The notes under the pieces were generated by a model. It did no database searches, was not told where the DNA came from, and saw only the letters and a list, made by a program, of their open reading frames with translations. A stretch of 64,000 nucleotides of DNA from Acidobacteriota bacterium (GTDB taxonomy: Bacteria > Acidobacteriota > UBA890 > WLXD01): positions 32,001 to 96,000 of the forward strand of contig CAXWPH010000007.1 of NCBI GenBank assembly GCA_963666055.2, in the 5' to 3' direction. A program made the translations under genes and the position numbers. Below are positions 1 through 64,000 of the stretch, piece after piece (position 1 is the first letter of the stretch; every line of letters begins with the position of its first letter).

Positions 1-586
1 CCTCGCGGGCGGTACGACGCAGGATGAAATCGCGGATCACGCCCTCCGCCGAGACAATGCGGCTGCTGTACTCGGACCCGAGGATACGCTCGAGCTTGAG
101 GTACTCGGAGTGGGAGATCCCGTCGGCGACAGCTTCCATCTCGGAGGTGTTGACGGCGATGGTCTGCGGATCGCGCTGCGCCACGAAGCGGGTGATCTCC
201 TCGTACACGCCGGGCTTGTGGTCATAGCCCGAAATCGCCAGGCCGAGCTCGAGCGAGCCGCGCACGTCGATCTTCTCGACCGCGCCGCCGCGGCCGAACA
301 CGGCGCGCTCGATGCCATCGCCGAGGTCGGTGAAGATCAAGTAGCCGGCCGTACGCCCGAACTGCAGCGCCATCGGATCGGGTACCCCTGGACGGGTGAC
401 GTGGATCCACATGTCGACGCCGTTGTCGCGCATGGCTCCAGGCAAGATGAGGTCGAGCTTGTCGTTCCTCATCAGGCGCAACGCCTCGGCATCCGTGTCG
501 GCCGTCCGCGCCGGTAACTGAGCGTTCGCGGTGGATACAGCCGTCAAGGCGACAACGACGAGCAGCATCAAGCGTGGCTTCATCAT
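1..586 (-). CDS. Secreted M24 (Xaa-Pro peptidase-like) family protein, N-terminal part; runs off the window edge
   Basis: Manual translation from ATG 586: MMKPRLMLLVVVALTAVSTANAQ (signal peptide), then RNDKLDLILPGAMRDNGVDMWIHV...RDPQTIAVN...ADGISHSEY...RIVSAE, typical of secreted M24 N-domains; no stop before position 1. Confidence 0.7.
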   Translation of the reverse strand, partial: MMKPRLMLLVVVALTAVSTANAQLPARTADTDAEALRLMRNDKLDLILPGAMRDNGVDMWIHVTRPGVPDPMALQFGRTAGYLIFTDLGDGIERAVFGRGGAVEKIDVRGSLELGLAISGYDHKPGVYEEITRFVAQRDPQTIAVNTSEMEAVADGISHSEYLKLERILGSEYSSRIVSAEGVIRDFILRRTARE

Positions 587-686
587 CTCTCCGTCAGCGT
601 CCGGGATCTCCGAACGATCGAGTCCGGGTTAGTGGCAAACAGTCGTTTTCTTTGACCTGCCCCAAGTGTTGAGGCCACTTCATAAC

Positions 687-1544
687 TCATAGAATCGGTG
701 CTGGCAAGAGGATGTTGAGGTCGGCGAAGCGGAGCGTAGCCGGCTTCAACAACATCGCTTCGGGTGCGGGCGGCCGATAGCCCAGCGAGCTGTGCGGTCG
801 CATGCGGTTGTACTGCTGTCTCCATCTCTCGATCAGAACCTTTGCCTCCTTGAGCGTGTAGAAGATCTCTCCATCTAGCAGTTCGTCTCTGAGCTTGCCG
901 TTGAAGCTCTCCACGTAGCCGTTCTCCCACGGCGAGCCCGGCTCGATGAACAGCGTCCCCACGCCGAGCCTACCGAGCCAGTCGCGAACCGCCTGGGCAG
1001 TGAACTCCGGTCCGTTATCCGACCGGATGTGCTCAGGTATGCCTCGGTGCACGAACAACCACCCGAGCCGCTCTAGCACGTCCTCACAGTTGAGCTTCCG
1101 CGCCACGTCGATCGCCAGGCTTTCTCGCGTGTACTCATCGACGATCGTCAGCAGCCTCATAGCTCGACCGTCGTGCCTCCAGTGGTGCAGGAAGTCGTAC
1201 GCCCTGACGTGATCTCGGTGCTGTGGAGGCAGCTGGATGCACGAGCCATCGTTGAGCCATAGCCGGGCTCGTTCGGGCTGCTTTCTCGGTACCTTCAGCC
1301 CTTCGCGCCGCCAGATACGCTGCACTCGTTTGTGGTTCACATACCAGCCCTCCATGCGCAGCAACGCTGTTACCCTCCGATACCCGTAGCGCCCGTACTG
1401 CCGGGCTAGATCCACGATCCGCTCCGTCAGCATCTGCTCCTGTTGCGGCCCTCTTGGCACGCACCTCTGCCTCGTGCGTGGTTGTTTCAGTACCCGACAT
1501 GCCCGCCTCTCCGATACGCTCACCTGCCCCCGCACGTGCGCCAC
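687..1544 (-). CDS. IS3 OrfB DDE transposase domain
   Basis: YGYRR, VNHKRV, AYDF, IVDEYTRE, RSDNGPEF, PGSPWENGYVESFNGKLRDE, RPHSSLGY motifs. Confidence 0.95.
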   Translation of the reverse strand: MAHVRGQVSVSERRACRVLKQPRTRQRCVPRGPQQEQMLTERIVDLARQYGRYGYRRVTALLRMEGWYVNHKRVQRIWRREGLKVPRKQPERARLWLNDGSCIQLPPQHRDHVRAYDFLHHWRHDGRAMRLLTIVDEYTRESLAIDVARKLNCEDVLERLGWLFVHRGIPEHIRSDNGPEFTAQAVRDWLGRLGVGTLFIEPGSPWENGYVESFNGKLRDELLDGEIFYTLKEAKVLIERWRQQYNRMRPHSSLGYRPPAPEAMLLKPATLRFADLNILLPAPIL

Positions 1545-1567
1545 CGCCTCGCGCCGGCGCGCCGGGC

Positions 1568-1846
1568 TCAGAAGTTTCCCGACGACACCTCTTTGAGGAT
1601 GGCGTTGTCGAGCATCGTCTCCGCCAGCAGCTTCTTGAGCCGCCCGTTCTCGCGCTCCAGCTCCTTGAGTCGCCGTGCCTGATCCACCCTCAGCCCGCCG
1701 TACTCCTTACGCCACCGGTAGTACGTGTTCTCGCTGATGCCCAGCTTCCGGCACGCCTGTGGCGTCTTGGCTCCTTGCGCCAGCTCGATCTCTGCCTCCC
1801 TGAGCTTGGCGATGATCTGCTCTACCGTGTATCGCTTCCGGGCCAT
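1568..1846 (-). CDS. IS3 OrfA (HTH + leucine zipper)
   Basis: RKRYTVEQII...CRKLGISENTYYRWRKEYGG...RLKELERENGRLKKLLAE...LDNAILKE. Confidence 0.95.
   Translation of the reverse strand: MARKRYTVEQIIAKLREAEIELAQGAKTPQACRKLGISENTYYRWRKEYGGLRVDQARRLKELERENGRLKKLLAETMLDNAILKEVSSGNF
1574..1580 (-). promoter_or_regulatory. Programmed -1 frameshift heptamer G-GGA-AAC joining orfA and orfB
   Basis: GGGAAAC at the end of orfA (..SGNF*), followed by GC-rich self-complementary CCCGGCGCGCCGG. Confidence 0.75.
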
Positions 1847-1923
1847 TTCTCCCCCTTCCCGAGCCTTCCTGAGTGCCTCAATTCCTAACTCTCAATCTGG
1901 CCCGATTATTGGGGGGCAGGTCA

Positions 1924-2320
1924 AACTCGATGATGCACCCGCGCGCGGGATCGGGAGCCGGAGCGCCAGCTCGAGGATCTGGTGCAAAGCTCCGGCAGCG
2001 GCGCTCGAGGGGCGGTCAGCGGATCGGCCACGGTGGTGGAGCCAGGCCTCGCGCGCCCGGACCTGCTCGAGCGTGAGGCGATCGCCAGCGTGCTTGCGCT
2101 CGTGGCAGTCCCGGCAGATCGGCTGGATGTTGTTGCGGTCCCAGAAGCGCTCCGGAGACAGGTGCACAGGCTCGATGTGGTCGATGTGCTCGGCGGCCGA
2201 CTGTGAAGCCCGCTTCGCCGCAGGGACGGCACAACGGCTCGTCTCGGAGGATTCCGGTGCGCCACCGTCGATAGCGGCGGCTCCAGCGCCAACGCCGGAT
2301 GACTTCGGAATCTATTGTCG
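1924..2320 (-). pseudogene. Phage gp74-like HNH endonuclease, frameshifted near 2197, C-terminus running into IS3
   Basis: RRWRTGILRDEPLCRPC in one frame, then AAEHIDHIEPV..RFWDRNNIQPICRDCHERKH in the next (CxxC..DH..N..CxxCH..H); start unclear. Confidence 0.8.
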
Positions 2321-2881
2321 CTTCGATTATGCGGCAAACCGTTTTGCTTACAAATGTCAGGGCACTGAGCGGTATCCGCGTGAGGGCCCTCGTTTACTTT
2401 CGGAGCCCCCCTAAGTCATTGTTGAAAATGGGGTTATTGTGGTCTCGTACCACGTGTACTACGTGCGCTCGTTTTGGACATAAAACGCACGAGAGCACAT
2501 AGCGTGTGCGCATGATGAGTGCGCTCAAACCACGTCGAGGGGCCTCGCCCAACGGGTGCGGTCACACGTCGAACACGTTTGACGGTCACACGGGGGAGCC
2601 TCGAGCTCGTGTCATGGGCCCGTACGTGGGCGGAGATCTCGAGCTCGCCTGTGGTGTTGCGGTTACGCGTCGATCACGATGACCGGCAGTCACCCCACAT
2701 ACGCTCGGGTTTGATCCACCCTCAGACTCGCCCACAACGCGCCGCGTTCACCACGTGGAGCGGGCACGCGTCGTGTGCCAATCGCAGAAATCCGACACCC
2801 GATAGTCCGGTGGCAGCCGATAGACCTCGCGCCAGGACGACGCAAGGCTCGCGATCGGAGAGTGGAAGCATGGTTTCTCGC

Positions 2882-4045
2882 TCACGCCTTGACCTTCCGG
2901 ATCGTCTTTCGTTTCGCCGCCCGTTTACGACTACGCCCGACCCGAACACCCGACCGCTTCGCGTTCCGTTTCACCCGGCGTTTCGACCGTGCACGCGATG
3001 AGGTCTTTTCGGTCACCAGCGGATCGTCGTTGCCGTCGGCGAGTTCCTCGAGCACTTGCCGGATCAGCGCGTCGAGCGCGCCCGTCGTCTTGGCGTCGAT
3101 GTCCAGCATCGACGGAATCGCCACCAGCTTCGTCCGCACCGCTGCCGCGTGTCCGCTCCACTCCGCTATCACTTCGTCCTTCGCGACGAGGTCCCCGGCC
3201 CGAACCTTGAGCGTCTGCTCGGCAAGATGCCTCTGCGCCCGCTCCTTGAGCGCCCGCTCACGCACCGCGTCGAAAAACTCGCCCGGCTGCATCGTCTCGT
3301 CTCGCGCCGCGAGCCACGCCTCTACGTCCTCGAGCCTGTAACCATGTGGTGCCCCACGAGCCCCACGCCGCGCCACTGGCATCCCTGCATCGACGAGCTT
3401 GTTGATTTGCTTGGCACTCCGCCCGATCGCCGCCGCGAGCTCCGCGCGCCGCATCAACTTCTCGACGCCGAGAATCTCGTCGGTATGTGCACGCCCCAGG
3501 AAAGAGCCACCCTCGAACGCCTCGCCCGGCCGTTGCAGCTCCCACAGCTCTTCCACCGCCACGAGGTACTGGCCGGGCAGATCACCACCGGCAAAGAGGG
3601 TGAAATTCTCGAGGCGTTTGTTGGCGTTCAGGTTCGCCGAAGTTGTATAGAGCACGTCGATCTTTCCGCTGAGCACGAGCACAAACTTCGCGTGACTGTT
3701 CCAAACCCGCAGCGCTTGATCGCCGAACAAGTGGCGGGCGCGGCCACAGTAGCGCGGCTGCCTTGACTCAAACGACCGGTCGACGAGCAGACGGAGCGTC
3801 TTGATCCGCCCGTCCTGCAGCAGCCCCTCCGCCCGCTCGATATCCGCGTTCGCCGCGGTCCAAGTCGACACCGTGACGTCGCTCGGGCCGCACCGGTCGA
3901 GCAGCTCTTCGATACCGTCGATCAGCGACCACGTACCGTCAGAGAGGCCATGGATCGAGCAACCGTCCGCGAGCCCTTCGAAGGCTTCCGACGGGCCTTT
4001 GCTGTTGCGACCGACCCACGCCGTACGCGCTGGCCGGCTCACCAC
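2882..4045 (-). CDS. PLD-like (HxK) nuclease domain fused to a Nu1-like terminase small subunit
   Basis: N-half has SHAKFVLV..YTTSANLN..RLENF. C-half from M at 3454 has a wHTH RAELAAAIGRSAKQINKLVDAGMPV..GYRLEDVEAWL, a coiled coil ERALKERAQRHLAEQ..GDLVAKDEV..VRTKLVAIP and a basic tail. Confidence 0.7.
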   Translation of the reverse strand: MVSRPARTAWVGRNSKGPSEAFEGLADGCSIHGLSDGTWSLIDGIEELLDRCGPSDVTVSTWTAANADIERAEGLLQDGRIKTLRLLVDRSFESRQPRYCGRARHLFGDQALRVWNSHAKFVLVLSGKIDVLYTTSANLNANKRLENFTLFAGGDLPGQYLVAVEELWELQRPGEAFEGGSFLGRAHTDEILGVEKLMRRAELAAAIGRSAKQINKLVDAGMPVARRGARGAPHGYRLEDVEAWLAARDETMQPGEFFDAVRERALKERAQRHLAEQTLKVRAGDLVAKDEVIAEWSGHAAAVRTKLVAIPSMLDIDAKTTGALDALIRQVLEELADGNDDPLVTEKTSSRARSKRRVKRNAKRSGVRVGRSRKRAAKRKTIRKVKA

Positions 4046-4569
4046 TTCGCGAACTCCTTACGTAGCTCGCCCAACAACTCCCGCGTGACGTGGCCGCGCC
4101 GAGCCTGGACGCAACGGAGCGAGCCCCCATCGAGACCCCGGGAACGAATTCTCTCGTCCCGTTCAGCCGAAAGCGTCTGTCCCCAAATGTGTCGAGAGAC
4201 AATGTTCAGGTCGCACAACGACACCCCAAGACGGCGCGCCGCTTTCGCCTCTGTTTCGCCAGAAGCATCGACCTTACGACGCACAGACATTTCACCATCG
4301 GTCATCGCATAAAGGAAATCTCTAGCTCCATCGGTCATAGGTACGAGAGTAACCGGGAACGGCCCATCCTCGAATTGAATCAGGTACAGGAACTCCCGGA
4401 GGGATACTTGACGCGCGCCGCGCTCAATGGCGTGGACGGTCGACCGCGCCCAAGACAGGCCCGCTCTTTGCGTCATGTTGGCGACGTCATACTGGCGAAG
4501 GTTGGACGCCCTTCGCCACTCTTTCATGCGCTCCGCGACAACGCCGACGTCCGCTTGACCTTTAGACAA
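4039..4569 (-). CDS. XRE-family helix-turn-helix regulator
   Basis: VAERMKEWRRASNLRQYDVANM..GLSWARSTVHAIERGARQVSLREF; stop overlaps the next start (GTGA). Confidence 0.8.
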   Translation of the reverse strand: MSKGQADVGVVAERMKEWRRASNLRQYDVANMTQRAGLSWARSTVHAIERGARQVSLREFLYLIQFEDGPFPVTLVPMTDGARDFLYAMTDGEMSVRRKVDASGETEAKAARRLGVSLCDLNIVSRHIWGQTLSAERDERIRSRGLDGGSLRCVQARRGHVTRELLGELRKEFAKW

Positions 4570-4705
4570 CCCTTAACCCCCTAGGGGCGCACAAAAAACT
4601 TACGTTATTCTGCGCCGATAACACCCGTTAACGGAAAGCCCCGGAAGAACCTACAGCCCCCCCTCACCGGGCGCCGCTTCACCCTAGCGATCCTCTAGTT
4701 CTTCG

Positions 4706-5164
4706 TCATCCGCAGCTCTCATCGCACGCCATTGCTCGCACTTCGTCTGCGTGAGCGGCGCTCACGATCCACTCCGCGGCGGTCAGCGTCTCGAGGTCCC
4801 GGCCCCACCATTGCCGGAGATTCTCGAGTGCCTTGTCCTCTGGCCAGCGCTCACCGTCGAAGTCCGCCACCAGGGCCACAGCACCGAAGAACTCCTGCCG
4901 TGAGCGGTCCAGCCCGTACAACTCCGCAAACTCGTAATCCACCGGAAGAGGGCGCTGTCGCACGGTTGTCGCAGTGATGGGCGCGGCCGTCGTACCCTCC
5001 TGTCGCACGGTTGTCGCAGGATTCGTCGCAGGCTCGGGGACAGCGGAATTCCGCTGCAACACCCGTAGTGCCGCCTCTTTCGCCCTCACGCCGCTGTTTC
5101 CCTTGTCGCAGGGTTGTCGCATCGCTTGTCGCACCGACACGCACCGTCTGTCGCACAGTCGCAC
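4706..5164 (-). CDS. Hypothetical protein; 5' half overlaps the iteron array, so the true start is uncertain
   Basis: ORF in the element's orientation; only the C-terminal ~75 aa look protein-like. Confidence 0.3.
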   Translation of the reverse strand: MRLCDRRCVSVRQAMRQPCDKGNSGVRAKEAALRVLQRNSAVPEPATNPATTVRQEGTTAAPITATTVRQRPLPVDYEFAELYGLDRSRQEFFGAVALVADFDGERWPEDKALENLRQWWGRDLETLTAAEWIVSAAHADEVRAMACDESCG

Positions 5165-5191
5165 CCCCCTAAGGGGGTGCCGACTGCGACA
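4956..5191. repeat. TGTCGCA iteron-like array plus palindrome (putative replication origin)
   Basis: TGTCGCA at 4956, 4967, 5001, 5012, 5104, 5115, 5127 and 5149 (near copies at 5024 and 5157; inverted copy at 5185), mostly 11-12 bp apart; GCACCCCC-ctaa-GGGGGTGC at 5161-5180; directly downstream of the helicase. Confidence 0.75.
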
Positions 5192-5215
5192 CGTGCAACG
5201 GCGCGACGGAATGCC

Positions 5216-6598
5216 CTATTCCTCATCGAAGCTTCCCTCGGCGATCGCTGCGTTCCGGTGCCGGTACACGGTCGATCGATGGATACCCAGCTCAGATGCC
5301 ACAGCGTCCGGAGGCATACCAGCTTCCAGGAGGTCGACGACTCGGTGTCGGGTCCGGCCCTCGACGATCCAGGTCGCGCAGCCGTTCTCGTCAGTCGCGA
5401 GTTGCGCTTCGAATGGGGCCACGTCAGCACCAATGAGTCCCCGAGCTTTCTCGAAGCGAACCTCGAACCGGGCGCCATTCTCAGCCCGGTACTCGCCCGG
5501 GCGCTGCAGCTTTATCACCGTGTCGAGGACATCCTCCCGGCGAGAGGTACCGCGCTGAGCACCGCTCTTGCCGGCGTGGTGCACGAGGAGGACAGCGACT
5601 CCTCGCCTCCTCAACCCCAGTAGAAGGTCCTGAGCGGGTCCCCATGCTTCGGCCTCGTTCTCCGGACCGGCTCCGAACAGCGTGGAAATATTGTCGAAGA
5701 CCACGAGCTTGGCGTCCCCAAGGATCGCGTCGAGGAGGCGCTTCCCCTCCGGGCTATCGAGCGCAGGCACCGGGACCTCCTGGGCGTCCGCGGCGAGGAT
5801 TCGAAAGGGGATTTCTGAGGTGTCGAGGTCCGGGTCTAGCCCGGCGAGTAGCGAGCTCGTTCGCGACTGGAGGGTCTCCACGGGCATCTCACCATCCACG
5901 AAAAGAACGGGCGCCCTGGCAGGCGCCTCCCAGCCCAAGGCCGACGTCCCCGTAGCGACACCGAGCGCGATACTGAGCGCGACCCACGTCTTGCCGTCCC
6001 CGCGATTCGCGTACAGCATCGCCAGGTCTTTCTCGTTGAACCAAGGCGACAGGAGGGGTTGGCGTGGGGGCAGACGAAGTTCGAGATATTCTGCGAGTTC
6101 ATATACTCGGACCCGTTCCGCGGCACGGCCCGCACCGTTTGCGATCGCCGCGATGGCCTGCTGGGCTCCCACGAGGACTACCTCGGGATCCGCGCCCGGG
6201 TCCATCGCCATGTTGCGGATAGTCTCTGCCTCGGCGATGGCGTCGCGCAGGATCGCTTTGTCCTTGATGGTCCTGGCGTACTGCTCGACGTTGGCCGCCA
6301 CTGGGATACCGTCGATGAGGCCGGAGATGTACGCCGCGCCGCCGACGCGCTCGAGCGCGTCGCGGCGGGTCAGCTCCTCGCGCAGGGTCACTGTATCGAT
6401 GGCCTCGGAGCGCTCCGTCAGCCCCGTCATCGCCTCGAAGGTCAGCCGATTGGCATCGTTGAAGAAGTCATCCGGCGATAGGATCTGCGCCGCGGCGATC
6501 AACGCCTGGTTGTCCAGCAGCACGGCGCCGAGGATCGCGCGCTCGGTCTGGGTGGCCGCGGGCAGGGCTCGCTCCGCCATCGCGGGCGCTGCGCTCAC
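5216..6598 (-). CDS. Replication protein: DnaB N-terminal domain + AAA_25/RepA-like SF4 helicase + C-terminal HTH
   Basis: ERAILGAVLLDN..LSPDDFF..IDTVTL..VGGAAYISGL..ANVEQYARTIKDKAILR (DnaB-N); Walker A ANRGDGKT, Walker B VVFDN, LVHHAGK, RGTSRRED; HTH VASELGIHRSTVYRH; GTG 6598 coupled to the xis stop (alternative ATG 6580). Confidence 0.85.
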   Translation of the reverse strand: MSAAPAMAERALPAATQTERAILGAVLLDNQALIAAAQILSPDDFFNDANRLTFEAMTGLTERSEAIDTVTLREELTRRDALERVGGAAYISGLIDGIPVAANVEQYARTIKDKAILRDAIAEAETIRNMAMDPGADPEVVLVGAQQAIAAIANGAGRAAERVRVYELAEYLELRLPPRQPLLSPWFNEKDLAMLYANRGDGKTWVALSIALGVATGTSALGWEAPARAPVLFVDGEMPVETLQSRTSSLLAGLDPDLDTSEIPFRILAADAQEVPVPALDSPEGKRLLDAILGDAKLVVFDNISTLFGAGPENEAEAWGPAQDLLLGLRRRGVAVLLVHHAGKSGAQRGTSRREDVLDTVIKLQRPGEYRAENGARFEVRFEKARGLIGADVAPFEAQLATDENGCATWIVEGRTRHRVVDLLEAGMPPDAVASELGIHRSTVYRHRNAAIAEGSFDEE

Positions 6599-6795
6599 GC
6601 CGCGGCCTCGCGTCGAGCCAACCATTCCTCCAGCGCGACGCGACGCACCAACCGGCGACGGCCGATTCTCAATGTTGCTGGCCCCTGCCCCTCCCGGATT
6701 AGCTGCCAAAGAGTCGCCCGGCCGATACCGATCAGGCGCGCGGTCTCCTCAACGCTGTACGCTGCGCGATCGCCCGCTTTAGTCGTCCCTGCCAT
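6595..6795 (-). CDS. Excisionase/AlpA-like HTH protein (66 aa)
   Basis: AYSVEETARLIGIGRATLWQLIREG..TLRIGRRRLVRRVALEEWL; GGGGGAG upstream of the ATG. Confidence 0.85.
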   Translation of the reverse strand: MAGTTKAGDRAAYSVEETARLIGIGRATLWQLIREGQGPATLRIGRRRLVRRVALEEWLARREAAA

Positions 6796-6928
6796 GCTCC
6801 CCCCATCCGCCTGTGTCCGTGGAGCACCGTGTGGCGCTACCTTCGAATACGTAGAGCACGCAACCGGTATGCGTTTTGTCACACGAGCTGTGGGTCGCCT
6901 CGGCGGGAAACCGCGAGGACGGCGGCCG

Positions 6929-7768
6929 TTACTGAGGGCGAGAGCGGTACGCCCGTTGCCGGCAGGTTCGGGGCCGGTCGCAGTATTTGCGGAGCCTACC
7001 GGTGGCAGACGACGTTGGTAGGAATCGACCGCACGCGGGGCACCGCCCCTGAACGCGGCGGCGCCCGCCAAGGTTCCGCGCACAGATCTGCCGCTCTACC
7101 GACCGGAACTCACGGTCGAGGCGATCATCTCCACGCGGATAGTCTAAATCCATCGCGGCCACAGCCACCAACTGCCACCGTCGGTCCGCAGGAGAACCAG
7201 GCTCCGCGCTGAGGTCTCCGAGCAGGTCGGTGGGCGCGAGCCCCCGCATCGCGTCTCGGATACGCCGTTGCCGGTCCGGGCTGAGTTGCAGAACGCTCCG
7301 CCGTTTCACCGCGTCGCGCGCCTCCACGAAACGCTCCGCCTCCTGTCGAAGATCCGTCATTCGACGCTCGACCTGGTCTGGGGATATCTCCAGACGCTCG
7401 GCAGTGACAGCGACGGTGAAGCCCCGCAGACGACAATCTATGATCTCCCAATCGCGCGGGTCCCGGAGCCGGTCCAGGTAGGCCTCCCGCGCCTCCCACA
7501 GCGCCCGTAGCGGTTCTGCTGGAGGAGGCTCAGGCAACGAGGCTCCTGCCGACGCTCCTTCAAGGTAGTATTGAGCGGGCCCCGCATGCACCTCCGCCAG
7601 TCCGTCGCGCTGCAGACGGCGCTCCAACTCGGCACACTCGCTACAGCGTTCGGCGAGAGAGTGCCTCTCAACGCTCGTCGCTGCTGGAAACGCCGCAAGT
7701 GCGGCTTCGCGACCCAGCGCGGTTCGCTGGCAACCGCGGATCTCGCAACGCGAGCCGTTTGCCGTCAC
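6929..7768 (-). CDS. Putative regulator: Cys motifs flanking a sigma-region-4-like HTH
   Basis: GTG overlaps the integrase stop; CEIRGC..CSEC; DPRDWEIIDCRLRGFTVAVTAERLEISPDQVERRM; CPACG..GRLRKYC..CRQRAYR. Confidence 0.6.
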   Translation of the reverse strand: MTANGSRCEIRGCQRTALGREAALAAFPAATSVERHSLAERCSECAELERRLQRDGLAEVHAGPAQYYLEGASAGASLPEPPPAEPLRALWEAREAYLDRLRDPRDWEIIDCRLRGFTVAVTAERLEISPDQVERRMTDLRQEAERFVEARDAVKRRSVLQLSPDRQRRIRDAMRGLAPTDLLGDLSAEPGSPADRRWQLVAVAAMDLDYPRGDDRLDREFRSVERQICARNLGGRRRVQGRCPACGRFLPTSSATGRLRKYCDRPRTCRQRAYRSRPQ

Positions 7769-9042
7769 GGTTGCCGGTTCTCCTTGAGACGCCGCACCTT
7801 GGCCCGGCGTCCCACGTCGAGCTTCGGCGCGAATTTGCGTGCCCGTTCCGCCCGCCACGTGTCGGCGAGGTGTCCGTAGTGCTTCTCCACCATCCGCGTG
7901 GTCGTGTGGCCGAGCTGGGCGGCTAGGTCCGGCAAACCACCGCCGGCCATCAGATAGAGGCTCGCGTAGGTGTGTCGAAGCTCGTGGAAGACAATCCTTG
8001 GTTTGATCGTCGCGTTCTTACACGCTTCCCGCATGCGCCGTTGCTGAGTATTCGGATACCACTCCGAGCCGTCGGAGTGAGTGAAGATGCGACCCTCCGC
8101 GACGCGACCTGCCGTCAACTCGTCGAACGCCGCAACTCCCTCTTCGTTGAGGTAAATACGACGCGGGTTGCCGCTCTTGGCCTTCGCAATGAAGACAGTG
8201 CCTGTCTCCGGGTCGAAGTCCCGAGCCTCAAGTGACGTAAGCTCCGCAAATCGAGCGCCGGTATGTAATGCGCCCCTGACCAAGACCCGTAGATCGCGCT
8301 CACACGCATTCAGCAGTCGACGGATCTCCTCATGATCCAGGTATCGCGTTCGACTCGCCTCGACTTGTCGAAACGGCTCGACGCGGCGCCAGACGTCATC
8401 GCTCGCGACGAGACCATCCTTGTATGCCCGGGTGAGAGCGGCCTTGAGTACGGCCAGTACGCGGTTCGCCGTGGACTTTCGCGCCCGGCGGTCGTTCTTG
8501 GTGACGGCCTTGCGCTGATTCTTGGGCTCGCCGGGTCGGGACCGTAGATGCGCTGGCTTCTCCGCGAGCGCCTGGTGCCAGCGTCGAAGGCGGTCAGTGG
8601 TCAGGTCGGCGAGCGGCATATGACCGAGTTCGGGGAGTACGTGCGCCTCCAGGCTACAACTGACGCGATACCAGCTCCGCCGATGCTCTTTGTACCAATC
8701 CATGTAACGGGTAACGGCGCCGGCCACCGTGACAGGGCCTCCCTTGAGTACACCCAGGTCGTCATCGGGGGTCCACGCAACCGCGAGCTCGTGGGCTCGC
8801 GCATAATTCAGCACGTCCACGCCGTCAGCTACCGCGTGGGGCAGGTCGTCGGCGGCCCCCAGCGCTTTCCATCTATACGGAGACGCTCCCCGGGCCTTTC
8901 CCACATAGGCGCGGACGTACCACGTGCCGGGGCCATCCTCGGTCCGGCGGTAACCAAGCGCGCGACCACGAGCTACCCGCACCCAGTGTGGGCCATGCTG
9001 GCTCGGCAATCGTCGCCGAACCGTTCGCGTGGTGAGATCCAC
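7765..9042 (-). CDS. Tyrosine integrase
   Basis: Catalytic set TGAR, KAKSG, FHELRHTYAS, LGH, HYGH; start at GTG 9042 after GGAGGGG (track ORF begins 9117). Confidence 0.95.
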   Translation of the reverse strand: MDLTTRTVRRRLPSQHGPHWVRVARGRALGYRRTEDGPGTWYVRAYVGKARGASPYRWKALGAADDLPHAVADGVDVLNYARAHELAVAWTPDDDLGVLKGGPVTVAGAVTRYMDWYKEHRRSWYRVSCSLEAHVLPELGHMPLADLTTDRLRRWHQALAEKPAHLRSRPGEPKNQRKAVTKNDRRARKSTANRVLAVLKAALTRAYKDGLVASDDVWRRVEPFRQVEASRTRYLDHEEIRRLLNACERDLRVLVRGALHTGARFAELTSLEARDFDPETGTVFIAKAKSGNPRRIYLNEEGVAAFDELTAGRVAEGRIFTHSDGSEWYPNTQQRRMREACKNATIKPRIVFHELRHTYASLYLMAGGGLPDLAAQLGHTTTRMVEKHYGHLADTWRAERARKFAPKLDVGRRAKVRRLKENRQP

Positions 9043-9059
9043 GCCCCCTCCATTTGAGT

Positions 9060-9180
9060 CCTTCCGTAACTCCTCCGTAACTATGGCCGGTAGACTCGCC
9101 TGGACTCGAATGGCCACCGACAGCTTAATTCATTGTATCAAAAGGGATTCCAGAGTCCAATAGAGTCCAGTGAAGTCCAG
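9060..9180. repeat. Short direct repeats next to att (putative integrase arm-type/Xis sites)
   Basis: TCCGTAACT twice (9063-9082); AGTCCA three times at 10-bp spacing (9154-9179); inverted TGGACT at 9101. Confidence 0.55.
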
Positions 9181-9189
9181 CTTGCCCCA

Positions 9190-9400
<211 letters not shown>

Positions 9401-9689
9401 ATCACTGGCTCGGCCCGCGAAACGATGAACGCCGGCTCGATCTGAGGATCTTGGAGTCTCCGCAGTTCCCGCTCGACCTCACTCCTACGACGGACGCCAA
9501 TGCCGCGGCGCACGAGAGCCTCAGACAGGCTCTTGAAGGTCAGTCCAGGCTCCTGATCGAGGGGGTCGAGAGGGCACGATCAAGAAGCTACGGCTGATCA
9601 GATTGCCGAGAACATGGTTCGCCTCATCGAAGCATCGAGGGAGCGAATCGGCAAAGCGCTACTTGCTCTATAGATGGTAGATGGTCAAT

Positions 9690-9801
9690 CGGCTCGCGCC
9701 GACGGACCCGTAGCGGGGTCAGCCGAGCCCTCGCGAACCCAGCCGCGTGAACGCTACTCCCAAGCTTGGGTAGCACTCGTTACCCGTCTACGAGCGCAAA
9801 C
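9690..9801 (+). repeat. Diverged ~110-bp direct repeat, copy 1
   Basis: CGGCTCGcGCCGACGGACCCGTAGCGGgGTCAGCCGA...CTTGGGTAGCACTCGtTACC...GCAAAC matches 10955-10976 plus 13545-13650. Confidence 0.8.
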
Positions 9802-9877
9802 CATCAAGGCGCTGGATATCGGCACACGTTGAACCGGGGCCCGCATGGGCAGCCTCGGATCTCCGTGTAGCTTCTAT

Positions 9878-10705
9878 CTACTGAACGGTCCCGCAGATGG
9901 CATGGGCTCTGATGTCGATGGAGGTACCGGCTACATTGAGCAGCGTGCACTCCCAGGTGTCGTCGTCCAGTGGGCGGGCCCTTCTCCAAACCGCTACGCC
10001 CGTCGCGTTGTCCGAGGTGCACCCGCCGCCAAGCAGCTTCTTCCCCACAGTACAGTCCTGAGTTGCTGTGCCTATAGTGCCGTCGGCGACGGTTATTACC
10101 CCCGATTCGAGTCTCTCCCAATTGGATACGCCCGGATCACCCTTCGCGCCGTTCGCTCCGGCCGGACCTTGAGCCCCCGTCGGTCCGGCAGGCCCCGTCG
10201 CTCCTGTAGGTCCAGTCGCTCCAGTCACTCCAGTCACTCCAGTAGGTCTATCGGCTCCGTCTGCCCAATCCGCCCCGTCTGCGCCCCGGGATCCCCTCGG
10301 GCCAGGCGGGCCAGCATCTCCCAGGACCGCGCCTCCGCTGCCGATGAACACGTACCCTAAGAGGCGATTACCACGGCTGTCGACACCGCACTCGACCGAC
10401 AGCCGGTGGCCTGCCGGAACCAAGTTGTCGGGTAGGTCCGCGACGATCAGCTCGGGGTCGCGCAACTGGACTGAGTCGATGTCCAGTTTGATGATGGAGA
10501 GCTTCGCAACTGGATTGCGGCAGAAATTCTCGCCGTAGATGAACATCTGCGTCTCATCGTCGCTGATGTCCACTCTGCGGATGACCGGCGAACCCGCAGA
10601 GCCCGATGCAGCTTCCGCCAACACGGGTAGCTCGAACTGCGCCAGCAGCAGGAGCGAGACTGCCATAGTGAGCAGTGCCAGAAATGTGGTGATGTACCGC
10701 TTCAT
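9878..10705 (-). CDS. Secreted collagen-like protein (signal peptide, Ig/IPT-like domain, Gly-X-Y tract, Cys-containing C-domain)
   Basis: [12 protein letters not shown].. signal after GGAGG; IYGENF; about 21 G-X-Y triplets [10 protein letters not shown]...GAKGDPG; C-terminus [15 protein letters not shown]. Confidence 0.85.
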
Positions 10706-11118
10706 GGCCGGACCTCCCCAGGTTGATAGCGGCACATGCTGAGGCTCCAGCGGACGCACGCACAACTCCATGAGAGCGACACGCGATTGCCGGTTTGAGT
10801 GCCGCGAGCGTCAGTATACGACCCACGAGCACAACCTATCCGTGTCTACGGAGCACTAGAGAGAAAGCCGTAAAGAACTGTCAAGCGGCGCGGGCGATAA
10901 CGGCCAAAGCGACAGCGACCACGTGACGCTGGTCACGGGTTCGACGAGCTGAAGCGGCTCGTGCCGACGGACCCGTTGGTAGCGGCAGACTGAAAAGGGA
11001 CCCTGCGGCGGGTTGAAAAGGGACCCCCTGGTGACCGATGGACTGGGCCCCGCTGGTGGGGTACCGAGACGGAAGCAGAAGCCGTATCGGATACGCCGAT
11101 CCAGGAGGACCCGAGGAG

Positions 11119-12580
11119 GTGATCAGAGTGTCTCAGTGGGCCGAGATCCGCCACATGCACGTCGTAGATGGAATCGCCAAGAAGGAGATAGCGCGACGGC
11201 TGGAGGTAAACATCAAGACGGTGCGTCGGGCGCTGGACAAAGACGAGCCGCCGCTTGAGCGTGCCACGCCCCGGCGAGGTCGGCGGCTAGATGCGTGGCG
11301 GGAGCAGATCGAGGGCTGGTTGAAGGCCGATCCACGGATCAGTGCGAAGCGGATCGGGCGTTTGCTGATGCCGATGGCGGGAGCGGTTCCGGGACGGACG
11401 GTGAGGGAGTACGTGGCGGAGTCGCGTGGCGAGCTGTATCCGAAGGAAGCGTACGTGCATCGGAGCCAGGCGCCGGGGCAGACGATGGAGGTGGACTTCG
11501 GTGAGACGTGGGCGCTGATGGAGCGACGGCCCCGGAAGCTGAAGTTCTTCGTGGCGACACTGCCGTATAGCAACGTGTACTTCGCCAAGGCGTACGCGCT
11601 CGAGAGGCTGGAGTGCCTGCTGGACGGGATACAGAAGGCGTTCGAGTACTTCGGCGGGGTGACGGGGCGGGTGGTGTTGGACAACACGTCGCTGGCGGTG
11701 AAGCGGGTGCTCCGGGGTCGAGATCGGGAACAGACGGATGCCTTCAACGGCTTCCGTGGGTCGTATCCGTTCGCGGCGGAGTTCTGCGCGCCGGGCAAGG
11801 GTGGAGGGCGGCGTGAAGTACGTGCGCAACAACGTGTTCCGCCCGATGCCAAGTATCGACAGCTTCGAGCAGCTCAACGAGCTGATGGTGCAGGAGCTCG
11901 AGGCGGATCTGGACAACCGCCGGTTAGCGGATGGCCGCACGGTCAGAGAAGCGTGGCAAGCGGAGCGCCAGCATCTGCGTGCGCTACCGCCGCATCCGCC
12001 GGCAAGCTGCCGGACACTGGCCCGGGTGGTGGACAAGTTCGGGCACGTACGGGTGGACGGGGCGCACTACTCGGTGCCGATCCGACACGCCTACCGGCCA
12101 GCGTGGGTGAAGCTGTACCACGACCGCGTGGAGGTGGCGGTGGCCGATGAAGTGGTGGCCAAGCACGCCCGCTCGTTCCGACAGGGAGCCAAGGTGCTGG
12201 AGCCGCTACACGTGCTGCCGTTGCTTCAGCGCAAGCACCGGGCGGTGGGTGAGGCGACGGCGCTGCGGGGCTGGGAGCTGCCCGAGGCGTTCCGTGAGCT
12301 CAGAAGGAAACTGCATCAGTGCACCCGCAAGCCGGACCGGGAATGGGTGAAGGTGCTGCGGCTGTTGGAGGAGCACGAGCAGCCCGAGGTGGAAGCCGCG
12401 GTCCAGGATGCGTTACGTAGCGGATCGCCCCGCTACGAGACCGTGCGCTTGTTGCTACGTCGAGCCGAGCAGGCGGGTATGCCCGAGGTACGCCCCGTGC
12501 CGGTACGCGCTGAGTTGGCGGCGATGGAGGTAGCGGAGCCGGTGCTCGAAGCGTACGACGTGCTCTGGAGGACAAGCTGA
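11119..12580 (+). pseudogene. istA: IstA transposase, frameshifted by a short deletion near 11800
   Basis: HTH, EVDFG, VLDN, then FCAPGK shifts frame to VEGGVKYVRNN; the usual xEKGx segment is missing. Confidence 0.85.
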
Positions 12581-13365
12581 TGGCGGTGGCCAAGATCCAA
12601 GAACCGCCGCATCTGGTGGAGGATCTGCGGACCCTGTACCTGACGAGCATGGTCTCGCAGTGGCGAACGGTGACCGAGCAGGCGCGCCGCCAGCGGCAGC
12701 CTTATGCGGAGTACCTGGCCGATCTGGCGAGGCTCGAGGTGACCGGCCGGCGGGAGCGACGCATCCAGCGCCGCATCAAGGAGGCACGCTTCCCGATGCT
12801 CAAGACGCTGGATGCCTTCCGGTTCGAGGCGCAGCCAACGCTGGACCGTGACGAGGTGCTGGAGTTGTTCCGCTGCGAGTGGGTCGGAGAGGCGGCCAAC
12901 GTGGTGTTCGTCGGCTCCGTCGGTACCGGCAAGACGCACCTGGCGATCGCCCTCGGGATGGCCTGCTGCCAGCAGGACTACCGGGTGAAGTTCACCACCG
13001 CTGCCGAGCTCACCAACTTGCTCGTGGAGGCCAAGCAGGACGGGCGGCTCTCCAGAAAGCTCGAGCAGATGGCGCGTTACGACGTGGTCATCCTCGATGA
13101 GCTCGGCTACGTGCCGTTCGACAAGCAAGGAGCCGATCTGCTGTTCGGCTTCATCACCCGGGTGTACGAGCGCCGCTCGGTGGTGGTCACTACGAACCTG
13201 CCGTTCGCCAAGTGGTCCGAAGTGTTCTTGGATGCCACGGCGGCCGCTGCAGTGATCGACCGGATCGTGCACCACGCTACCGTGCTCAAGACCGAAGGCA
13301 ACAGCTACCGACTCAAGGCCGCCAAGGACAAGCGCCGCGGCCAACGCCGAAAGGGAGGACGATAA
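12580..13365 (+). CDS. istB: IstB AAA+ ATPase helper
   Basis: GSVGTGKTHLA, ILDELGY, RYERRS..TTNLPF..W, DRIVHH, GNSYRL. Confidence 0.97.
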   Translation: MAVAKIQEPPHLVEDLRTLYLTSMVSQWRTVTEQARRQRQPYAEYLADLARLEVTGRRERRIQRRIKEARFPMLKTLDAFRFEAQPTLDRDEVLELFRCEWVGEAANVVFVGSVGTGKTHLAIALGMACCQQDYRVKFTTAAELTNLLVEAKQDGRLSRKLEQMARYDVVILDELGYVPFDKQGADLLFGFITRVYERRSVVVTTNLPFAKWSEVFLDATAAAAVIDRIVHHATVLKTEGNSYRLKAAKDKRRGQRRKGGR

Positions 13366-13539
13366 CGCTGCAGGACCCCGCGGCCGTGGAAACTGCCGTG
13401 TCCGTGGAAACCGCAACGCGGTTCCCACCGCCACTTGGAGGACGCTCCGCGTACTCCACAGTTCGCACCGCTTCTACGACTACATAGGGGGTCCCTTTTT
13501 AACCCGCCGCAAAGGTCCCTTTACGACTTGCCATTACCA

Positions 13540-13650
13540 CCCGTAGCGGCGTCAGCCGACCCGTCCGAATCAGGCGCCAACCGGGATCGCTGCGTCCCGA
13601 TCTTGGGTAGCACTTTGGGTAGCACTCGGTACCGACTATGGGTGCAAACG
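13540..13650 (+). repeat. Diverged direct repeat, copy 2 (split by IS21; its left part is 10955-10976)
   Basis: CCCGTAGCGGcGTCAGCCGA...TTGGGTAGCAC twice...GCAAAC. Confidence 0.8.
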
Positions 13651-13766
13651 AGTACAAACGTGTCACCTAGTGCGAGAGCCAACAAACCCTACGATACAAG
13701 GGCGAAACGGCTATTCCGTGTCGTCATCGGGGGTTACGGCAAGGGGTCGGAACCGGGCGCATGCTC

Positions 13767-13805
13767 TTTTAAGTCCGCCGCGTCTGCCAATTCCGCCACC
13801 CCGGC
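13767..13805 (-). other. 5' half of tRNA-Leu(TAA), truncated at the anticodon loop (att remnant)
   Basis: GCCGGGGTGGCGGAATTGGCAGACGCGGCGGACTTAAAA followed by GAGCAT instead of the expected TCCGC. Confidence 0.85.
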
Positions 13806-13848
13806 AAGTCATTTAATAGCAATCACTTACAGTGATTTCGGAGACCAT

Positions 13849-14166
13849 TTAGAGCCTCCGGAAACCCCTTGGTCTCCACATAGGTGTCCATCTGAGAGAC
13901 GAATTCTGCGCTTCAAACACCGAATACGGCCTCTTGACGCCACCCCCGAGTCGCCGCCCTGCGTACCCCGCCGTGACGTTCTCACTCCGCGCTCCTTCGG
14001 ACACACGGTCCGGCTTTCTAACCGCGTCGAGCCGATGCCCCGGGCTCAGATGAGCGTACCGCAGTACCATTGCCAGTGATGAGTGTCCGAGCAACTCTTT
14101 CACGGTCACGAGGTCAGCGCCTGCCATTACCAAGCGGCTACAGAACGTGTGGCGCAGGGTGTGAAA
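13849..14166 (-). pseudogene. C-terminal fragment of a second tyrosine integrase
   Basis: [44 protein letters not shown]; N-terminal part absent. Confidence 0.9.
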
Positions 14167-14219
14167 GACCGCTCGCTGACGAGGTTGTACAGGGTGCCCA
14201 TCGCGTAGCCGGTGTACTG

Positions 14220-14341
14220 GGCCGCCTGCACCCGAAGCGATGTTGTTGGAGCCGGCTACGCTCCCTTCGCCGGCTCCAACAACCTCTTGCCAGCACCGAT
14301 TCTATGAGTTACGAAGTGGCCCAAACACCTGGGGCAGGTCA
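14220..14341 (+). mobile_element. Isolated diverged 3' end (IRR) of the same IS3 family
   Basis: Reverse-complement match to 653-775 (CACCCGAAGCGATGTTGTTG..CTCTTGCCAGCACCGATTCTATGAGTTA..GGGGCAGGTCA). Confidence 0.9.
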
Positions 14342-14417
14342 CTGGCAGTTGAACCGGCGCGCTGCCAGCAGGTAGGTTTGCGGTGATGTGTGAGGTGCCC
14401 TTGGGCGCAGGAGATCT

Positions 14418-16687
14418 TTGGTGAAAGAGCGTGAGCACGCAATTCGGTTCTTCGGCTTCGTCCTGGCGTTGACCGTCACCGGGCTACCGGTTGCGAGTGC
14501 CGGCGCGGTGGCCGGCGCGAGCTGGAGTGCGGCGTCTTTCGTAATGCTGGCTCAGGAGGCGCTGCCGGCGCAGATGCCGACGTTTCGGTCCGCGGTTACG
14601 CGCGTGCGTGTCGACGCCATCGTTGCCGACAAGGACGGCAACTTCATCGACGACTTGAAGGCGGACGACTTCCGGGTCTTCGAGGATGGGGTCGAGCAGG
14701 AGATCTTGAACGTCCAGTTCGTCAGCCTGACAAGAGGACAGGTCACCAACGTGGCCTCTCACGACGAAACGGTCACGGCGCGCGAGGAATCGCTCGCTGT
14801 GCCGGCGGAGCCCACACCCATCCGGCGAAGCCCTGCAAGTCTCGGGGCTGTTGTCTATCTCGTCGACCTGCCGAGCCTGGATCGAAGGAACAAGCAACGG
14901 CTAACCAGGACTCTCGAGAGTTTGTTCGAAGGGGAGGGTGACCTGCAGGTGCCGCGCAGCATGTTCATGATCGATAGCACGGGCACTGTTCGGGAGATGG
15001 CCCCGTTGACGACCGATCGTGAAGTGCTTCGCGATGCGGCGGCGTCGGTGACGGCGGAAGGGCTGACGAGCACGTCTATTTTCGCCCGCATGGAGCAGGA
15101 GTATCAGCCGATCATGCAGGTGGCGATCGACGCGGCGAATTCGCCGTCAGCGGGGGGAACCCCGACGATTTGAACCCGATCATGGTGCGCCAGATTCTCG
15201 AGAACCTCGATCGAAAGGCCGAGGTAGATGGCGAGCTCCAGCGTCTGCGCGGCGAGCAGACGCTTCGGACACTTCTTTACTTCACCAACGCCTTGTCGGC
15301 AATGGAGGGCCGTACTGCCCTCGTGTGGATCTCCTCCGGTGCGATGATCACCAAGGGGGGACCCTACTCGGCTTTCTCAGCAGCGGTGCGTGAGGCGGTC
15401 GACGCTCCGATGGGAACTTCGACTCTGGACGGGTTGGAACTCAGCCAGCCCATCCTCGACTTGATGGAGGAGGTGTTCGAAACCGCGAACACGGGCAACG
15501 TGAGCATTTACACGGTCGATCCGCGCCCGACCTCGGAGCTCAACAGCCTCGGCAAGAGTGCCACCGTCGGCAGCGGCGTGCTTTCCAGAGCCATGCGACG
15601 CTATGTGCGGCAAGCCTATCGCGATCTCACCATACCGCTCGTGGACCTGGCGGCCAAAACTGGCGGCCGGGCGTTCATCGGCTGGAGCGATCTCGACCGA
15701 GCGTTCGAAGAGCAGTACAACGACTCGACGCGATTCTACTTGATCTTCTATGAGCCACCGGCGCCACACGAGGATGGCGAGTACCACGAGATCGAGGTGC
15801 AGGTGAGCTACCCGGAGGCGGAGGTGCGAGCCCGCGCAGGCTATCGAGAGCTGCCGGATTCGGAGCTCAGGGCTCGCAAGTTCGCCGCAGCCTTGGCGCT
15901 ACCGGGCTCAGTTATGGGACGCCCGGTGCCCGCCGCCGCGTTCCACCGCTTTGAGCCCGACGGCGCGCCCAAGATCCTACTGGTTGCCGGGTTACCGCGG
16001 CCCGCAGAGACGATCACCGGTAGCTGGGCGCCCGCGTTCGGGGGAGTCGATCCCGCCGAGGATATCCCCGAGGAGCTGATCGACGTGCTCGGCATCCCGT
16101 ACTTCCTCGTGCATGCCATCGTGTTGGATCGTGCGGGCGAGATCAGCGGCGAGACTCACTCGTTGGTTCGGCCACGCGCCGATCTGGCCGAGTACGCACC
16201 CGGTGCTGCGTTCCGACACTTCCGGTACACGACGGAGTGGTCAGTCGAGCCGGGAACCTACGATATCCGGCTGCTGATCGCTGAAGGCGGCGGCGACCGA
16301 TTCGGCACGTCGAGGCTACAGGTGCAGGTTCCGTCAAGCGACGGGTGGACGATGGCGGATCCGATGCTCGGCATTCTGGACGCCGATGCCTCGTTCAGAC
16401 CCGTGGTAGACCAGGACATATCCGAGGGCATCCCGATCGCCGCGAGCGTTCAGGTCAGCGACGCGACGGACCCCTACGTTTCTGCTTCGATCTTCCATCG
16501 CGCCACGCGACGTACCATCGTCGAAGTGCCGGCCCATCCATTGCGGCCCGAGGGTCCGGGCGTATACGGCGGGGTTCTGCCGCTGCCGTATCTCGCCCCC
16601 GGCGAGTACGTGGTCGAGCTGCAAGTAGCGGATACGACCGCCGAGGCGGTCCGGCTGATGCCGCTGCGCGTGGTGGAAGGCCACTAG
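14418..16687 (+). CDS. Acidobacterial-type VWA-related secreted protein, split by a frameshift near 15155
   Basis: PTFRSAVTRVRVDAIVADKDGNFIDDLKADDFRVFEDGVEQEI; LSAMEGRTALVWISSG; NVSIYTVDPR; LAAKTGG; DGEYHEIEV..VRARAGY; break at a G6 run. Confidence 0.85.
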
Positions 16688-17050
16688 CCGGGCGAACTGC
16701 CCGCCGGAGATGAACCGGGGCGGACTCGTCGGTGGCTCACGGCGCAGCGGAATTCCGCGTCGCGCAGGACTCGGGTGACTGGTACGACCTCGTGATGCAG
16801 AACGACGAGGTCATGGTGCACGGCGACTGGGGGTACGCGCTCGGCACATACTCCGGCAACGACAAGTACCTCAGTTTGGTTCGCCGAGAGGCGGATGGCG
16901 GATGGCGAATGGCGAATGGCGCATCGCACGGGAGATCTAGAACCGCGCACCCGACGAGGAATAGGCGGCGAGAACAGGACGAGACCGGGCAATACGAGGT
17001 GTATGTGCGGGAGGTATCGAGCGGACGGACCGGTAGCGTCGTTAGCCAGC

Positions 17051-17329
17051 CTAGCAGGCCGTGGTGAAAGTGTGGTGGGTCTGGTTACGGCGAGTTGGGG
17101 CCAGATGCAAGGCAGCCTGACACAGGCGATGCCCTAGCCATCGTCGAGGAAGGCCAACGCTGCAAATGGCCCCGAATCGCCGTAACCCTTCTGGCGACAG
17201 GGGGTTGCGCGCGTATGCTGCGTCGTTCCTCGTCAACGATGGGGTATCCATCGCCTCCTCCTCTCTCCTTGCCTCCACTTCGCAAGTCCCTGTCGCCAGA
17301 CCCACCACACTTTCACCACCGCCTGCTAG
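17051..17329. mobile_element. MITE family A, copy 1 (279 bp, CTAG-flanked)
   Basis: TIR CTAGCAGGCCGTGGTGAAAGTGTGGTGGGTCTGG; near-identical to 20489-20767. Confidence 0.9.
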
Positions 17330-17333
17330 TGGT

Positions 17334-18614
17334 TCAAGATGGACCCTGACGAACGATCACGCCGTCTTTCATAACAAAGAACACGCGCTTCAGTTCCTGG
17401 ATGTCATCAAGGGGATTACGCGGTGTCGCAATGAGGTCTGCCGCCATTCCCGGAGCAATCGTTCCGCGCACCCCGGCCACGCCCAATAGTTCCGCGGCCG
17501 CTGTCGTCATGGAACGGAGTAGGTGAACGGGCGTCATCCCTGCCTCCGTAAACATGTCGATGCGGCTCATGGCCAGAGTCCCACGCGTATGCCCGGGTAG
17601 CTCAGTGACGGCATCGGAGCCGAAGACCATCGGAATCCCGATCCTCAGGGCACTGCTGATGCGGTCTATCTGCTGAGCATGCACTCTAGCCATTTCCTCA
17701 GCCGTGGGCCTCCGGTAGTCCTGCTGGCAGCAGGCCATCCACTCCTCGTCCGGGAACGGGGTGAACACAGCAGTGACACCATTTGTTTTTGCCAATTCGA
17801 GGTCAGCATCCTCGATCGCCCACAGATGCTCCATCGAGGTAACCCCGGCTTCAGCCGCATTGTGAGCGCCCTTGGCTGTCCAGGCATGCGCGGCCAACCG
17901 CCGACCGGCGCGAGCCGCCTCCTCTTTCATAAACCTAATGTCATCAGGCGAGTAAATGTAGTCCTGATCATCGACCACGATCTTGATCACCATCGCGCCG
18001 TAATGGACGTTTTCGCGGATGGCTTTGACCATTTCGTCCCGCGTATCGGCGAAGAAATACTCGGGCTCACCGAGATTTGGCCTGTCTGGCTGGAGGCTGA
18101 ACTGCCCTCCAAACGGGGCGATGATCCGGCCGGCATTGATCATGGTGGGGCCAACAATACGCCCCGCTTCAATGACACGGCGCAACTCAGTGCACGCGTA
18201 CGCCCCCTCATTGCCGACGTCACGAACGGTGGTGAAGCCTGCATTGAGCATCGACCGGCCGTTGATTACACCATCGAGTGCCCGCGCTGCATCGGAATCC
18301 TGCAGAGTGGTGAAGTAGTAATTGCCCGCGTCGCGTCCGGGACGAACGTTCATGCAAAGGTGCGTATGGGCATCGAATAGTCCCGGGAGGACGGTCGAGG
18401 TCGAGAGGTCCACAAGCTCCGCACCGTCAGGGATTGGAAGACCCGGGCCGACTGCCGTTACGACGCCAGACTCCACGATGATGATTTGGTTTGCCGCAGT
18501 AGTGCCAGACTCGGTATTCACCACCTGCCCTGCTCTGATCGCGATAACCTGGCTGGACGCTGGAGTCGCGTGGAGCCATATCGCGACGAGGCCCAAAGCA
18601 ATTCGACGCACCAT
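17334..18614 (-). CDS. Secreted amidohydrolase (Xaa-Pro dipeptidase-like subgroup)
   Basis: Signal peptide; PGLFDAHTH, GFTTVRDVG, VIKI, AAHA, MEH, FGSDA, GTIAPGMAADL. Confidence 0.9.
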   Translation of the reverse strand: MVRRIALGLVAIWLHATPASSQVIAIRAGQVVNTESGTTAANQIIIVESGVVTAVGPGLPIPDGAELVDLSTSTVLPGLFDAHTHLCMNVRPGRDAGNYYFTTLQDSDAARALDGVINGRSMLNAGFTTVRDVGNEGAYACTELRRVIEAGRIVGPTMINAGRIIAPFGGQFSLQPDRPNLGEPEYFFADTRDEMVKAIRENVHYGAMVIKIVVDDQDYIYSPDDIRFMKEEAARAGRRLAAHAWTAKGAHNAAEAGVTSMEHLWAIEDADLELAKTNGVTAVFTPFPDEEWMACCQQDYRRPTAEEMARVHAQQIDRISSALRIGIPMVFGSDAVTELPGHTRGTLAMSRIDMFTEAGMTPVHLLRSMTTAAAELLGVAGVRGTIAPGMAADLIATPRNPLDDIQELKRVFFVMKDGVIVRQGPS

Positions 18615-18835
18615 TTGGAGTCCTCCAAGAGGTACTGTTTAACTCGAAATCGGCGAGAAACGCGTGATCCGTGAACCCAAGGCCCTTGTCCTGCGGGCGT
18701 TTCACGTCCGGCCAAGACGCCTCCTGCAGCCCACATCGAGTTTAACTTGACAGTACCCATCAAGGTGCTGCCTGCCGAACTTGCCTCTGACCCGGAGCAC
18801 CTCGCTCGCTTCTCCGAAGGGGCACGGCGCCGATC

Positions 18836-20473
18836 TCAGCCCCTTCCCTCGTGAACGACGCGACCCCCTACAACCGTGGTCTCTACCTGCAAGTCTTTTA
18901 ACGCATCCACCGGAATCTCGAAGGGATCCTCCGAGAGAACGATCAAATCCGCCAGCTTGCCGGTCTCGAGCGATCCTTTGCTGGCTTCCTCGAAACCCGC
19001 GTAGGCAGAGTACGTCGTATAGAGGCGAATCGCCTCCAACACGTCGAGGCCTTCTTCGGGGCAGATCGAACGACCACTTCGGGTTTTTCGCGCCACGACA
19101 CACCAGATGCTCCACCACGGATTCAACGCCTCGGGCTCCGTTCCCATACAGTCGGAGTTGCCCGGCGGCATGAAGCCCTCATCCAACAACGATCGATACG
19201 GGACGACCTTTTGACCCGGCGGGGCGGAGTCGAGCCAGGCATCCCCGTACCATCCCCAGGAGCTGTACGGAGTCGGAACCGGAATAATTCCCGACTTCTT
19301 CAAACGCGCCAGGCCCTCGGGCCAATAGTCGCCGGCGAAATGCTCGATGCGGTGACGATGATCCGATTTCGGGAAATCGCGCAGTGCGGCCTCGATGGCG
19401 CAGATCGCCATCTCCTGACCTTCGCGCGATGTCGCGTGCATCATCACGCGGATGCCGGCACGGTGGGCGCCGGCAACGAGGGCATCGAGCCGATCCTGCC
19501 CAATTCGAGGCCATTCTTGTGCGACGCCGTTCTCGTCACGCCCTTCGCCATCGACGAAGATCTTTGCGCTTCCGAATTTGATCCAGTCGTTGCCAAAACC
19601 GGTCTGCAAGCCAAGGTTCAACAGGGAGTCCATCTCCAGCGTATGCTGCAAGCCCCAAACGCAGGGGCAGAGCTGGACACGCAGGGGCAAATCTCCATCT
19701 CTGTAGAGTTCCTGATAAACGCGCGCGCTATCGGGCCAACTCACGAACTCGTGGATACCCGTCACGCCGAAACGACTGGCTTCTTCGCAGGTTTGGCGAA
19801 TGGCGCGACGCAGCTCGTCGTATTTCCAGGGGCTACTCCGCGGAAAGATCCAATCGATGCATTCGTTCACCACACCGGTCGGTTCACCGGTCGCAGAATC
19901 TCGGCGTACTCTTGCCCGCGGAGCGACTTCGTCTAACTCTTCTTGCGTCGGACGATCTCGGGTAATGCCCACGAGCTGAAGCGCCTTGCTGTTGAGCAGC
20001 TGTGAATGCGCGCTGTAGCGGATCATGACGGGGTGGCGCGGAGCAATTGCGTCGAGTTGATCCTTGCTGGGTGAGCTTCCGTCGACTTCGAGCGTGAACC
20101 GCCCCTGGCCGATGATCCACTCGCCGGCGTGAGTTTCCAGCGCCGCCTGCTTGACGAAATTCAAGATGGCTTCCTTGGACCCAGTGGTACCGAGAACTTC
20201 GACGTAGTCGACGGGTGGGATGTGGCAACTGGTAGCGAGTTTCGTATTGACGGCCGCACAGTCCACGTGAACGTGGGTATCGATGAACCCGGGAAGAACG
20301 ACGCGGCCCTCTAGATCGATCGTTCGAGTGTTCTTGCCGCACAGGGATTCGACATCGGTATTCGTGCCAACCGCAATGAATCGATCGCCGCCGACCGCCA
20401 GCGCCTGGACGGCAGAGCCCGCAGCGTCCATCGTGACGATCTTGCCGTTCAATAGGACCAGGTCCGCTTGCAT
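18836..20473 (-). CDS. Amidohydrolase 3 (YtcJ/NfdA-like)
   Basis: ADLVLLNGKIVT, PGFIDTHVH, KIFVDG, MHA, HRHRIEH, NSD, KGSLETGKLADL. Confidence 0.92.
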   Translation of the reverse strand: MQADLVLLNGKIVTMDAAGSAVQALAVGGDRFIAVGTNTDVESLCGKNTRTIDLEGRVVLPGFIDTHVHVDCAAVNTKLATSCHIPPVDYVEVLGTTGSKEAILNFVKQAALETHAGEWIIGQGRFTLEVDGSSPSKDQLDAIAPRHPVMIRYSAHSQLLNSKALQLVGITRDRPTQEELDEVAPRARVRRDSATGEPTGVVNECIDWIFPRSSPWKYDELRRAIRQTCEEASRFGVTGIHEFVSWPDSARVYQELYRDGDLPLRVQLCPCVWGLQHTLEMDSLLNLGLQTGFGNDWIKFGSAKIFVDGEGRDENGVAQEWPRIGQDRLDALVAGAHRAGIRVMMHATSREGQEMAICAIEAALRDFPKSDHRHRIEHFAGDYWPEGLARLKKSGIIPVPTPYSSWGWYGDAWLDSAPPGQKVVPYRSLLDEGFMPPGNSDCMGTEPEALNPWWSIWCVVARKTRSGRSICPEEGLDVLEAIRLYTTYSAYAGFEEASKGSLETGKLADLIVLSEDPFEIPVDALKDLQVETTVVGGRVVHEGRG

Positions 20474-20488
20474 CCTCTAACTCATTCT

Positions 20489-20767
20489 CTAGCAGGCCGT
20501 GGTGAAAGTGTGGTGGGTCTGGTTGCGGCGAGTTGGGGCCAGATGGAAGGCGGCCTGACACAGGCGATGCCCTAGCCATCGTCGAGGAAGGCCAACGCCA
20601 CAGATGGCCCCAAATCGCCGTAACCCTTCGGGCGATAGGGGGTTGCGCGCGTATGCTGCGTCGTTCCTCGTCAACGATGGGGTAACCATCGCCTCCTCCT
20701 CTCTCCTTGCCTCCACTTCGCAAGTCCCTGTCGCCAGACCCACCACACTTTCACCACGGCCTGCTAG
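20489..20767. mobile_element. MITE family A, copy 2 (279 bp)
   Basis: Perfect 34-nt TIR including CTAG; the right CTAG supplies the cupin stop codon. Confidence 0.92.
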
Positions 20768-21210
20768 GTCACCTTATCGAGCCGCGGAACGCCGCTGCGC
20801 GGCGATGACATGTAGTAGAAGAACTTGCCCGGTGAGCTCCCGGTGTTCTTCACTTTGTACTTCCAGCCCGTGGGATAATATGCGCAGTCGCCCTCTTTGA
20901 GCTCGTAGAATTCGTCCAGATTGGCGGCGTCTTTTCCCCACCAAACCGTAAACTCGCCATACAGGATGTAGTAGAACTCGTCACAGGCGCCATAGTGGTG
21001 CGGCGCCGTTCCATCGTCTTCTTCTTCGAGTGCGAATACGCACGTTTCATCACCCGGTTCCATGTAACAGACACCGAGGCGGCCCACGTTCTCCACCTCG
21101 AAGAGTTTCTTGATGGGAACGGAGATGTAGTGGCTGGCGTCGTGGCCGGGCCCCACCATCTTCACGTCGCCTTCCCTCACGACCTGCGGCTTGACTTCAC
21201 TTTCGGTCAT
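20764..21210 (-). CDS. Cupin domain protein
   Basis: PHHYGACDEFYYILYGEF..LKEGDCAYYPTGWKYKVKNTG; GGAG before ATG 21210. Confidence 0.85.
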   Translation of the reverse strand: MTESEVKPQVVREGDVKMVGPGHDASHYISVPIKKLFEVENVGRLGVCYMEPGDETCVFALEEEDDGTAPHHYGACDEFYYILYGEFTVWWGKDAANLDEFYELKEGDCAYYPTGWKYKVKNTGSSPGKFFYYMSSPRSGVPRLDKVT

Positions 21211-21548
21211 GGCGTTGGCTCCTCTGCGGGCCCGATGATTGCGGTATCTGACCTGACGAAGACCTCGGCGGCAGGCTGTTCCCAACCCTGCCAGCGGATC
21301 TCTTCGGTTTGATGGCAAGTGCCTTGGGTTTGCTGATAGCAACCCCGCTCACCCAGGGTGTCGACCCGCCATGGCCGCTACGCGATGCAGAGGGCAACGT
21401 CGTGCCGTTGCATGATCGGCTCGGGATTCTCAACCCGTTTGCTCGTGCCGCACCGCAGAAACGCTGAAGGTGCGCTCACCGAGCCCCCCTGGTTGCGCCA
21501 TGGAAACCGGCACGCGAATAGGGCTCCTACGATCCTCGTCCCCGGTCG

Positions 21549-21692
21549 CACTATGACGGCTGGGCGGCGCAATACAACGACGACTTGCTCAACGATTACG
21601 GCTACACCGCCCACAAGATCGCATCGGTCGCTTTCGCTCACATCGTCGCGGATAGGCAAAGCCGGATCATCGACGTCGGCTGCGGTACCGGT
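21549..21692 (+). pseudogene. Class I SAM methyltransferase N-terminal fragment
   Basis: HYDGWAAQYNDDL..YGYTAH..RIIDVGCGTG, then homology is lost. Confidence 0.7.
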
Positions 21693-21926
21693 CGACCGGC
21701 CCGGCAAACTCATCATCGCCCGCCGCAGCGGCTAGAGTGGAAGCGGACACCCTATGACACAGGCAGATATCGCCCGCGCCTAGCGCCGCCCACGGGCGAT
21801 CAATGATCGGTAAGATGCTCGGCGCGCCGCCACTACCAGACCCTTCTTCCCTGTCAGCACCAGTGCTACGCGCGTGGATCTGTTCAAACTTCGTACAAAA
21901 GGCGCTTGCTTGCTTTTCCTGTCGAG

Positions 21927-23173
21927 CTACTCTCCCACAACAATGAGATCCAGCGGCGACTCTAGCGGCTGATACGCGGTATCCGCTTTGAACATCAGTG
22001 TATCGACGTAATAGGTGATTCCCGACATGCCGGGCGAGAAAAACTGGCTCTCGAAATTAACCACCGTCCCCGGCTCAAGAATCCTATCCGTCTCGGTATC
22101 CGTCATCTCGTAGACGTAATTGCCGACCCAATCGGGCGGAAACGCGAGGCCGAGCTCATACCCGCCGACCCAGGCGGCATCGGACCAAATGCCGACCTCG
22201 TCGTAATAGGCCCTGGTCTTGGTCACGAGCTCTGCAACCGGCAGGTTCGGACGCAGCATCTCGGCGATCACATCGAAAACACCCGTGGACCGCCGCTGAT
22301 AGTCCATCACGTCCTTGGTGGGTTCGCCGACGTGAAATGACCGTCCGGCATTGCAGTGATAGCGGTTGAACACGCCACTGACATCGACGTTGACTTGTTC
22401 GCCCGCCTTGATCACCTTTCGGCTGGCCAGCGAATGGCCGCAATTGGCTTTCAGCCCCGAATTCACCGGCAACGTGATTCCCGGGTTCTCTCCGCCTGCC
22501 TTCGCCATGGCACAGGCGATCTCGCCGTAAACGTCGAGCTCCGTGACACCCGGCCGGATGGCATTCTTCGCCGCCTGCAGACCGATGTCGGTGATTGCCG
22601 CGGCCTTTTCGATACAAGCGATCTCGGCCTCCGATTTGACCCAACGAATATCGCGTAAGATATCGCTCCCGTCGGTCACGGTCATATCAGTGCTCGCGAA
22701 AGCGTCACGAAACCGTTTGCTGATGGCGGGATTGGGCCGATAGCTGTGAAATTCCATTCCCACCGTGCCAGAAGACATCCAGCCCTGAGATTTCAGTTCG
22801 CCGACAATGAATGAAATCCCATCCCGACGCCCCCCCCCAGGGGGAAGATCCGGATGTCCTTAGCGCACGTCACGAAGCGACACATAATACCTTCGCTGGG
22901 CGTGTCGAACAGGATGAAGTCCTCACCGTCCTTGTGAATTGCAATTCCGCTTGTGGCGGGCCATTGTTTGGGGCCTTGCGCCTGATACCAGATGCATTTG
23001 TAGCCGCTCACATAGTAAAGGCTCTCAGGGGCCATGAGCCACAAGACATCAATGCCATTGTCATCCATGCGCGCCCGGATGCGCTGAAGGCGGTGTTGAA
23101 ACTCTTCCATGCTGAACGCCAACTCCACCTCGGGCTGGCACTCCTCAAGGGCACGGTCGCGATTGATTCCCAC
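21927..23173 (-). CDS. M24/creatinase-fold hydrolase, ectoine hydrolase (EutD/DoeA)-like; frameshift near 22830
   Basis: FSMEEFQHRLQRIRARM..IDVL..YYVSGY; RWVKSEAEI; GVFNRYH; GYELGLAFPPDW; break at a C8 run. Confidence 0.8.
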
Positions 23174-23352
23174 TGACCCTCTCCTTCCTTGCCATGCTTT
23201 CTTCCCTTGACCCGGCAGTCTACGGCCTCGCAGTCACATCATGTCCGGAACGGATTTGTAACTAACCGTATGATCCCTGCCGCTTTGACCCTGCCACCTA
23301 GCTTACTCTCATCGACGAGAGCGGCCACTCATGACGACAACAGGAGCGTCCG

Positions 23353-23667
23353 GTGTATGACATCGATCCTTTGAGAACGGACCTCGCGGAAGAGTTTCGC
23401 AGCAACCCCGGCGGACCCCATAGCCCCGAGCTCACACTCGTTGTGAACCGGTTGCGAATCATGCCAATGGCTGATCTCCATATTCTCGTTTGCACGCAGC
23501 GCGGCCGCGAATGGATACTCGCCAGAATGCCATCGACACGCGGCACCAGACTGGAACTCTTCGAAGACCATGTCTTTGACGACTACTATGACGGTGTATG
23601 GGAGGTTTTCAAGAGACGTTGGCGTACGGTGACAGGCACAGACCTATCAGGAATGGATCGCCAGTGA
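23353..23667 (+). CDS. dmfA1: N,N-dimethylformamidase small-subunit-like protein
   Basis: EEFRSNPGGPHSPELTLVVNRLR..W.LARMP..RG..WEVFKRRW; directly upstream of the large subunit. Confidence 0.75.
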   Translation: MYDIDPLRTDLAEEFRSNPGGPHSPELTLVVNRLRIMPMADLHILVCTQRGREWILARMPSTRGTRLELFEDHVFDDYYDGVWEVFKRRWRTVTGTDLSGMDRQ

Positions 23668-23683
23668 CCGTGGAGCTGGTTGC

Positions 23684-25915
23684 GTGAAAACGATACTGGG
23701 ATACGCAAACGTGTGGGGGATCGCACCGGGAGAGACGCTCAACGTCATGGTGAGCACGTACGGTCCTGAGCGCTATCGAGCCGATCTGGTTCGCATCATC
23801 TGCGGTGACGACAACCCCGACCATGATATCTATCGTGAAGAAGAACTTGATGCACCTTTCAGCGGTGAGTATCCGGGCCGGTTGCAGCCGATCGACTGCG
23901 GATCCTATGCAGTGGTACCCATTTCCCTTGAACTTGACGCCCTAGACAGCTTCACCGTTTTGGCGTGGATATGGCCGACCACGCCACATAAGGGAGAGCA
24001 AGGCCTCATTGCCCGGTGGCAGGACGATCCAGCCCTCGGGTTTGCTCTGCTGATCGACGACACTGGCGCGCTTGCCATGCGGGTGGCCGACGGCGGCGGA
24101 AAGGTGGCTGAGATCAGCACGGGCGAGCCGCTGGCGATGCGGCGCTGGTATCTGGTAAGCGGCTCGTATGATGCGCTGGCGGGCAAACTCAGCGTCTGCC
24201 AGGAACCCGTCAATGTCGACCATGAAAGTCTCAAGGTCGCCAACACAACGAGCCGGGTTGAACTCAACGCCGTGGCCAAATCGGATTCACCGCTCATGTT
24301 TGCGGCATTACCCATGACGCTAGCGACAGGGAAACCTGGATCTCGATGTCACTACAATGGCAAGATCGACCGGCCGCGCCTGACTGCCCGGGCGTTGTCT
24401 GCCGCGGAACGTTCAGCGTTGGCCCGGGATGCACTACCCCATGAACGAAGCACTGACGTGATTGGTGCCTGGGATTTCTCACGCGACATTGGTGGTGCCG
24501 CCATAAGTGATGTTGGTCCTAACGGCCTTCACGGGAATACCGTCAACCTGCCATCACGCGGTTGCAAAGGTTACAACTGGAGCGGCACGGAGCAGAACTG
24601 GGGTCACGCACCACAGGAATATGGCGCTATCCATTTCCACGACGATGACCTCTATGACGTCGGATGGAAGGCGGATTTCGAATACGTCGTGCCCGATGAT
24701 CTGCGAAGTGGTGTTTACGCGGTACGGCTGAAAACCGACGACGACGAATCGTACGTTACCTTCTTCGTACGACCATCTCGGGGCACCACCACCTCAAAAC
24801 TCGCCTTCCTGGTTTCGACAGTAACCTACATGGCGTATTCGAACTATCACTGGTTATTCCATGAACGCTTTTGCGAAGTGACCGAGGCCTTGTGGACCAC
24901 GTTGGACAAAGGCGACGTTTTCCTGCAGGAACACAACGAACTCGGGTTATCGACCTACGACACCCATTCTGACGGCAGCGGTGTGCGCTATGCGTCACGA
25001 TTACGTCCGGTGCTCAATATGGCACCAAAGACCCCTTTGTGGAGTTTCAATGCCGATACCCACATTCTGGGTTGGCTGGACGCTCAGGGTATTGAATACG
25101 ATGTCATCACTGATGAGCACCTTCACGAGGAAGGTGCCGCGTTACTTGATGAATACCAGGCCGTACTGACGGGTACCCATCCTGAGTATTACACCACACC
25201 CATGTGGGACGGATTACGCGCCTATCTCGCACGAGCGGGTCGTTTAGTCTATCTAGGCGGCAACGGTTTCATATGGCGCTGCGCCCTTTCATCCGAAATG
25301 CCCGGCGTAGTCGAGTTGCGCCGGCCAGAGGACGGTATTCGGTACCGTGACGAGGAACCCGGTGAGTACTATCTGGGATTCACCGGAGAATATGGTGGTT
25401 TGTGGCGACGCCTCGGTATGGCACCACAGGCTTTGGTCGGCGTAGGCACGGTCGCCGTCGGGTTTGATGCTTCCGGTTATTACAAGCGTAGGGAGGCGAG
25501 CTTCGATCCTCGCGTGAGTTTCATATTCGAGGGCATCGGTGATGACGAAGTGATCGGCGATTTCGGTATTCGCGGCGGCGGTGCCAGTGGCTCTGAAATC
25601 GATGCTGCGGACCCGATGCTGGGAACACCGTCCCATGCCTTAGTCGTTGCTAGTTCCGAAGGCCATACTGAACATACCTACTTGGTGCCAGACGAGACTG
25701 GCTTTCATCATAGCGCCATGGATGGGGTTCAGAACCCACGCATTCGAGCGGATATGACGTTCTTTGAAACACCTGGAGGAGGTGCGGTATTCTCCGTTGG
25801 ATCTATCGCGTGGAGTGCGAGCCTTCCGCACAATGGTTATGACAACAACGTGTCCAGAATTTCGGCGAACGTGGTCCGGCGCTTCCTGGATGATAGGCCG
25901 TTTGCCATGCCGTAA
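23684..25915 (+). CDS. dmfA2: N,N-dimethylformamidase large-subunit-like protein
   Basis: LamG-like insert, YNGKIDRP, YGAIHFHDDDL, TYMAYSN, GLSTYDTHSDGSG, GTHPEY, YLGGNGF, GSEID, GAVFSVGSIAW, NNVSRISANV. Confidence 0.92.
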   Translation: MKTILGYANVWGIAPGETLNVMVSTYGPERYRADLVRIICGDDNPDHDIYREEELDAPFSGEYPGRLQPIDCGSYAVVPISLELDALDSFTVLAWIWPTTPHKGEQGLIARWQDDPALGFALLIDDTGALAMRVADGGGKVAEISTGEPLAMRRWYLVSGSYDALAGKLSVCQEPVNVDHESLKVANTTSRVELNAVAKSDSPLMFAALPMTLATGKPGSRCHYNGKIDRPRLTARALSAAERSALARDALPHERSTDVIGAWDFSRDIGGAAISDVGPNGLHGNTVNLPSRGCKGYNWSGTEQNWGHAPQEYGAIHFHDDDLYDVGWKADFEYVVPDDLRSGVYAVRLKTDDDESYVTFFVRPSRGTTTSKLAFLVSTVTYMAYSNYHWLFHERFCEVTEALWTTLDKGDVFLQEHNELGLSTYDTHSDGSGVRYASRLRPVLNMAPKTPLWSFNADTHILGWLDAQGIEYDVITDEHLHEEGAALLDEYQAVLTGTHPEYYTTPMWDGLRAYLARAGRLVYLGGNGFIWRCALSSEMPGVVELRRPEDGIRYRDEEPGEYYLGFTGEYGGLWRRLGMAPQALVGVGTVAVGFDASGYYKRREASFDPRVSFIFEGIGDDEVIGDFGIRGGGASGSEIDAADPMLGTPSHALVVASSEGHTEHTYLVPDETGFHHSAMDGVQNPRIRADMTFFETPGGGAVFSVGSIAWSASLPHNGYDNNVSRISANVVRRFLDDRPFAMP

Positions 25916-25959
25916 TGATACGGTCCTGATCGCCATCCCACGATGGGGTCATGTAGACT

Positions 25960-27355
25960 TCATCTCCTCATGTTCAGTGCGGCGAACACAACGATTGAGA
26001 CCACGAGCCCCGGCCACAGCGGGTCGACCGAAAACACGTCGAGGTCGCTGAGAAACGAACCGACGTACAGAGTCAGCACCGTAGTCAGAGACAGCGTGAT
26101 GCTCCAGAAGGCGGCGTCTTTGCTGACGCCAGACATGTACACCATCGCTAGGGTCGGAATGAATAGGCCGGCAGAATTGACCGTAAAGGCGAGCAACAAG
26201 ATGTCGATGACGTCTCGCATGCCCCAGGCCATCAGAGTGGCCAGCGTGCCGATGACAAGCGACGCGCCCATGCTCATACGGAGCAGCTGTTTCGTTGCGA
26301 CCCCCGGATTCACATACCGCTTGTAGATATCGCAGGTGATATTCGCCGATGCAGTAAGAACGCAGATGTCGGCGCTCGACATCAGCGCAGCGAGAACCCC
26401 GACGAGCGCCAGGCCTTTCAGCCCTGTCGGGAACTCTTGCAGGATGAAGGTGGAGAGGATGCCGCTGCTCTCCGCGCCTGCAAACAGAATTGCAGATGTC
26501 ATGCCGAGCCAGACCGCGGCGATGGCAAACGGCACGAGAAAGGCCGCCGCAAGCAGGACGCCACGACGTGCCGCCGTTTCGCTTCTCGCGGAGAAGGTCC
26601 GAGTGAAGCTGTCCATGGCCACGAAAAAAGCTCAGTGGAATCGAAACAGCCATGCAGAGAATGGTTGGCCATCCCCAGCTACCAAGATCGAAAAAGGCAT
26701 CAGGCAGATCCGCCGTGAACGCCGCCCAGGTGCCCCCGCTGCTGATGGCGACCGGGATACCGACAAACACCACGCCGACGAACAGCAGCAGGAGCTGTAC
26801 CCAGTCGGTGTAGGTGACGGCGAGAAATCCGCCGGTGGCCGTGTACACGACGATGATGCCACTGGCCAGCAGCAAGGCAGCGGCGTAATCCCAACCCAGT
26901 AGGGTTTGGAGGATCGTTGCGGCTGCCGCCAGCTGCCCTGCGGAGAATCCGACATACGCGACGATGGTGGTGATCGTTGCGACGATACGTGTGCGGCTGT
27001 CGTATCGCGATTCGATGAAGTCGGGATACGTCAGCATCTTCTCCTGTAGCCCGGCTCGCTTCACTTGTTTGGCGAAGAACAACCCGAACAGCAGGCAACC
27101 GATAACGATCGACATGTTGAACCAGCCTGCCGAGATGCCGAACTCGAAGGCCTTGGCCGTACCGCCAACGATGGCTGCACCGCCTACCCAAGCGCCAATC
27201 CACAGGCAGGCGATAGAGAACGTGCCTGTTCTCCGGCCGCCAATGAAATAGTCTTCGATGCTCTCCTGCTGACGGCTGGCATAGATGCCGATGGCAAGCA
27301 GCAGTAAGAAGTACGCGAAGATGATGCCGGTATCCAGGCTACCCAGTTCGGTCAT
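25960..27355 (-). CDS. Sodium:solute symporter family; frameshift near 26610
   Basis: EDYFIGGR, YTATGGFLAVTYTDWVQ, AALMSSAD; many TM segments; break at an A6 run. Confidence 0.9.
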
Positions 27356-27589
27356 TCTTTGCGGCCCTGTTCCAAGACTCAGCCCAGCGTGAATCGTTGA
27401 GTTCGCAGAGGTTGGGCTAACCGCTCGCTGCCCAGCTCCACGTTGGGGCCAGAGTCATGACCACATCCAAGCCAGGACCAGGCGGGCAGTAATACCCAAC
27501 GCCGCGATGGCAAGCCATACCCACGCCGGTGTTGCTTTGCTATCACTCTTGTGCAGGGGTTCGGATTGCTTTTCCATCTTCTGCCTTCG

Positions 27590-27676
27590 CTAGCAGGCCG
27601 TGGTGGGAGTGTGGCGGGCCTGGTTGCGGCGAGTTGGGGCCGGATGCAAGGCGGCCTGACGCAAGCGATGCCCTAG
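27590..27676. mobile_element. MITE family A left end, interrupted at its internal CTAG by another copy
   Basis: CTAGCAGGCCGTGGTGGGAGTGTGGCGGGCCTGG...GCGATGCCCTAG, then a new left TIR begins. Confidence 0.88.
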
Positions 27677-27983
27677 CAGGCCGTGGTGGAAGTGTGGCGG
27701 GCCTGGTTGCGGCGAGTTGGGGCCAGATGCAAGGCGGCCTGACACTGGCGATGCCCTAGCCATCGTCGAGGAAGGGCAACGCTGCAGATGGCCCCAAATC
27801 ACCGTAACCCTTCGGGCGACAGGGGGTTGCGCGCGTATGCTGCGTCGTTCCTCGTCAACGATGGGGTAACCATCGCCTCCTCCTCTTCTCCTTGCCTCCA
27901 CCTCGGCCTGATCCGTGCGCGCACCGAGCGCGGCCGCAAGACCCTGTCGCCAGGCCCGCCTCACTTCCACCACGGCCTGCTAG
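27673..27983. mobile_element. MITE family A, copy 3 (311-bp variant)
   Basis: Same TIRs and core, with a longer segment near 27898-27940. Confidence 0.9.
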
Positions 27984-28065
27984 CTGCTCGCTTGTCGGCG
28001 CCCTTCCTTAGCGTAACTGCGCTTCGTCCGCGTGTACGCATACCTCGATCTCGTTCCGTTCAGCT

Positions 28066-29049
28066 TCATGACGAATCGTTCCAGTACTCGAGAAACGCCA
28101 TCAGCGTCTGCGCCGAGTTGTCTGCGGCGAGGCTCTGGAACACGCTGAGATTGCTGACATCGTTGCCACCGGCGAGGTCCGACAGCGAGCGGAAGGCCAG
28201 GAACGGGATCCGGTTCACGTAGGCAACGTGGGCGACCGCGGTGCTTTCCATGTCGAGGGCGTCGGCCTGGAACGTCTTCCACACCCACTGCCTGTAGGCG
28301 GCGTTCTCGACGAACGTTGCACCGCTAACCCCGTTGCCACCGACCACGACTCTCGGCACTGCCTCCAGGCAGTCGCCCATCCGATCGCAGCGCGCCAGCT
28401 TCACGTCCGACGCAACGCGGGTCGCCAGTTCGAGCATGGCCGGGTCGGCGGGAAACCAGAAGCGCGTTTCCTCGACCTCAGGCTCGGGCTCGGGCTCGCC
28501 GTCTTTCCGTGTGACCCGCTGGGAGCGCGGGAACATCATGCCGTAGTTGCCGAACTCCACCGGGCGGCCGCCGACATCCCACCCATCGGGCGTCTGGCGC
28601 GCGAACAAATGCTCTTGGTATTGCCCCCACAGGGCAGGCACGGCGACGTCGCCGATCGACAGCGTCGGATTCACACCACCCGCAACACCCGAGAAGATGA
28701 TCGCTCGCACCGAGAAGTGGTCAACTAGCGCCTGCGTCAGCATCGCGGCGTTGATCATGCCGCGGCCGCTGAGCACCAGCACCACGTCGACGCCGCGAAG
28801 CGCCCCGACGTGATGGGTGCGGCCGATGATGGCCCGCGTGGACTCGACGTCGGCCTCCGCCAGCAGCTGGTCCAGCTCCAGCGGCACGGCGGACACGATC
28901 GCCACACGTGCTGTCCGTTCGGCAATGACCGACTGGCCCGTCGCGGCCAGCGGTGCGCTGAGCGCCAACGGCGTGACCGCGAGCAGCAGAGCGAGTGCAC
29001 GCACTGCTCTACGGAATCCGTACTGCAAGCGACCACTCAATCGATGCAT
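28066..29049 (-). CDS. Secreted MTA/SAH nucleosidase-family protein
   Basis: AIVSAVPLE, SGRGMINAA, FSGVAGG, SGATFVEN, ALDMESTAVAHVA, FRSLSDLAG; signal-peptide-like N-terminus. Confidence 0.9.
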   Translation of the reverse strand: MHRLSGRLQYGFRRAVRALALLLAVTPLALSAPLAATGQSVIAERTARVAIVSAVPLELDQLLAEADVESTRAIIGRTHHVGALRGVDVVLVLSGRGMINAAMLTQALVDHFSVRAIIFSGVAGGVNPTLSIGDVAVPALWGQYQEHLFARQTPDGWDVGGRPVEFGNYGMMFPRSQRVTRKDGEPEPEPEVEETRFWFPADPAMLELATRVASDVKLARCDRMGDCLEAVPRVVVGGNGVSGATFVENAAYRQWVWKTFQADALDMESTAVAHVAYVNRIPFLAFRSLSDLAGGNDVSNLSVFQSLAADNSAQTLMAFLEYWNDSS

Positions 29050-29262
29050 GTCGGCCTCCCTCTCGACCGCTGGGCATAATCATTACCATACCGCCAAGTC
29101 TGGAGGGTCAGCCGGACGTGCGCGCCGCACCCCCTTCCGGGTGGTGCGCGACGAGATCAGTGTGCTGTAGCGGCCGCAATTTGGGGTTTCTGGCGATGGG
29201 TCCCCCCGTGCTAGCGTCGGTACAGGCGAGCGTTCGGAATAGCTAGCCTCGGAGGATCCGCC

Positions 29263-29487
29263 GTGTCGGAGTACCGGTTGCATCAAGTCTCGTTCGCTTG
29301 CCTGAACTGCGGCTACGACTTTCAGCAGTCGATCGCTGGGCTCACGGCGGCAATGAAGTTCAACTGCAAAGGGTGCGGGTACGCCAACAAGCTCGATACG
29401 AAACAGACCCGTCAGGTTCTCCAACAAGTGCTCGAGAATGGCGGAGACGAGCTGCGGCAAGCGATGCGTAGGTTCGTCGATCGTTGA
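29263..29487 (+). CDS. Small zinc-ribbon protein (74 aa)
   Basis: CLNCG..CKGCG; GGAGG upstream of the GTG. Confidence 0.65.
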   Translation: MSEYRLHQVSFACLNCGYDFQQSIAGLTAAMKFNCKGCGYANKLDTKQTRQVLQQVLENGGDELRQAMRRFVDR

Positions 29488-29544
29488 AGCGCCTCAGACG
29501 CGTAGAAAGCATCGAGCCGCGCCTGGCTGGCCGCCCGTCGGTTG

Positions 29545-29567
29545 CACACTTCACCACGGCCTGCTAG
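29545..29567. repeat. Orphan right TIR of MITE family A
   Basis: CACACTTCACCACGGCCTGCTAG. Confidence 0.75.
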
Positions 29568-29599
29568 ATAATCGCTCCGACACCCACCCGGAGTCGTCC

Positions 29600-31156
29600 G
29601 TGAACCAGGCATGGGAAACGCGTTCCGCGCCAGTCGCGGCCCTGCTGCTCGTTGTCATTTTGTCGGCTTGTGGCTCGGGCTCCGAGACGCCCGCCCCTTT
29701 GTCGTGCCCCGATTTGGTCGAGTGGGTCGGTGCCGGCATCGCTGTCACCAGCGTCGAGGACAGCCCATCTACGGACAACCTTCCACCGCATTGTAAAGTC
29801 GCGGGTACGATCGACGGCTCGATTCAGTTCGAGCTCCTCTTGCCGGCGGCCGAGGATTGGAACGAGCGTTTCGTAATGGGCGGTGGCGGCGGCTTCGTTG
29901 GCTCGATTCAGAACTCGGCACTCGCACCGTCCCCGGGTGGCAATGCCCTCGAACGAGGCTTCGCCACCGTCGGTACAGACACCGGCCACACCGGCACGGG
30001 GATCGACGGCAGCTGGGCCCTCGACAACGATGAGGCCGAGATCGACTTCGCCCACCGCGCGGTGCACCGCACGACCGAAGTGGCCAAAGAGATCATCGAG
30101 GGCTACTACGCTCGATCGATCGAGTACTCCTACTTCATCGGCTGCTCTCGCGGCGGCGGCCAGGCGATGATCGAGGCGCAGCGTTATCCGGTCGACTATG
30201 ACGGCATCGTCGCGATGGCGCCGGCGTTCAGCTGGCCGCGGCTCGCCACCGGATTCCTGCAGAACGAGCAACGCATCTACCCGGACCCGGAAGACCTGTC
30301 GGAGCCCGTCATCACGGCAGAGAATCGCGCCCTGCTGGAGCGAGAGATCCTGAGCCGATGCGACGCATCGGATGGCGTCGAGGATGGGCTGCTCACCGAT
30401 CCACGCACCTGCAACTTCGATCCCGCCGAGCTCGAATGTTCGGCAGAGCCCACCTCCTCGTGCCTCACAACGGAGCAACTCGAGGCGGTGCAGATGGTCT
30501 ATTCGGGGCCGGTCGTCGAAGGTCGCAAGGTCTTCGCGGGCTTTCCGTTTGGCGGCGAGAACGATGCGGGCGGATGGGACGCCTGGATCACCGGAGGCCA
30601 GGATGCTTCCGTCTCCGGAGTTCCGAACCTGCACTGGGCCTTCGGCACCGAGATATTCAAGTACCTGATCTTCGACGATCCGGAGTTCGACTACAGCCGC
30701 TACGACTTCGCAAACTGGGACGAGGACATTGCGGCCGCCGACCAGCTCTTGAGCGCCACCGACACGGATCTGAGCGGACTGCGCGATGCGGGCGGCAAGC
30801 TGCTCTTCTGGCACGGATGGTCGGACCCGGCGCTGACCGCTCTCGGCATGATCGACTACTACGAGTCTGTCGAAGCCGACGATCCGGAGGTGAGGGACTA
30901 CTCCCGTCTGTTTCTCGCGCCCGGCGTCCTTCACTGCGCCGGCGGGCCTGGCCCTGATCGAGTCGACTTTCTCTCAGCGATCAGCGCCTGGGTCGAGGAA
31001 GACCAGGCACCAGACCAGCTACTGGCTCAGAAGCTCGACGACGAAGGCCGGGTAACCCTGTCGCGACCTCTGTGTCCCTATCCGCAGATCGCTGTGTACA
31101 GCGGCACGGGGGACACCAGCGAAGCCGCGAGCTTTAGTTGCCAGGCGCCGCAATAG
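29600..31156 (+). CDS. Tannase/feruloyl esterase family lipoprotein
   Basis: Lipobox LSAC; GGGGGFVG, TDTGH, GCSRGG, HGWSD, PGVLHCAGGPG, RPLCPYP. Confidence 0.93.
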   Translation: MNQAWETRSAPVAALLLVVILSACGSGSETPAPLSCPDLVEWVGAGIAVTSVEDSPSTDNLPPHCKVAGTIDGSIQFELLLPAAEDWNERFVMGGGGGFVGSIQNSALAPSPGGNALERGFATVGTDTGHTGTGIDGSWALDNDEAEIDFAHRAVHRTTEVAKEIIEGYYARSIEYSYFIGCSRGGGQAMIEAQRYPVDYDGIVAMAPAFSWPRLATGFLQNEQRIYPDPEDLSEPVITAENRALLEREILSRCDASDGVEDGLLTDPRTCNFDPAELECSAEPTSSCLTTEQLEAVQMVYSGPVVEGRKVFAGFPFGGENDAGGWDAWITGGQDASVSGVPNLHWAFGTEIFKYLIFDDPEFDYSRYDFANWDEDIAAADQLLSATDTDLSGLRDAGGKLLFWHGWSDPALTALGMIDYYESVEADDPEVRDYSRLFLAPGVLHCAGGPGPDRVDFLSAISAWVEEDQAPDQLLAQKLDDEGRVTLSRPLCPYPQIAVYSGTGDTSEAASFSCQAPQ

Positions 31157-31232
31157 ACAGACGTACCGTTTCTGTCAACCACGCGCAACGCTGAGATCGC
31201 CCGCAACTGCCCATCTGTCCGCAGGATGGCGG

Positions 31233-31874
31233 CTACTCCTCGATCAGCACGGCGCGCGCCGGTGCGCCGTCGCTGCCAACGATCTTCAGCGGCAGACACA
31301 CGAGCCGGTACCGACCCGCCCCGACGCCCGATAGATCCAGTCCCTCTACGATCACAACACTGGATCGGAGCAGGATTTCATGCGTATCGGGTGGATCGTC
31401 GAAACGCTGAACCGAGAGGTAGTCGACACCGATGAGGCGAATGCCTCTATCCACCACCCCGCGGGCGGCATCGGCGTCCAACGCCACGTAGTCGCGCTTG
31501 AAGTCAGCTCGGGCGTCTTGCCATGACTCCGAGTTCTTCGTTCGCAGTAACAAGCGCTCCGTCTTCGGGGCCACGCCCGCCGCGACGAGCACCTCCGGGG
31601 TAACGACGCCGGCGTCGCCCAGATCTACGACCGTCGCAGGACCGATGAGGGTGGACAGATCGAGTGCCTCGACAGTGCTGCCCTCGTCAACGAAATGCCA
31701 GGGCGCATCGACGTGAGTCGCAGCGTGCGCGCTCATGCGAATGCTCGTCACGTTGCACTCGTCACCGGCGGAGATGCGCATCTCGCTACGCATCTCGAAA
31801 TCCGCGTCGCCCGGCCATGTGGTCACGCCCGGTTGCAGCGGTATCGAGACGTCGTGGATGACAGGTACACGCAT
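31233..31874 (-). CDS. Cyclase family protein (kynurenine formamidase-like)
   Basis: WPGD, HAATHVDAPWHF, IGVDYLSV, IVEGLDL, DGAPARAVL. Confidence 0.92.
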   Translation of the reverse strand: MRVPVIHDVSIPLQPGVTTWPGDADFEMRSEMRISAGDECNVTSIRMSAHAATHVDAPWHFVDEGSTVEALDLSTLIGPATVVDLGDAGVVTPEVLVAAGVAPKTERLLLRTKNSESWQDARADFKRDYVALDADAARGVVDRGIRLIGVDYLSVQRFDDPPDTHEILLRSSVVIVEGLDLSGVGAGRYRLVCLPLKIVGSDGAPARAVLIEE

Positions 31875-32085
31875 GATCGTCGAAGGCTCCTGCTGGTTTG
31901 GTCGGCCTCGGGACGGGGATCGTCGGCGACATTGTAGTCACCCAGAATCGCCCCAGCGATGGTACCCAGACAGCTCACCAGATAGCCTGCCAGCCCGGCG
32001 AAGCTCGAAAGGCTCCCTCGGTTGGATCTCCTACGTTCTAGCGATACGCTTCACGAGCCCCGATTCCTCCATCTCTCGCGGCTCC

Positions 32086-33714
32086 ATGGAACCTCGATTC
32101 GAGCGCCACTCCCTCAGCTCTCTGACACCGCGACTGCTCGTGTGTCTGCTCGCAGGATTGGGCGTGGGATGTGGGACAGTCGCAGACAGTCCGCGCCGGC
32201 CCGACCCCACCGGAAGCGACAGCCTGCCGACTGCCCTCTGGGTCGACGCGACCGAACAGCTCTTGCCTGAAACCGCGGAATGGACCAACCGTGTGGAGCT
32301 CGCGGATATCGACGGCGACGGACGCGTCGATCTGCTGTTCGCCAATGGCGGCAATTATTCGGAACCGGGACAAGCAGAACCGAATCGCGTGTTTCTCAAT
32401 CGCGGTCCCGGGCAACGGTTCGAGGAGGCCACGGAGAGCGTGTTCGGCGCCGGCGGCGACTTTGCGCGGGTGATCAAGGTTCGCGACGTTAGGGGCGACG
32501 GCATTGTCGACATCCTGGTCGGGACCACCTTCCAGACCCAGAGCCGCCTGTATCTCGGCGGCGGTCAGGGAACGTTCCAGGAGGTCACCACTACCCACTT
32601 GCCGCAGCGCCCAGCGAGCGTCGGCGACCTCGAGCTCGGTGATGTGGACGGCGACGGCGACCTCGACGTCGTCTTGGCCGATTGGGGCCCCGGCAACAAC
32701 ATGGACAACCTCGGCGGCCGCACCCGGCTGTGGCTCAACGACGGCGCAGGTCACTTCACGGACGTTACCGCTGCCCGCATGCCTGAGACCCTGGTGGCCT
32801 TCTCTTGGGACCTGGAGCTCCTGGACTTCGACAATGACTTCGATCTCGACATCGCCGTATCGTGCAAGCGTTGCTACGGCGGCAGCCTCTTCGTGAATGA
32901 CGGGACGGGTACCTTCGAAGAGGACCTCGTTGGCTTACCCAGACACTCGAACAACTACGAGTTCGAGCCCATGGACATCGACGGCGACGGTTTCCTCGAC
33001 CTGATCACGATCAACGATGGAGAGATCGTCGGCCAAGTGAACATGATGCGCCGTCAACACGTTTTCCGTAACGACGCCGGCAGGGCGTATGCGGATGCCA
33101 CGGAGACGCTTTGGCCGGACAGCGAGAATGTCGGCGAAGACGACAACAGCGCAGTATTTCTCGACTACGACTCCGACGGCGATGCCGATTTCGTCGTCGG
33201 ATCGCTGACCGGCGCCGACCGCCTGCTGATCAACGACGGGTCTGGTCGTTTCACGATGGCCCAGGAGGTCTTCTCCGGTCCCGAGACAGCCGGCACGCTG
33301 TCGCTTCTGATGGCCGATCTCGACGGCGATGATCGTCTCGACGTCGTCCACGGGCAGGGCGAAAATCCGGCTGCGGTCGAGGAGAAGATCTTTCTCGGCA
33401 GCGGCCTCGAGCCGGATACCGCGGCACCGTTCATCGGGGACCTGCACAGCGAGCTGCGACAGGACGGGGCTCTCCGAGTCCGCGCCCGTATCCACGACCG
33501 AAAGAGCCCGACGATGCCACACGACTGGCAGTCCGTAACACTCCGCTGGGTCGAGTCGGGGACCGACAGGGAGGTCCCGATGACCTGGTACGGCGAGTAC
33601 TTGTGGTTCGGCGACGTACCCGCGCAGACTCTACCCGGCGCCTCCTATCGTGTTTGCGCAATCGATGCGGCAGGCAATCAGGCCTGCTCGGAGCCCGGAT
33701 CTGCCGACGAATAG
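32086..33714 (+). CDS. FG-GAP/VCBS-repeat beta-propeller protein, probably a lipoprotein
   Basis: Repeated DxDGDGxxD motifs; hydrophobic N-terminus ending GVGC. Confidence 0.85.
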   Translation: MEPRFERHSLSSLTPRLLVCLLAGLGVGCGTVADSPRRPDPTGSDSLPTALWVDATEQLLPETAEWTNRVELADIDGDGRVDLLFANGGNYSEPGQAEPNRVFLNRGPGQRFEEATESVFGAGGDFARVIKVRDVRGDGIVDILVGTTFQTQSRLYLGGGQGTFQEVTTTHLPQRPASVGDLELGDVDGDGDLDVVLADWGPGNNMDNLGGRTRLWLNDGAGHFTDVTAARMPETLVAFSWDLELLDFDNDFDLDIAVSCKRCYGGSLFVNDGTGTFEEDLVGLPRHSNNYEFEPMDIDGDGFLDLITINDGEIVGQVNMMRRQHVFRNDAGRAYADATETLWPDSENVGEDDNSAVFLDYDSDGDADFVVGSLTGADRLLINDGSGRFTMAQEVFSGPETAGTLSLLMADLDGDDRLDVVHGQGENPAAVEEKIFLGSGLEPDTAAPFIGDLHSELRQDGALRVRARIHDRKSPTMPHDWQSVTLRWVESGTDREVPMTWYGEYLWFGDVPAQTLPGASYRVCAIDAAGNQACSEPGSADE

Positions 33715-33850
33715 CGCTGCGACGCCAGGCGATTCACGGCGAGGGGCGGGGTCGAAGCCCCCGGCTGCCAGGTGTCGCCAGCTGCCCGGCGGGCGCTCCC
33801 CTACCCTTGTAGAATGCGGACGGATCCCCAGGAATCGACTCGGCGGCACG

Positions 33851-35041
33851 ATGGCCATCCCCCCATCTCGAGAAACGCACGGCGAAACGTTTCCGGGCGC
33901 GTTTGATCCGCGCCTGTTCACCCCCGGCCCGCTGACCACATCGCTGGCGGTAAAGCTTGCGATGTGTCACGACATCGGCGCGTGGGATGCACCGCTGCGG
34001 ACGCTGGTCAAAGAGATACGCGAAGGCATATTCGAAGTGGCCGACGGCACCGCTGCCGACGGTTGGGAATGCGTCTTGATGCAGGGGAGCGGCACGTTCG
34101 GCGTGGAAGCGGCGGTCGGCTCCCTGATTCCCCGTGAAGGCAGCTTCGCTGTCGTCTCCAACGGCGCCTACGGCGAGCGCATGATCACGATCGCCCGGAT
34201 GCTCGGCATCGATGTCGTGCCGATCCGTTTCGCCGAGAATGAGCCGGCCAGTGCGGAGGCCGTCGCCGACATACTTGCGACCGATTCGAATATCCACACC
34301 GTCGGCATTGTTCACTGCGAAACGACAACGGGGTTGCACAACGATATTGAACCGATCGGACATGTGATTCGCGACGCTGGACGACGATTCCTCGTCGACG
34401 CGATGAGCACCTTCGGGGCGTATCCCATCGACATGCGCAGCATCGGCATCGATACGCTGATCTCCGGCTCGAACAAGAGCATCGAGGGAGTCCCCGGGTT
34501 CAGCTTCATCCTTGCGCGGGGTGATCTGCTCCGGGAGGCGGGAGAGGGCGCCTGGGCACGCAGCCACTCCATGGACCTCTATGACCAGTGGCGCGGCTTC
34601 GAAAGCGGCGGGAAATTTCGCTTCACCCCACCGAATCAGGTGTTATTGGCGTTCCGACAAGCGTTGCGCGAGTTCTTCGCCGAAGGGGGCGTCGCTGCTC
34701 GGCGAGCCCGATACATGGCAAACCACCGCACGCTCCTCGAGGGCATGGATCGACTCGGCTTCGTCCCCTTTCTCGAGCGCCAAGCGATGAGCCACATCAT
34801 CACCACGTACCACTGCCCCGATGATCCGAGCTACGACTTCCAGACGTTCTACGACAAGCTCTCCGATCGCAGCATGGTGATCTATCCCGGCAAGGTAACC
34901 GGGGCGTCGTGCTTCCGCATCGGCAACATAGGCCGCCTTTATCCGTACGACATGGAGGCGCTGCTGTTGGCGATCGACAGCGTTGTGCAGGAGATGGGGT
35001 TCGACCCGCATAGAGTCGAGCGGGCCGTAGTCAGCCAATAA
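33851..35041 (+). CDS. phnW: 2-aminoethylphosphonate--pyruvate transaminase
   Basis: LFTPGPLTTS, QGSGTFGVE, NGAYGERM, VHCETTTG, DAMSTFG, SNKSIEGVPG, FRFTPP, IYPGK, FRIGNIG. Confidence 0.92.
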   Translation: MAIPPSRETHGETFPGAFDPRLFTPGPLTTSLAVKLAMCHDIGAWDAPLRTLVKEIREGIFEVADGTAADGWECVLMQGSGTFGVEAAVGSLIPREGSFAVVSNGAYGERMITIARMLGIDVVPIRFAENEPASAEAVADILATDSNIHTVGIVHCETTTGLHNDIEPIGHVIRDAGRRFLVDAMSTFGAYPIDMRSIGIDTLISGSNKSIEGVPGFSFILARGDLLREAGEGAWARSHSMDLYDQWRGFESGGKFRFTPPNQVLLAFRQALREFFAEGGVAARRARYMANHRTLLEGMDRLGFVPFLERQAMSHIITTYHCPDDPSYDFQTFYDKLSDRSMVIYPGKVTGASCFRIGNIGRLYPYDMEALLLAIDSVVQEMGFDPHRVERAVVSQ

Positions 35042-35162
35042 CCTGGTGGGCGGCCGTGGGCGATATCGTCGTCGCCCCGCTAGCGGCTGACCACGATCCG
35101 TTGCCGCGTGCCTCGAAGGGGCGAACACGCAGCGATACGGTACCTCGCTCTCGGAGCGCTCC

Positions 35163-36496
35163 ATGCTGGATCAGAACGCCAGGTCAGCGGTGTCATCGCC
35201 GATCCCAGCCCTGACCGCGTGGATCGATCGCCAACCCGAGTTTGTTCTCACCATCTACGCGATGACCGCTGCGTTCGCCGGCTACATGAGCATGTACGCT
35301 TTCCGCCGGCCCTTCACCGCGACGGGCTACGACACGGTCGAGCCGATCACGCTGCTCGGGGTTGCCTTCGGCTACAAGCCCATCGCGGTGATCAGTCAGG
35401 TTGTCGGCTACACGTGCTCGAAGTTTCTCGGTATCAAGTTTGCTTCCGAGGCCCCTCTGGGCAGACGCGTACCGATCGTGATCGGGCTGATCTTCCTCGC
35501 CGAGGCGACGCTGGTTCTGTTCGGCATGACGCCGGCGCCGTACAACGTGCTCTTTCTCTTTCTCAACGGTCTGCCGTTGGGCATGGTTTGGGCGATGCTC
35601 TTTGGCACCTCGAGGGTCGTCGCGTCACCGAGTTCCTCGGACTAGGCATGAGCGTCAGCGTCATCTTCGCCTCCGGCTGGGCAAAGGGCGCCGGCCAGTG
35701 GACGATGGACGCGTGGCATGTCCCCGAGTTCTGGATGCCGGCCGTCACCGGCATGCTGTTTGTCCCGCTCTTACTGCTGTCAATGTTCATGCTCTGGCAT
35801 GTACCACCGCCCACTGCCGCAGACATCGAACAGCGCTCCAAGCGAGCCCCTATGACGCGTGACGACCGCAGCGAATTCGTCCGCTCATTCTTCCCAGGCA
35901 TCGTGATGTTGATCTCGGGCTATCTGTGCCTCATGGCATATCGCAGTATCCGCGACGACTTCATGGACCGGATACAGCGCGACCTCGGGCACACGGTAAG
36001 CAGCTCCGACTTCGTATCGATAGAGAGCTATGTGGGCGTGACGGTGATCGCGGTTCTGTGTCTTCTTTGGTTCTTTCGCGATAACCGTCACGCGGTCTGG
36101 GCAAACCTGACGTTGGTCGGTCTCGGAGCCGTGTTGCTCGGCGCGTCAACGATCATGCTCAACATGAATTGGCTCGACCCGAAGACGTTTTATGTGCTCA
36201 ACGGCATTGGTCTCTATGTCGCTTTCGTTCCGTATCAGAGCATCTTGATGGATCGACTACTTGCTTCGCTTCGCACCGTTGCAACCGTCGCCTTCCTCAT
36301 CTCGCTTGGAGATTCGTTCGGTTATCTCAGCGTTGTGGCGACCTATCTGGGACGCGACATCTACCAGTCCTTGGCGCAGCAAGAGTTGCCCTGGGCCACA
36401 TTGCTGGAGTATGCAAGCTACGTCGTCATGGTTTTTGTGCCCCTCATGATGATTGGGTGCGCCGCTTACTTCCGGGGGCGAATGAGCGCGCGATGA
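35163..36496 (+). CDS. DUF5690-like membrane (MFS-type) protein; frameshift near 35607
   Basis: MYAFRRPF, SQVVGY..SKFLGIK, FLNGLPLGMVW, LEGRR, RSIRDDF, GLYVAFVPY; one base missing in FG(Y)LEGRR. Confidence 0.8.
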
Positions 36497-36503
36497 AGAC
36501 GCC

Positions 36504-37625
36504 TCAAGGCAGGGCGAGCGCGATAGGCTCGCCTGCCTGCGGATTGAAATCGCCGGGATCCAGTCCGAAGAACCTGAGAATCGTCGCGGCGATCTGCGTC
36601 TGCTGCAACGGGGCATGATCGCGCACGATCCCCTGGGCAGTCGTATCGGGTCCGATGATCGCGATCCAGATCTCCTCGGCCCCCGGAACGTCTTTGCCGT
36701 GTGAGGTCCAATCATCGGGCGTCCGACCGCGGCCGTGGTCCGTTGTGATCACCAGGGTCGTCTTATCGCGATATACGTCCATCGACTGCAGCAGCTCCCA
36801 TAGCAACCGCAGCGTCTCATCGAAGTTCCGGATCGCTTCGACGGTACGGTCATAACGTCGCCCGTGTGCCCACTCGTCGGTCTCATCGAGCGCCAGATAC
36901 AGAAAGCGCGGCTGGAACTCCTCCAGATAGGCGAACGCCAGGCCTTCGGTAAAAGCGTTCTGCCGCACCGAGCCCCAGGGAGACAGCGTTCTTTCCTCTA
37001 GCGATACGAGGCGACGAATCTCCTCGTTTTGTATGCCCTCGGGGAATGGTCCGCCGGCGTTGACGGTAATGGACCCCGGCTCGTGCTCGACGATATAGGG
37101 GAAGTGATTCCATGAAGTGAGCGCCGCGACTCCGGTCGCCTCCAGCTCGAGCTCTCGGCGGACGAACTCGAGCACGGTCTCCCGGGGAATCTGAATCGGG
37201 ATGTTGCCGGTCACATCGGGTTGCACTTGACCCGTGAGGATCTCCGCATAGCAGGGGTACGAGACACGATGAGGGTTGGTCACCGAGACCTTGCTCCCGT
37301 CAGCTCGGCTCCCGAGAACGATTCCCTGAGGTGCAAGCGTGGTCCAGAAGAATGGCATCAGCCGCTCGCGCCGGCTCCGCGCCGACTCATCCCAGAATCT
37401 TGCAGCAAGAGCCTCGGGATCTTCGACTCCACTCTTCTGACCGCCGTCGAGCAGAGCGCGGTCCAGTCCGGCGAAGAGCTCCTGGTGACGCAGACCGTCC
37501 ACAGTGATCAGAACGACGTTCCGTGTTCGGAGCATCGTTTGCCCGCGGCCGGCGTTCGGAAGAAGCAGAGCGGCGGCGACCACCGAGCAGCCACCGACAA
37601 TCAAACCCCAGTTCAGCTTTCTCAT
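36504..37625 (-). CDS. Secreted alkaline-phosphatase-superfamily metalloenzyme
   Basis: VVLITVDGLR, SYPCYAEILTG, DETDEWAH, TTDHGRG, WTSHG. Confidence 0.85.
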   Translation of the reverse strand: MRKLNWGLIVGGCSVVAAALLLPNAGRGQTMLRTRNVVLITVDGLRHQELFAGLDRALLDGGQKSGVEDPEALAARFWDESARSRRERLMPFFWTTLAPQGIVLGSRADGSKVSVTNPHRVSYPCYAEILTGQVQPDVTGNIPIQIPRETVLEFVRRELELEATGVAALTSWNHFPYIVEHEPGSITVNAGGPFPEGIQNEEIRRLVSLEERTLSPWGSVRQNAFTEGLAFAYLEEFQPRFLYLALDETDEWAHGRRYDRTVEAIRNFDETLRLLWELLQSMDVYRDKTTLVITTDHGRGRTPDDWTSHGKDVPGAEEIWIAIIGPDTTAQGIVRDHAPLQQTQIAATILRFFGLDPGDFNPQAGEPIALALP

Positions 37626-37902
37626 CGCATCCTATCGTCCGTCTTGGAGGGGCCCACCTCGCCGCGGTTGCCGAAGGCGGCGTGATTGTCGGGTGGGCCG
37701 AGGCTAGCCGACTCGGCGCGGAATCGCCACGCCGCCCCTGCTGAGTTGTCGCGGCACCTCCCGTCCAGTCAAAGCCAGGGCAGGGCAGGGCAGCGAAAAG
37801 GCATGCATGGCACCACGCGACGGCGGTAGCGTGTTCTCGTACGAAGATGTGGGCAGCCTCTCCTGGCTGCTCCCCCTGCCGCCCTGGAAAGGACCACCGT
37901 GG

Positions 37903-39691
37903 ATGCGTTCAGAGCTGGTTAGCATCGTTCTGCCGACATTCAACCGCGGCTACTGCCTAGGCGCCGCGATCGACAGTGTGCGCCTCCAGTCCCATCCTGA
38001 TTGGGAGCTTATCGTCGTCGACGATGGGTCGACCGACGGCACGGCGGACCTCATGTCGCGCTACGCCGACGACCACCGCATTCACTACATCCAGCGCTCC
38101 AACGGCGGCGTCTCGGCGATGGTTGCCGAAGAGCGCACCTCGCGTGGACGGCCCACGCAGTACGGTGACCAGCTGGGTTTTCTGCTGGCGCTCGACCTGA
38201 TCGACGCCGAGCTATCGAACGCGTCGATCAGCCTGATCCCGGCGAGCGGCGTTGGAGCGGACCTGTCGCCGTTGCGCTCGGAGCTGTTGCTTGCACAGAT
38301 CGACGACCTGCCGAATCGCGTCATGCCGCGGGCCGATTGGGCATACAGGGTGCTGACAGGATCGGCCGATTCGAGCGTGCGCTTCGAGACCCTGCCGTTG
38401 GAAACGCTGGCGATCGGGCTGCTGGACCCGTCAGGGTTGCCCTTCTTGCACTACGCCATACGAGCGCCCGCCGCGCGTCTGAACCTGCGCGTCGGCGAAG
38501 GGGCCAGCTACGTGACTTTCGACGTCAGCTCGTCGCTCCGGTCAGGCTCCCACGTATTGAGCAGCGAGCCAGCGAGCACCGTCGAGGCGGCACTCGACGC
38601 AACCGAGGCTCGCCAGCTCGCCCAGGGTACGCTGAGCTATCTCGACCGGATCCCCGCAGTTCCCCGGTGACTACGTGCTCGGGCTGATGGTCGAGAACAA
38701 CGTGACGCGCGAGTTCGCGCGTGACCAGCGACGCGTCGCCGTACCTTCGCCGTCGCCATCTACGCTGTCCGCAAGTCCGGCCATTCTGATAGCCGAGCAC
38801 CAAGACATGGGCTCCGATTACGACCGCTTCGGTGGCCACTACGCCTTCCAGATTGGTCGCAATTTCGTGCTGCCCGCGTTCGATGGACCTTTCCCGAGCG
38901 GCGGCACGCTGTGGGTCTTTCATCAGGTCTACGCGCCGGACGACAGCAACGAACCCCTCGCGGCCACGTACACCCTGCTCGATGCAGCCGGCGGCATCGC
39001 GGCCCGCAAGGCGACCACGTTGCCATTGCAAAGGAAGGATCGCTACGGCGTGCTCAACCAGCTCACAGCCTTACCGCTGGATGGCGTTGCCGCGGGCCGC
39101 TACAGCGTTCAAGTCGAGCTGGATATCGATGGTTGGCAGCAGGCGCCGATGCCAGTCCAGATCAGCGCCGCAAACAGGTACCTGCCGCCGCTAGCCCACG
39201 CAACCACCTTACCGCCCGCAACAGACCCGGGATCGCTGCTTACGCGAGCTCGGCAGCTGCGCATCAGTCAGCGGCCCGAGGAGGCGCTCGTGATGGCGCA
39301 GAGCGCGCTGCAACGCGACGCCGGGTCGGCCGACGGCATCATCCTGGTCGGTGAGCTGCTGACCGAGCTCGGGAGACTGCCGGAGCTCCGGGAGTTGCTC
39401 GAGCCGCGCCTGTCGGAAGCACCCAACGATCAGGCGTTGCTGCTGCAACTGGCTGAGGTGGCGGTCAGGCTCGGAGAGCATCGGGATGCGGTTCGCTACT
39501 ACGAACGTGCCCGTATCGGCGGCGCCGATGACACCGCGGAGCTTCTCAACTCGCTTGCTGCCGAGTACCTCGCCGACGGAGAGTCCGATCGTGCCCGGGA
39601 GCTCATCGAGCAATCGCTCACACTGCTGCCCGATCAACCGCGTATGCAAGACATGTTGCAGCGCCTGCAGCCCGGTCAGAGGAATCGCTGA
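37903..39691 (+). pseudogene. Chimera: GT2 glycosyltransferase N-terminus joined (~38118) to the middle and C-terminal part of a GWxTD-like/TPR protein; frameshift near 38655
   Basis: LVSIVLPTFNR..WELIVVDDGSTDGT..NGGVSA, then ELSNASISLIP..; next frame PGDYVLGLMVEN..YDRFGGHYAFQIG..TPR helices. Confidence 0.6.
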
Positions 39692-39848
39692 GCATTTCGG
39701 GCGCAGCTTATTCTCCCCACCGGGCGCGCGTGCGGGGCCGCGTAGGGCGGCCGTTTGGGCCGCCAACCCGATGCTACACTCGTGACAGCGCCGCGCCGTC
39801 GGAGCGCAGCAGCGGCGCGCTCGTTTTCCGCTGGCCCGGACCTTTCTG

Positions 39849-43523
<3,675 letters not shown>

Positions 43524-43532
43524 GGTGATTCT

Positions 43533-44711
43533 GTGTCTTGTGCGCGGCGTATCGGCCCTACGCCCCTTCTGATTCGCCGTGCCGAGGTCTACGCGCCGGA
43601 GCCACTCGGTGTCTGCGACGTGCTGTGCGCTGGCGGTAGGATCGTCAGCCTGGCGAACGATCTCGAGCCGCCGGGCGGCGTCGACGTGCAGGTGATCGAC
43701 GCCGGCAACCATAAGGTCGTCCCGGGGCTGATCGACGGGCATATCCACATCGCCGGGGCCGGCGGGGAGGCGACACGAACACCCGAGATGCCGCTGTCGT
43801 GGATGATCGAGGCCGGGGTCACTACCGTTGTCGGGCTGCTGGGCACAGACGGTGTGACGCGCAGCCTCGACAACTTGCTGATGAAGGCCAAGGGGCTACG
43901 CGCCGAGGGGGTATCCGCCTGGATGTGGACCGGCTCGTACCAGCTGCCGCCACCCACCCTCACCGGAGACGTGGCGCGCGATATCGCGATTATCGAGGAG
44001 GTTATCGGCGTCGGCGAGATCGCTATCGCCGACCATCGTTCTTCCAACCCGACTGCTCTGGATCTGGTCCGTCTCGCCAAGGAGGCCCGCCGGGGTGGCA
44101 TGTTGGGCGGCAAGTGTGGCCTTGTGCACTTGCACCTGGGCGATGCCGAGGATCCGTTCAGCGTCGTTCGGGAGGCAGTACGAAGCTCCGAGCTTGGCTT
44201 TGCGCAGTTCTACCCGACGCACGTAAACCGTAACCCGCATTGCTTCGACCAGGCCAAGCAATACGGCATCGAGGCGCCGGTCGACATCACCGCGTGCGGC
44301 TGGCGCGGTCCCGGAGACGAGGACGTCAAGCCCTCACGGGCCCTCCGTGAGCTGCTGGAGGCAGGCGTGCCGAACGCCCACATCACGATGAGCTCCGACG
44401 CGTGTGGCTCGCTCCCCGATTTCGACGCCAACGGTGAGCTCGTGGGCCTGACCAGCGGCAGGCCGGGCGAGATCTGGCGTGAGATCGTCGACGCCGTCCG
44501 CACCGAGGGACTCGAGCTCTCGCAAGCGCTCGCTGCCGTGACCGCGAACCCGGCCGCAATTCTCCGCCTCCCCAGGAAGGGCACTTTGACCGCTGGCGCA
44601 GACGCCGACCTGCTGCTGGTTGATTCGGAGCTTCGAGTGCAGGCTGTGGTCGCCGGTGGCGAGATGCTCATGCAGCACGGAGCACTCCTACGGCAAGGCA
44701 CCTTCGAGTAG
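43533..44711 (+). CDS. iadA: Isoaspartyl dipeptidase (beta-aspartyl peptidase)
   Basis: DGHIHIAG.GGE, TRTPE, GLLGTDG, TGSY, GEIAIADHRSS, PTHVNRN, SSDACGSLP. Confidence 0.93.
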   Translation: MSCARRIGPTPLLIRRAEVYAPEPLGVCDVLCAGGRIVSLANDLEPPGGVDVQVIDAGNHKVVPGLIDGHIHIAGAGGEATRTPEMPLSWMIEAGVTTVVGLLGTDGVTRSLDNLLMKAKGLRAEGVSAWMWTGSYQLPPPTLTGDVARDIAIIEEVIGVGEIAIADHRSSNPTALDLVRLAKEARRGGMLGGKCGLVHLHLGDAEDPFSVVREAVRSSELGFAQFYPTHVNRNPHCFDQAKQYGIEAPVDITACGWRGPGDEDVKPSRALRELLEAGVPNAHITMSSDACGSLPDFDANGELVGLTSGRPGEIWREIVDAVRTEGLELSQALAAVTANPAAILRLPRKGTLTAGADADLLLVDSELRVQAVVAGGEMLMQHGALLRQGTFE

Positions 44712-45806
44712 CCGCGCTACCGCCAGCTGCGCAAGAGCGCCGGCGCTCATCTGTAGCGCCGTGAAGCCGAGGCGGAAGTCCTCGTTACGATACGTATCGA
44801 ACGTGTCGCTGCTTCTGTGCCAGTGCGGATCGCTACCGCGTCCTATCTCGTCGCGCCGCTCGTTCTCGCGGACGCTGATCGAGGCGACATGGGGTGCGAA
44901 AGAAACCGAGTCGGTGCTCTGCATGAACTGCCCTACCTCGGCTGGGTAACGGGTCGTCGCGTACGTCGCATTGGCGCTTAGCCACGCGGCCGCGAGCCTC
45001 AAGGCGCCGCCGCCAAACGGCAAGTCGGCGTCGTACTCGATGTCGACATCGGCAGACGGGATCTGCCGGTCGACCGGCAACCCGGTGGCAGCGACCGGCA
45101 TGCCATGGTCGTAGAGCATCATGTCGTGCTGGATCACCCCCAACCACTCGGGCTCGGGAAACATGCCGGATCCGGGCGGCGACTCCACGCCCTGCAGCGC
45201 CAGCCGATCTTCGACGTATGCGCGGGAGCCCACCAGGCCAATCTCCTCGGCATTCCAGAAGGCGAAGCGGATGGAGACGTCGGTTACTACGTCCCGATGC
45301 GAGAACACCCGCGCTAGCTCGAGCACGAGAGCGGTTCCCGACGCATCGTCATTCGCCCCCGGGGCGAACGATCGGTCGCCACTGTCGAAGTTGGTGCTAT
45401 CCATATGGGCCGAGGCGATATACATCTGGCCAGACCGTACGCTGCCAACCTTGGTAGCGTAAACGCTGTCGATCTCCTTGGGAGTCTCGTTGCCGTTGCG
45501 GCCGGCAGCTATGAATCGGTGCCGCTGCACCGCATAGCCGTACCCCTCGAGCTCGGCTTGCAGCCAGTCGCGGGCGCGCTCGTTACCCTCCGTGCTCCAG
45601 TACCGGGTCTGAAACCCGGCCAAGGTGCGCACGTTGCGCTTGAGCCGCTTGAAGCTCAGGCTGCGAACAATCGCCTTGGCAGCGTCCACCCCCACGGCAA
45701 CCGACTGCCGATCCTGTAAAGGAGCCTGCGGAGCCGCAGTGAGGCTCACCATGCTTAGCACTGCCGCACAGACGACCGGAAACACCTGAATACCGCGCAC
45801 TCTCAC
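44688..45806 (-). CDS. Secreted M28 family peptidase
   Basis: SAHMDS, PGANDDASG, NAEEIGLVGS, HDMMLYD, STD, PHWH; start approximate. Confidence 0.9.
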   Translation of the reverse strand: MRVRGIQVFPVVCAAVLSMVSLTAAPQAPLQDRQSVAVGVDAAKAIVRSLSFKRLKRNVRTLAGFQTRYWSTEGNERARDWLQAELEGYGYAVQRHRFIAAGRNGNETPKEIDSVYATKVGSVRSGQMYIASAHMDSTNFDSGDRSFAPGANDDASGTALVLELARVFSHRDVVTDVSIRFAFWNAEEIGLVGSRAYVEDRLALQGVESPPGSGMFPEPEWLGVIQHDMMLYDHGMPVAATGLPVDRQIPSADVDIEYDADLPFGGGALRLAAAWLSANATYATTRYPAEVGQFMQSTDSVSFAPHVASISVRENERRDEIGRGSDPHWHRSSDTFDTYRNEDFRLGFTALQMSAGALAQLAVARLLEGALP

Positions 45807-45870
45807 TCCACGGGATAGGGGGTCATTGGACCGCCCCGACGGCGGCACCGCAAGAGGATTCCGGTCGGCG

Positions 45871-47784
45871 CTATGGCCTCCGGTACGCCTCGATCCCGCC
45901 GCCGACACCGCCGACGAACAGGTCGAGCTTGCCATCCTCGTCGAGATCGGCGAAGACCGGCGTGGCGAACGGATGTACCACCGGACCGAAGAGCTCATCA
46001 GCCTCGAACTGCGGCACCTGAGGCGTACCGATGTTGCGGAACAGGGCAAGTCCCTCGGCCTCGGAGCCAATCACCAGATCGAGATCTCCGTCACCGTCGA
46101 GGTCGGTGAGCGTCGGGGCGCTGCGCCGCCCGACGTCGATTCCCTCGAACTTGTCGTCGACGAGCTCGTAGCGTGGCTCCGTGGCCGACCCCACGTTGCG
46201 GTAGAAGTTCAACTCGCCCGAAGACTCTCCGACGAAGAGATCCAGGTCGCCATCGGCGTCGATGTCGCCGAGAGCAGGGATGGCATTGCGCCCTCGCGTG
46301 AGCTTGACGATCTGTGGGTCGGCAACTGCCCAGTCGGGACGGGCGGCAGTCCCCTCGTTGCGCACCAGCTGTAACTCGTCGCCCCAGCTACCCATCAGAA
46401 TGTCGAGATCGCCGTCGCCGTCCAGGTCACCGAATGCCGGGGCATAGTGGTAGGCGCCGGCAAACGACTCGATGGGCCCGCGAAACTGCAGGCGCGGCTG
46501 CGTCGTGGTGCCAGTGTTCTCGAAGAAGAACAGGCGGCCGGCGCGCGTGTCACCAGGTTCGATCTTGTTGCCAAGGAACAGGTCCAGATCGCCGTCACTG
46601 TCGATGTCGGCGAAGGCCGGAAAGCTCTCGCTGCCGACGTCGACCTGGGTCAGAAACCGGCGCGTCTGAAGTTCCAGGCGTCGTGTGCCGGTGTGGTCCA
46701 GATACAGCAAGTTGTCGATCGTGGTGTTGTTGGGATTGAACGCTCCCCCCAACACTCCCACCAGCAGATCGACATCACCATCGCCATCGAGATCGCCGAA
46801 GGCCGGGGCATTGTAGCCACTCGTCTTCACCGGGTCGTTGGGCGGAAACGGCGTGGGCTCCGAACGTAACGACGGCGTTCGACAGGAGCCCCGGTTCTCG
46901 ATAAGCAAGAGGCCGGGCTCGAAGAAGTCGCCCCAGAACAAGTCCAGGTCACCGTCGCCGTCAAAGTCCACGAAGGCCATCGTATTGGCGCCGTGGAGTG
47001 TTCCCCGAGATCCGCCGCCCGCCGTGCTCGACGTCGGACCGCCCAGCACCTGACCGATGATCTCGATGCCCTGAAATCGATCCTCCAGGTGACGAAATAC
47101 CGGTACGCCGCGCTCGTCCAAACCGATCATCTCGTGGCGAGTGATCGTACCCTCGACCCTGCCCACCATCAGATCGAGCCGGCCGTCGCAGTCCAGATCC
47201 GCAACCTTCGGTATGTTCTGGCGATCGGCAAACACCGGTTCGCCCTTGTCGTCCATGAGACGCTCCGCCAACAACTCGAAACGCGGCGCGGTGCGGCCGC
47301 CTTCATTGCGATACATGCGCACCAGGCTGAAGCGCTCCTCCCCCAAGAGATCGAGATCACCATCTTCGTCGAGGTCGACGAACAGGTACCACTCGCCAAT
47401 ATCGACGCCCTGGTACGCGTCCGTACGCCATACGTAGCGGGGTTCCGTAGGCGTGCCCGTCTGTTCGAAGAACATCACAGCGCCGCTGTACTCCTGCACG
47501 AACAGATCGAGATCGCCGTCACCGTCAATATCGGCAAGTTGTGGCCGTGGCAGGTTGAAGCCGCCCAGGAAGGGGTGCGCGTAGGGGTTGCCGTCGATGT
47601 CGAGAACCTCGAAGGCGTAGACATCACGCTCGAATTCGGATCGCCCCGTCGCGGGTCCTCCGCCAGACTCGACTCGAGGCGTTCCCCCGCCAGGCTCGGC
47701 CCCCTCGACCGCACGGCCCGCACCGAACATGCTCGCCGCGCCGACAGCGATCAGCGCAGCGAACGCTCCGCCGAACCGTCTCAT
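45871..47784 (-). CDS. Secreted FG-GAP/VCBS-repeat protein
   Basis: Signal peptide; about 10 (P)AFGDLDGDGDLD repeats. Confidence 0.9.
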   Translation of the reverse strand: MRRFGGAFAALIAVGAASMFGAGRAVEGAEPGGGTPRVESGGGPATGRSEFERDVYAFEVLDIDGNPYAHPFLGGFNLPRPQLADIDGDGDLDLFVQEYSGAVMFFEQTGTPTEPRYVWRTDAYQGVDIGEWYLFVDLDEDGDLDLLGEERFSLVRMYRNEGGRTAPRFELLAERLMDDKGEPVFADRQNIPKVADLDCDGRLDLMVGRVEGTITRHEMIGLDERGVPVFRHLEDRFQGIEIIGQVLGGPTSSTAGGGSRGTLHGANTMAFVDFDGDGDLDLFWGDFFEPGLLLIENRGSCRTPSLRSEPTPFPPNDPVKTSGYNAPAFGDLDGDGDVDLLVGVLGGAFNPNNTTIDNLLYLDHTGTRRLELQTRRFLTQVDVGSESFPAFADIDSDGDLDLFLGNKIEPGDTRAGRLFFFENTGTTTQPRLQFRGPIESFAGAYHYAPAFGDLDGDGDLDILMGSWGDELQLVRNEGTAARPDWAVADPQIVKLTRGRNAIPALGDIDADGDLDLFVGESSGELNFYRNVGSATEPRYELVDDKFEGIDVGRRSAPTLTDLDGDGDLDLVIGSEAEGLALFRNIGTPQVPQFEADELFGPVVHPFATPVFADLDEDGKLDLFVGGVGGGIEAYRRP

Positions 47785-47917
47785 GACACAAAAGCCTCCG
47801 GGTCAGTCTTATCAGCAATCGAAGCGCTAGGAATCACGCGATTTCCGTGCAGCTGGAGGAGCGGGCTGCGGCGCGCATCCACTCTAGCGTAAACGGCACC
47901 CTGACCGCGGTCCGCCG

Positions 47918-47960
47918 ACCCTGTCGCCAGGCCTGCCAGACTTCCACCACGGCCCGCTAG
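47918..47960. repeat. Degenerate right end of MITE family A
   Basis: ACCCTGTCGCCAGGCCTGCCAGACTTCCACCACGGCCCGCTAG; its CTAG is the stop of the adjacent gene. Confidence 0.8.
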
Positions 47961-48550
47961 CCTCTCAGGGTGGCGCGTAGCCGCCGGGCCGATTCGCGCA
48001 ACGAGGTACGCAGGTAGTGTGCCGATGCTGACGGTGTCCGCGCCAGCGGCCCCTCGGTGCCCGGCTCGACGCGAACGGAGACCAGCACTGGCCCGACGCC
48101 CGCTAGCACCTCCGGCAACTGCTGCTCGTACTCGTCGGCGTCCTCGAAGGCGTACGTCCTGCGGAAACCGACGGCACGCGCCAGGGCACCGAAGTCAATC
48201 CTCCCCTGTGCCGGGACGGGCTGACTACCGGTGATCTCATAGGTGCCGTTGTCGACGATCAGGAGGGTCAAGTTGGTGGCGCCGGAGTCGACGATCGTCG
48301 CCAGCGTACCCAAGCTCATCAGCATGCTGCCGTCGCCGTTGAGACAGACCACACCGCGCTTTGGCTGTGCCAGCGCCAACCCCAACGCCAGGTCTGCCGC
48401 GTGCCCCATGGCGCTATCCGCCGAGGCAAAATCAAGCTCGCTCTGCGAGTGGCGCGCCCATGGGCGCAACACGGACATCGTCGTCACCACGATCCGATCC
48501 TCGCGCAGCCGTGCGAGCGGGGCCAGCAACTCGTCCTTCGTGAGCATCAC
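47957..48550 (-). CDS. TPP-binding subunit, sulfopyruvate/phosphonopyruvate decarboxylase beta (ComE)-like
   Basis: AMGHA..LGLALA, NGDGSMLMSLG..DNGTYEITGSQP. Confidence 0.85.
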   Translation of the reverse strand: MMLTKDELLAPLARLREDRIVVTTMSVLRPWARHSQSELDFASADSAMGHAADLALGLALAQPKRGVVCLNGDGSMLMSLGTLATIVDSGATNLTLLIVDNGTYEITGSQPVPAQGRIDFGALARAVGFRRTYAFEDADEYEQQLPEVLAGVGPVLVSVRVEPGTEGPLARTPSASAHYLRTSLRESARRLRATLRG

Positions 48551-49119
48551 GTGAACCCGCGCGTCAGCAGCACAACGGTGGGTTGAGACTGCCGCGCAGC
48601 GACCTCGAAAGCGTTTGGCACCACCTTATCGGTGTCGATGTCCGAGTCATGCCGCCAGAACGGCACGCCCCAGGCGGCCAACGTGGGCTCGGTCAGGAGG
48701 GCCGCCGAGTCGACGTCGGCGCGCGTCAGCGTGGCGGCGTCGAACGGTCGGGGTGCCGTGCCCAGCTTGGCGGCGAGCATCTTCGCGTAGCCGCGATAAC
48801 CTACCAGGCAGAGCAATGGAACTCCCATGCGCCCGGCGGTGCCGCGTAGGCTATCGCCGCTCTCCAGCAACCCGGTGTTTTGGATGATCACCAGCGGCTG
48901 TTGGCCGCCGATCCATAGCCCCGCAGCAATGGCGAACGCCTCGCCCTCGCGCGTGACGGTCAGCAGCCGGATCGTCGGGTGGCCGCACAGGCGCTCGAAA
49001 ACCTGCGCGGTGTCGTTGTCCGGAATACCGACGACGTGAGTCGTACCCAAAGCCACCAGCCGCTCGATCAGGTGAGCTGCGCTCGGCGCGACGCTGCCGC
49101 CGGGACGCTGCCCGGACAC
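48547..49119 (-). CDS. TPP enzyme N-terminal subunit, ComD-like
   Basis: VVGIPD, VTREGEAFAIAAG, IIQNTGL, LVGYRG, TEPTL; stop overlaps the next start. Confidence 0.85.
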   Translation of the reverse strand: MSGQRPGGSVAPSAAHLIERLVALGTTHVVGIPDNDTAQVFERLCGHPTIRLLTVTREGEAFAIAAGLWIGGQQPLVIIQNTGLLESGDSLRGTAGRMGVPLLCLVGYRGYAKMLAAKLGTAPRPFDAATLTRADVDSAALLTEPTLAAWGVPFWRHDSDIDTDKVVPNAFEVAARQSQPTVVLLTRGFT

Positions 49120-49151
49120 GTGATCTCCGCAGTCGTCAGCCACCGAGCATC

Positions 49152-49429
49152 CTAGTGGCCTGTAACAGATGATCGTTGCAACTCGTGGTGGCGAAATGGG
49201 TCCGGATGCCAGGCGCGACGAAGAGATGATGTTTGCCCATCTTCCAGGAGGAGCAACGCCGCAGACGGGCCGATTTCGCCGCCATCCTGCGGACAGATGG
49301 GCAGTTGCGGGCGATATCGGCGTTGCGCCTCCTCGACGATGCCCTCTGCATCGCCTTCCTCGCCGCGCCTTGATCTCATCCGCAAATCCCATCTGCGATA
49401 TGCAACGATCATCTGTTACAGGCCACTAG
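49152..49429. mobile_element. MITE family B (278 bp, CTAG-flanked)
   Basis: Perfect 29-nt TIR CTAGTGGCCTGTAACAGATGATCGTTGCA; internal modules related to family A. Confidence 0.9.
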
Positions 49430-49431
49430 CG

Positions 49432-51849
49432 CTACGGGCGGGGACGGTCGGCGTCGTGCACCTTGAGGATGAACAGACCCTCTTTACCGGAAGCTACGGC
49501 CACCACCCCGCTGTCGAAGAACGGGTAGTTGCTCCACGAGCCGATCGCCCCAGACAGGATGTCGCCCATGCCGTCGTTGTCGCCCCAGGGTACGGTGTCG
49601 AAGAAGCCGAGCGGCCGCGGTTGCTCGCGCTCGCTGATATCGAGCACGTGCAAACCGCTGCGGTAGTTCGACTGGTACATCACGTCGCCGACGATGTAGA
49701 GGTTGTGGTCGGTGGCGGGGTTGTCGGTGATGTACTCGCCTACCAGGATCGGATCCTCTAGATCCTGCACGTCCCAGATCAGCGTCCGTGTCCCAGCGAC
49801 GAGCCCGGCGATTTCGTCGCCCTCGTCGTTCATGTAGAAGTAGCGGTGCTCCCCGTCGAGCCAGCCCTGATGCGTGTACGCCAGATTCGGGTAGGTCGCT
49901 GAGGCGATCACCTGTGGGTTGCGCTTGTCGGTGACGTCGCCGATGCCGAAGGCGCGTCCGTCGGAGCTGAAACACACCTCCCGCCCCCGATAGCGCTCGT
50001 CTGGCCCCTCGTAGGTCACGCATTGCACATCGTGCGTACCACCGTGGCCGCGCGGGCTGCTCGCCTGCGGCTCGAAGCATCCCGCGAAGATCGGGTTGCG
50101 TGGATCCTCGACGTTGATCATGTGCAGTGCACCACCGCAGGTCTCCCCACCGGAGCTGTTACCCACCGCGTACGCGAAGGCGGTGTCGACGTTGATATGA
50201 ATATTGTGTGACGAGTTCACACCGTCGTAGTGCGCCGCTTCGTTAAAGGCCAGCGGCGTGCCCTCGAACTCGCGTAGCTGGGTCAGATCGAAGACCTGTA
50301 CCCCATGGGGTCCGGAAGCATCGGCAACGATGAAGGCGTGATCGGCGTAGACCTTGATGTCACGCCACAGGCTGGCGGGTGAGGCGTCTGACTTCGGCAG
50401 CTTGCCGACGAAGACGGGGACGTACGGATCGCTGACATCGACGAAGGAAGTGCCATCGCGCAGGCCAACGATGGCGTAGTCGCGGCCGGTCTGCGGATCG
50501 GTCCAGCCCCAGATGTCGTTCGTGGTCACGCCGCGCCCTCCACCTATGGCCTGCACCGGGAGAAAAGCGATCAGGTCGATGTTGTCGCACTCGAAGATCC
50601 CGGCGCGGCCGTCGACGCACGCCACCGCACCGCCGCTGATCGCGGGTAGACCCCGTGCACCGCTCAGCACGTGCGAACGGTCCCAGCCGTCCGCCAACCG
50701 GCTCATGATGACGGCGCTACCGGCGCCATAATCGTCACCCGGGAGCCCGGCAACGACCAGATCATCCTTCGCGGCAAGCGCGGCGCCGTATGCGGAGCCG
50801 AACTTGAGACCTGTGGTACCGAGCTTCGAGGCGGCGGCCCACTCGCCTGTTCGACCGCGCCTGAAGCGATACACGCGCCCCTCCAGCCGTCCGGTACCAG
50901 CGCCCGGTGCGCCGACGAGAGCCTCGTCCTCGCCCAGCGCTATATCGATACCGAACATACCGCCCGCGGGAGCATCGAACGGTGCCAGACTACCCGTCGC
51001 GGTCCAGCTCGCATCGTCCTGGGTATAGCGATAGCGGTAGACCGCGCCGCTGAAGTCGTCGGTGCCGACGGCACCGATCAGCGCCTCGTTTTCGTTCAGC
51101 GCAATGCTCGAACCGTACATCGCCCCGGCGGCGCGCTGTGGAGGAGATTCGAGCTTGTCGATACGGCTCCAGCCGTCATCGTCGCGACGAAAGACGTAGA
51201 CGCTCCCTTGCGGCGGGCTCTGCTGAAACTGACCGCGGAGGAACATATCCACGCGCCCGCCGGGCGCGCCAACGAAGATCCAATCGCCAGCTTGAGCTAC
51301 GGTTGCGCCGAAGCCCTCCGGCGCGCCCGAGGCGCCGTCCGTTCCGTCACCTTCGATAGTGCCTGCCAACGCCCATCCTTCGCCGGCGGGCTCGAAGATA
51401 GACACGCTCCCTGCACCTTCGTTGCCGCCGGGGGCGCCGACAAGGATCAAATCATCGCCCAGGGCCACAGCAGCGCCGAAGCCTGCGACAGCGCTATGCG
51501 GTGCGATGCGCGCTGTTTCCTCCCATGCACCCGCGTTGCGGCGAAACAGGTACGCCGCACCAAGGGAGTCTGCACCCACGAGCAGCAGGTCGCCGTCGAC
51601 GGCGATCGAACGGCCGAACCCATCGGTATCGCGCCCATCTGAAGCAAGCAACTCCTGCACCTGTTGCCAACCACCGTTGGCAGGCCGATAGACGTAGACG
51701 ACCCCGGGCCCGATCAAGTTCGCCGGCTCACCGACAAAGACATCGCCGTTGCCGATCGCCGCGGCAGATCCGTATCCGAGCTGCGCCAGGGCAGGCGTGG
51801 CGCTCGCCATCAGGACGATCAGTGACAGGGCCGCGCCGGCCTTTCTCAT
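49432..51849 (-). CDS. Choice-of-anchor B family protein with N-terminal FG-GAP repeats (paralog 1)
   Basis: NDIWGWTDP, WRDIKVY, HGVQVFDL, SHNI, HDVQC, YTHQGW, DHNLY, WSNYPFF. Confidence 0.9.
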   Translation of the reverse strand: MRKAGAALSLIVLMASATPALAQLGYGSAAAIGNGDVFVGEPANLIGPGVVYVYRPANGGWQQVQELLASDGRDTDGFGRSIAVDGDLLLVGADSLGAAYLFRRNAGAWEETARIAPHSAVAGFGAAVALGDDLILVGAPGGNEGAGSVSIFEPAGEGWALAGTIEGDGTDGASGAPEGFGATVAQAGDWIFVGAPGGRVDMFLRGQFQQSPPQGSVYVFRRDDDGWSRIDKLESPPQRAAGAMYGSSIALNENEALIGAVGTDDFSGAVYRYRYTQDDASWTATGSLAPFDAPAGGMFGIDIALGEDEALVGAPGAGTGRLEGRVYRFRRGRTGEWAAASKLGTTGLKFGSAYGAALAAKDDLVVAGLPGDDYGAGSAVIMSRLADGWDRSHVLSGARGLPAISGGAVACVDGRAGIFECDNIDLIAFLPVQAIGGGRGVTTNDIWGWTDPQTGRDYAIVGLRDGTSFVDVSDPYVPVFVGKLPKSDASPASLWRDIKVYADHAFIVADASGPHGVQVFDLTQLREFEGTPLAFNEAAHYDGVNSSHNIHINVDTAFAYAVGNSSGGETCGGALHMINVEDPRNPIFAGCFEPQASSPRGHGGTHDVQCVTYEGPDERYRGREVCFSSDGRAFGIGDVTDKRNPQVIASATYPNLAYTHQGWLDGEHRYFYMNDEGDEIAGLVAGTRTLIWDVQDLEDPILVGEYITDNPATDHNLYIVGDVMYQSNYRSGLHVLDISEREQPRPLGFFDTVPWGDNDGMGDILSGAIGSWSNYPFFDSGVVAVASGKEGLFILKVHDADRPRP

Positions 51850-51933
51850 GGACGTACCTCGGTTGTTTGAAGACGACGAATTCTGCCATACGTGCCCGGG
51901 CAGCCGGCGCCTGCTCCCACGGAGCCGAATGGC

Positions 51934-53010
51934 TCAGCGACTGCCAGACGCACCGACGCCAGCAGCATACGCAGGCACCTCGAGCACCTTGATGACCTGT
52001 CGAGATTCCGTATCGATGATGTTGAGCGTTCCGGGAGGCTTGGCGCCCTCGACGACATCACCGTACTCACCCGCGGTGTTGCGGCCGGATACGAATAGCC
52101 AGCGGCCGTCGCCCGAGATAGCGCTGCCGTGCGGCTCGTACAGCCCGCCACCGCTGATCTGATCGACGAGCTCCCAGCTGCTCGTGTCGATCACCGCTAC
52201 CGTGTTCGCCGTACGCTGCGGAAAATACACCACCGAGCCGTCCACAGAGTAGACCGGGTGCCAGGGTTGGCCACCTAGCGCAAAGCGCTTCTGCAGGACC
52301 GGGTTACGCGAATCACGTATGTCGAATACCAGGATCTCACCGGAGATCTGTCCACCGGTCACCATCGTGTCGCCGCCAGGAGAGATGGCGAACTGAACGA
52401 AGGTATGAGTCCCACCCGGAACGTCGAGAAGCTCCAGTCCGTCCGCGCTCGGCTCCACCGTCGCGATACGGTTCTCGGTCAGGCTCGCCGTGTACACGAC
52501 TTCGCCGTTCGGGTTGGCGATCAGCGCATGCGGCCGGGCAAAGAACACGTCGATCTCGTCGATCGCCATGCTGTCGCGCTCGATCACCCCGATGCGCATT
52601 GGCGGGCTCACCGCCGCCATCGACCGCCCCACATAGAGCAGGTCGCCGGTCGGATCGAGCGAGAGCATTCCCGGTGTTTCGAACTCCGCCTGGCCTACGA
52701 GGTTGTTGTCGCGATCGAACTTGAGCACGCGCCCGTCGGCGATAAGCGAGACGTACCAGTACGACCCGTCGGGCTCGACCGCTACGTGATGCGGCTTGCA
52801 GGTGGCGTTGAAGCCGAGCGCCGTGAGGTCGATCTCGGCGATCAGCTGCTGCGTATCGATGTCGATCACCGAGACCGTCGCTCCATCTTGGCTGGCCACG
52901 TAGACCCGCCCCGAAGGGGCCGCCAACGCGCTCGACGACGATGCCAATACGACGACGATCAAGGTCACCGTGATCAGTGACCCAACGATCCTCCGGGACA
53001 TCGGAATCAT
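51934..53010 (-). CDS. YncE/YVTN-like secreted beta-propeller
   Basis: VYVASQ..TVSVID, PHH/PHA/PWH/PHG blade motifs. Confidence 0.85.
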   Translation of the reverse strand: MIPMSRRIVGSLITVTLIVVVLASSSSALAAPSGRVYVASQDGATVSVIDIDTQQLIAEIDLTALGFNATCKPHHVAVEPDGSYWYVSLIADGRVLKFDRDNNLVGQAEFETPGMLSLDPTGDLLYVGRSMAAVSPPMRIGVIERDSMAIDEIDVFFARPHALIANPNGEVVYTASLTENRIATVEPSADGLELLDVPGGTHTFVQFAISPGGDTMVTGGQISGEILVFDIRDSRNPVLQKRFALGGQPWHPVYSVDGSVVYFPQRTANTVAVIDTSSWELVDQISGGGLYEPHGSAISGDGRWLFVSGRNTAGEYGDVVEGAKPPGTLNIIDTESRQVIKVLEVPAYAAGVGASGSR

Positions 53011-55487
53011 TCCCTTTTCGATCCGCTCGATGCCCCAGCAGGCAGGGCGTCGTCGCGCAGCTTGGCGACGAAGAAGCCTTCGCTCATCGAGGTCATCACG
53101 ACGATACCGCTGCCGAAGTAGGGGTAGTTACTCCATGAGCCACCCATTCCCTGGCCGTCCTCACCAAATGGCACGGTATCTATGTAGCCGATCTCCTTGA
53201 TCGCTTCCGGTTCGGAGATATCGAACACTCGCAATCCGGAATCGTAGTTCGACTGATACATCACGTTGCCGACCACATAGAGGTTGTGGTCGACCGCGGG
53301 GTTGTCGGAGACGTACTCGGAGGCAACGATCGGGTCTTCTAGATCCTGCACATCCCAGACGATCGTTCGCGTGCCTTCCACGAGGCCCATCATCTCATCG
53401 CCTTCGTCGTTCATGTAGAAGTAGCGGTGATCGTCGGTGAGCCATCCCTGGTGGCTGTAGGAAACGTTCGGATAACTCGACATGCCGATGGCCTGCGGGT
53501 CGCGCTTGTCGCTGACATCAGCAATCGACAACGCTGTTTCGTTGGAGCCGAAGCAGATCTCTCGGCCCACATAGCGCTCGTCGGGACCGTGGTATGTCAC
53601 GCACTGCGCGTCGTGGGAGTAACCGGTACCGCGCTGCCCGGTGCTTATGTCCTGGAAGCAGCCTGCGAAGACTGGCTGCTTCGGGTCCTCGATGTTCACC
53701 ATGTGCAGGCCGCCGCCGCACGTCTCGCCACCGCCACTGGCACCGACGATGAACGCGAAGGCGGTCTCTTCGTTGATGACGATGTTGTGCGCCGAGCTCA
53801 TGTCTGTGTAGAGCACGTCCTCGGTGAAGGTAATCGGATCGCCGTCGAACTCGCGCAACCGCTTCAAGTCGAAAACCTGCATGCCGTGCTCACCGGCACC
53901 ATCGGAAACGATGAACGCGTGGTCGGCGTAAACCTTGATGTCACGCCAGACGCTGGTGCCGGATCCGTCCGTCCTCGGCAGCTTGCCCACGTACACCGGG
54001 TTGTACGGATCCGTGACGTCAACGAACGAGGCGGCGTTGCTGAGGCCGACGATGGCGATGTCGCGGCCGGTGTCGGGGTCCGTCCATCCCCAGATATCGT
54101 TGGTGACGACGCCACGGCCACCGCCGATCTCGTGGGTTGGCAAGAAGGCCAGCAGGTCGACGCCGGCGCACTCGAAATGGCCCGCCTGCCCGGAATCGCA
54201 TAGCGCCGCGCCACCGGTAATACGCTCCAGCGCCTTGATCTCCGAGAGCACCGTGGTGCGATCCCAACCGCCGTAGGTGCGGGTCAGAATCATCGCTTGG
54301 CCAGCACCGAAGTCGACGTTGGGAACGCCGGCAACGATGACGTCGCCAGCCACTGCCATCGAGGCGGCGAAACGGGATCGCGGACCGAACGCACCGGTAC
54401 CGATCTTGGAGACTTCCGACCAGTTTCCGGCACCGTCGTCGGTGTAGCGGAAAATAACCCCAGAGCCGTTGTTGGCCCGCGGCGCCGCCACGTAGACATC
54501 ATCGTCCTGGACAGCGATCGCGGCGCCGAAACCGAACGCCGTTCCTTCGAACGGAAACATGCTCGCGGCGCGCCTGAACTCGGCGTTCTCGGCGTCGTAC
54601 TGGAAGCGCCGCACAGAACCGAGTTGACCCACACCAACAGCGCCCACGAGCAACTCGGAGCCCTTGATCGCCAACGATGAGCCAAAGCGATCGTTCTCCT
54701 CCGAGAAATCCCCCAGCGTCGTCATCTGCTCCCAGCCGTCGTCGCCGTTGCGAAACACGTACGCGAGCCCGGCACGCTTGTTGGCATTGGGAGCACCCAC
54801 CACCGCCCACTCGCCGCTGATCAATACGGCGGAGCCGAAGCGCTCGGGCGCCGGGGGCTCGCCCTCATCGTTGTCCTCGCCATCCTCCCCCCTATCGACG
54901 GGCTCGTCGTCGGCCTCGCCATGGGGAGCGCCGCGTTCCTCCCCCGCTCCGTGCTCGACCTCCGGCCGCATCCCCGCCAGCCGCGCCACCTGAACCCACT
55001 GGTAGTCCTGCATTTCAAATACGACAGCCGCTCCCCAGCCGTCGGCGGCGGCGGGAGCGCCGACCAGCAACCACGTTCCATCGCGCGACATGGAAGCGCC
55101 AAACCGGTCGCTGTCGAGCCCGCCCGAGGTCATCAGCGTGCCGATCTCGTTCCACGAGCGTCCGTCGCGATGAAACATGTACACGGCGCCGTTCTCGTCG
55201 GTAACCGCGCTGACCAACAACTGCTCCCCATCAACAGAGATGGCGCTGCCGAAGCCGTCGCCGTCCGTAGCGTCCGAGGCCGCGAGGGCTGCCACCTCGG
55301 TCCAGTCGCTGCCATCTCGGCGATACACATAAACGTACCCAGAGCTCGCCTGGTTGCCGGCCTCGCCGACAAACACCTGGTCGTCGCCGATGGCGACGAC
55401 CCGACCAAAGCCGACCTGCGCGTGAGCAGGTGTGGCGAACAAGACGAGCAGGATCAGGACCGAGAGGCCTCGCAGGGGGTTCTTCAC
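53007..55487 (-). CDS. Choice-of-anchor B family protein with N-terminal FG-GAP repeats (paralog 2)
   Basis: Same motif series as 49432-51849, plus an acidic low-complexity insert. Confidence 0.9.
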   Translation of the reverse strand: MKNPLRGLSVLILLVLFATPAHAQVGFGRVVAIGDDQVFVGEAGNQASSGYVYVYRRDGSDWTEVAALAASDATDGDGFGSAISVDGEQLLVSAVTDENGAVYMFHRDGRSWNEIGTLMTSGGLDSDRFGASMSRDGTWLLVGAPAAADGWGAAVVFEMQDYQWVQVARLAGMRPEVEHGAGEERGAPHGEADDEPVDRGEDGEDNDEGEPPAPERFGSAVLISGEWAVVGAPNANKRAGLAYVFRNGDDGWEQMTTLGDFSEENDRFGSSLAIKGSELLVGAVGVGQLGSVRRFQYDAENAEFRRAASMFPFEGTAFGFGAAIAVQDDDVYVAAPRANNGSGVIFRYTDDGAGNWSEVSKIGTGAFGPRSRFAASMAVAGDVIVAGVPNVDFGAGQAMILTRTYGGWDRTTVLSEIKALERITGGAALCDSGQAGHFECAGVDLLAFLPTHEIGGGRGVVTNDIWGWTDPDTGRDIAIVGLSNAASFVDVTDPYNPVYVGKLPRTDGSGTSVWRDIKVYADHAFIVSDGAGEHGMQVFDLKRLREFDGDPITFTEDVLYTDMSSAHNIVINEETAFAFIVGASGGGETCGGGLHMVNIEDPKQPVFAGCFQDISTGQRGTGYSHDAQCVTYHGPDERYVGREICFGSNETALSIADVSDKRDPQAIGMSSYPNVSYSHQGWLTDDHRYFYMNDEGDEMMGLVEGTRTIVWDVQDLEDPIVASEYVSDNPAVDHNLYVVGNVMYQSNYDSGLRVFDISEPEAIKEIGYIDTVPFGEDGQGMGGSWSNYPYFGSGIVVMTSMSEGFFVAKLRDDALPAGASSGSKRE

Positions 55488-55546
55488 GCTTCACCTCGTG
55501 GGAGACCCGTCTGCGGCGGCGCATGGTGCTTGCGGGCAGGGGCCTT

Positions 55547-56207
55547 CTAGAGCAGGGAGATATCAGCAGTGTCGCCAACAGCGTCGCATGGATCAAGTTC
55601 GCCACTGCGGCGACCGCGCTCAGTGCTCTTCCTGCCCCGCCATCGCACCACCTCCGGAGCATCGTACCCGGCCATGCGTTCCAGCAGTCGGTCCGAATCC
55701 TCGTCGACGATGAGCTGCTCGCGCCGCTCAGACTCGACGAAGCCTTCGCCGACCGCGTGGTCGAGCATCGCCAAGAGCCGGTCATAGTAGCCAGCGACGT
55801 TCAACAGAGCTACGGGCTTGCGGTGCATCCCGAGTTGCGCCCAGGCGCTGATCTCCAACAGCTCCTCGAACGTCCCGATACCGCCGGGCAACGCGACGAA
55901 CCCGGACGACAGCCTCTGACATCAGATGCTTGCGCTCGTGCATCGAATCGACCACGAGAAGCTCGCTCAAGGACTGGTGGCCGACCTCGCGTACCTGCAA
56001 CCCGTAGGGGATAATCCCGGTGACCCGGCCTCCGGCCGCCAGCACGGAGTCGGCAATGACGCCCATCAGACCGACGCTACCGCCGCCGTACACCAGTCCC
56101 AGCCCGCGCCCGACGAGCGCCGTGCCGAGTGCAGCGGCGGCGGCCGCATAGGCGGGTCGAACACCGTGCCGAGACCCACAGAAGACGCAATACGACAGCT
56201 CGGCCAT
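55547..56207 (-). CDS. LOG family (TIGR00730-like) phosphoribohydrolase; frameshift near 55914
   Basis: [24 protein letters not shown], then next frame [21 protein letters not shown]; one extra G. Confidence 0.9.
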
Positions 56208-56253
56208 GTTACTCAGGCTCGCATCGTCAGGCAGCGCGCCATCGACCAGGGCA

Positions 56254-56538
56254 TCAGCCGCCCGCTTGGAGGTGGGCGGCACGGCGCTCCCAACGCACCC
56301 GGGCTTTGGCGCGCTCTTGTTCACGCGACTTCGGGGGCACCGTCGTAACGAGGCTCGCCAGCAGCCGCTGCGAGACGGCGGCAACATCCTCTACGGCCTG
56401 CTCGAACGCCGCGTGGTTGGTGCGCGACGGGGCGCGCATGCCGCTGATCTTACGTACGTATTGCAACGCCGAGGCTCGAACCTCGGCGTCGGTAGCCACA
56501 GGCTTGAAATTGAACAGCGGACGGATGTTTCGACACAC
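56254..56538 (-). CDS. DUF2277 family protein
   Basis: [37 protein letters not shown]; GGAGG upstream. Confidence 0.85.
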
Positions 56539-56708
56539 GAGCGAATCCTCCTGGATCTGGCCATGTCGAGCGGCCGGCGGCGACATTCTGGCACGCCAGC
56601 CCACCAGATCCATTCGGAACTGACGGTTCTCGTCGGCTATGATCCAGGAAACTGAATCGTCGATTCATGAATTCGTACTTGGTCGACCGCTGCCGAGCAA
56701 GGAAACAT

Positions 56709-56904
56709 CCGGCAGTATCGGGTACGCCAGCCATCGCCCCAGGCCGCTCCCCTTTACGTCCATGATCGGGACCGGGCTGGCGTCCTCGATACCGCCGGGT
56801 ATTCATTCGCTCGGGTGACACCGGGCACGCCAACCTCAGCCCCAGGCCGCTCCCCATTACGTCCATGATCGGGACCGGGCTGGCGTCCTCGCTGTCACCT
56901 GAGC
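56709..56904. repeat. Tandem pair of ~90-96-nt structured units (candidate ncRNA)
   Basis: 53-nt cores at 56736-56788 and 56839-56891 differ by one base; each sits in a long hairpin whose outer arms differ between copies but still pair. Confidence 0.8.
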
Positions 56905-57051
56905 TCTTGCCCGGTAATAAGAAGCAAGCGGCGTGCCAAAGTGACCCGTCTCATCTGTAGCACCCAGCCGGCTTGGCGGTGCGCAGACGCGTACAAGGGC
57001 GTGCATGTTGTCCGATTCTGGGAAATCGTCGTTCCAGAACCGAACGACGCG

Positions 57052-57879
57052 CTACGGCTCGGCAGCCTCGGCAGCCTCGGCGGCCTCGGCGGCCGCGGCA
57101 GGATCGGCGGTGTAGGGATCGTCTTCCACGACCCAGCCGTCCAGCAAGTTGATGATCCGGTCGCTGTATCCGGCGCTCATCTCGGAGTGGGTGACCTGCA
57201 CGATGGTCGTTCCCTCCTCCTCGCTGAGGCGCGTGAACAGCTCCATGATCTCCTTGCCCTGCGCGGTGTGCAGGTTGCCCGTCGGCTCGTCTGCCAGGAG
57301 CACCTTGGGTTTGCCGATGATGGCGCGAGCAACGCCTACCAGCTGCTGCTGACCGCCAGACAGCTGGCTTGGGTAGAGGTCTTTCTTGCCGACAATATTG
57401 AATCGATCGAGGGTGTCCGCCACCATGCTCTTGCGCTGCGTACGCTTGACGTTTCGGTACGACAGCGGCACGTCGAGATTCTCGTAGACGGTCATGCTGT
57501 CGATCAGGTGGTAGCTCTGGAAGACGAAGCCGATGTATTCGCGATTAAGGCGGTTACGCTCCTTCGAGCTCAAGTCGTGAACCGGATAGTCGAGGAAGTA
57601 GTACTCGCCTTCCCATGACCCGTCGAGCATTCCGATGATGCTCAACAGAGTCGACTTACCGGCCCCGGACGGGCCCATGATGGTAACGAACTCGCCCTGC
57701 CGGATGTCTGCGTTGATACGGCGCAGCACGTATGTGCGGCCGAATCCCGACTTGTACCACTTCTCCAGGCCGCGCAGCCGAATGATCGGTGAGTTCGGGT
57801 CACGGTCCGCGAGCGGATCCGTGCCACGGTCCTCCGTGCCCCCCAGAAGGTCACGCGCTTTCCACATATCCCTCAGCAT
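57052..57879 (-). CDS. ABC transporter ATP-binding protein (MacB/LolD-like), with no adjacent permease
   Basis: GPSGAGKS, GFVFQSYHL, LSGGQQQ, LADEPTGNL, VTH. Confidence 0.95.
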   Translation of the reverse strand: MLRDMWKARDLLGGTEDRGTDPLADRDPNSPIIRLRGLEKWYKSGFGRTYVLRRINADIRQGEFVTIMGPSGAGKSTLLSIIGMLDGSWEGEYYFLDYPVHDLSSKERNRLNREYIGFVFQSYHLIDSMTVYENLDVPLSYRNVKRTQRKSMVADTLDRFNIVGKKDLYPSQLSGGQQQLVGVARAIIGKPKVLLADEPTGNLHTAQGKEIMELFTRLSEEEGTTIVQVTHSEMSAGYSDRIINLLDGWVVEDDPYTADPAAAAEAAEAAEAAEP

Positions 57880-57915
57880 CGTGCAATAGGCTTGCCATTC
57901 CTCGGCAGCCTATCG

Positions 57916-59574
57916 CTAATCGAGCCCCAATACCTCCAGTCCTTGGCGGTAGATGATATCGACCGGGATGGAGCGCTCGCCAAGCCGATCGAGGGCGGCC
58001 TGCAAACCGGGCCCTATCACCCCGGCTTCCGACCAGTATGCCGCCGTGCCGTCATAGTCCCCATCGCCCTGCAGGCGTAGCAGCTTCTCCGACAGCCCAG
58101 CGACGGCCTCCTGAGCACGGTCGAAGTCGATCGAGTAGGTACCGGTGGCCTCGTCAAACACGAACGCCTGCTGGTCGCGGAAGTAGTTGAAACGCGCCAA
58201 ATTGGCGCGCCCGTGCGCGCTCGTGAGCCCGAAGCGGATCGAACGAAAGATCGAGGCGAAGAACGTCACGTAGTTGTCCATCAGATCGGCATCGCCGAGA
58301 TCGCCGCTGGCGCTCAGCTCGTTGAGCATATGCAGACCGAGGATGTCCGCCTTCCCTTCCTCCACCCACGACGCGTGCTCGGCCAGCGCCAGCCTCACCG
58401 TGCCGCCACCGTCGATGGTGTTCTTGATGCCGAGGCCATGCGCCACCTCGTGAAACATCGTATTGGCAAAGAAGGCGTCGAACGTGACGTGACCACGCTG
58501 CTCCGCCGAGATCAGCTCCGCTGCGATCGGAACGAGGATAGCGTCGAACTTGGCACGCATGCCGTTCTTGATCTGAATCCGGCGCGTACCCTTCTGCAGC
58601 TGGACGACCTCGTCGTTGGGCAGGTTCACGGCAATCGACTTGGCGCCGGCGTTGGCGTCTCCGCCAGCATAGACCAGATCGTAGGCGTTGAGCTGGGCGT
58701 CGCTGCCGGGTTCTTCCGCCTTGTAGGCATCGGGCACAGGCAAGGTGCGTTGTAACGACGGCAGCAGGCTGGCGTAGCGAGCCAGGCGATCGCTCCACTC
58801 CCGGTCCTTGATGAAGATCAATGCCTCGAACGCCGCCTTGGCACCCAGGAACTGGTCCTCGTACACCTCGATCGGACCGATGACGACCTCGATGGTGTTG
58901 CCGGTCATGTCCATCCAGGCCAGGTCACTAGCGCGATAGTCGTCGTTCAACAGGGCATCGGCGCGAAGCTCCAGATAGTTCTTCAACCCCGGGTCGTCGG
59001 CCAGCGCCGCCGCTTCACGTAGCTTGCCGGCGACGCGTCCCACCGGATCGGCAAACACCTCGTGGTATGGCTTGGCGATCAGCCCGCCGGCGTCGTCGCG
59101 TCGTACCACGGTGTACAGCGCTCGAAGCTCCGCGTCGCCCGCCGCTTCGATCTCCTCACGCGTGATGTCGGCAGGGTAGAGGTTGGCACCAGCAGGCTTC
59201 GCGCCCACGCCGTCTACAAACGACGTGTTGGCGTCCAGTCGATCCCAGGGACCGAAGTTAGCCTCGGCGAATCGTCGCTCCGCAGGGGTGTCGAGTGATT
59301 CGAGCAGCTCGGCACGGTCGCCGTAGGCCTGCATCCAGAAGATCTCGTCCACCGCCTGCGCGGCGTCGATCAGTAGCCGGAGGATGGCTCGCTGGTTGTC
59401 GCTCAAACCTGACAGGTCCGGCTCGAGGCTGACCTCGATGTACTTGGCGAGGCCAAGCTCCGCGGCGCTCGTCGGTGCGTCCGCGAGCTCCGCGGGACCA
59501 TCGGCAGGGGCACAGGCGCCACTGGCCAACGTGACCATCAGGGCAAGGGTCGCTGTCGCTACGCGCACATTCAT
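57916..59574 (-). CDS. Peptidase M49 (DPP III-like) lipoprotein
   Basis: Lipobox SGAC; IGPIEVYED, NLPNDE, FHEVAHGLG, EEGKADILG. Confidence 0.88.
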   Translation of the reverse strand: MNVRVATATLALMVTLASGACAPADGPAELADAPTSAAELGLAKYIEVSLEPDLSGLSDNQRAILRLLIDAAQAVDEIFWMQAYGDRAELLESLDTPAERRFAEANFGPWDRLDANTSFVDGVGAKPAGANLYPADITREEIEAAGDAELRALYTVVRRDDAGGLIAKPYHEVFADPVGRVAGKLREAAALADDPGLKNYLELRADALLNDDYRASDLAWMDMTGNTIEVVIGPIEVYEDQFLGAKAAFEALIFIKDREWSDRLARYASLLPSLQRTLPVPDAYKAEEPGSDAQLNAYDLVYAGGDANAGAKSIAVNLPNDEVVQLQKGTRRIQIKNGMRAKFDAILVPIAAELISAEQRGHVTFDAFFANTMFHEVAHGLGIKNTIDGGGTVRLALAEHASWVEEGKADILGLHMLNELSASGDLGDADLMDNYVTFFASIFRSIRFGLTSAHGRANLARFNYFRDQQAFVFDEATGTYSIDFDRAQEAVAGLSEKLLRLQGDGDYDGTAAYWSEAGVIGPGLQAALDRLGERSIPVDIIYRQGLEVLGLD

Positions 59575-59584
59575 GGCCTCCTCG

Positions 59585-60898
59585 TCAATCGTCCTCGTAC
59601 AGGTGCCCACGCGTCGCCGCGCAACGTCCATAGAGAGCACCCGGCAGCGACTCCACCAGCTCGGTGACCATCGACCGATTGCGGAGATCGGCGTCCGGCC
59701 TCGTATCGGTCAGCACACGCACGTAGTTGCCGGTCAATCCGCTCCAGCGCTTGCCGTCACCGAACGGCTCGCTGGACTCCCACAGGACCTGCGCCTTGCT
59801 GCCCAGCATGCCCCGGCGAAAGCTCGTTTCCAGATCGGCACCGAGCATGTGGAACCGCCGGCTTCGGCCCTGCGCAGTGGCCGGATCAACCTGATCGGCC
59901 ATGTGCGCGGCCGCGGTGCCTGCCCGCGGCGAGTAGCGGAATACGTGCAACCGCGAGAAGGCCATCGACTCGACGAACTCGATCGACTCCTCGAACTCCT
60001 CCTCAGTCTCCCCGGGAAACCCGACGATGACATCGGTGCTGACGGCCAGATCCGGAATCATGGCGTTGGCCGCCGCAACCAAGGCCGCAAACTCGACCTG
60101 GCTGGTGCGCCGCGACATGCGCCGTAACGTGGCATCGCAGCCGCTCTGCAGTGGCAGATGCAAGTGCGGCTGCAGGCGGCTGTCGCTCCACAGGTCGAAG
60201 AGTTCGGGGCGCATGTCCCAGGGCTCGAGCGACGATAGCCTTACACGCGGAATATCGGTGCGGTCGAGGATCGCCGCGACGAGATGCTCGAGACCGTGTC
60301 GATCGTCACGATCGTGTCCGTACGAGCCCAGATGCACCCCGGTCAGCACCGCCTCTCGGTAGCCGATCTCTGCCAGGTGTCGGACCTGGGCGATTACCGA
60401 CTCGAGCGACCGGCTCCGGCTATTGCCGCGCGCCACCGTGACGATGCAGAAGGTGCAGCGGTTGTCACAGCCATCCTGCACCTTGACAAAGGCGCGCGTC
60501 CGGCCATGAGGCACAGCGAACGGCGCCGCGTCAGCGTCGCCGATCGGGTCAGCGTCGTGTAGCAGCCCGGCGGCAGCAAGCTCGTCGGCGAGCTCGTCCT
60601 TGTGGTGATTCCCAACCACCATGTCGACGCCGAGCCGCTCGACCTCTGCCGCCGACAGCTCGGCGTAGCAGCCGGTCGCCACGATGCTGGCATGAGGATG
60701 ATCGCGCCGTATCTGACGCAAGATCTTGCGCGATTTGCGCGCCGCCACATGAGTGACGGCGCAGGTGTTGAAGACGAACAGGTCGGCGTCGTCACCCGGG
60801 CCCACGATGCGGTGGCCGTGTCCGGCCAACACCAACGCCAGCTCCTCCATCTCACCGATATTGAGTCGGCAGCCGATCGAATCGAGGCGAACGCGCAC
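59585..60898 (-). CDS. mtaB: tRNA t6A37 methylthiotransferase (MtaB-like radical SAM)
   Basis: GCRLN, NTCAVT, TGC, KVQDGCDNRCTFC, LTGVHLGSYG, HLPLQSG, DVIVGFPGET, HVFRYSPR.GT. Confidence 0.93.
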   Translation of the reverse strand: MRVRLDSIGCRLNIGEMEELALVLAGHGHRIVGPGDDADLFVFNTCAVTHVAARKSRKILRQIRRDHPHASIVATGCYAELSAAEVERLGVDMVVGNHHKDELADELAAAGLLHDADPIGDADAAPFAVPHGRTRAFVKVQDGCDNRCTFCIVTVARGNSRSRSLESVIAQVRHLAEIGYREAVLTGVHLGSYGHDRDDRHGLEHLVAAILDRTDIPRVRLSSLEPWDMRPELFDLWSDSRLQPHLHLPLQSGCDATLRRMSRRTSQVEFAALVAAANAMIPDLAVSTDVIVGFPGETEEEFEESIEFVESMAFSRLHVFRYSPRAGTAAAHMADQVDPATAQGRSRRFHMLGADLETSFRRGMLGSKAQVLWESSEPFGDGKRWSGLTGNYVRVLTDTRPDADLRNRSMVTELVESLPGALYGRCAATRGHLYEDD

Positions 60899-61080
60899 GT
60901 TTAACTCTCCGCCTGTGAGGCGAGCTGGACAAGCAGCTCCGCGTAGATGTGGAGATCATCTGCGGAAGGTGCCGAAACGGTTGTGATTCTACCAAGCGGC
61001 GGCCGTCAAAGCCGGTTGAGGACAGGACGGCAAGCAGCCACACGGGGTGGCGCCGGCGTCCCTGTCCTGGGGGGACGTTG

Positions 61081-61347
61081 ATGGCTCATTCGCTGCGCAA
61101 CCCGATCCTGTGCTGCACCGCTTTGCTACTCATCGGGGGCGCCTTTGTACCCCGCTCGACCGCCGCGCCCTGCGTCGCAGAGCTCCGCTCCTGTATGAAC
61201 CACGTTCAGGAATATCTCTGGGACGACATCATGGAGCTCGATTGGGAGCTCATCCGGGACGCCAACGTGATGGCGTGGGACTGCAGCATCGATGTATACG
61301 ACCACATCATGCTCGGCAGCCACCACGCGTGCCCGTGCGCCGCCTAG
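61081..61347 (+). CDS. Small secreted Cys-rich protein (88 aa)
   Basis: GGGGGA upstream; hydrophobic leader; mature part PCVAELRSC..WDCS..ACPCAA. Confidence 0.65.
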   Translation: MAHSLRNPILCCTALLLIGGAFVPRSTAAPCVAELRSCMNHVQEYLWDDIMELDWELIRDANVMAWDCSIDVYDHIMLGSHHACPCAA

Positions 61348-61415
61348 GCTGGCGCGGCGGCTTTGCGTGGTCGTCCCGGAAGCGCTCGGGAGGGCTTTCT
61401 CTCCCGGGCGTCCTG

Positions 61416-62468
61416 GTGTGGCTGGGCCTCTGGAATCTGGGCTTGCTCAGCACCTGCCAGCGGCCTCCTGTACCGGCCGAATGGACGTTGGAGGCCGAGG
61501 AGATCAGCACGCTCGGGAAGGCCGGCGTTGATGCTGACGCGGCGTTCTCGAATCCAGCCGCCTTGGGATTCGATGCCCTGGGCCGAATCTACGTGCTCGA
61601 CAGCGGCAACCATCGGGTGCAGGTATTCTCACCTTCCGGGGAGCTCGTCGCATCGCGGGGCAGGCAAGGTGACGGGCGCGGCGAGATGAGCCGCCCCGAG
61701 GGGATGTGGGTGTATCCGAACGGCGAGATCCTGATTGCGGATACAGGAAACCGACGCCTCGCGCGCTTCGGTGCCGCGGCCGAGCCGCTCGACGCGATTC
61801 CCGTCGACTACCTGCCACTCGAGGTGGTCGGAACGGCAGAGCACATCTTCGTGCTACGCCTGCCCCCGGCGTCGTTCATGTTCGGCCCCGAAGCCGAGCC
61901 TTTGGTGAGCGTGCTGGATCGCGATGGCAAGCTCCTCGATAACCTCGTGCCGCCGCAGCGAAACGACGTCGGAATCCTCTATTTTCTGCTCAACACTCGA
62001 CGCCTTGCGCCGGCGCCTGGCGGCGGGTTCGCGCTGGCACATACCCACGTAATCAGCCAGGTGCAGACATACGATCGACTCGGATCAAGAACCGGAACGA
62101 TCGACGTGCTTTACAAGGCCGCCATCTGGGCACCCCTGGGGAGCCTGCCGAGGTACATTAGCGACCAGAGTCTTGATCATGTGGCGCGAACCGCTTCCGA
62201 CGTTTCCTGGGACGAGGCCCGCGGCCTCTATTGGGTGCTAGCCGGGTACGTCGATCGTACCGCCGAGGGCACCTGGACGATCGGCACCGAGTTGTATCGC
62301 TACGACACCTCCGGCGCCTACCGCGGCTCGGTGATGCTCCCCTACTCCGCACGCGTCGTGGCTGCCGCCCCTGATCGCACGGTCTGGGTGATCGACGACG
62401 AGGGCGTCTTGCACCAGTTCCGCCTGCGCGACCCGGACCTCGCCCCGCCAAGCGGAGCCAATCGATGA
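61416..62468 (+). CDS. 6-bladed (NHL-like) beta-propeller protein, probably a lipoprotein
   Basis: LLSTC lipobox; GRIYVLDSGNHRVQVFS..GRQGDGRGE..P; IADTGNRR; start uncertain. Confidence 0.8.
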   Translation: MWLGLWNLGLLSTCQRPPVPAEWTLEAEEISTLGKAGVDADAAFSNPAALGFDALGRIYVLDSGNHRVQVFSPSGELVASRGRQGDGRGEMSRPEGMWVYPNGEILIADTGNRRLARFGAAAEPLDAIPVDYLPLEVVGTAEHIFVLRLPPASFMFGPEAEPLVSVLDRDGKLLDNLVPPQRNDVGILYFLLNTRRLAPAPGGGFALAHTHVISQVQTYDRLGSRTGTIDVLYKAAIWAPLGSLPRYISDQSLDHVARTASDVSWDEARGLYWVLAGYVDRTAEGTWTIGTELYRYDTSGAYRGSVMLPYSARVVAAAPDRTVWVIDDEGVLHQFRLRDPDLAPPSGANR

Positions 62469-62496
62469 TCCGACGTCGATCGGCGAGCCGCCGAGA

Positions 62497-63069
62497 CTAT
62501 CGGCGGCGGCGGAAACGCCACATCGTGGTGCCGTACTCATCGCCCTGCGTAAAGACGAGCATGTCGAAGCTCGCCACCTCGTAGCGGAAAGTGTACCGCC
62601 GCACCGTCGACAGATCGTCGAACGCCCACCAACGACCTTCGACCTCGAGAACACGGCCGCGCTCCGTCCATCGGGCGCGCTCACGCACCTCGGCGCCACC
62701 GCGCTGAAATTCGCTGATCGACCCCGCCCAGCGATACGTTTGCACGTTTCGCTGTCCATTCTCGGGTCGAAACTCGAAAACGATCCGATCGGTCTGCTGG
62801 TCGATCTGGTAGACCACCTCACGCTGGCGCCACACCTCGACCATCGGATCGCTCGATGCGCTGTCGAACACCCACTCACCGGTCATGTCCACGACGGGTA
62901 CGTCTGAGATCCAGGGTGTCCACTCGAGCGACGGCTGGTCGGGCGGTGTGGCCTCCTGCTGGATGGCCGCGATGGAGGTCATCGACTGGGGACACAGCGT
63001 GAGGCCAACCAAGACGGCAAACCCGACGATACGCGCGTCGACACGTTGGCCACGTCGATAACGAGCCAC
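62497..63069 (-). CDS. Hypothetical exported beta-rich protein
   Basis: Hydrophobic N-terminus; DMTGEWVFD..SD beta-barrel-like pattern; start uncertain. Confidence 0.55.
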   Translation of the reverse strand: MARYRRGQRVDARIVGFAVLVGLTLCPQSMTSIAAIQQEATPPDQPSLEWTPWISDVPVVDMTGEWVFDSASSDPMVEVWRQREVVYQIDQQTDRIVFEFRPENGQRNVQTYRWAGSISEFQRGGAEVRERARWTERGRVLEVEGRWWAFDDLSTVRRYTFRYEVASFDMLVFTQGDEYGTTMWRFRRRR

Positions 63070-63098
63070 TTCGACACCACCGGCGTGGGCGAACGAGG

Positions 63099-63170
63099 AG
63101 GCGGCGGGCGGGATCGAACCGCCGAATCGCGGTTTTGCAGACCGCTGCCTTACCACTTGGCTACGCCGCC
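63099..63170 (-). tRNA. tRNA-Cys(GCA); CCA not fully encoded
   Basis: GGCGGCGTAGCCAAGTGGTAAGGCAGCGGTCTGCAAAACCGCGATTCGGCGGTTCGATCCCGCCCGCCGCCT. Confidence 0.95.
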
Positions 63171-63257
63171 TCATCAAGGGTCGACGCCGGACTCGCCCCG
63201 AGGTGCTGTGGAGCGGCCGGATCTACGCGCGAAGAGGGTCCGCGCGCCAAGATCAAT

Positions 63258-63333
63258 TGGAGCGGGAAACGGGATTCGAACCCGCGACCTCAACGTTGGC
63301 AACGTTGCGCTCTACCAGCTGAGCTATTCCCGC
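63258..63333 (-). tRNA. tRNA-Gly(GCC)
   Basis: GCGGGAATAGCTCAGCTGGTAGAGCGCAACGTTGCCAACGTTGAGGTCGCGGGTTCGAATCCCGTTTCCCGCTCCA. Confidence 0.98.
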
Positions 63334-63345
63334 TCCGGAATCAAC

Positions 63346-63374
63346 AGGATATCGGCGGCGTGAGACACAGGCAA
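63346..63374 (-). promoter_or_regulatory. Putative sigma70 promoter for tRNA-Gly-Cys
   Basis: TTGCCT-17 bp-TATCCT, 12 nt upstream of tRNA-Gly. Confidence 0.6.
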
Positions 63375-63393
63375 GAACTCTATAATTCGCGCC

Positions 63394-64000
63394 ATGCGAC
63401 AGGTCGTCACCTCGTCCCGATACGGCGTCGACATCGGCGCGCACGTGTTCCCGACAAACAAGTACGCGTTGCTCATCGAGCGCCTGTTGGCCGATGGCAC
63501 GCTCAGCCGAACCGAAATCGTAGAGTCGGACCGGACCGACGAGGCCGAGCTACGACGGGTCCACACACCGGGCTACGTCTCGAGGTGCCTGAACGGCAAA
63601 CTCTCGACCACCGAGATCGCTCGGTTAGAGTTGCCCTGGTCAGCCGCGCTGCTGGAGGCCTCGATGCGCTGTGTCGGTGGCACGAGCATGGCAGCTCACC
63701 TGGCGCTCGAGCACCGGGTGGGCATCCACATCGGCGGCGGCTTTCACCATGCATTCCCTGACCACGGCGAGGGCTTCTGCGTATTCAACGACCCGGCCTG
63801 CGCGGTCCGTACTTTGCTGGCGGAAAGCCGCATCGAACGCGCCATCGTGATCGACTGTGACGTGCATCAAGGCAACGGCACCGCCGCGGCGCACCAGGCC
63901 GAGCTTGCCATCTACGTAGCCGGGGCAGATCCGTACGTGGAGGATCAACTCGGTTCGCTGGCACTGTCGATCGATGGGCTTCGACACCGCGACGAGTTGG
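63394..64000 (+). CDS. Histone deacetylase-family protein, partial, with an apparent internal deletion
   Basis: Manual translation: GAHVFPTNKY, RVHTPGY, GGGFHHAFPDHGEGFCVFND, IDCDVHQGNGTA, then directly YVAGADPY..DQLG. Confidence 0.9.
   Translation, partial: MRQVVTSSRYGVDIGAHVFPTNKYALLIERLLADGTLSRTEIVESDRTDEAELRRVHTPGYVSRCLNGKLSTTEIARLELPWSAALLEASMRCVGGTSMAAHLALEHRVGIHIGGGFHHAFPDHGEGFCVFNDPACAVRTLLAESRIERAIVIDCDVHQGNGTAAAHQAELAIYVAGADPYVEDQLGSLALSIDGLRHRDEL

Follow-up and report, generated by a model that had tools for sequence, protein, structure and literature searches.

Small terminases (TerS) are regarded as DNA-recognition and scaffold subunits; the large terminase (TerL) cuts, and an HNH protein helps in HK97-like phages. 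In HK97 this terminase cofactor, gp74, is described as a small nuclease that promotes cos cleavage and is encoded at the cos-terS boundary (PMC9410871). TerS directs TerL to cos, and the Rpp islands of E. coli have a cos-then-gene layout in which Rpp, a protein of 139-154 aa with its own oligomerisation domain, is proposed to need the helper's TerS for TerL binding (PMC9026076). The single-HxK PLD nucleases share an active site across a dimer, prefer single strands in some cases, and carry the signature HxK(x)4D(x)6GSxN, as described in PMC5714352.

Our analysis concerns a protein that joins a PLD-fold domain to a TerS. In the window, which is the whole 64,000-nucleotide stretch of an Acidobacteriota genome (G000) that was analysed, a single open frame on the minus strand (4045-2882; ORF call and PHROG profiles) encodes 387 aa, in agreement with an earlier note on this DNA that had described one ORF with both parts. 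Profile searches against PHROG assigned residues 19-152 to phrog_16945, labelled 'endonuclease' (E 8.5e-32), and residues 195-347 to the small terminase phrog_57 (E 5.8e-20), and scans of the 387-aa protein with Pfam and NCBIfam returned no real match. The gene starts at GTG 4045 (or 4042), overlapping the stop of the upstream HTH gene.

The N-terminal domain (residues 9-175; 3521..4021, minus) was recognised by its family (phrog_16945, the 'NucT-like nuclease' of phage annotations), its fold and its motif. Residues of catalytic type are present (H118, K120, S136, N138, and E146), and the HAK triplet lies at residues 118-120 (nt 3694-3686), where the earlier note had placed it. The PLD fold proposed there was confirmed by an AlphaFold model of the N-half (pLDDT 89.8): Foldseek ranks 1-12 are all proteins of the PLD alpha/beta fold, with SauUSI, NgoAVII, Nuc, Zucchini, and NucT among the matches (E 2e-5 to 5e-4, TM about 0.45-0.62). 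The domain thus has in common with Salmonella Nuc (1byr), H. pylori NucT (6ehi), Zucchini, and the PLD domains of NgoAVII and SauUSI both the fold and the His, Lys, Ser, Asn, and Glu, and a homodimeric active site of the Nuc/NucT type (PMC5714352) is expected. Unlike these enzymes, with which it shares 10-21% identity, it has Leu125 in place of the canonical Asp of HxKxxxxD and Thr instead of Gly before SxN, with a longer spacing, and so departs from the full signature. The H-K-S-N-E set is invariant in 25/25 aligned relatives and the motif is present in 157 of the 166 PLD proteins examined; there was no Pfam PLD match for the domain. The domain is predicted to cut DNA.

The C-terminal part (residues 198-347; 3005..3454, minus) consists of a winged HTH, a long helix, and C-terminal helices, as do lambda gpNu1 and other Nu1-type TerS (phrog_57/141; PDB 1j9i, 6hn7_B, 7lw0), and the fusion gene too sits just after a cos-like site. 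The C-half covers positions 10-181 of the 199 of the phrog_57 profile, matches gpNu1 chains of the PDB weakly (E 0.04-0.13), is 35% identical to gpNu1 over the first 52 residues, and aligns at 36% identity over 160 residues with the stand-alone TerS of a lambda-like prophage in genome G011. The wHTH, the helical oligomerisation region, and an alignable C-terminal region of a Nu1-type TerS are therefore all there, and the earlier note was right to call this half Nu1-like. Its comparison with Rpp did not hold. The prophage alignment includes the C-terminal helices, none of the four PDB matches of the C-half at E<=1 is an Rpp chain, and the protein has 387 aa with a full-length TerS plus a predicted catalytic domain; we rejected an Rpp identity on these grounds. 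The word 'nuclease' is absent from the main text of the Rpp paper (PMC9026076). What sets the fusion apart from Nu1-type TerS is its N-terminal 190-residue PLD domain, a basic tail of low model confidence (2885..3007, minus; 21 K/R in the last 41 residues), and its place in an island with no intact terL directly downstream, either here or in the copy on contig C13. P0036 and the TerS of the G011 prophage, both unfused relatives, have similar basic tails.

The fusion is genuine, and both of its halves are under purifying selection in all five open copies compared. The window's genome holds a second open copy on C13 (98% protein identity) and a frameshifted third on C15; species G002 has three open-frame copies and one remnant, and G003 one remnant. 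The five open-frame copies thus lie in different islands of two species. Among the eight loci of the genus, three have a full TerS, two lose it after about residue 312 (both among the three G002 copies), and three are broken. Across the five open copies the PLD has a dN/dS of 0.03-0.08 and the TerS (residues 198-312) one of 0.05-0.27, with dS mostly 0.5-1.3 (0.08 for the TerS between the two G000 copies), and the linker of the fused copies is, like the PLD, under strong purifying selection. Contigs from public runs X1, X2, X3, and X4 span the junction without gaps, the best-matching run being possibly the window's own source, and a contig of run X6 spans it too, with a compensated deletion-insertion pair about 120 nt away. 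In G002 the junction reads TTG-CTC, CTA-CTC, and CTG-CTA in place of TTG-ATG; the ATG is a Leu codon in all three copies, so that neither a coupling motif nor an internal start is kept.

The context is satellite-like, as the earlier note had supposed, with an integrase, AlpA/Xis, primase-helicase, TerS, and a tRNA att repeat. On the same strand lie a small ORF of no assigned family (4706..5164), with a homologue beside a similar helicase in an island on contig C5 of the same genome, a replication protein with DnaB N-terminal, AAA_25, and HTH domains (5216..6580; Pfam/PHROG), an AlpA/excisionase-like HTH protein (6595..6795; phrog_66, HTH_17, weak AlpA at E 0.005), and a tyrosine integrase (7765..9117; phrog_1). 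An att-like 42-bp copy of the 3' end of tRNA-Glu (9190..9231, plus) has its partner outside the window at C7:18844-18885. The two repeats bound 22.3 kb that also hold a tRNA-Thr, IS copies, and a second integrase, which leaves the left end of the island uncertain; no joined att form was seen among the public-run contigs examined. By the PICI core definition that SatelliteFinder uses (PMC10085698), judged here from Pfam/PHROG matches and not from its own profiles, four of the five functions are present (integrase, AlpA/MerR/Stl regulator, primase-replicase, and small terminase). The capsid-morphogenesis gene, which is missing in type B PICI variants (PMC10085698), was found neither among nine window ORFs nor among ten ORFs left of the window, and these 19 ORFs held no tail, holin, or portal gene. 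The element is likely PICI-like, a phage satellite, and has in common with the E. coli Rpp and SaPI TerS islands an integrase, an AlpA-like regulator, a primase-replicase, and a TerS-like gene after a cos-like site (PMC10085698, PMC9026076, PMC6739421). With six queries and phrog_15 we found no intact TerL, portal, or capsid gene in G000 (portal and capsid being sought with G011 queries), and hence identified no resident helper. A lambda-like prophage of the G011 type is a candidate helper type; its head module (L030; G011:C2 27001-40680) holds TerS, TerL, portal, a protease-capsid fusion, and the upstream element described below.

The other copies lie in small islands that differ in their integrases and replication genes; the C13 copy is at tRNA-Sec, while tRNA-Thr and tRNA-Lys are the sites of two G002 loci. 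The G002 locus L028 forms a clean unit of 7.9 kb bounded by 46-bp repeats. Several observations concern the surroundings of these islands. After the C13 island (L002 14370-19188) come KAP-NTPase-like, QueC-like (PHROG), and TatD-like genes with an HTH antitoxin-like gene, a set that we take to resemble the Qat defence system. An integrase island on contig C2 (L005 9157-16264) carries tandem TerS genes, P27-type then Nu1-type, without a PLD. In the window, sequence inspection points to an IS3-like element cutting the left side of the island (653-1921), an IS21-like element (11038-13365), and a recombinase-like C-terminal remnant ending in the tRNA repeat (9193-9513, minus), with a second island to the right. 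The tRNA Lys-Glu-Thr cluster occurs twice in G000 (C7:18709-19229 and C10:20561-21081) at 99.6% identity with different flanks, by either strain mixture or duplication.

A conserved element of ~115 bp (4668-4553, minus), putatively cos-like or late-start in function, has at its end the start that the fusion gene originally used. It contains AGGTTCT at 4652 and ACGGG..CGCA at 4629-4611, and precedes all five open copies and a sixth place with IS-like sequence after the first codons. Searched with its profile, the DNA immediately ahead of terS scores 32.6 bits (E 7e-8) in the lambda-like prophage of G011 and 16.9 bits (E 0.005) in the G012 element, against at most 10.8 bits in 1.35 Mb of shuffled control; the match in the C2 island was weak (10 bits) and not significant. 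The profile did not match lambda cos. AGGTTCT compares with GGGTCCT in lambda cosQ, and the ACG-GG..CGC stretch stands at a spacing of 31-33 nt against 35 in lambda. Position and shared sequence make this element the likely packaging site, although a late promoter or ribosome site could account for part of its conservation. In the window copy a 528-bp insert (4028-4555) after codon 6 separates the element from the gene. The insert brought an XRE-type HTH gene (4039..4569, minus) and captured the TTG at 4569 with which the fusion gene first began, which makes the start at 4045 secondary; the uninserted form occurs in the C13 copy and in one X4 contig. The HTH gene uses the fusion gene's start and restarts the fusion gene through a GTGA overlap, and a 40%-identical HTH lies near the integrase, on the opposite strand, in the C13 island.

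The earlier note had instead proposed 2330-2880, on the other side of the gene, as a substrate for nuclease assays. With the conserved cis-site lying upstream, this interval was rejected as the packaging site: only parts of it match elsewhere (about 225 nt beside the gene with C13, shorter pieces in other places), and repeat and promoter scans gave nothing above chance except three weak 19-nt repeats. The latter are direct repeats within 2553-2773, spaced by exactly 101 nt, and may be due to chance. Next to this interval is a frameshifted HNH endonuclease gene of the terminase-associated type (1990..2320, minus; phrog_144 for the 3' piece), whose break near 2200 is also found in contigs of two public runs. 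Related HNH copies or fragments of the terminase type, at least eight in number, are spread over G000 (window 1990-2320, C6, C7, and C15), some near short TerL fragments, which suggests many satellite or prophage remnants in this genome.

The PLD family itself is tied to TerS well outside this genus. The whole protein retrieved 1554 representatives at E<=0.001, the best 150 of them mostly through the PLD half, for which ESM Atlas clusters are 85-100% viral. Exact-peptide scans of viral contigs, GTDB contigs, and plasmids revealed no close relatives, and in the host's phylum phrog_16945 occurs in two of 401 genomes, both of the window's genus. The matches include 58 records of cultured phages, where the gene is called 'NucT-like nuclease' or 'endonuclease' (30-37% identity among the 50 matches listed). 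The 'NucT-like nuclease' of SEA-PHAGES annotations in Arthrobacter and Gordonia phages (phrog_16945) belongs to the same family, but stands alone; the label is an annotation, and the literature that we found held no functional study. In Gordonia phage Francois the gene is number 1, three small genes ahead of terS. The counterpart in Arthrobacter phage Andrew is gp58, whose neighbour gp59, annotated 'hypothetical', is P27-type TerS-like by local profile (E 1e-23); gp59 (L114 5582-5941) is short, directly follows the NucT-like gene, and lies ~4 kb from terL across the genome ends.

We surveyed the neighbourhoods of the best 80 of 367 viral and the best 80 of 163 metagenome loci, which form 97 clusters at 80% identity, 82 of them with at least 350 nt downstream. 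A terminase match lies within 3.2 kb downstream in 66 of these 82, and within 600 nt in 62, numbers to be read with the facts that the terminase profiles were seeded from the same loci (the seeds being PHROG-checked) and that viral collections favour terminase-bearing contigs. Metagenome-only clusters have a downstream terminase in 21 of 32 cases, and of 18 loci with both flanks, 14 have the terminase downstream and two upstream. In an independent check, PHROG placed a TerL no more than 3 kb away in 36 of 53 viral clusters (three lacked flank) and in 9/19 when contigs were at least 20 kb long. A P27-type TerS directly follows the PLD stop in 39/82 clusters, and Pfam PF05119 matches all 39, 31 of them above the cut-off. 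The TerL partners span four PHROG families (phrog_9, 15, 2, and 38), so no single cutting chemistry goes with the PLD. Immediately upstream of the PLD, HNH genes were recognised by PHROG in L072, L094, L173, and L058, and by motif only in L038 and L044; with such co-occurrence in several loci, we rejected the PLD as a plain gp74 substitute. A loose cosQ-like pattern was found upstream of 3/72 distant PLD genes, against 0/72 inside the gene, counts too few to use.

The two domains also met in one chain elsewhere. Among 52 mostly longer proteins scanned, six carry phrog_16945 and phrog_57, all distant from ours, and another has two PLD domains joined to TerL; five of seven further long proteins bring the distant fusions to 11. 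By inspection, two domain orders occur: the PLD ahead of the whole TerS (P0105), or between a wHTH-like N-terminus and the TerS helices (P0060, P0072, P0183, and P0185). A 46-row tree rejects a single origin of its ten fused rows (p-AU 1e-78), and its starred branches force at least three changes, that is, at least three fusion origins; row P0054 was labelled by eye and neighbour rows were picked after a first tree. In P0020, P0023, and P0069 the PLD is fused to an HTH and a helical region matching phrog_645 (labelled 'Rnase E'), which may be another TerS type. The presence of the PLD beside or inside TerS in many unrelated phage sequences makes it a likely, unstudied helper of viral DNA packaging. 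Unlike PLDs of the Nuc/NucT type, which are linked to secretion or restriction, this family is linked to terminase genes. Judging by titles and the openings of abstracts, our literature searches returned no report of this link, and the supplements of satellite catalogues could list such genes.

The reading we prefer, plausible though somewhat short of probable, is that the protein is the satellite's own TerS carrying an accessory nuclease for the packaging site. Its Nu1-type part would bind the predicted cos-like site of the island, and the fusion would recruit the large terminase of a lambda-like helper phage. TerS oligomers may bring two HxK half-sites together, and the PLD might then nick or trim DNA that is nicked, single-stranded, or branched in or close to cos, which would open or clean the DNA of the satellite for packaging. 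The island would most likely have taken a PLD-plus-TerS pairing already used by phages and fixed it as one chain. By analogy, the fusion may work like a TerS-based redirector of the SaPI type with an added predicted catalytic domain, and gp74 of HK97 is the closest functional model for the PLD, bearing in mind that their folds are unrelated, that the PLD co-occurs with HNH genes, and that it is repeatedly fused to TerS. Support for this reading comes from the selection that keeps the fusion in all five open-frame copies, the conserved H-K-S-N-E set, the terminase census with its 39 adjacent P27-type TerS genes, and the distant fusions. It also comes from the match between the upstream element and the DNA before the G011 terS, in the same layout as the described Rpp islands (PMC9026076), and from the precedent of an accessory nuclease at cos, HK97 gp74 (PMC9410871). 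Several observations argue against it. The PLD is dispensable in kin, since a related TerS stands without it in the G011 prophage, in the G012 element, and in the C2 island. HNH genes stand beside the PLD, its partners include four TerL families, and in at least six clusters the PLD and a short P27-like gene have no large ORF within 3 kb. Only three of the eight genus loci keep a full TerS. Finally, lambda cos is not matched by the element profile, and G000 lacks matches to an intact helper TerL, portal, or capsid.

A bolder reading, possible but rather less so, is that PHROG 16945 is an unrecognised third component of the packaging module, working only with a TerS partner, be it adjacent, fused, inserted, or a mini P27-type TerS of its own. 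Satellites would then have made from it a one-chain, TerS-guided nuclease that opens their own site and maybe cuts the helper's.

Cutting the site of others could also be the whole function. TerS would guide the PLD, or co-assemble with it, onto the packaging sites of helper or rival, and cleavage would lower the yield of the competitor. We consider this unlikely. Satellites do use nucleases against helpers, as in the nicking nuclease described for PLE, and the family offers suggestive arrangements: the PLD paired with an additional short P27-like TerS that precedes a second TerS (L185, L127, and L135), or the pair away from TerL (L057, L081, L082, L102, L111, L153, and gp58-59 of Andrew). Yet ordinary phages carry the same PLD beside their own terminase, a PADLOC search found no defence-system match for the PLD half, and nothing points to helper cos as target. 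The island's cos-like site resembles that of the prophage, so a cos-destroying enzyme would have to tell them apart, and self/non-self discrimination would rest on TerS specificity alone. The destruction of helper cos DNA suggested in the earlier note is not favoured for the same reasons.

Less likely again is a homing-like selfish nuclease of the cos-terS interval, which would cut alleles lacking it and be copied by recombination, the fusions being by-products of repeated insertion at terS. Its patchy presence and its insertion before, after, and inside terS are what such an element would leave, and HEG-like endonucleases are reported to have a hot spot upstream of the terminase (PMC10448857), in a paper whose main text mentions neither PLD nor phospholipase. 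But the PLD and linker of the fused copies are under strong purifying selection, in-frame insertion inside TerS must preserve both folds, and the PLD model shows no DNA-recognition domain of its own.

It is more doubtful still that these loci are decaying prophage or satellite remnants, in which the fusion was selected in the past but is today carried along as a passenger without any role specific to the island. Decay is visible in the broken HNH gene of the window, in the many truncated copies and IS insertions, and in one G002 copy (L026) where frameshifted TerL fragments follow the fusion gene, an arrangement that fits descent from a prophage. However, cos-like site and fusion are kept together in islands whose integrases, replication genes, and tRNA sites are unrelated; one of these islands (L028) is a complete att-bounded unit, and dN has stayed low at the dS values given above.

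PLD enzymes of the Tdp1 type remove protein or phosphate adducts from DNA ends, and the domain might be such an end-cleaning phosphodiesterase, not an endonuclease, acting before packaging. Its occurrence with any TerL family and the presence of Tdp1 (1q32) among the fold matches agree with this very improbable alternative; the top fold matches are instead single-HxK nucleases, and we saw no conserved adduct-leaving partner upstream. The weakest explanation, a sequencing or assembly indel joining two neighbouring genes, was raised as a caveat in the earlier note because of a TTGATG that does lie at the start of TerS (3457-3452, its ATG in frame as residue 198) and at whose ATG database entry P0033 starts, but it is refuted by the gap-free X1-X4 contigs, the X6 changes falling outside the junction, the five open-frame copies, and the unconserved TTGATG.

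Overall, we regard the fusion as a real and selected form of satellite TerS, new as a variant, that points to a so far unstudied family of TerS-linked PLD proteins. If the preferred reading is true, PLD-TerS fusions would be a new hijacking tool of satellites, and a catalytic PLD on TerS, gained several times, would represent a second, unrelated class of packaging nuclease. The unfused gene is present in cultured Gordonia and Arthrobacter phages for which laboratory hosts exist, which makes the idea directly testable.
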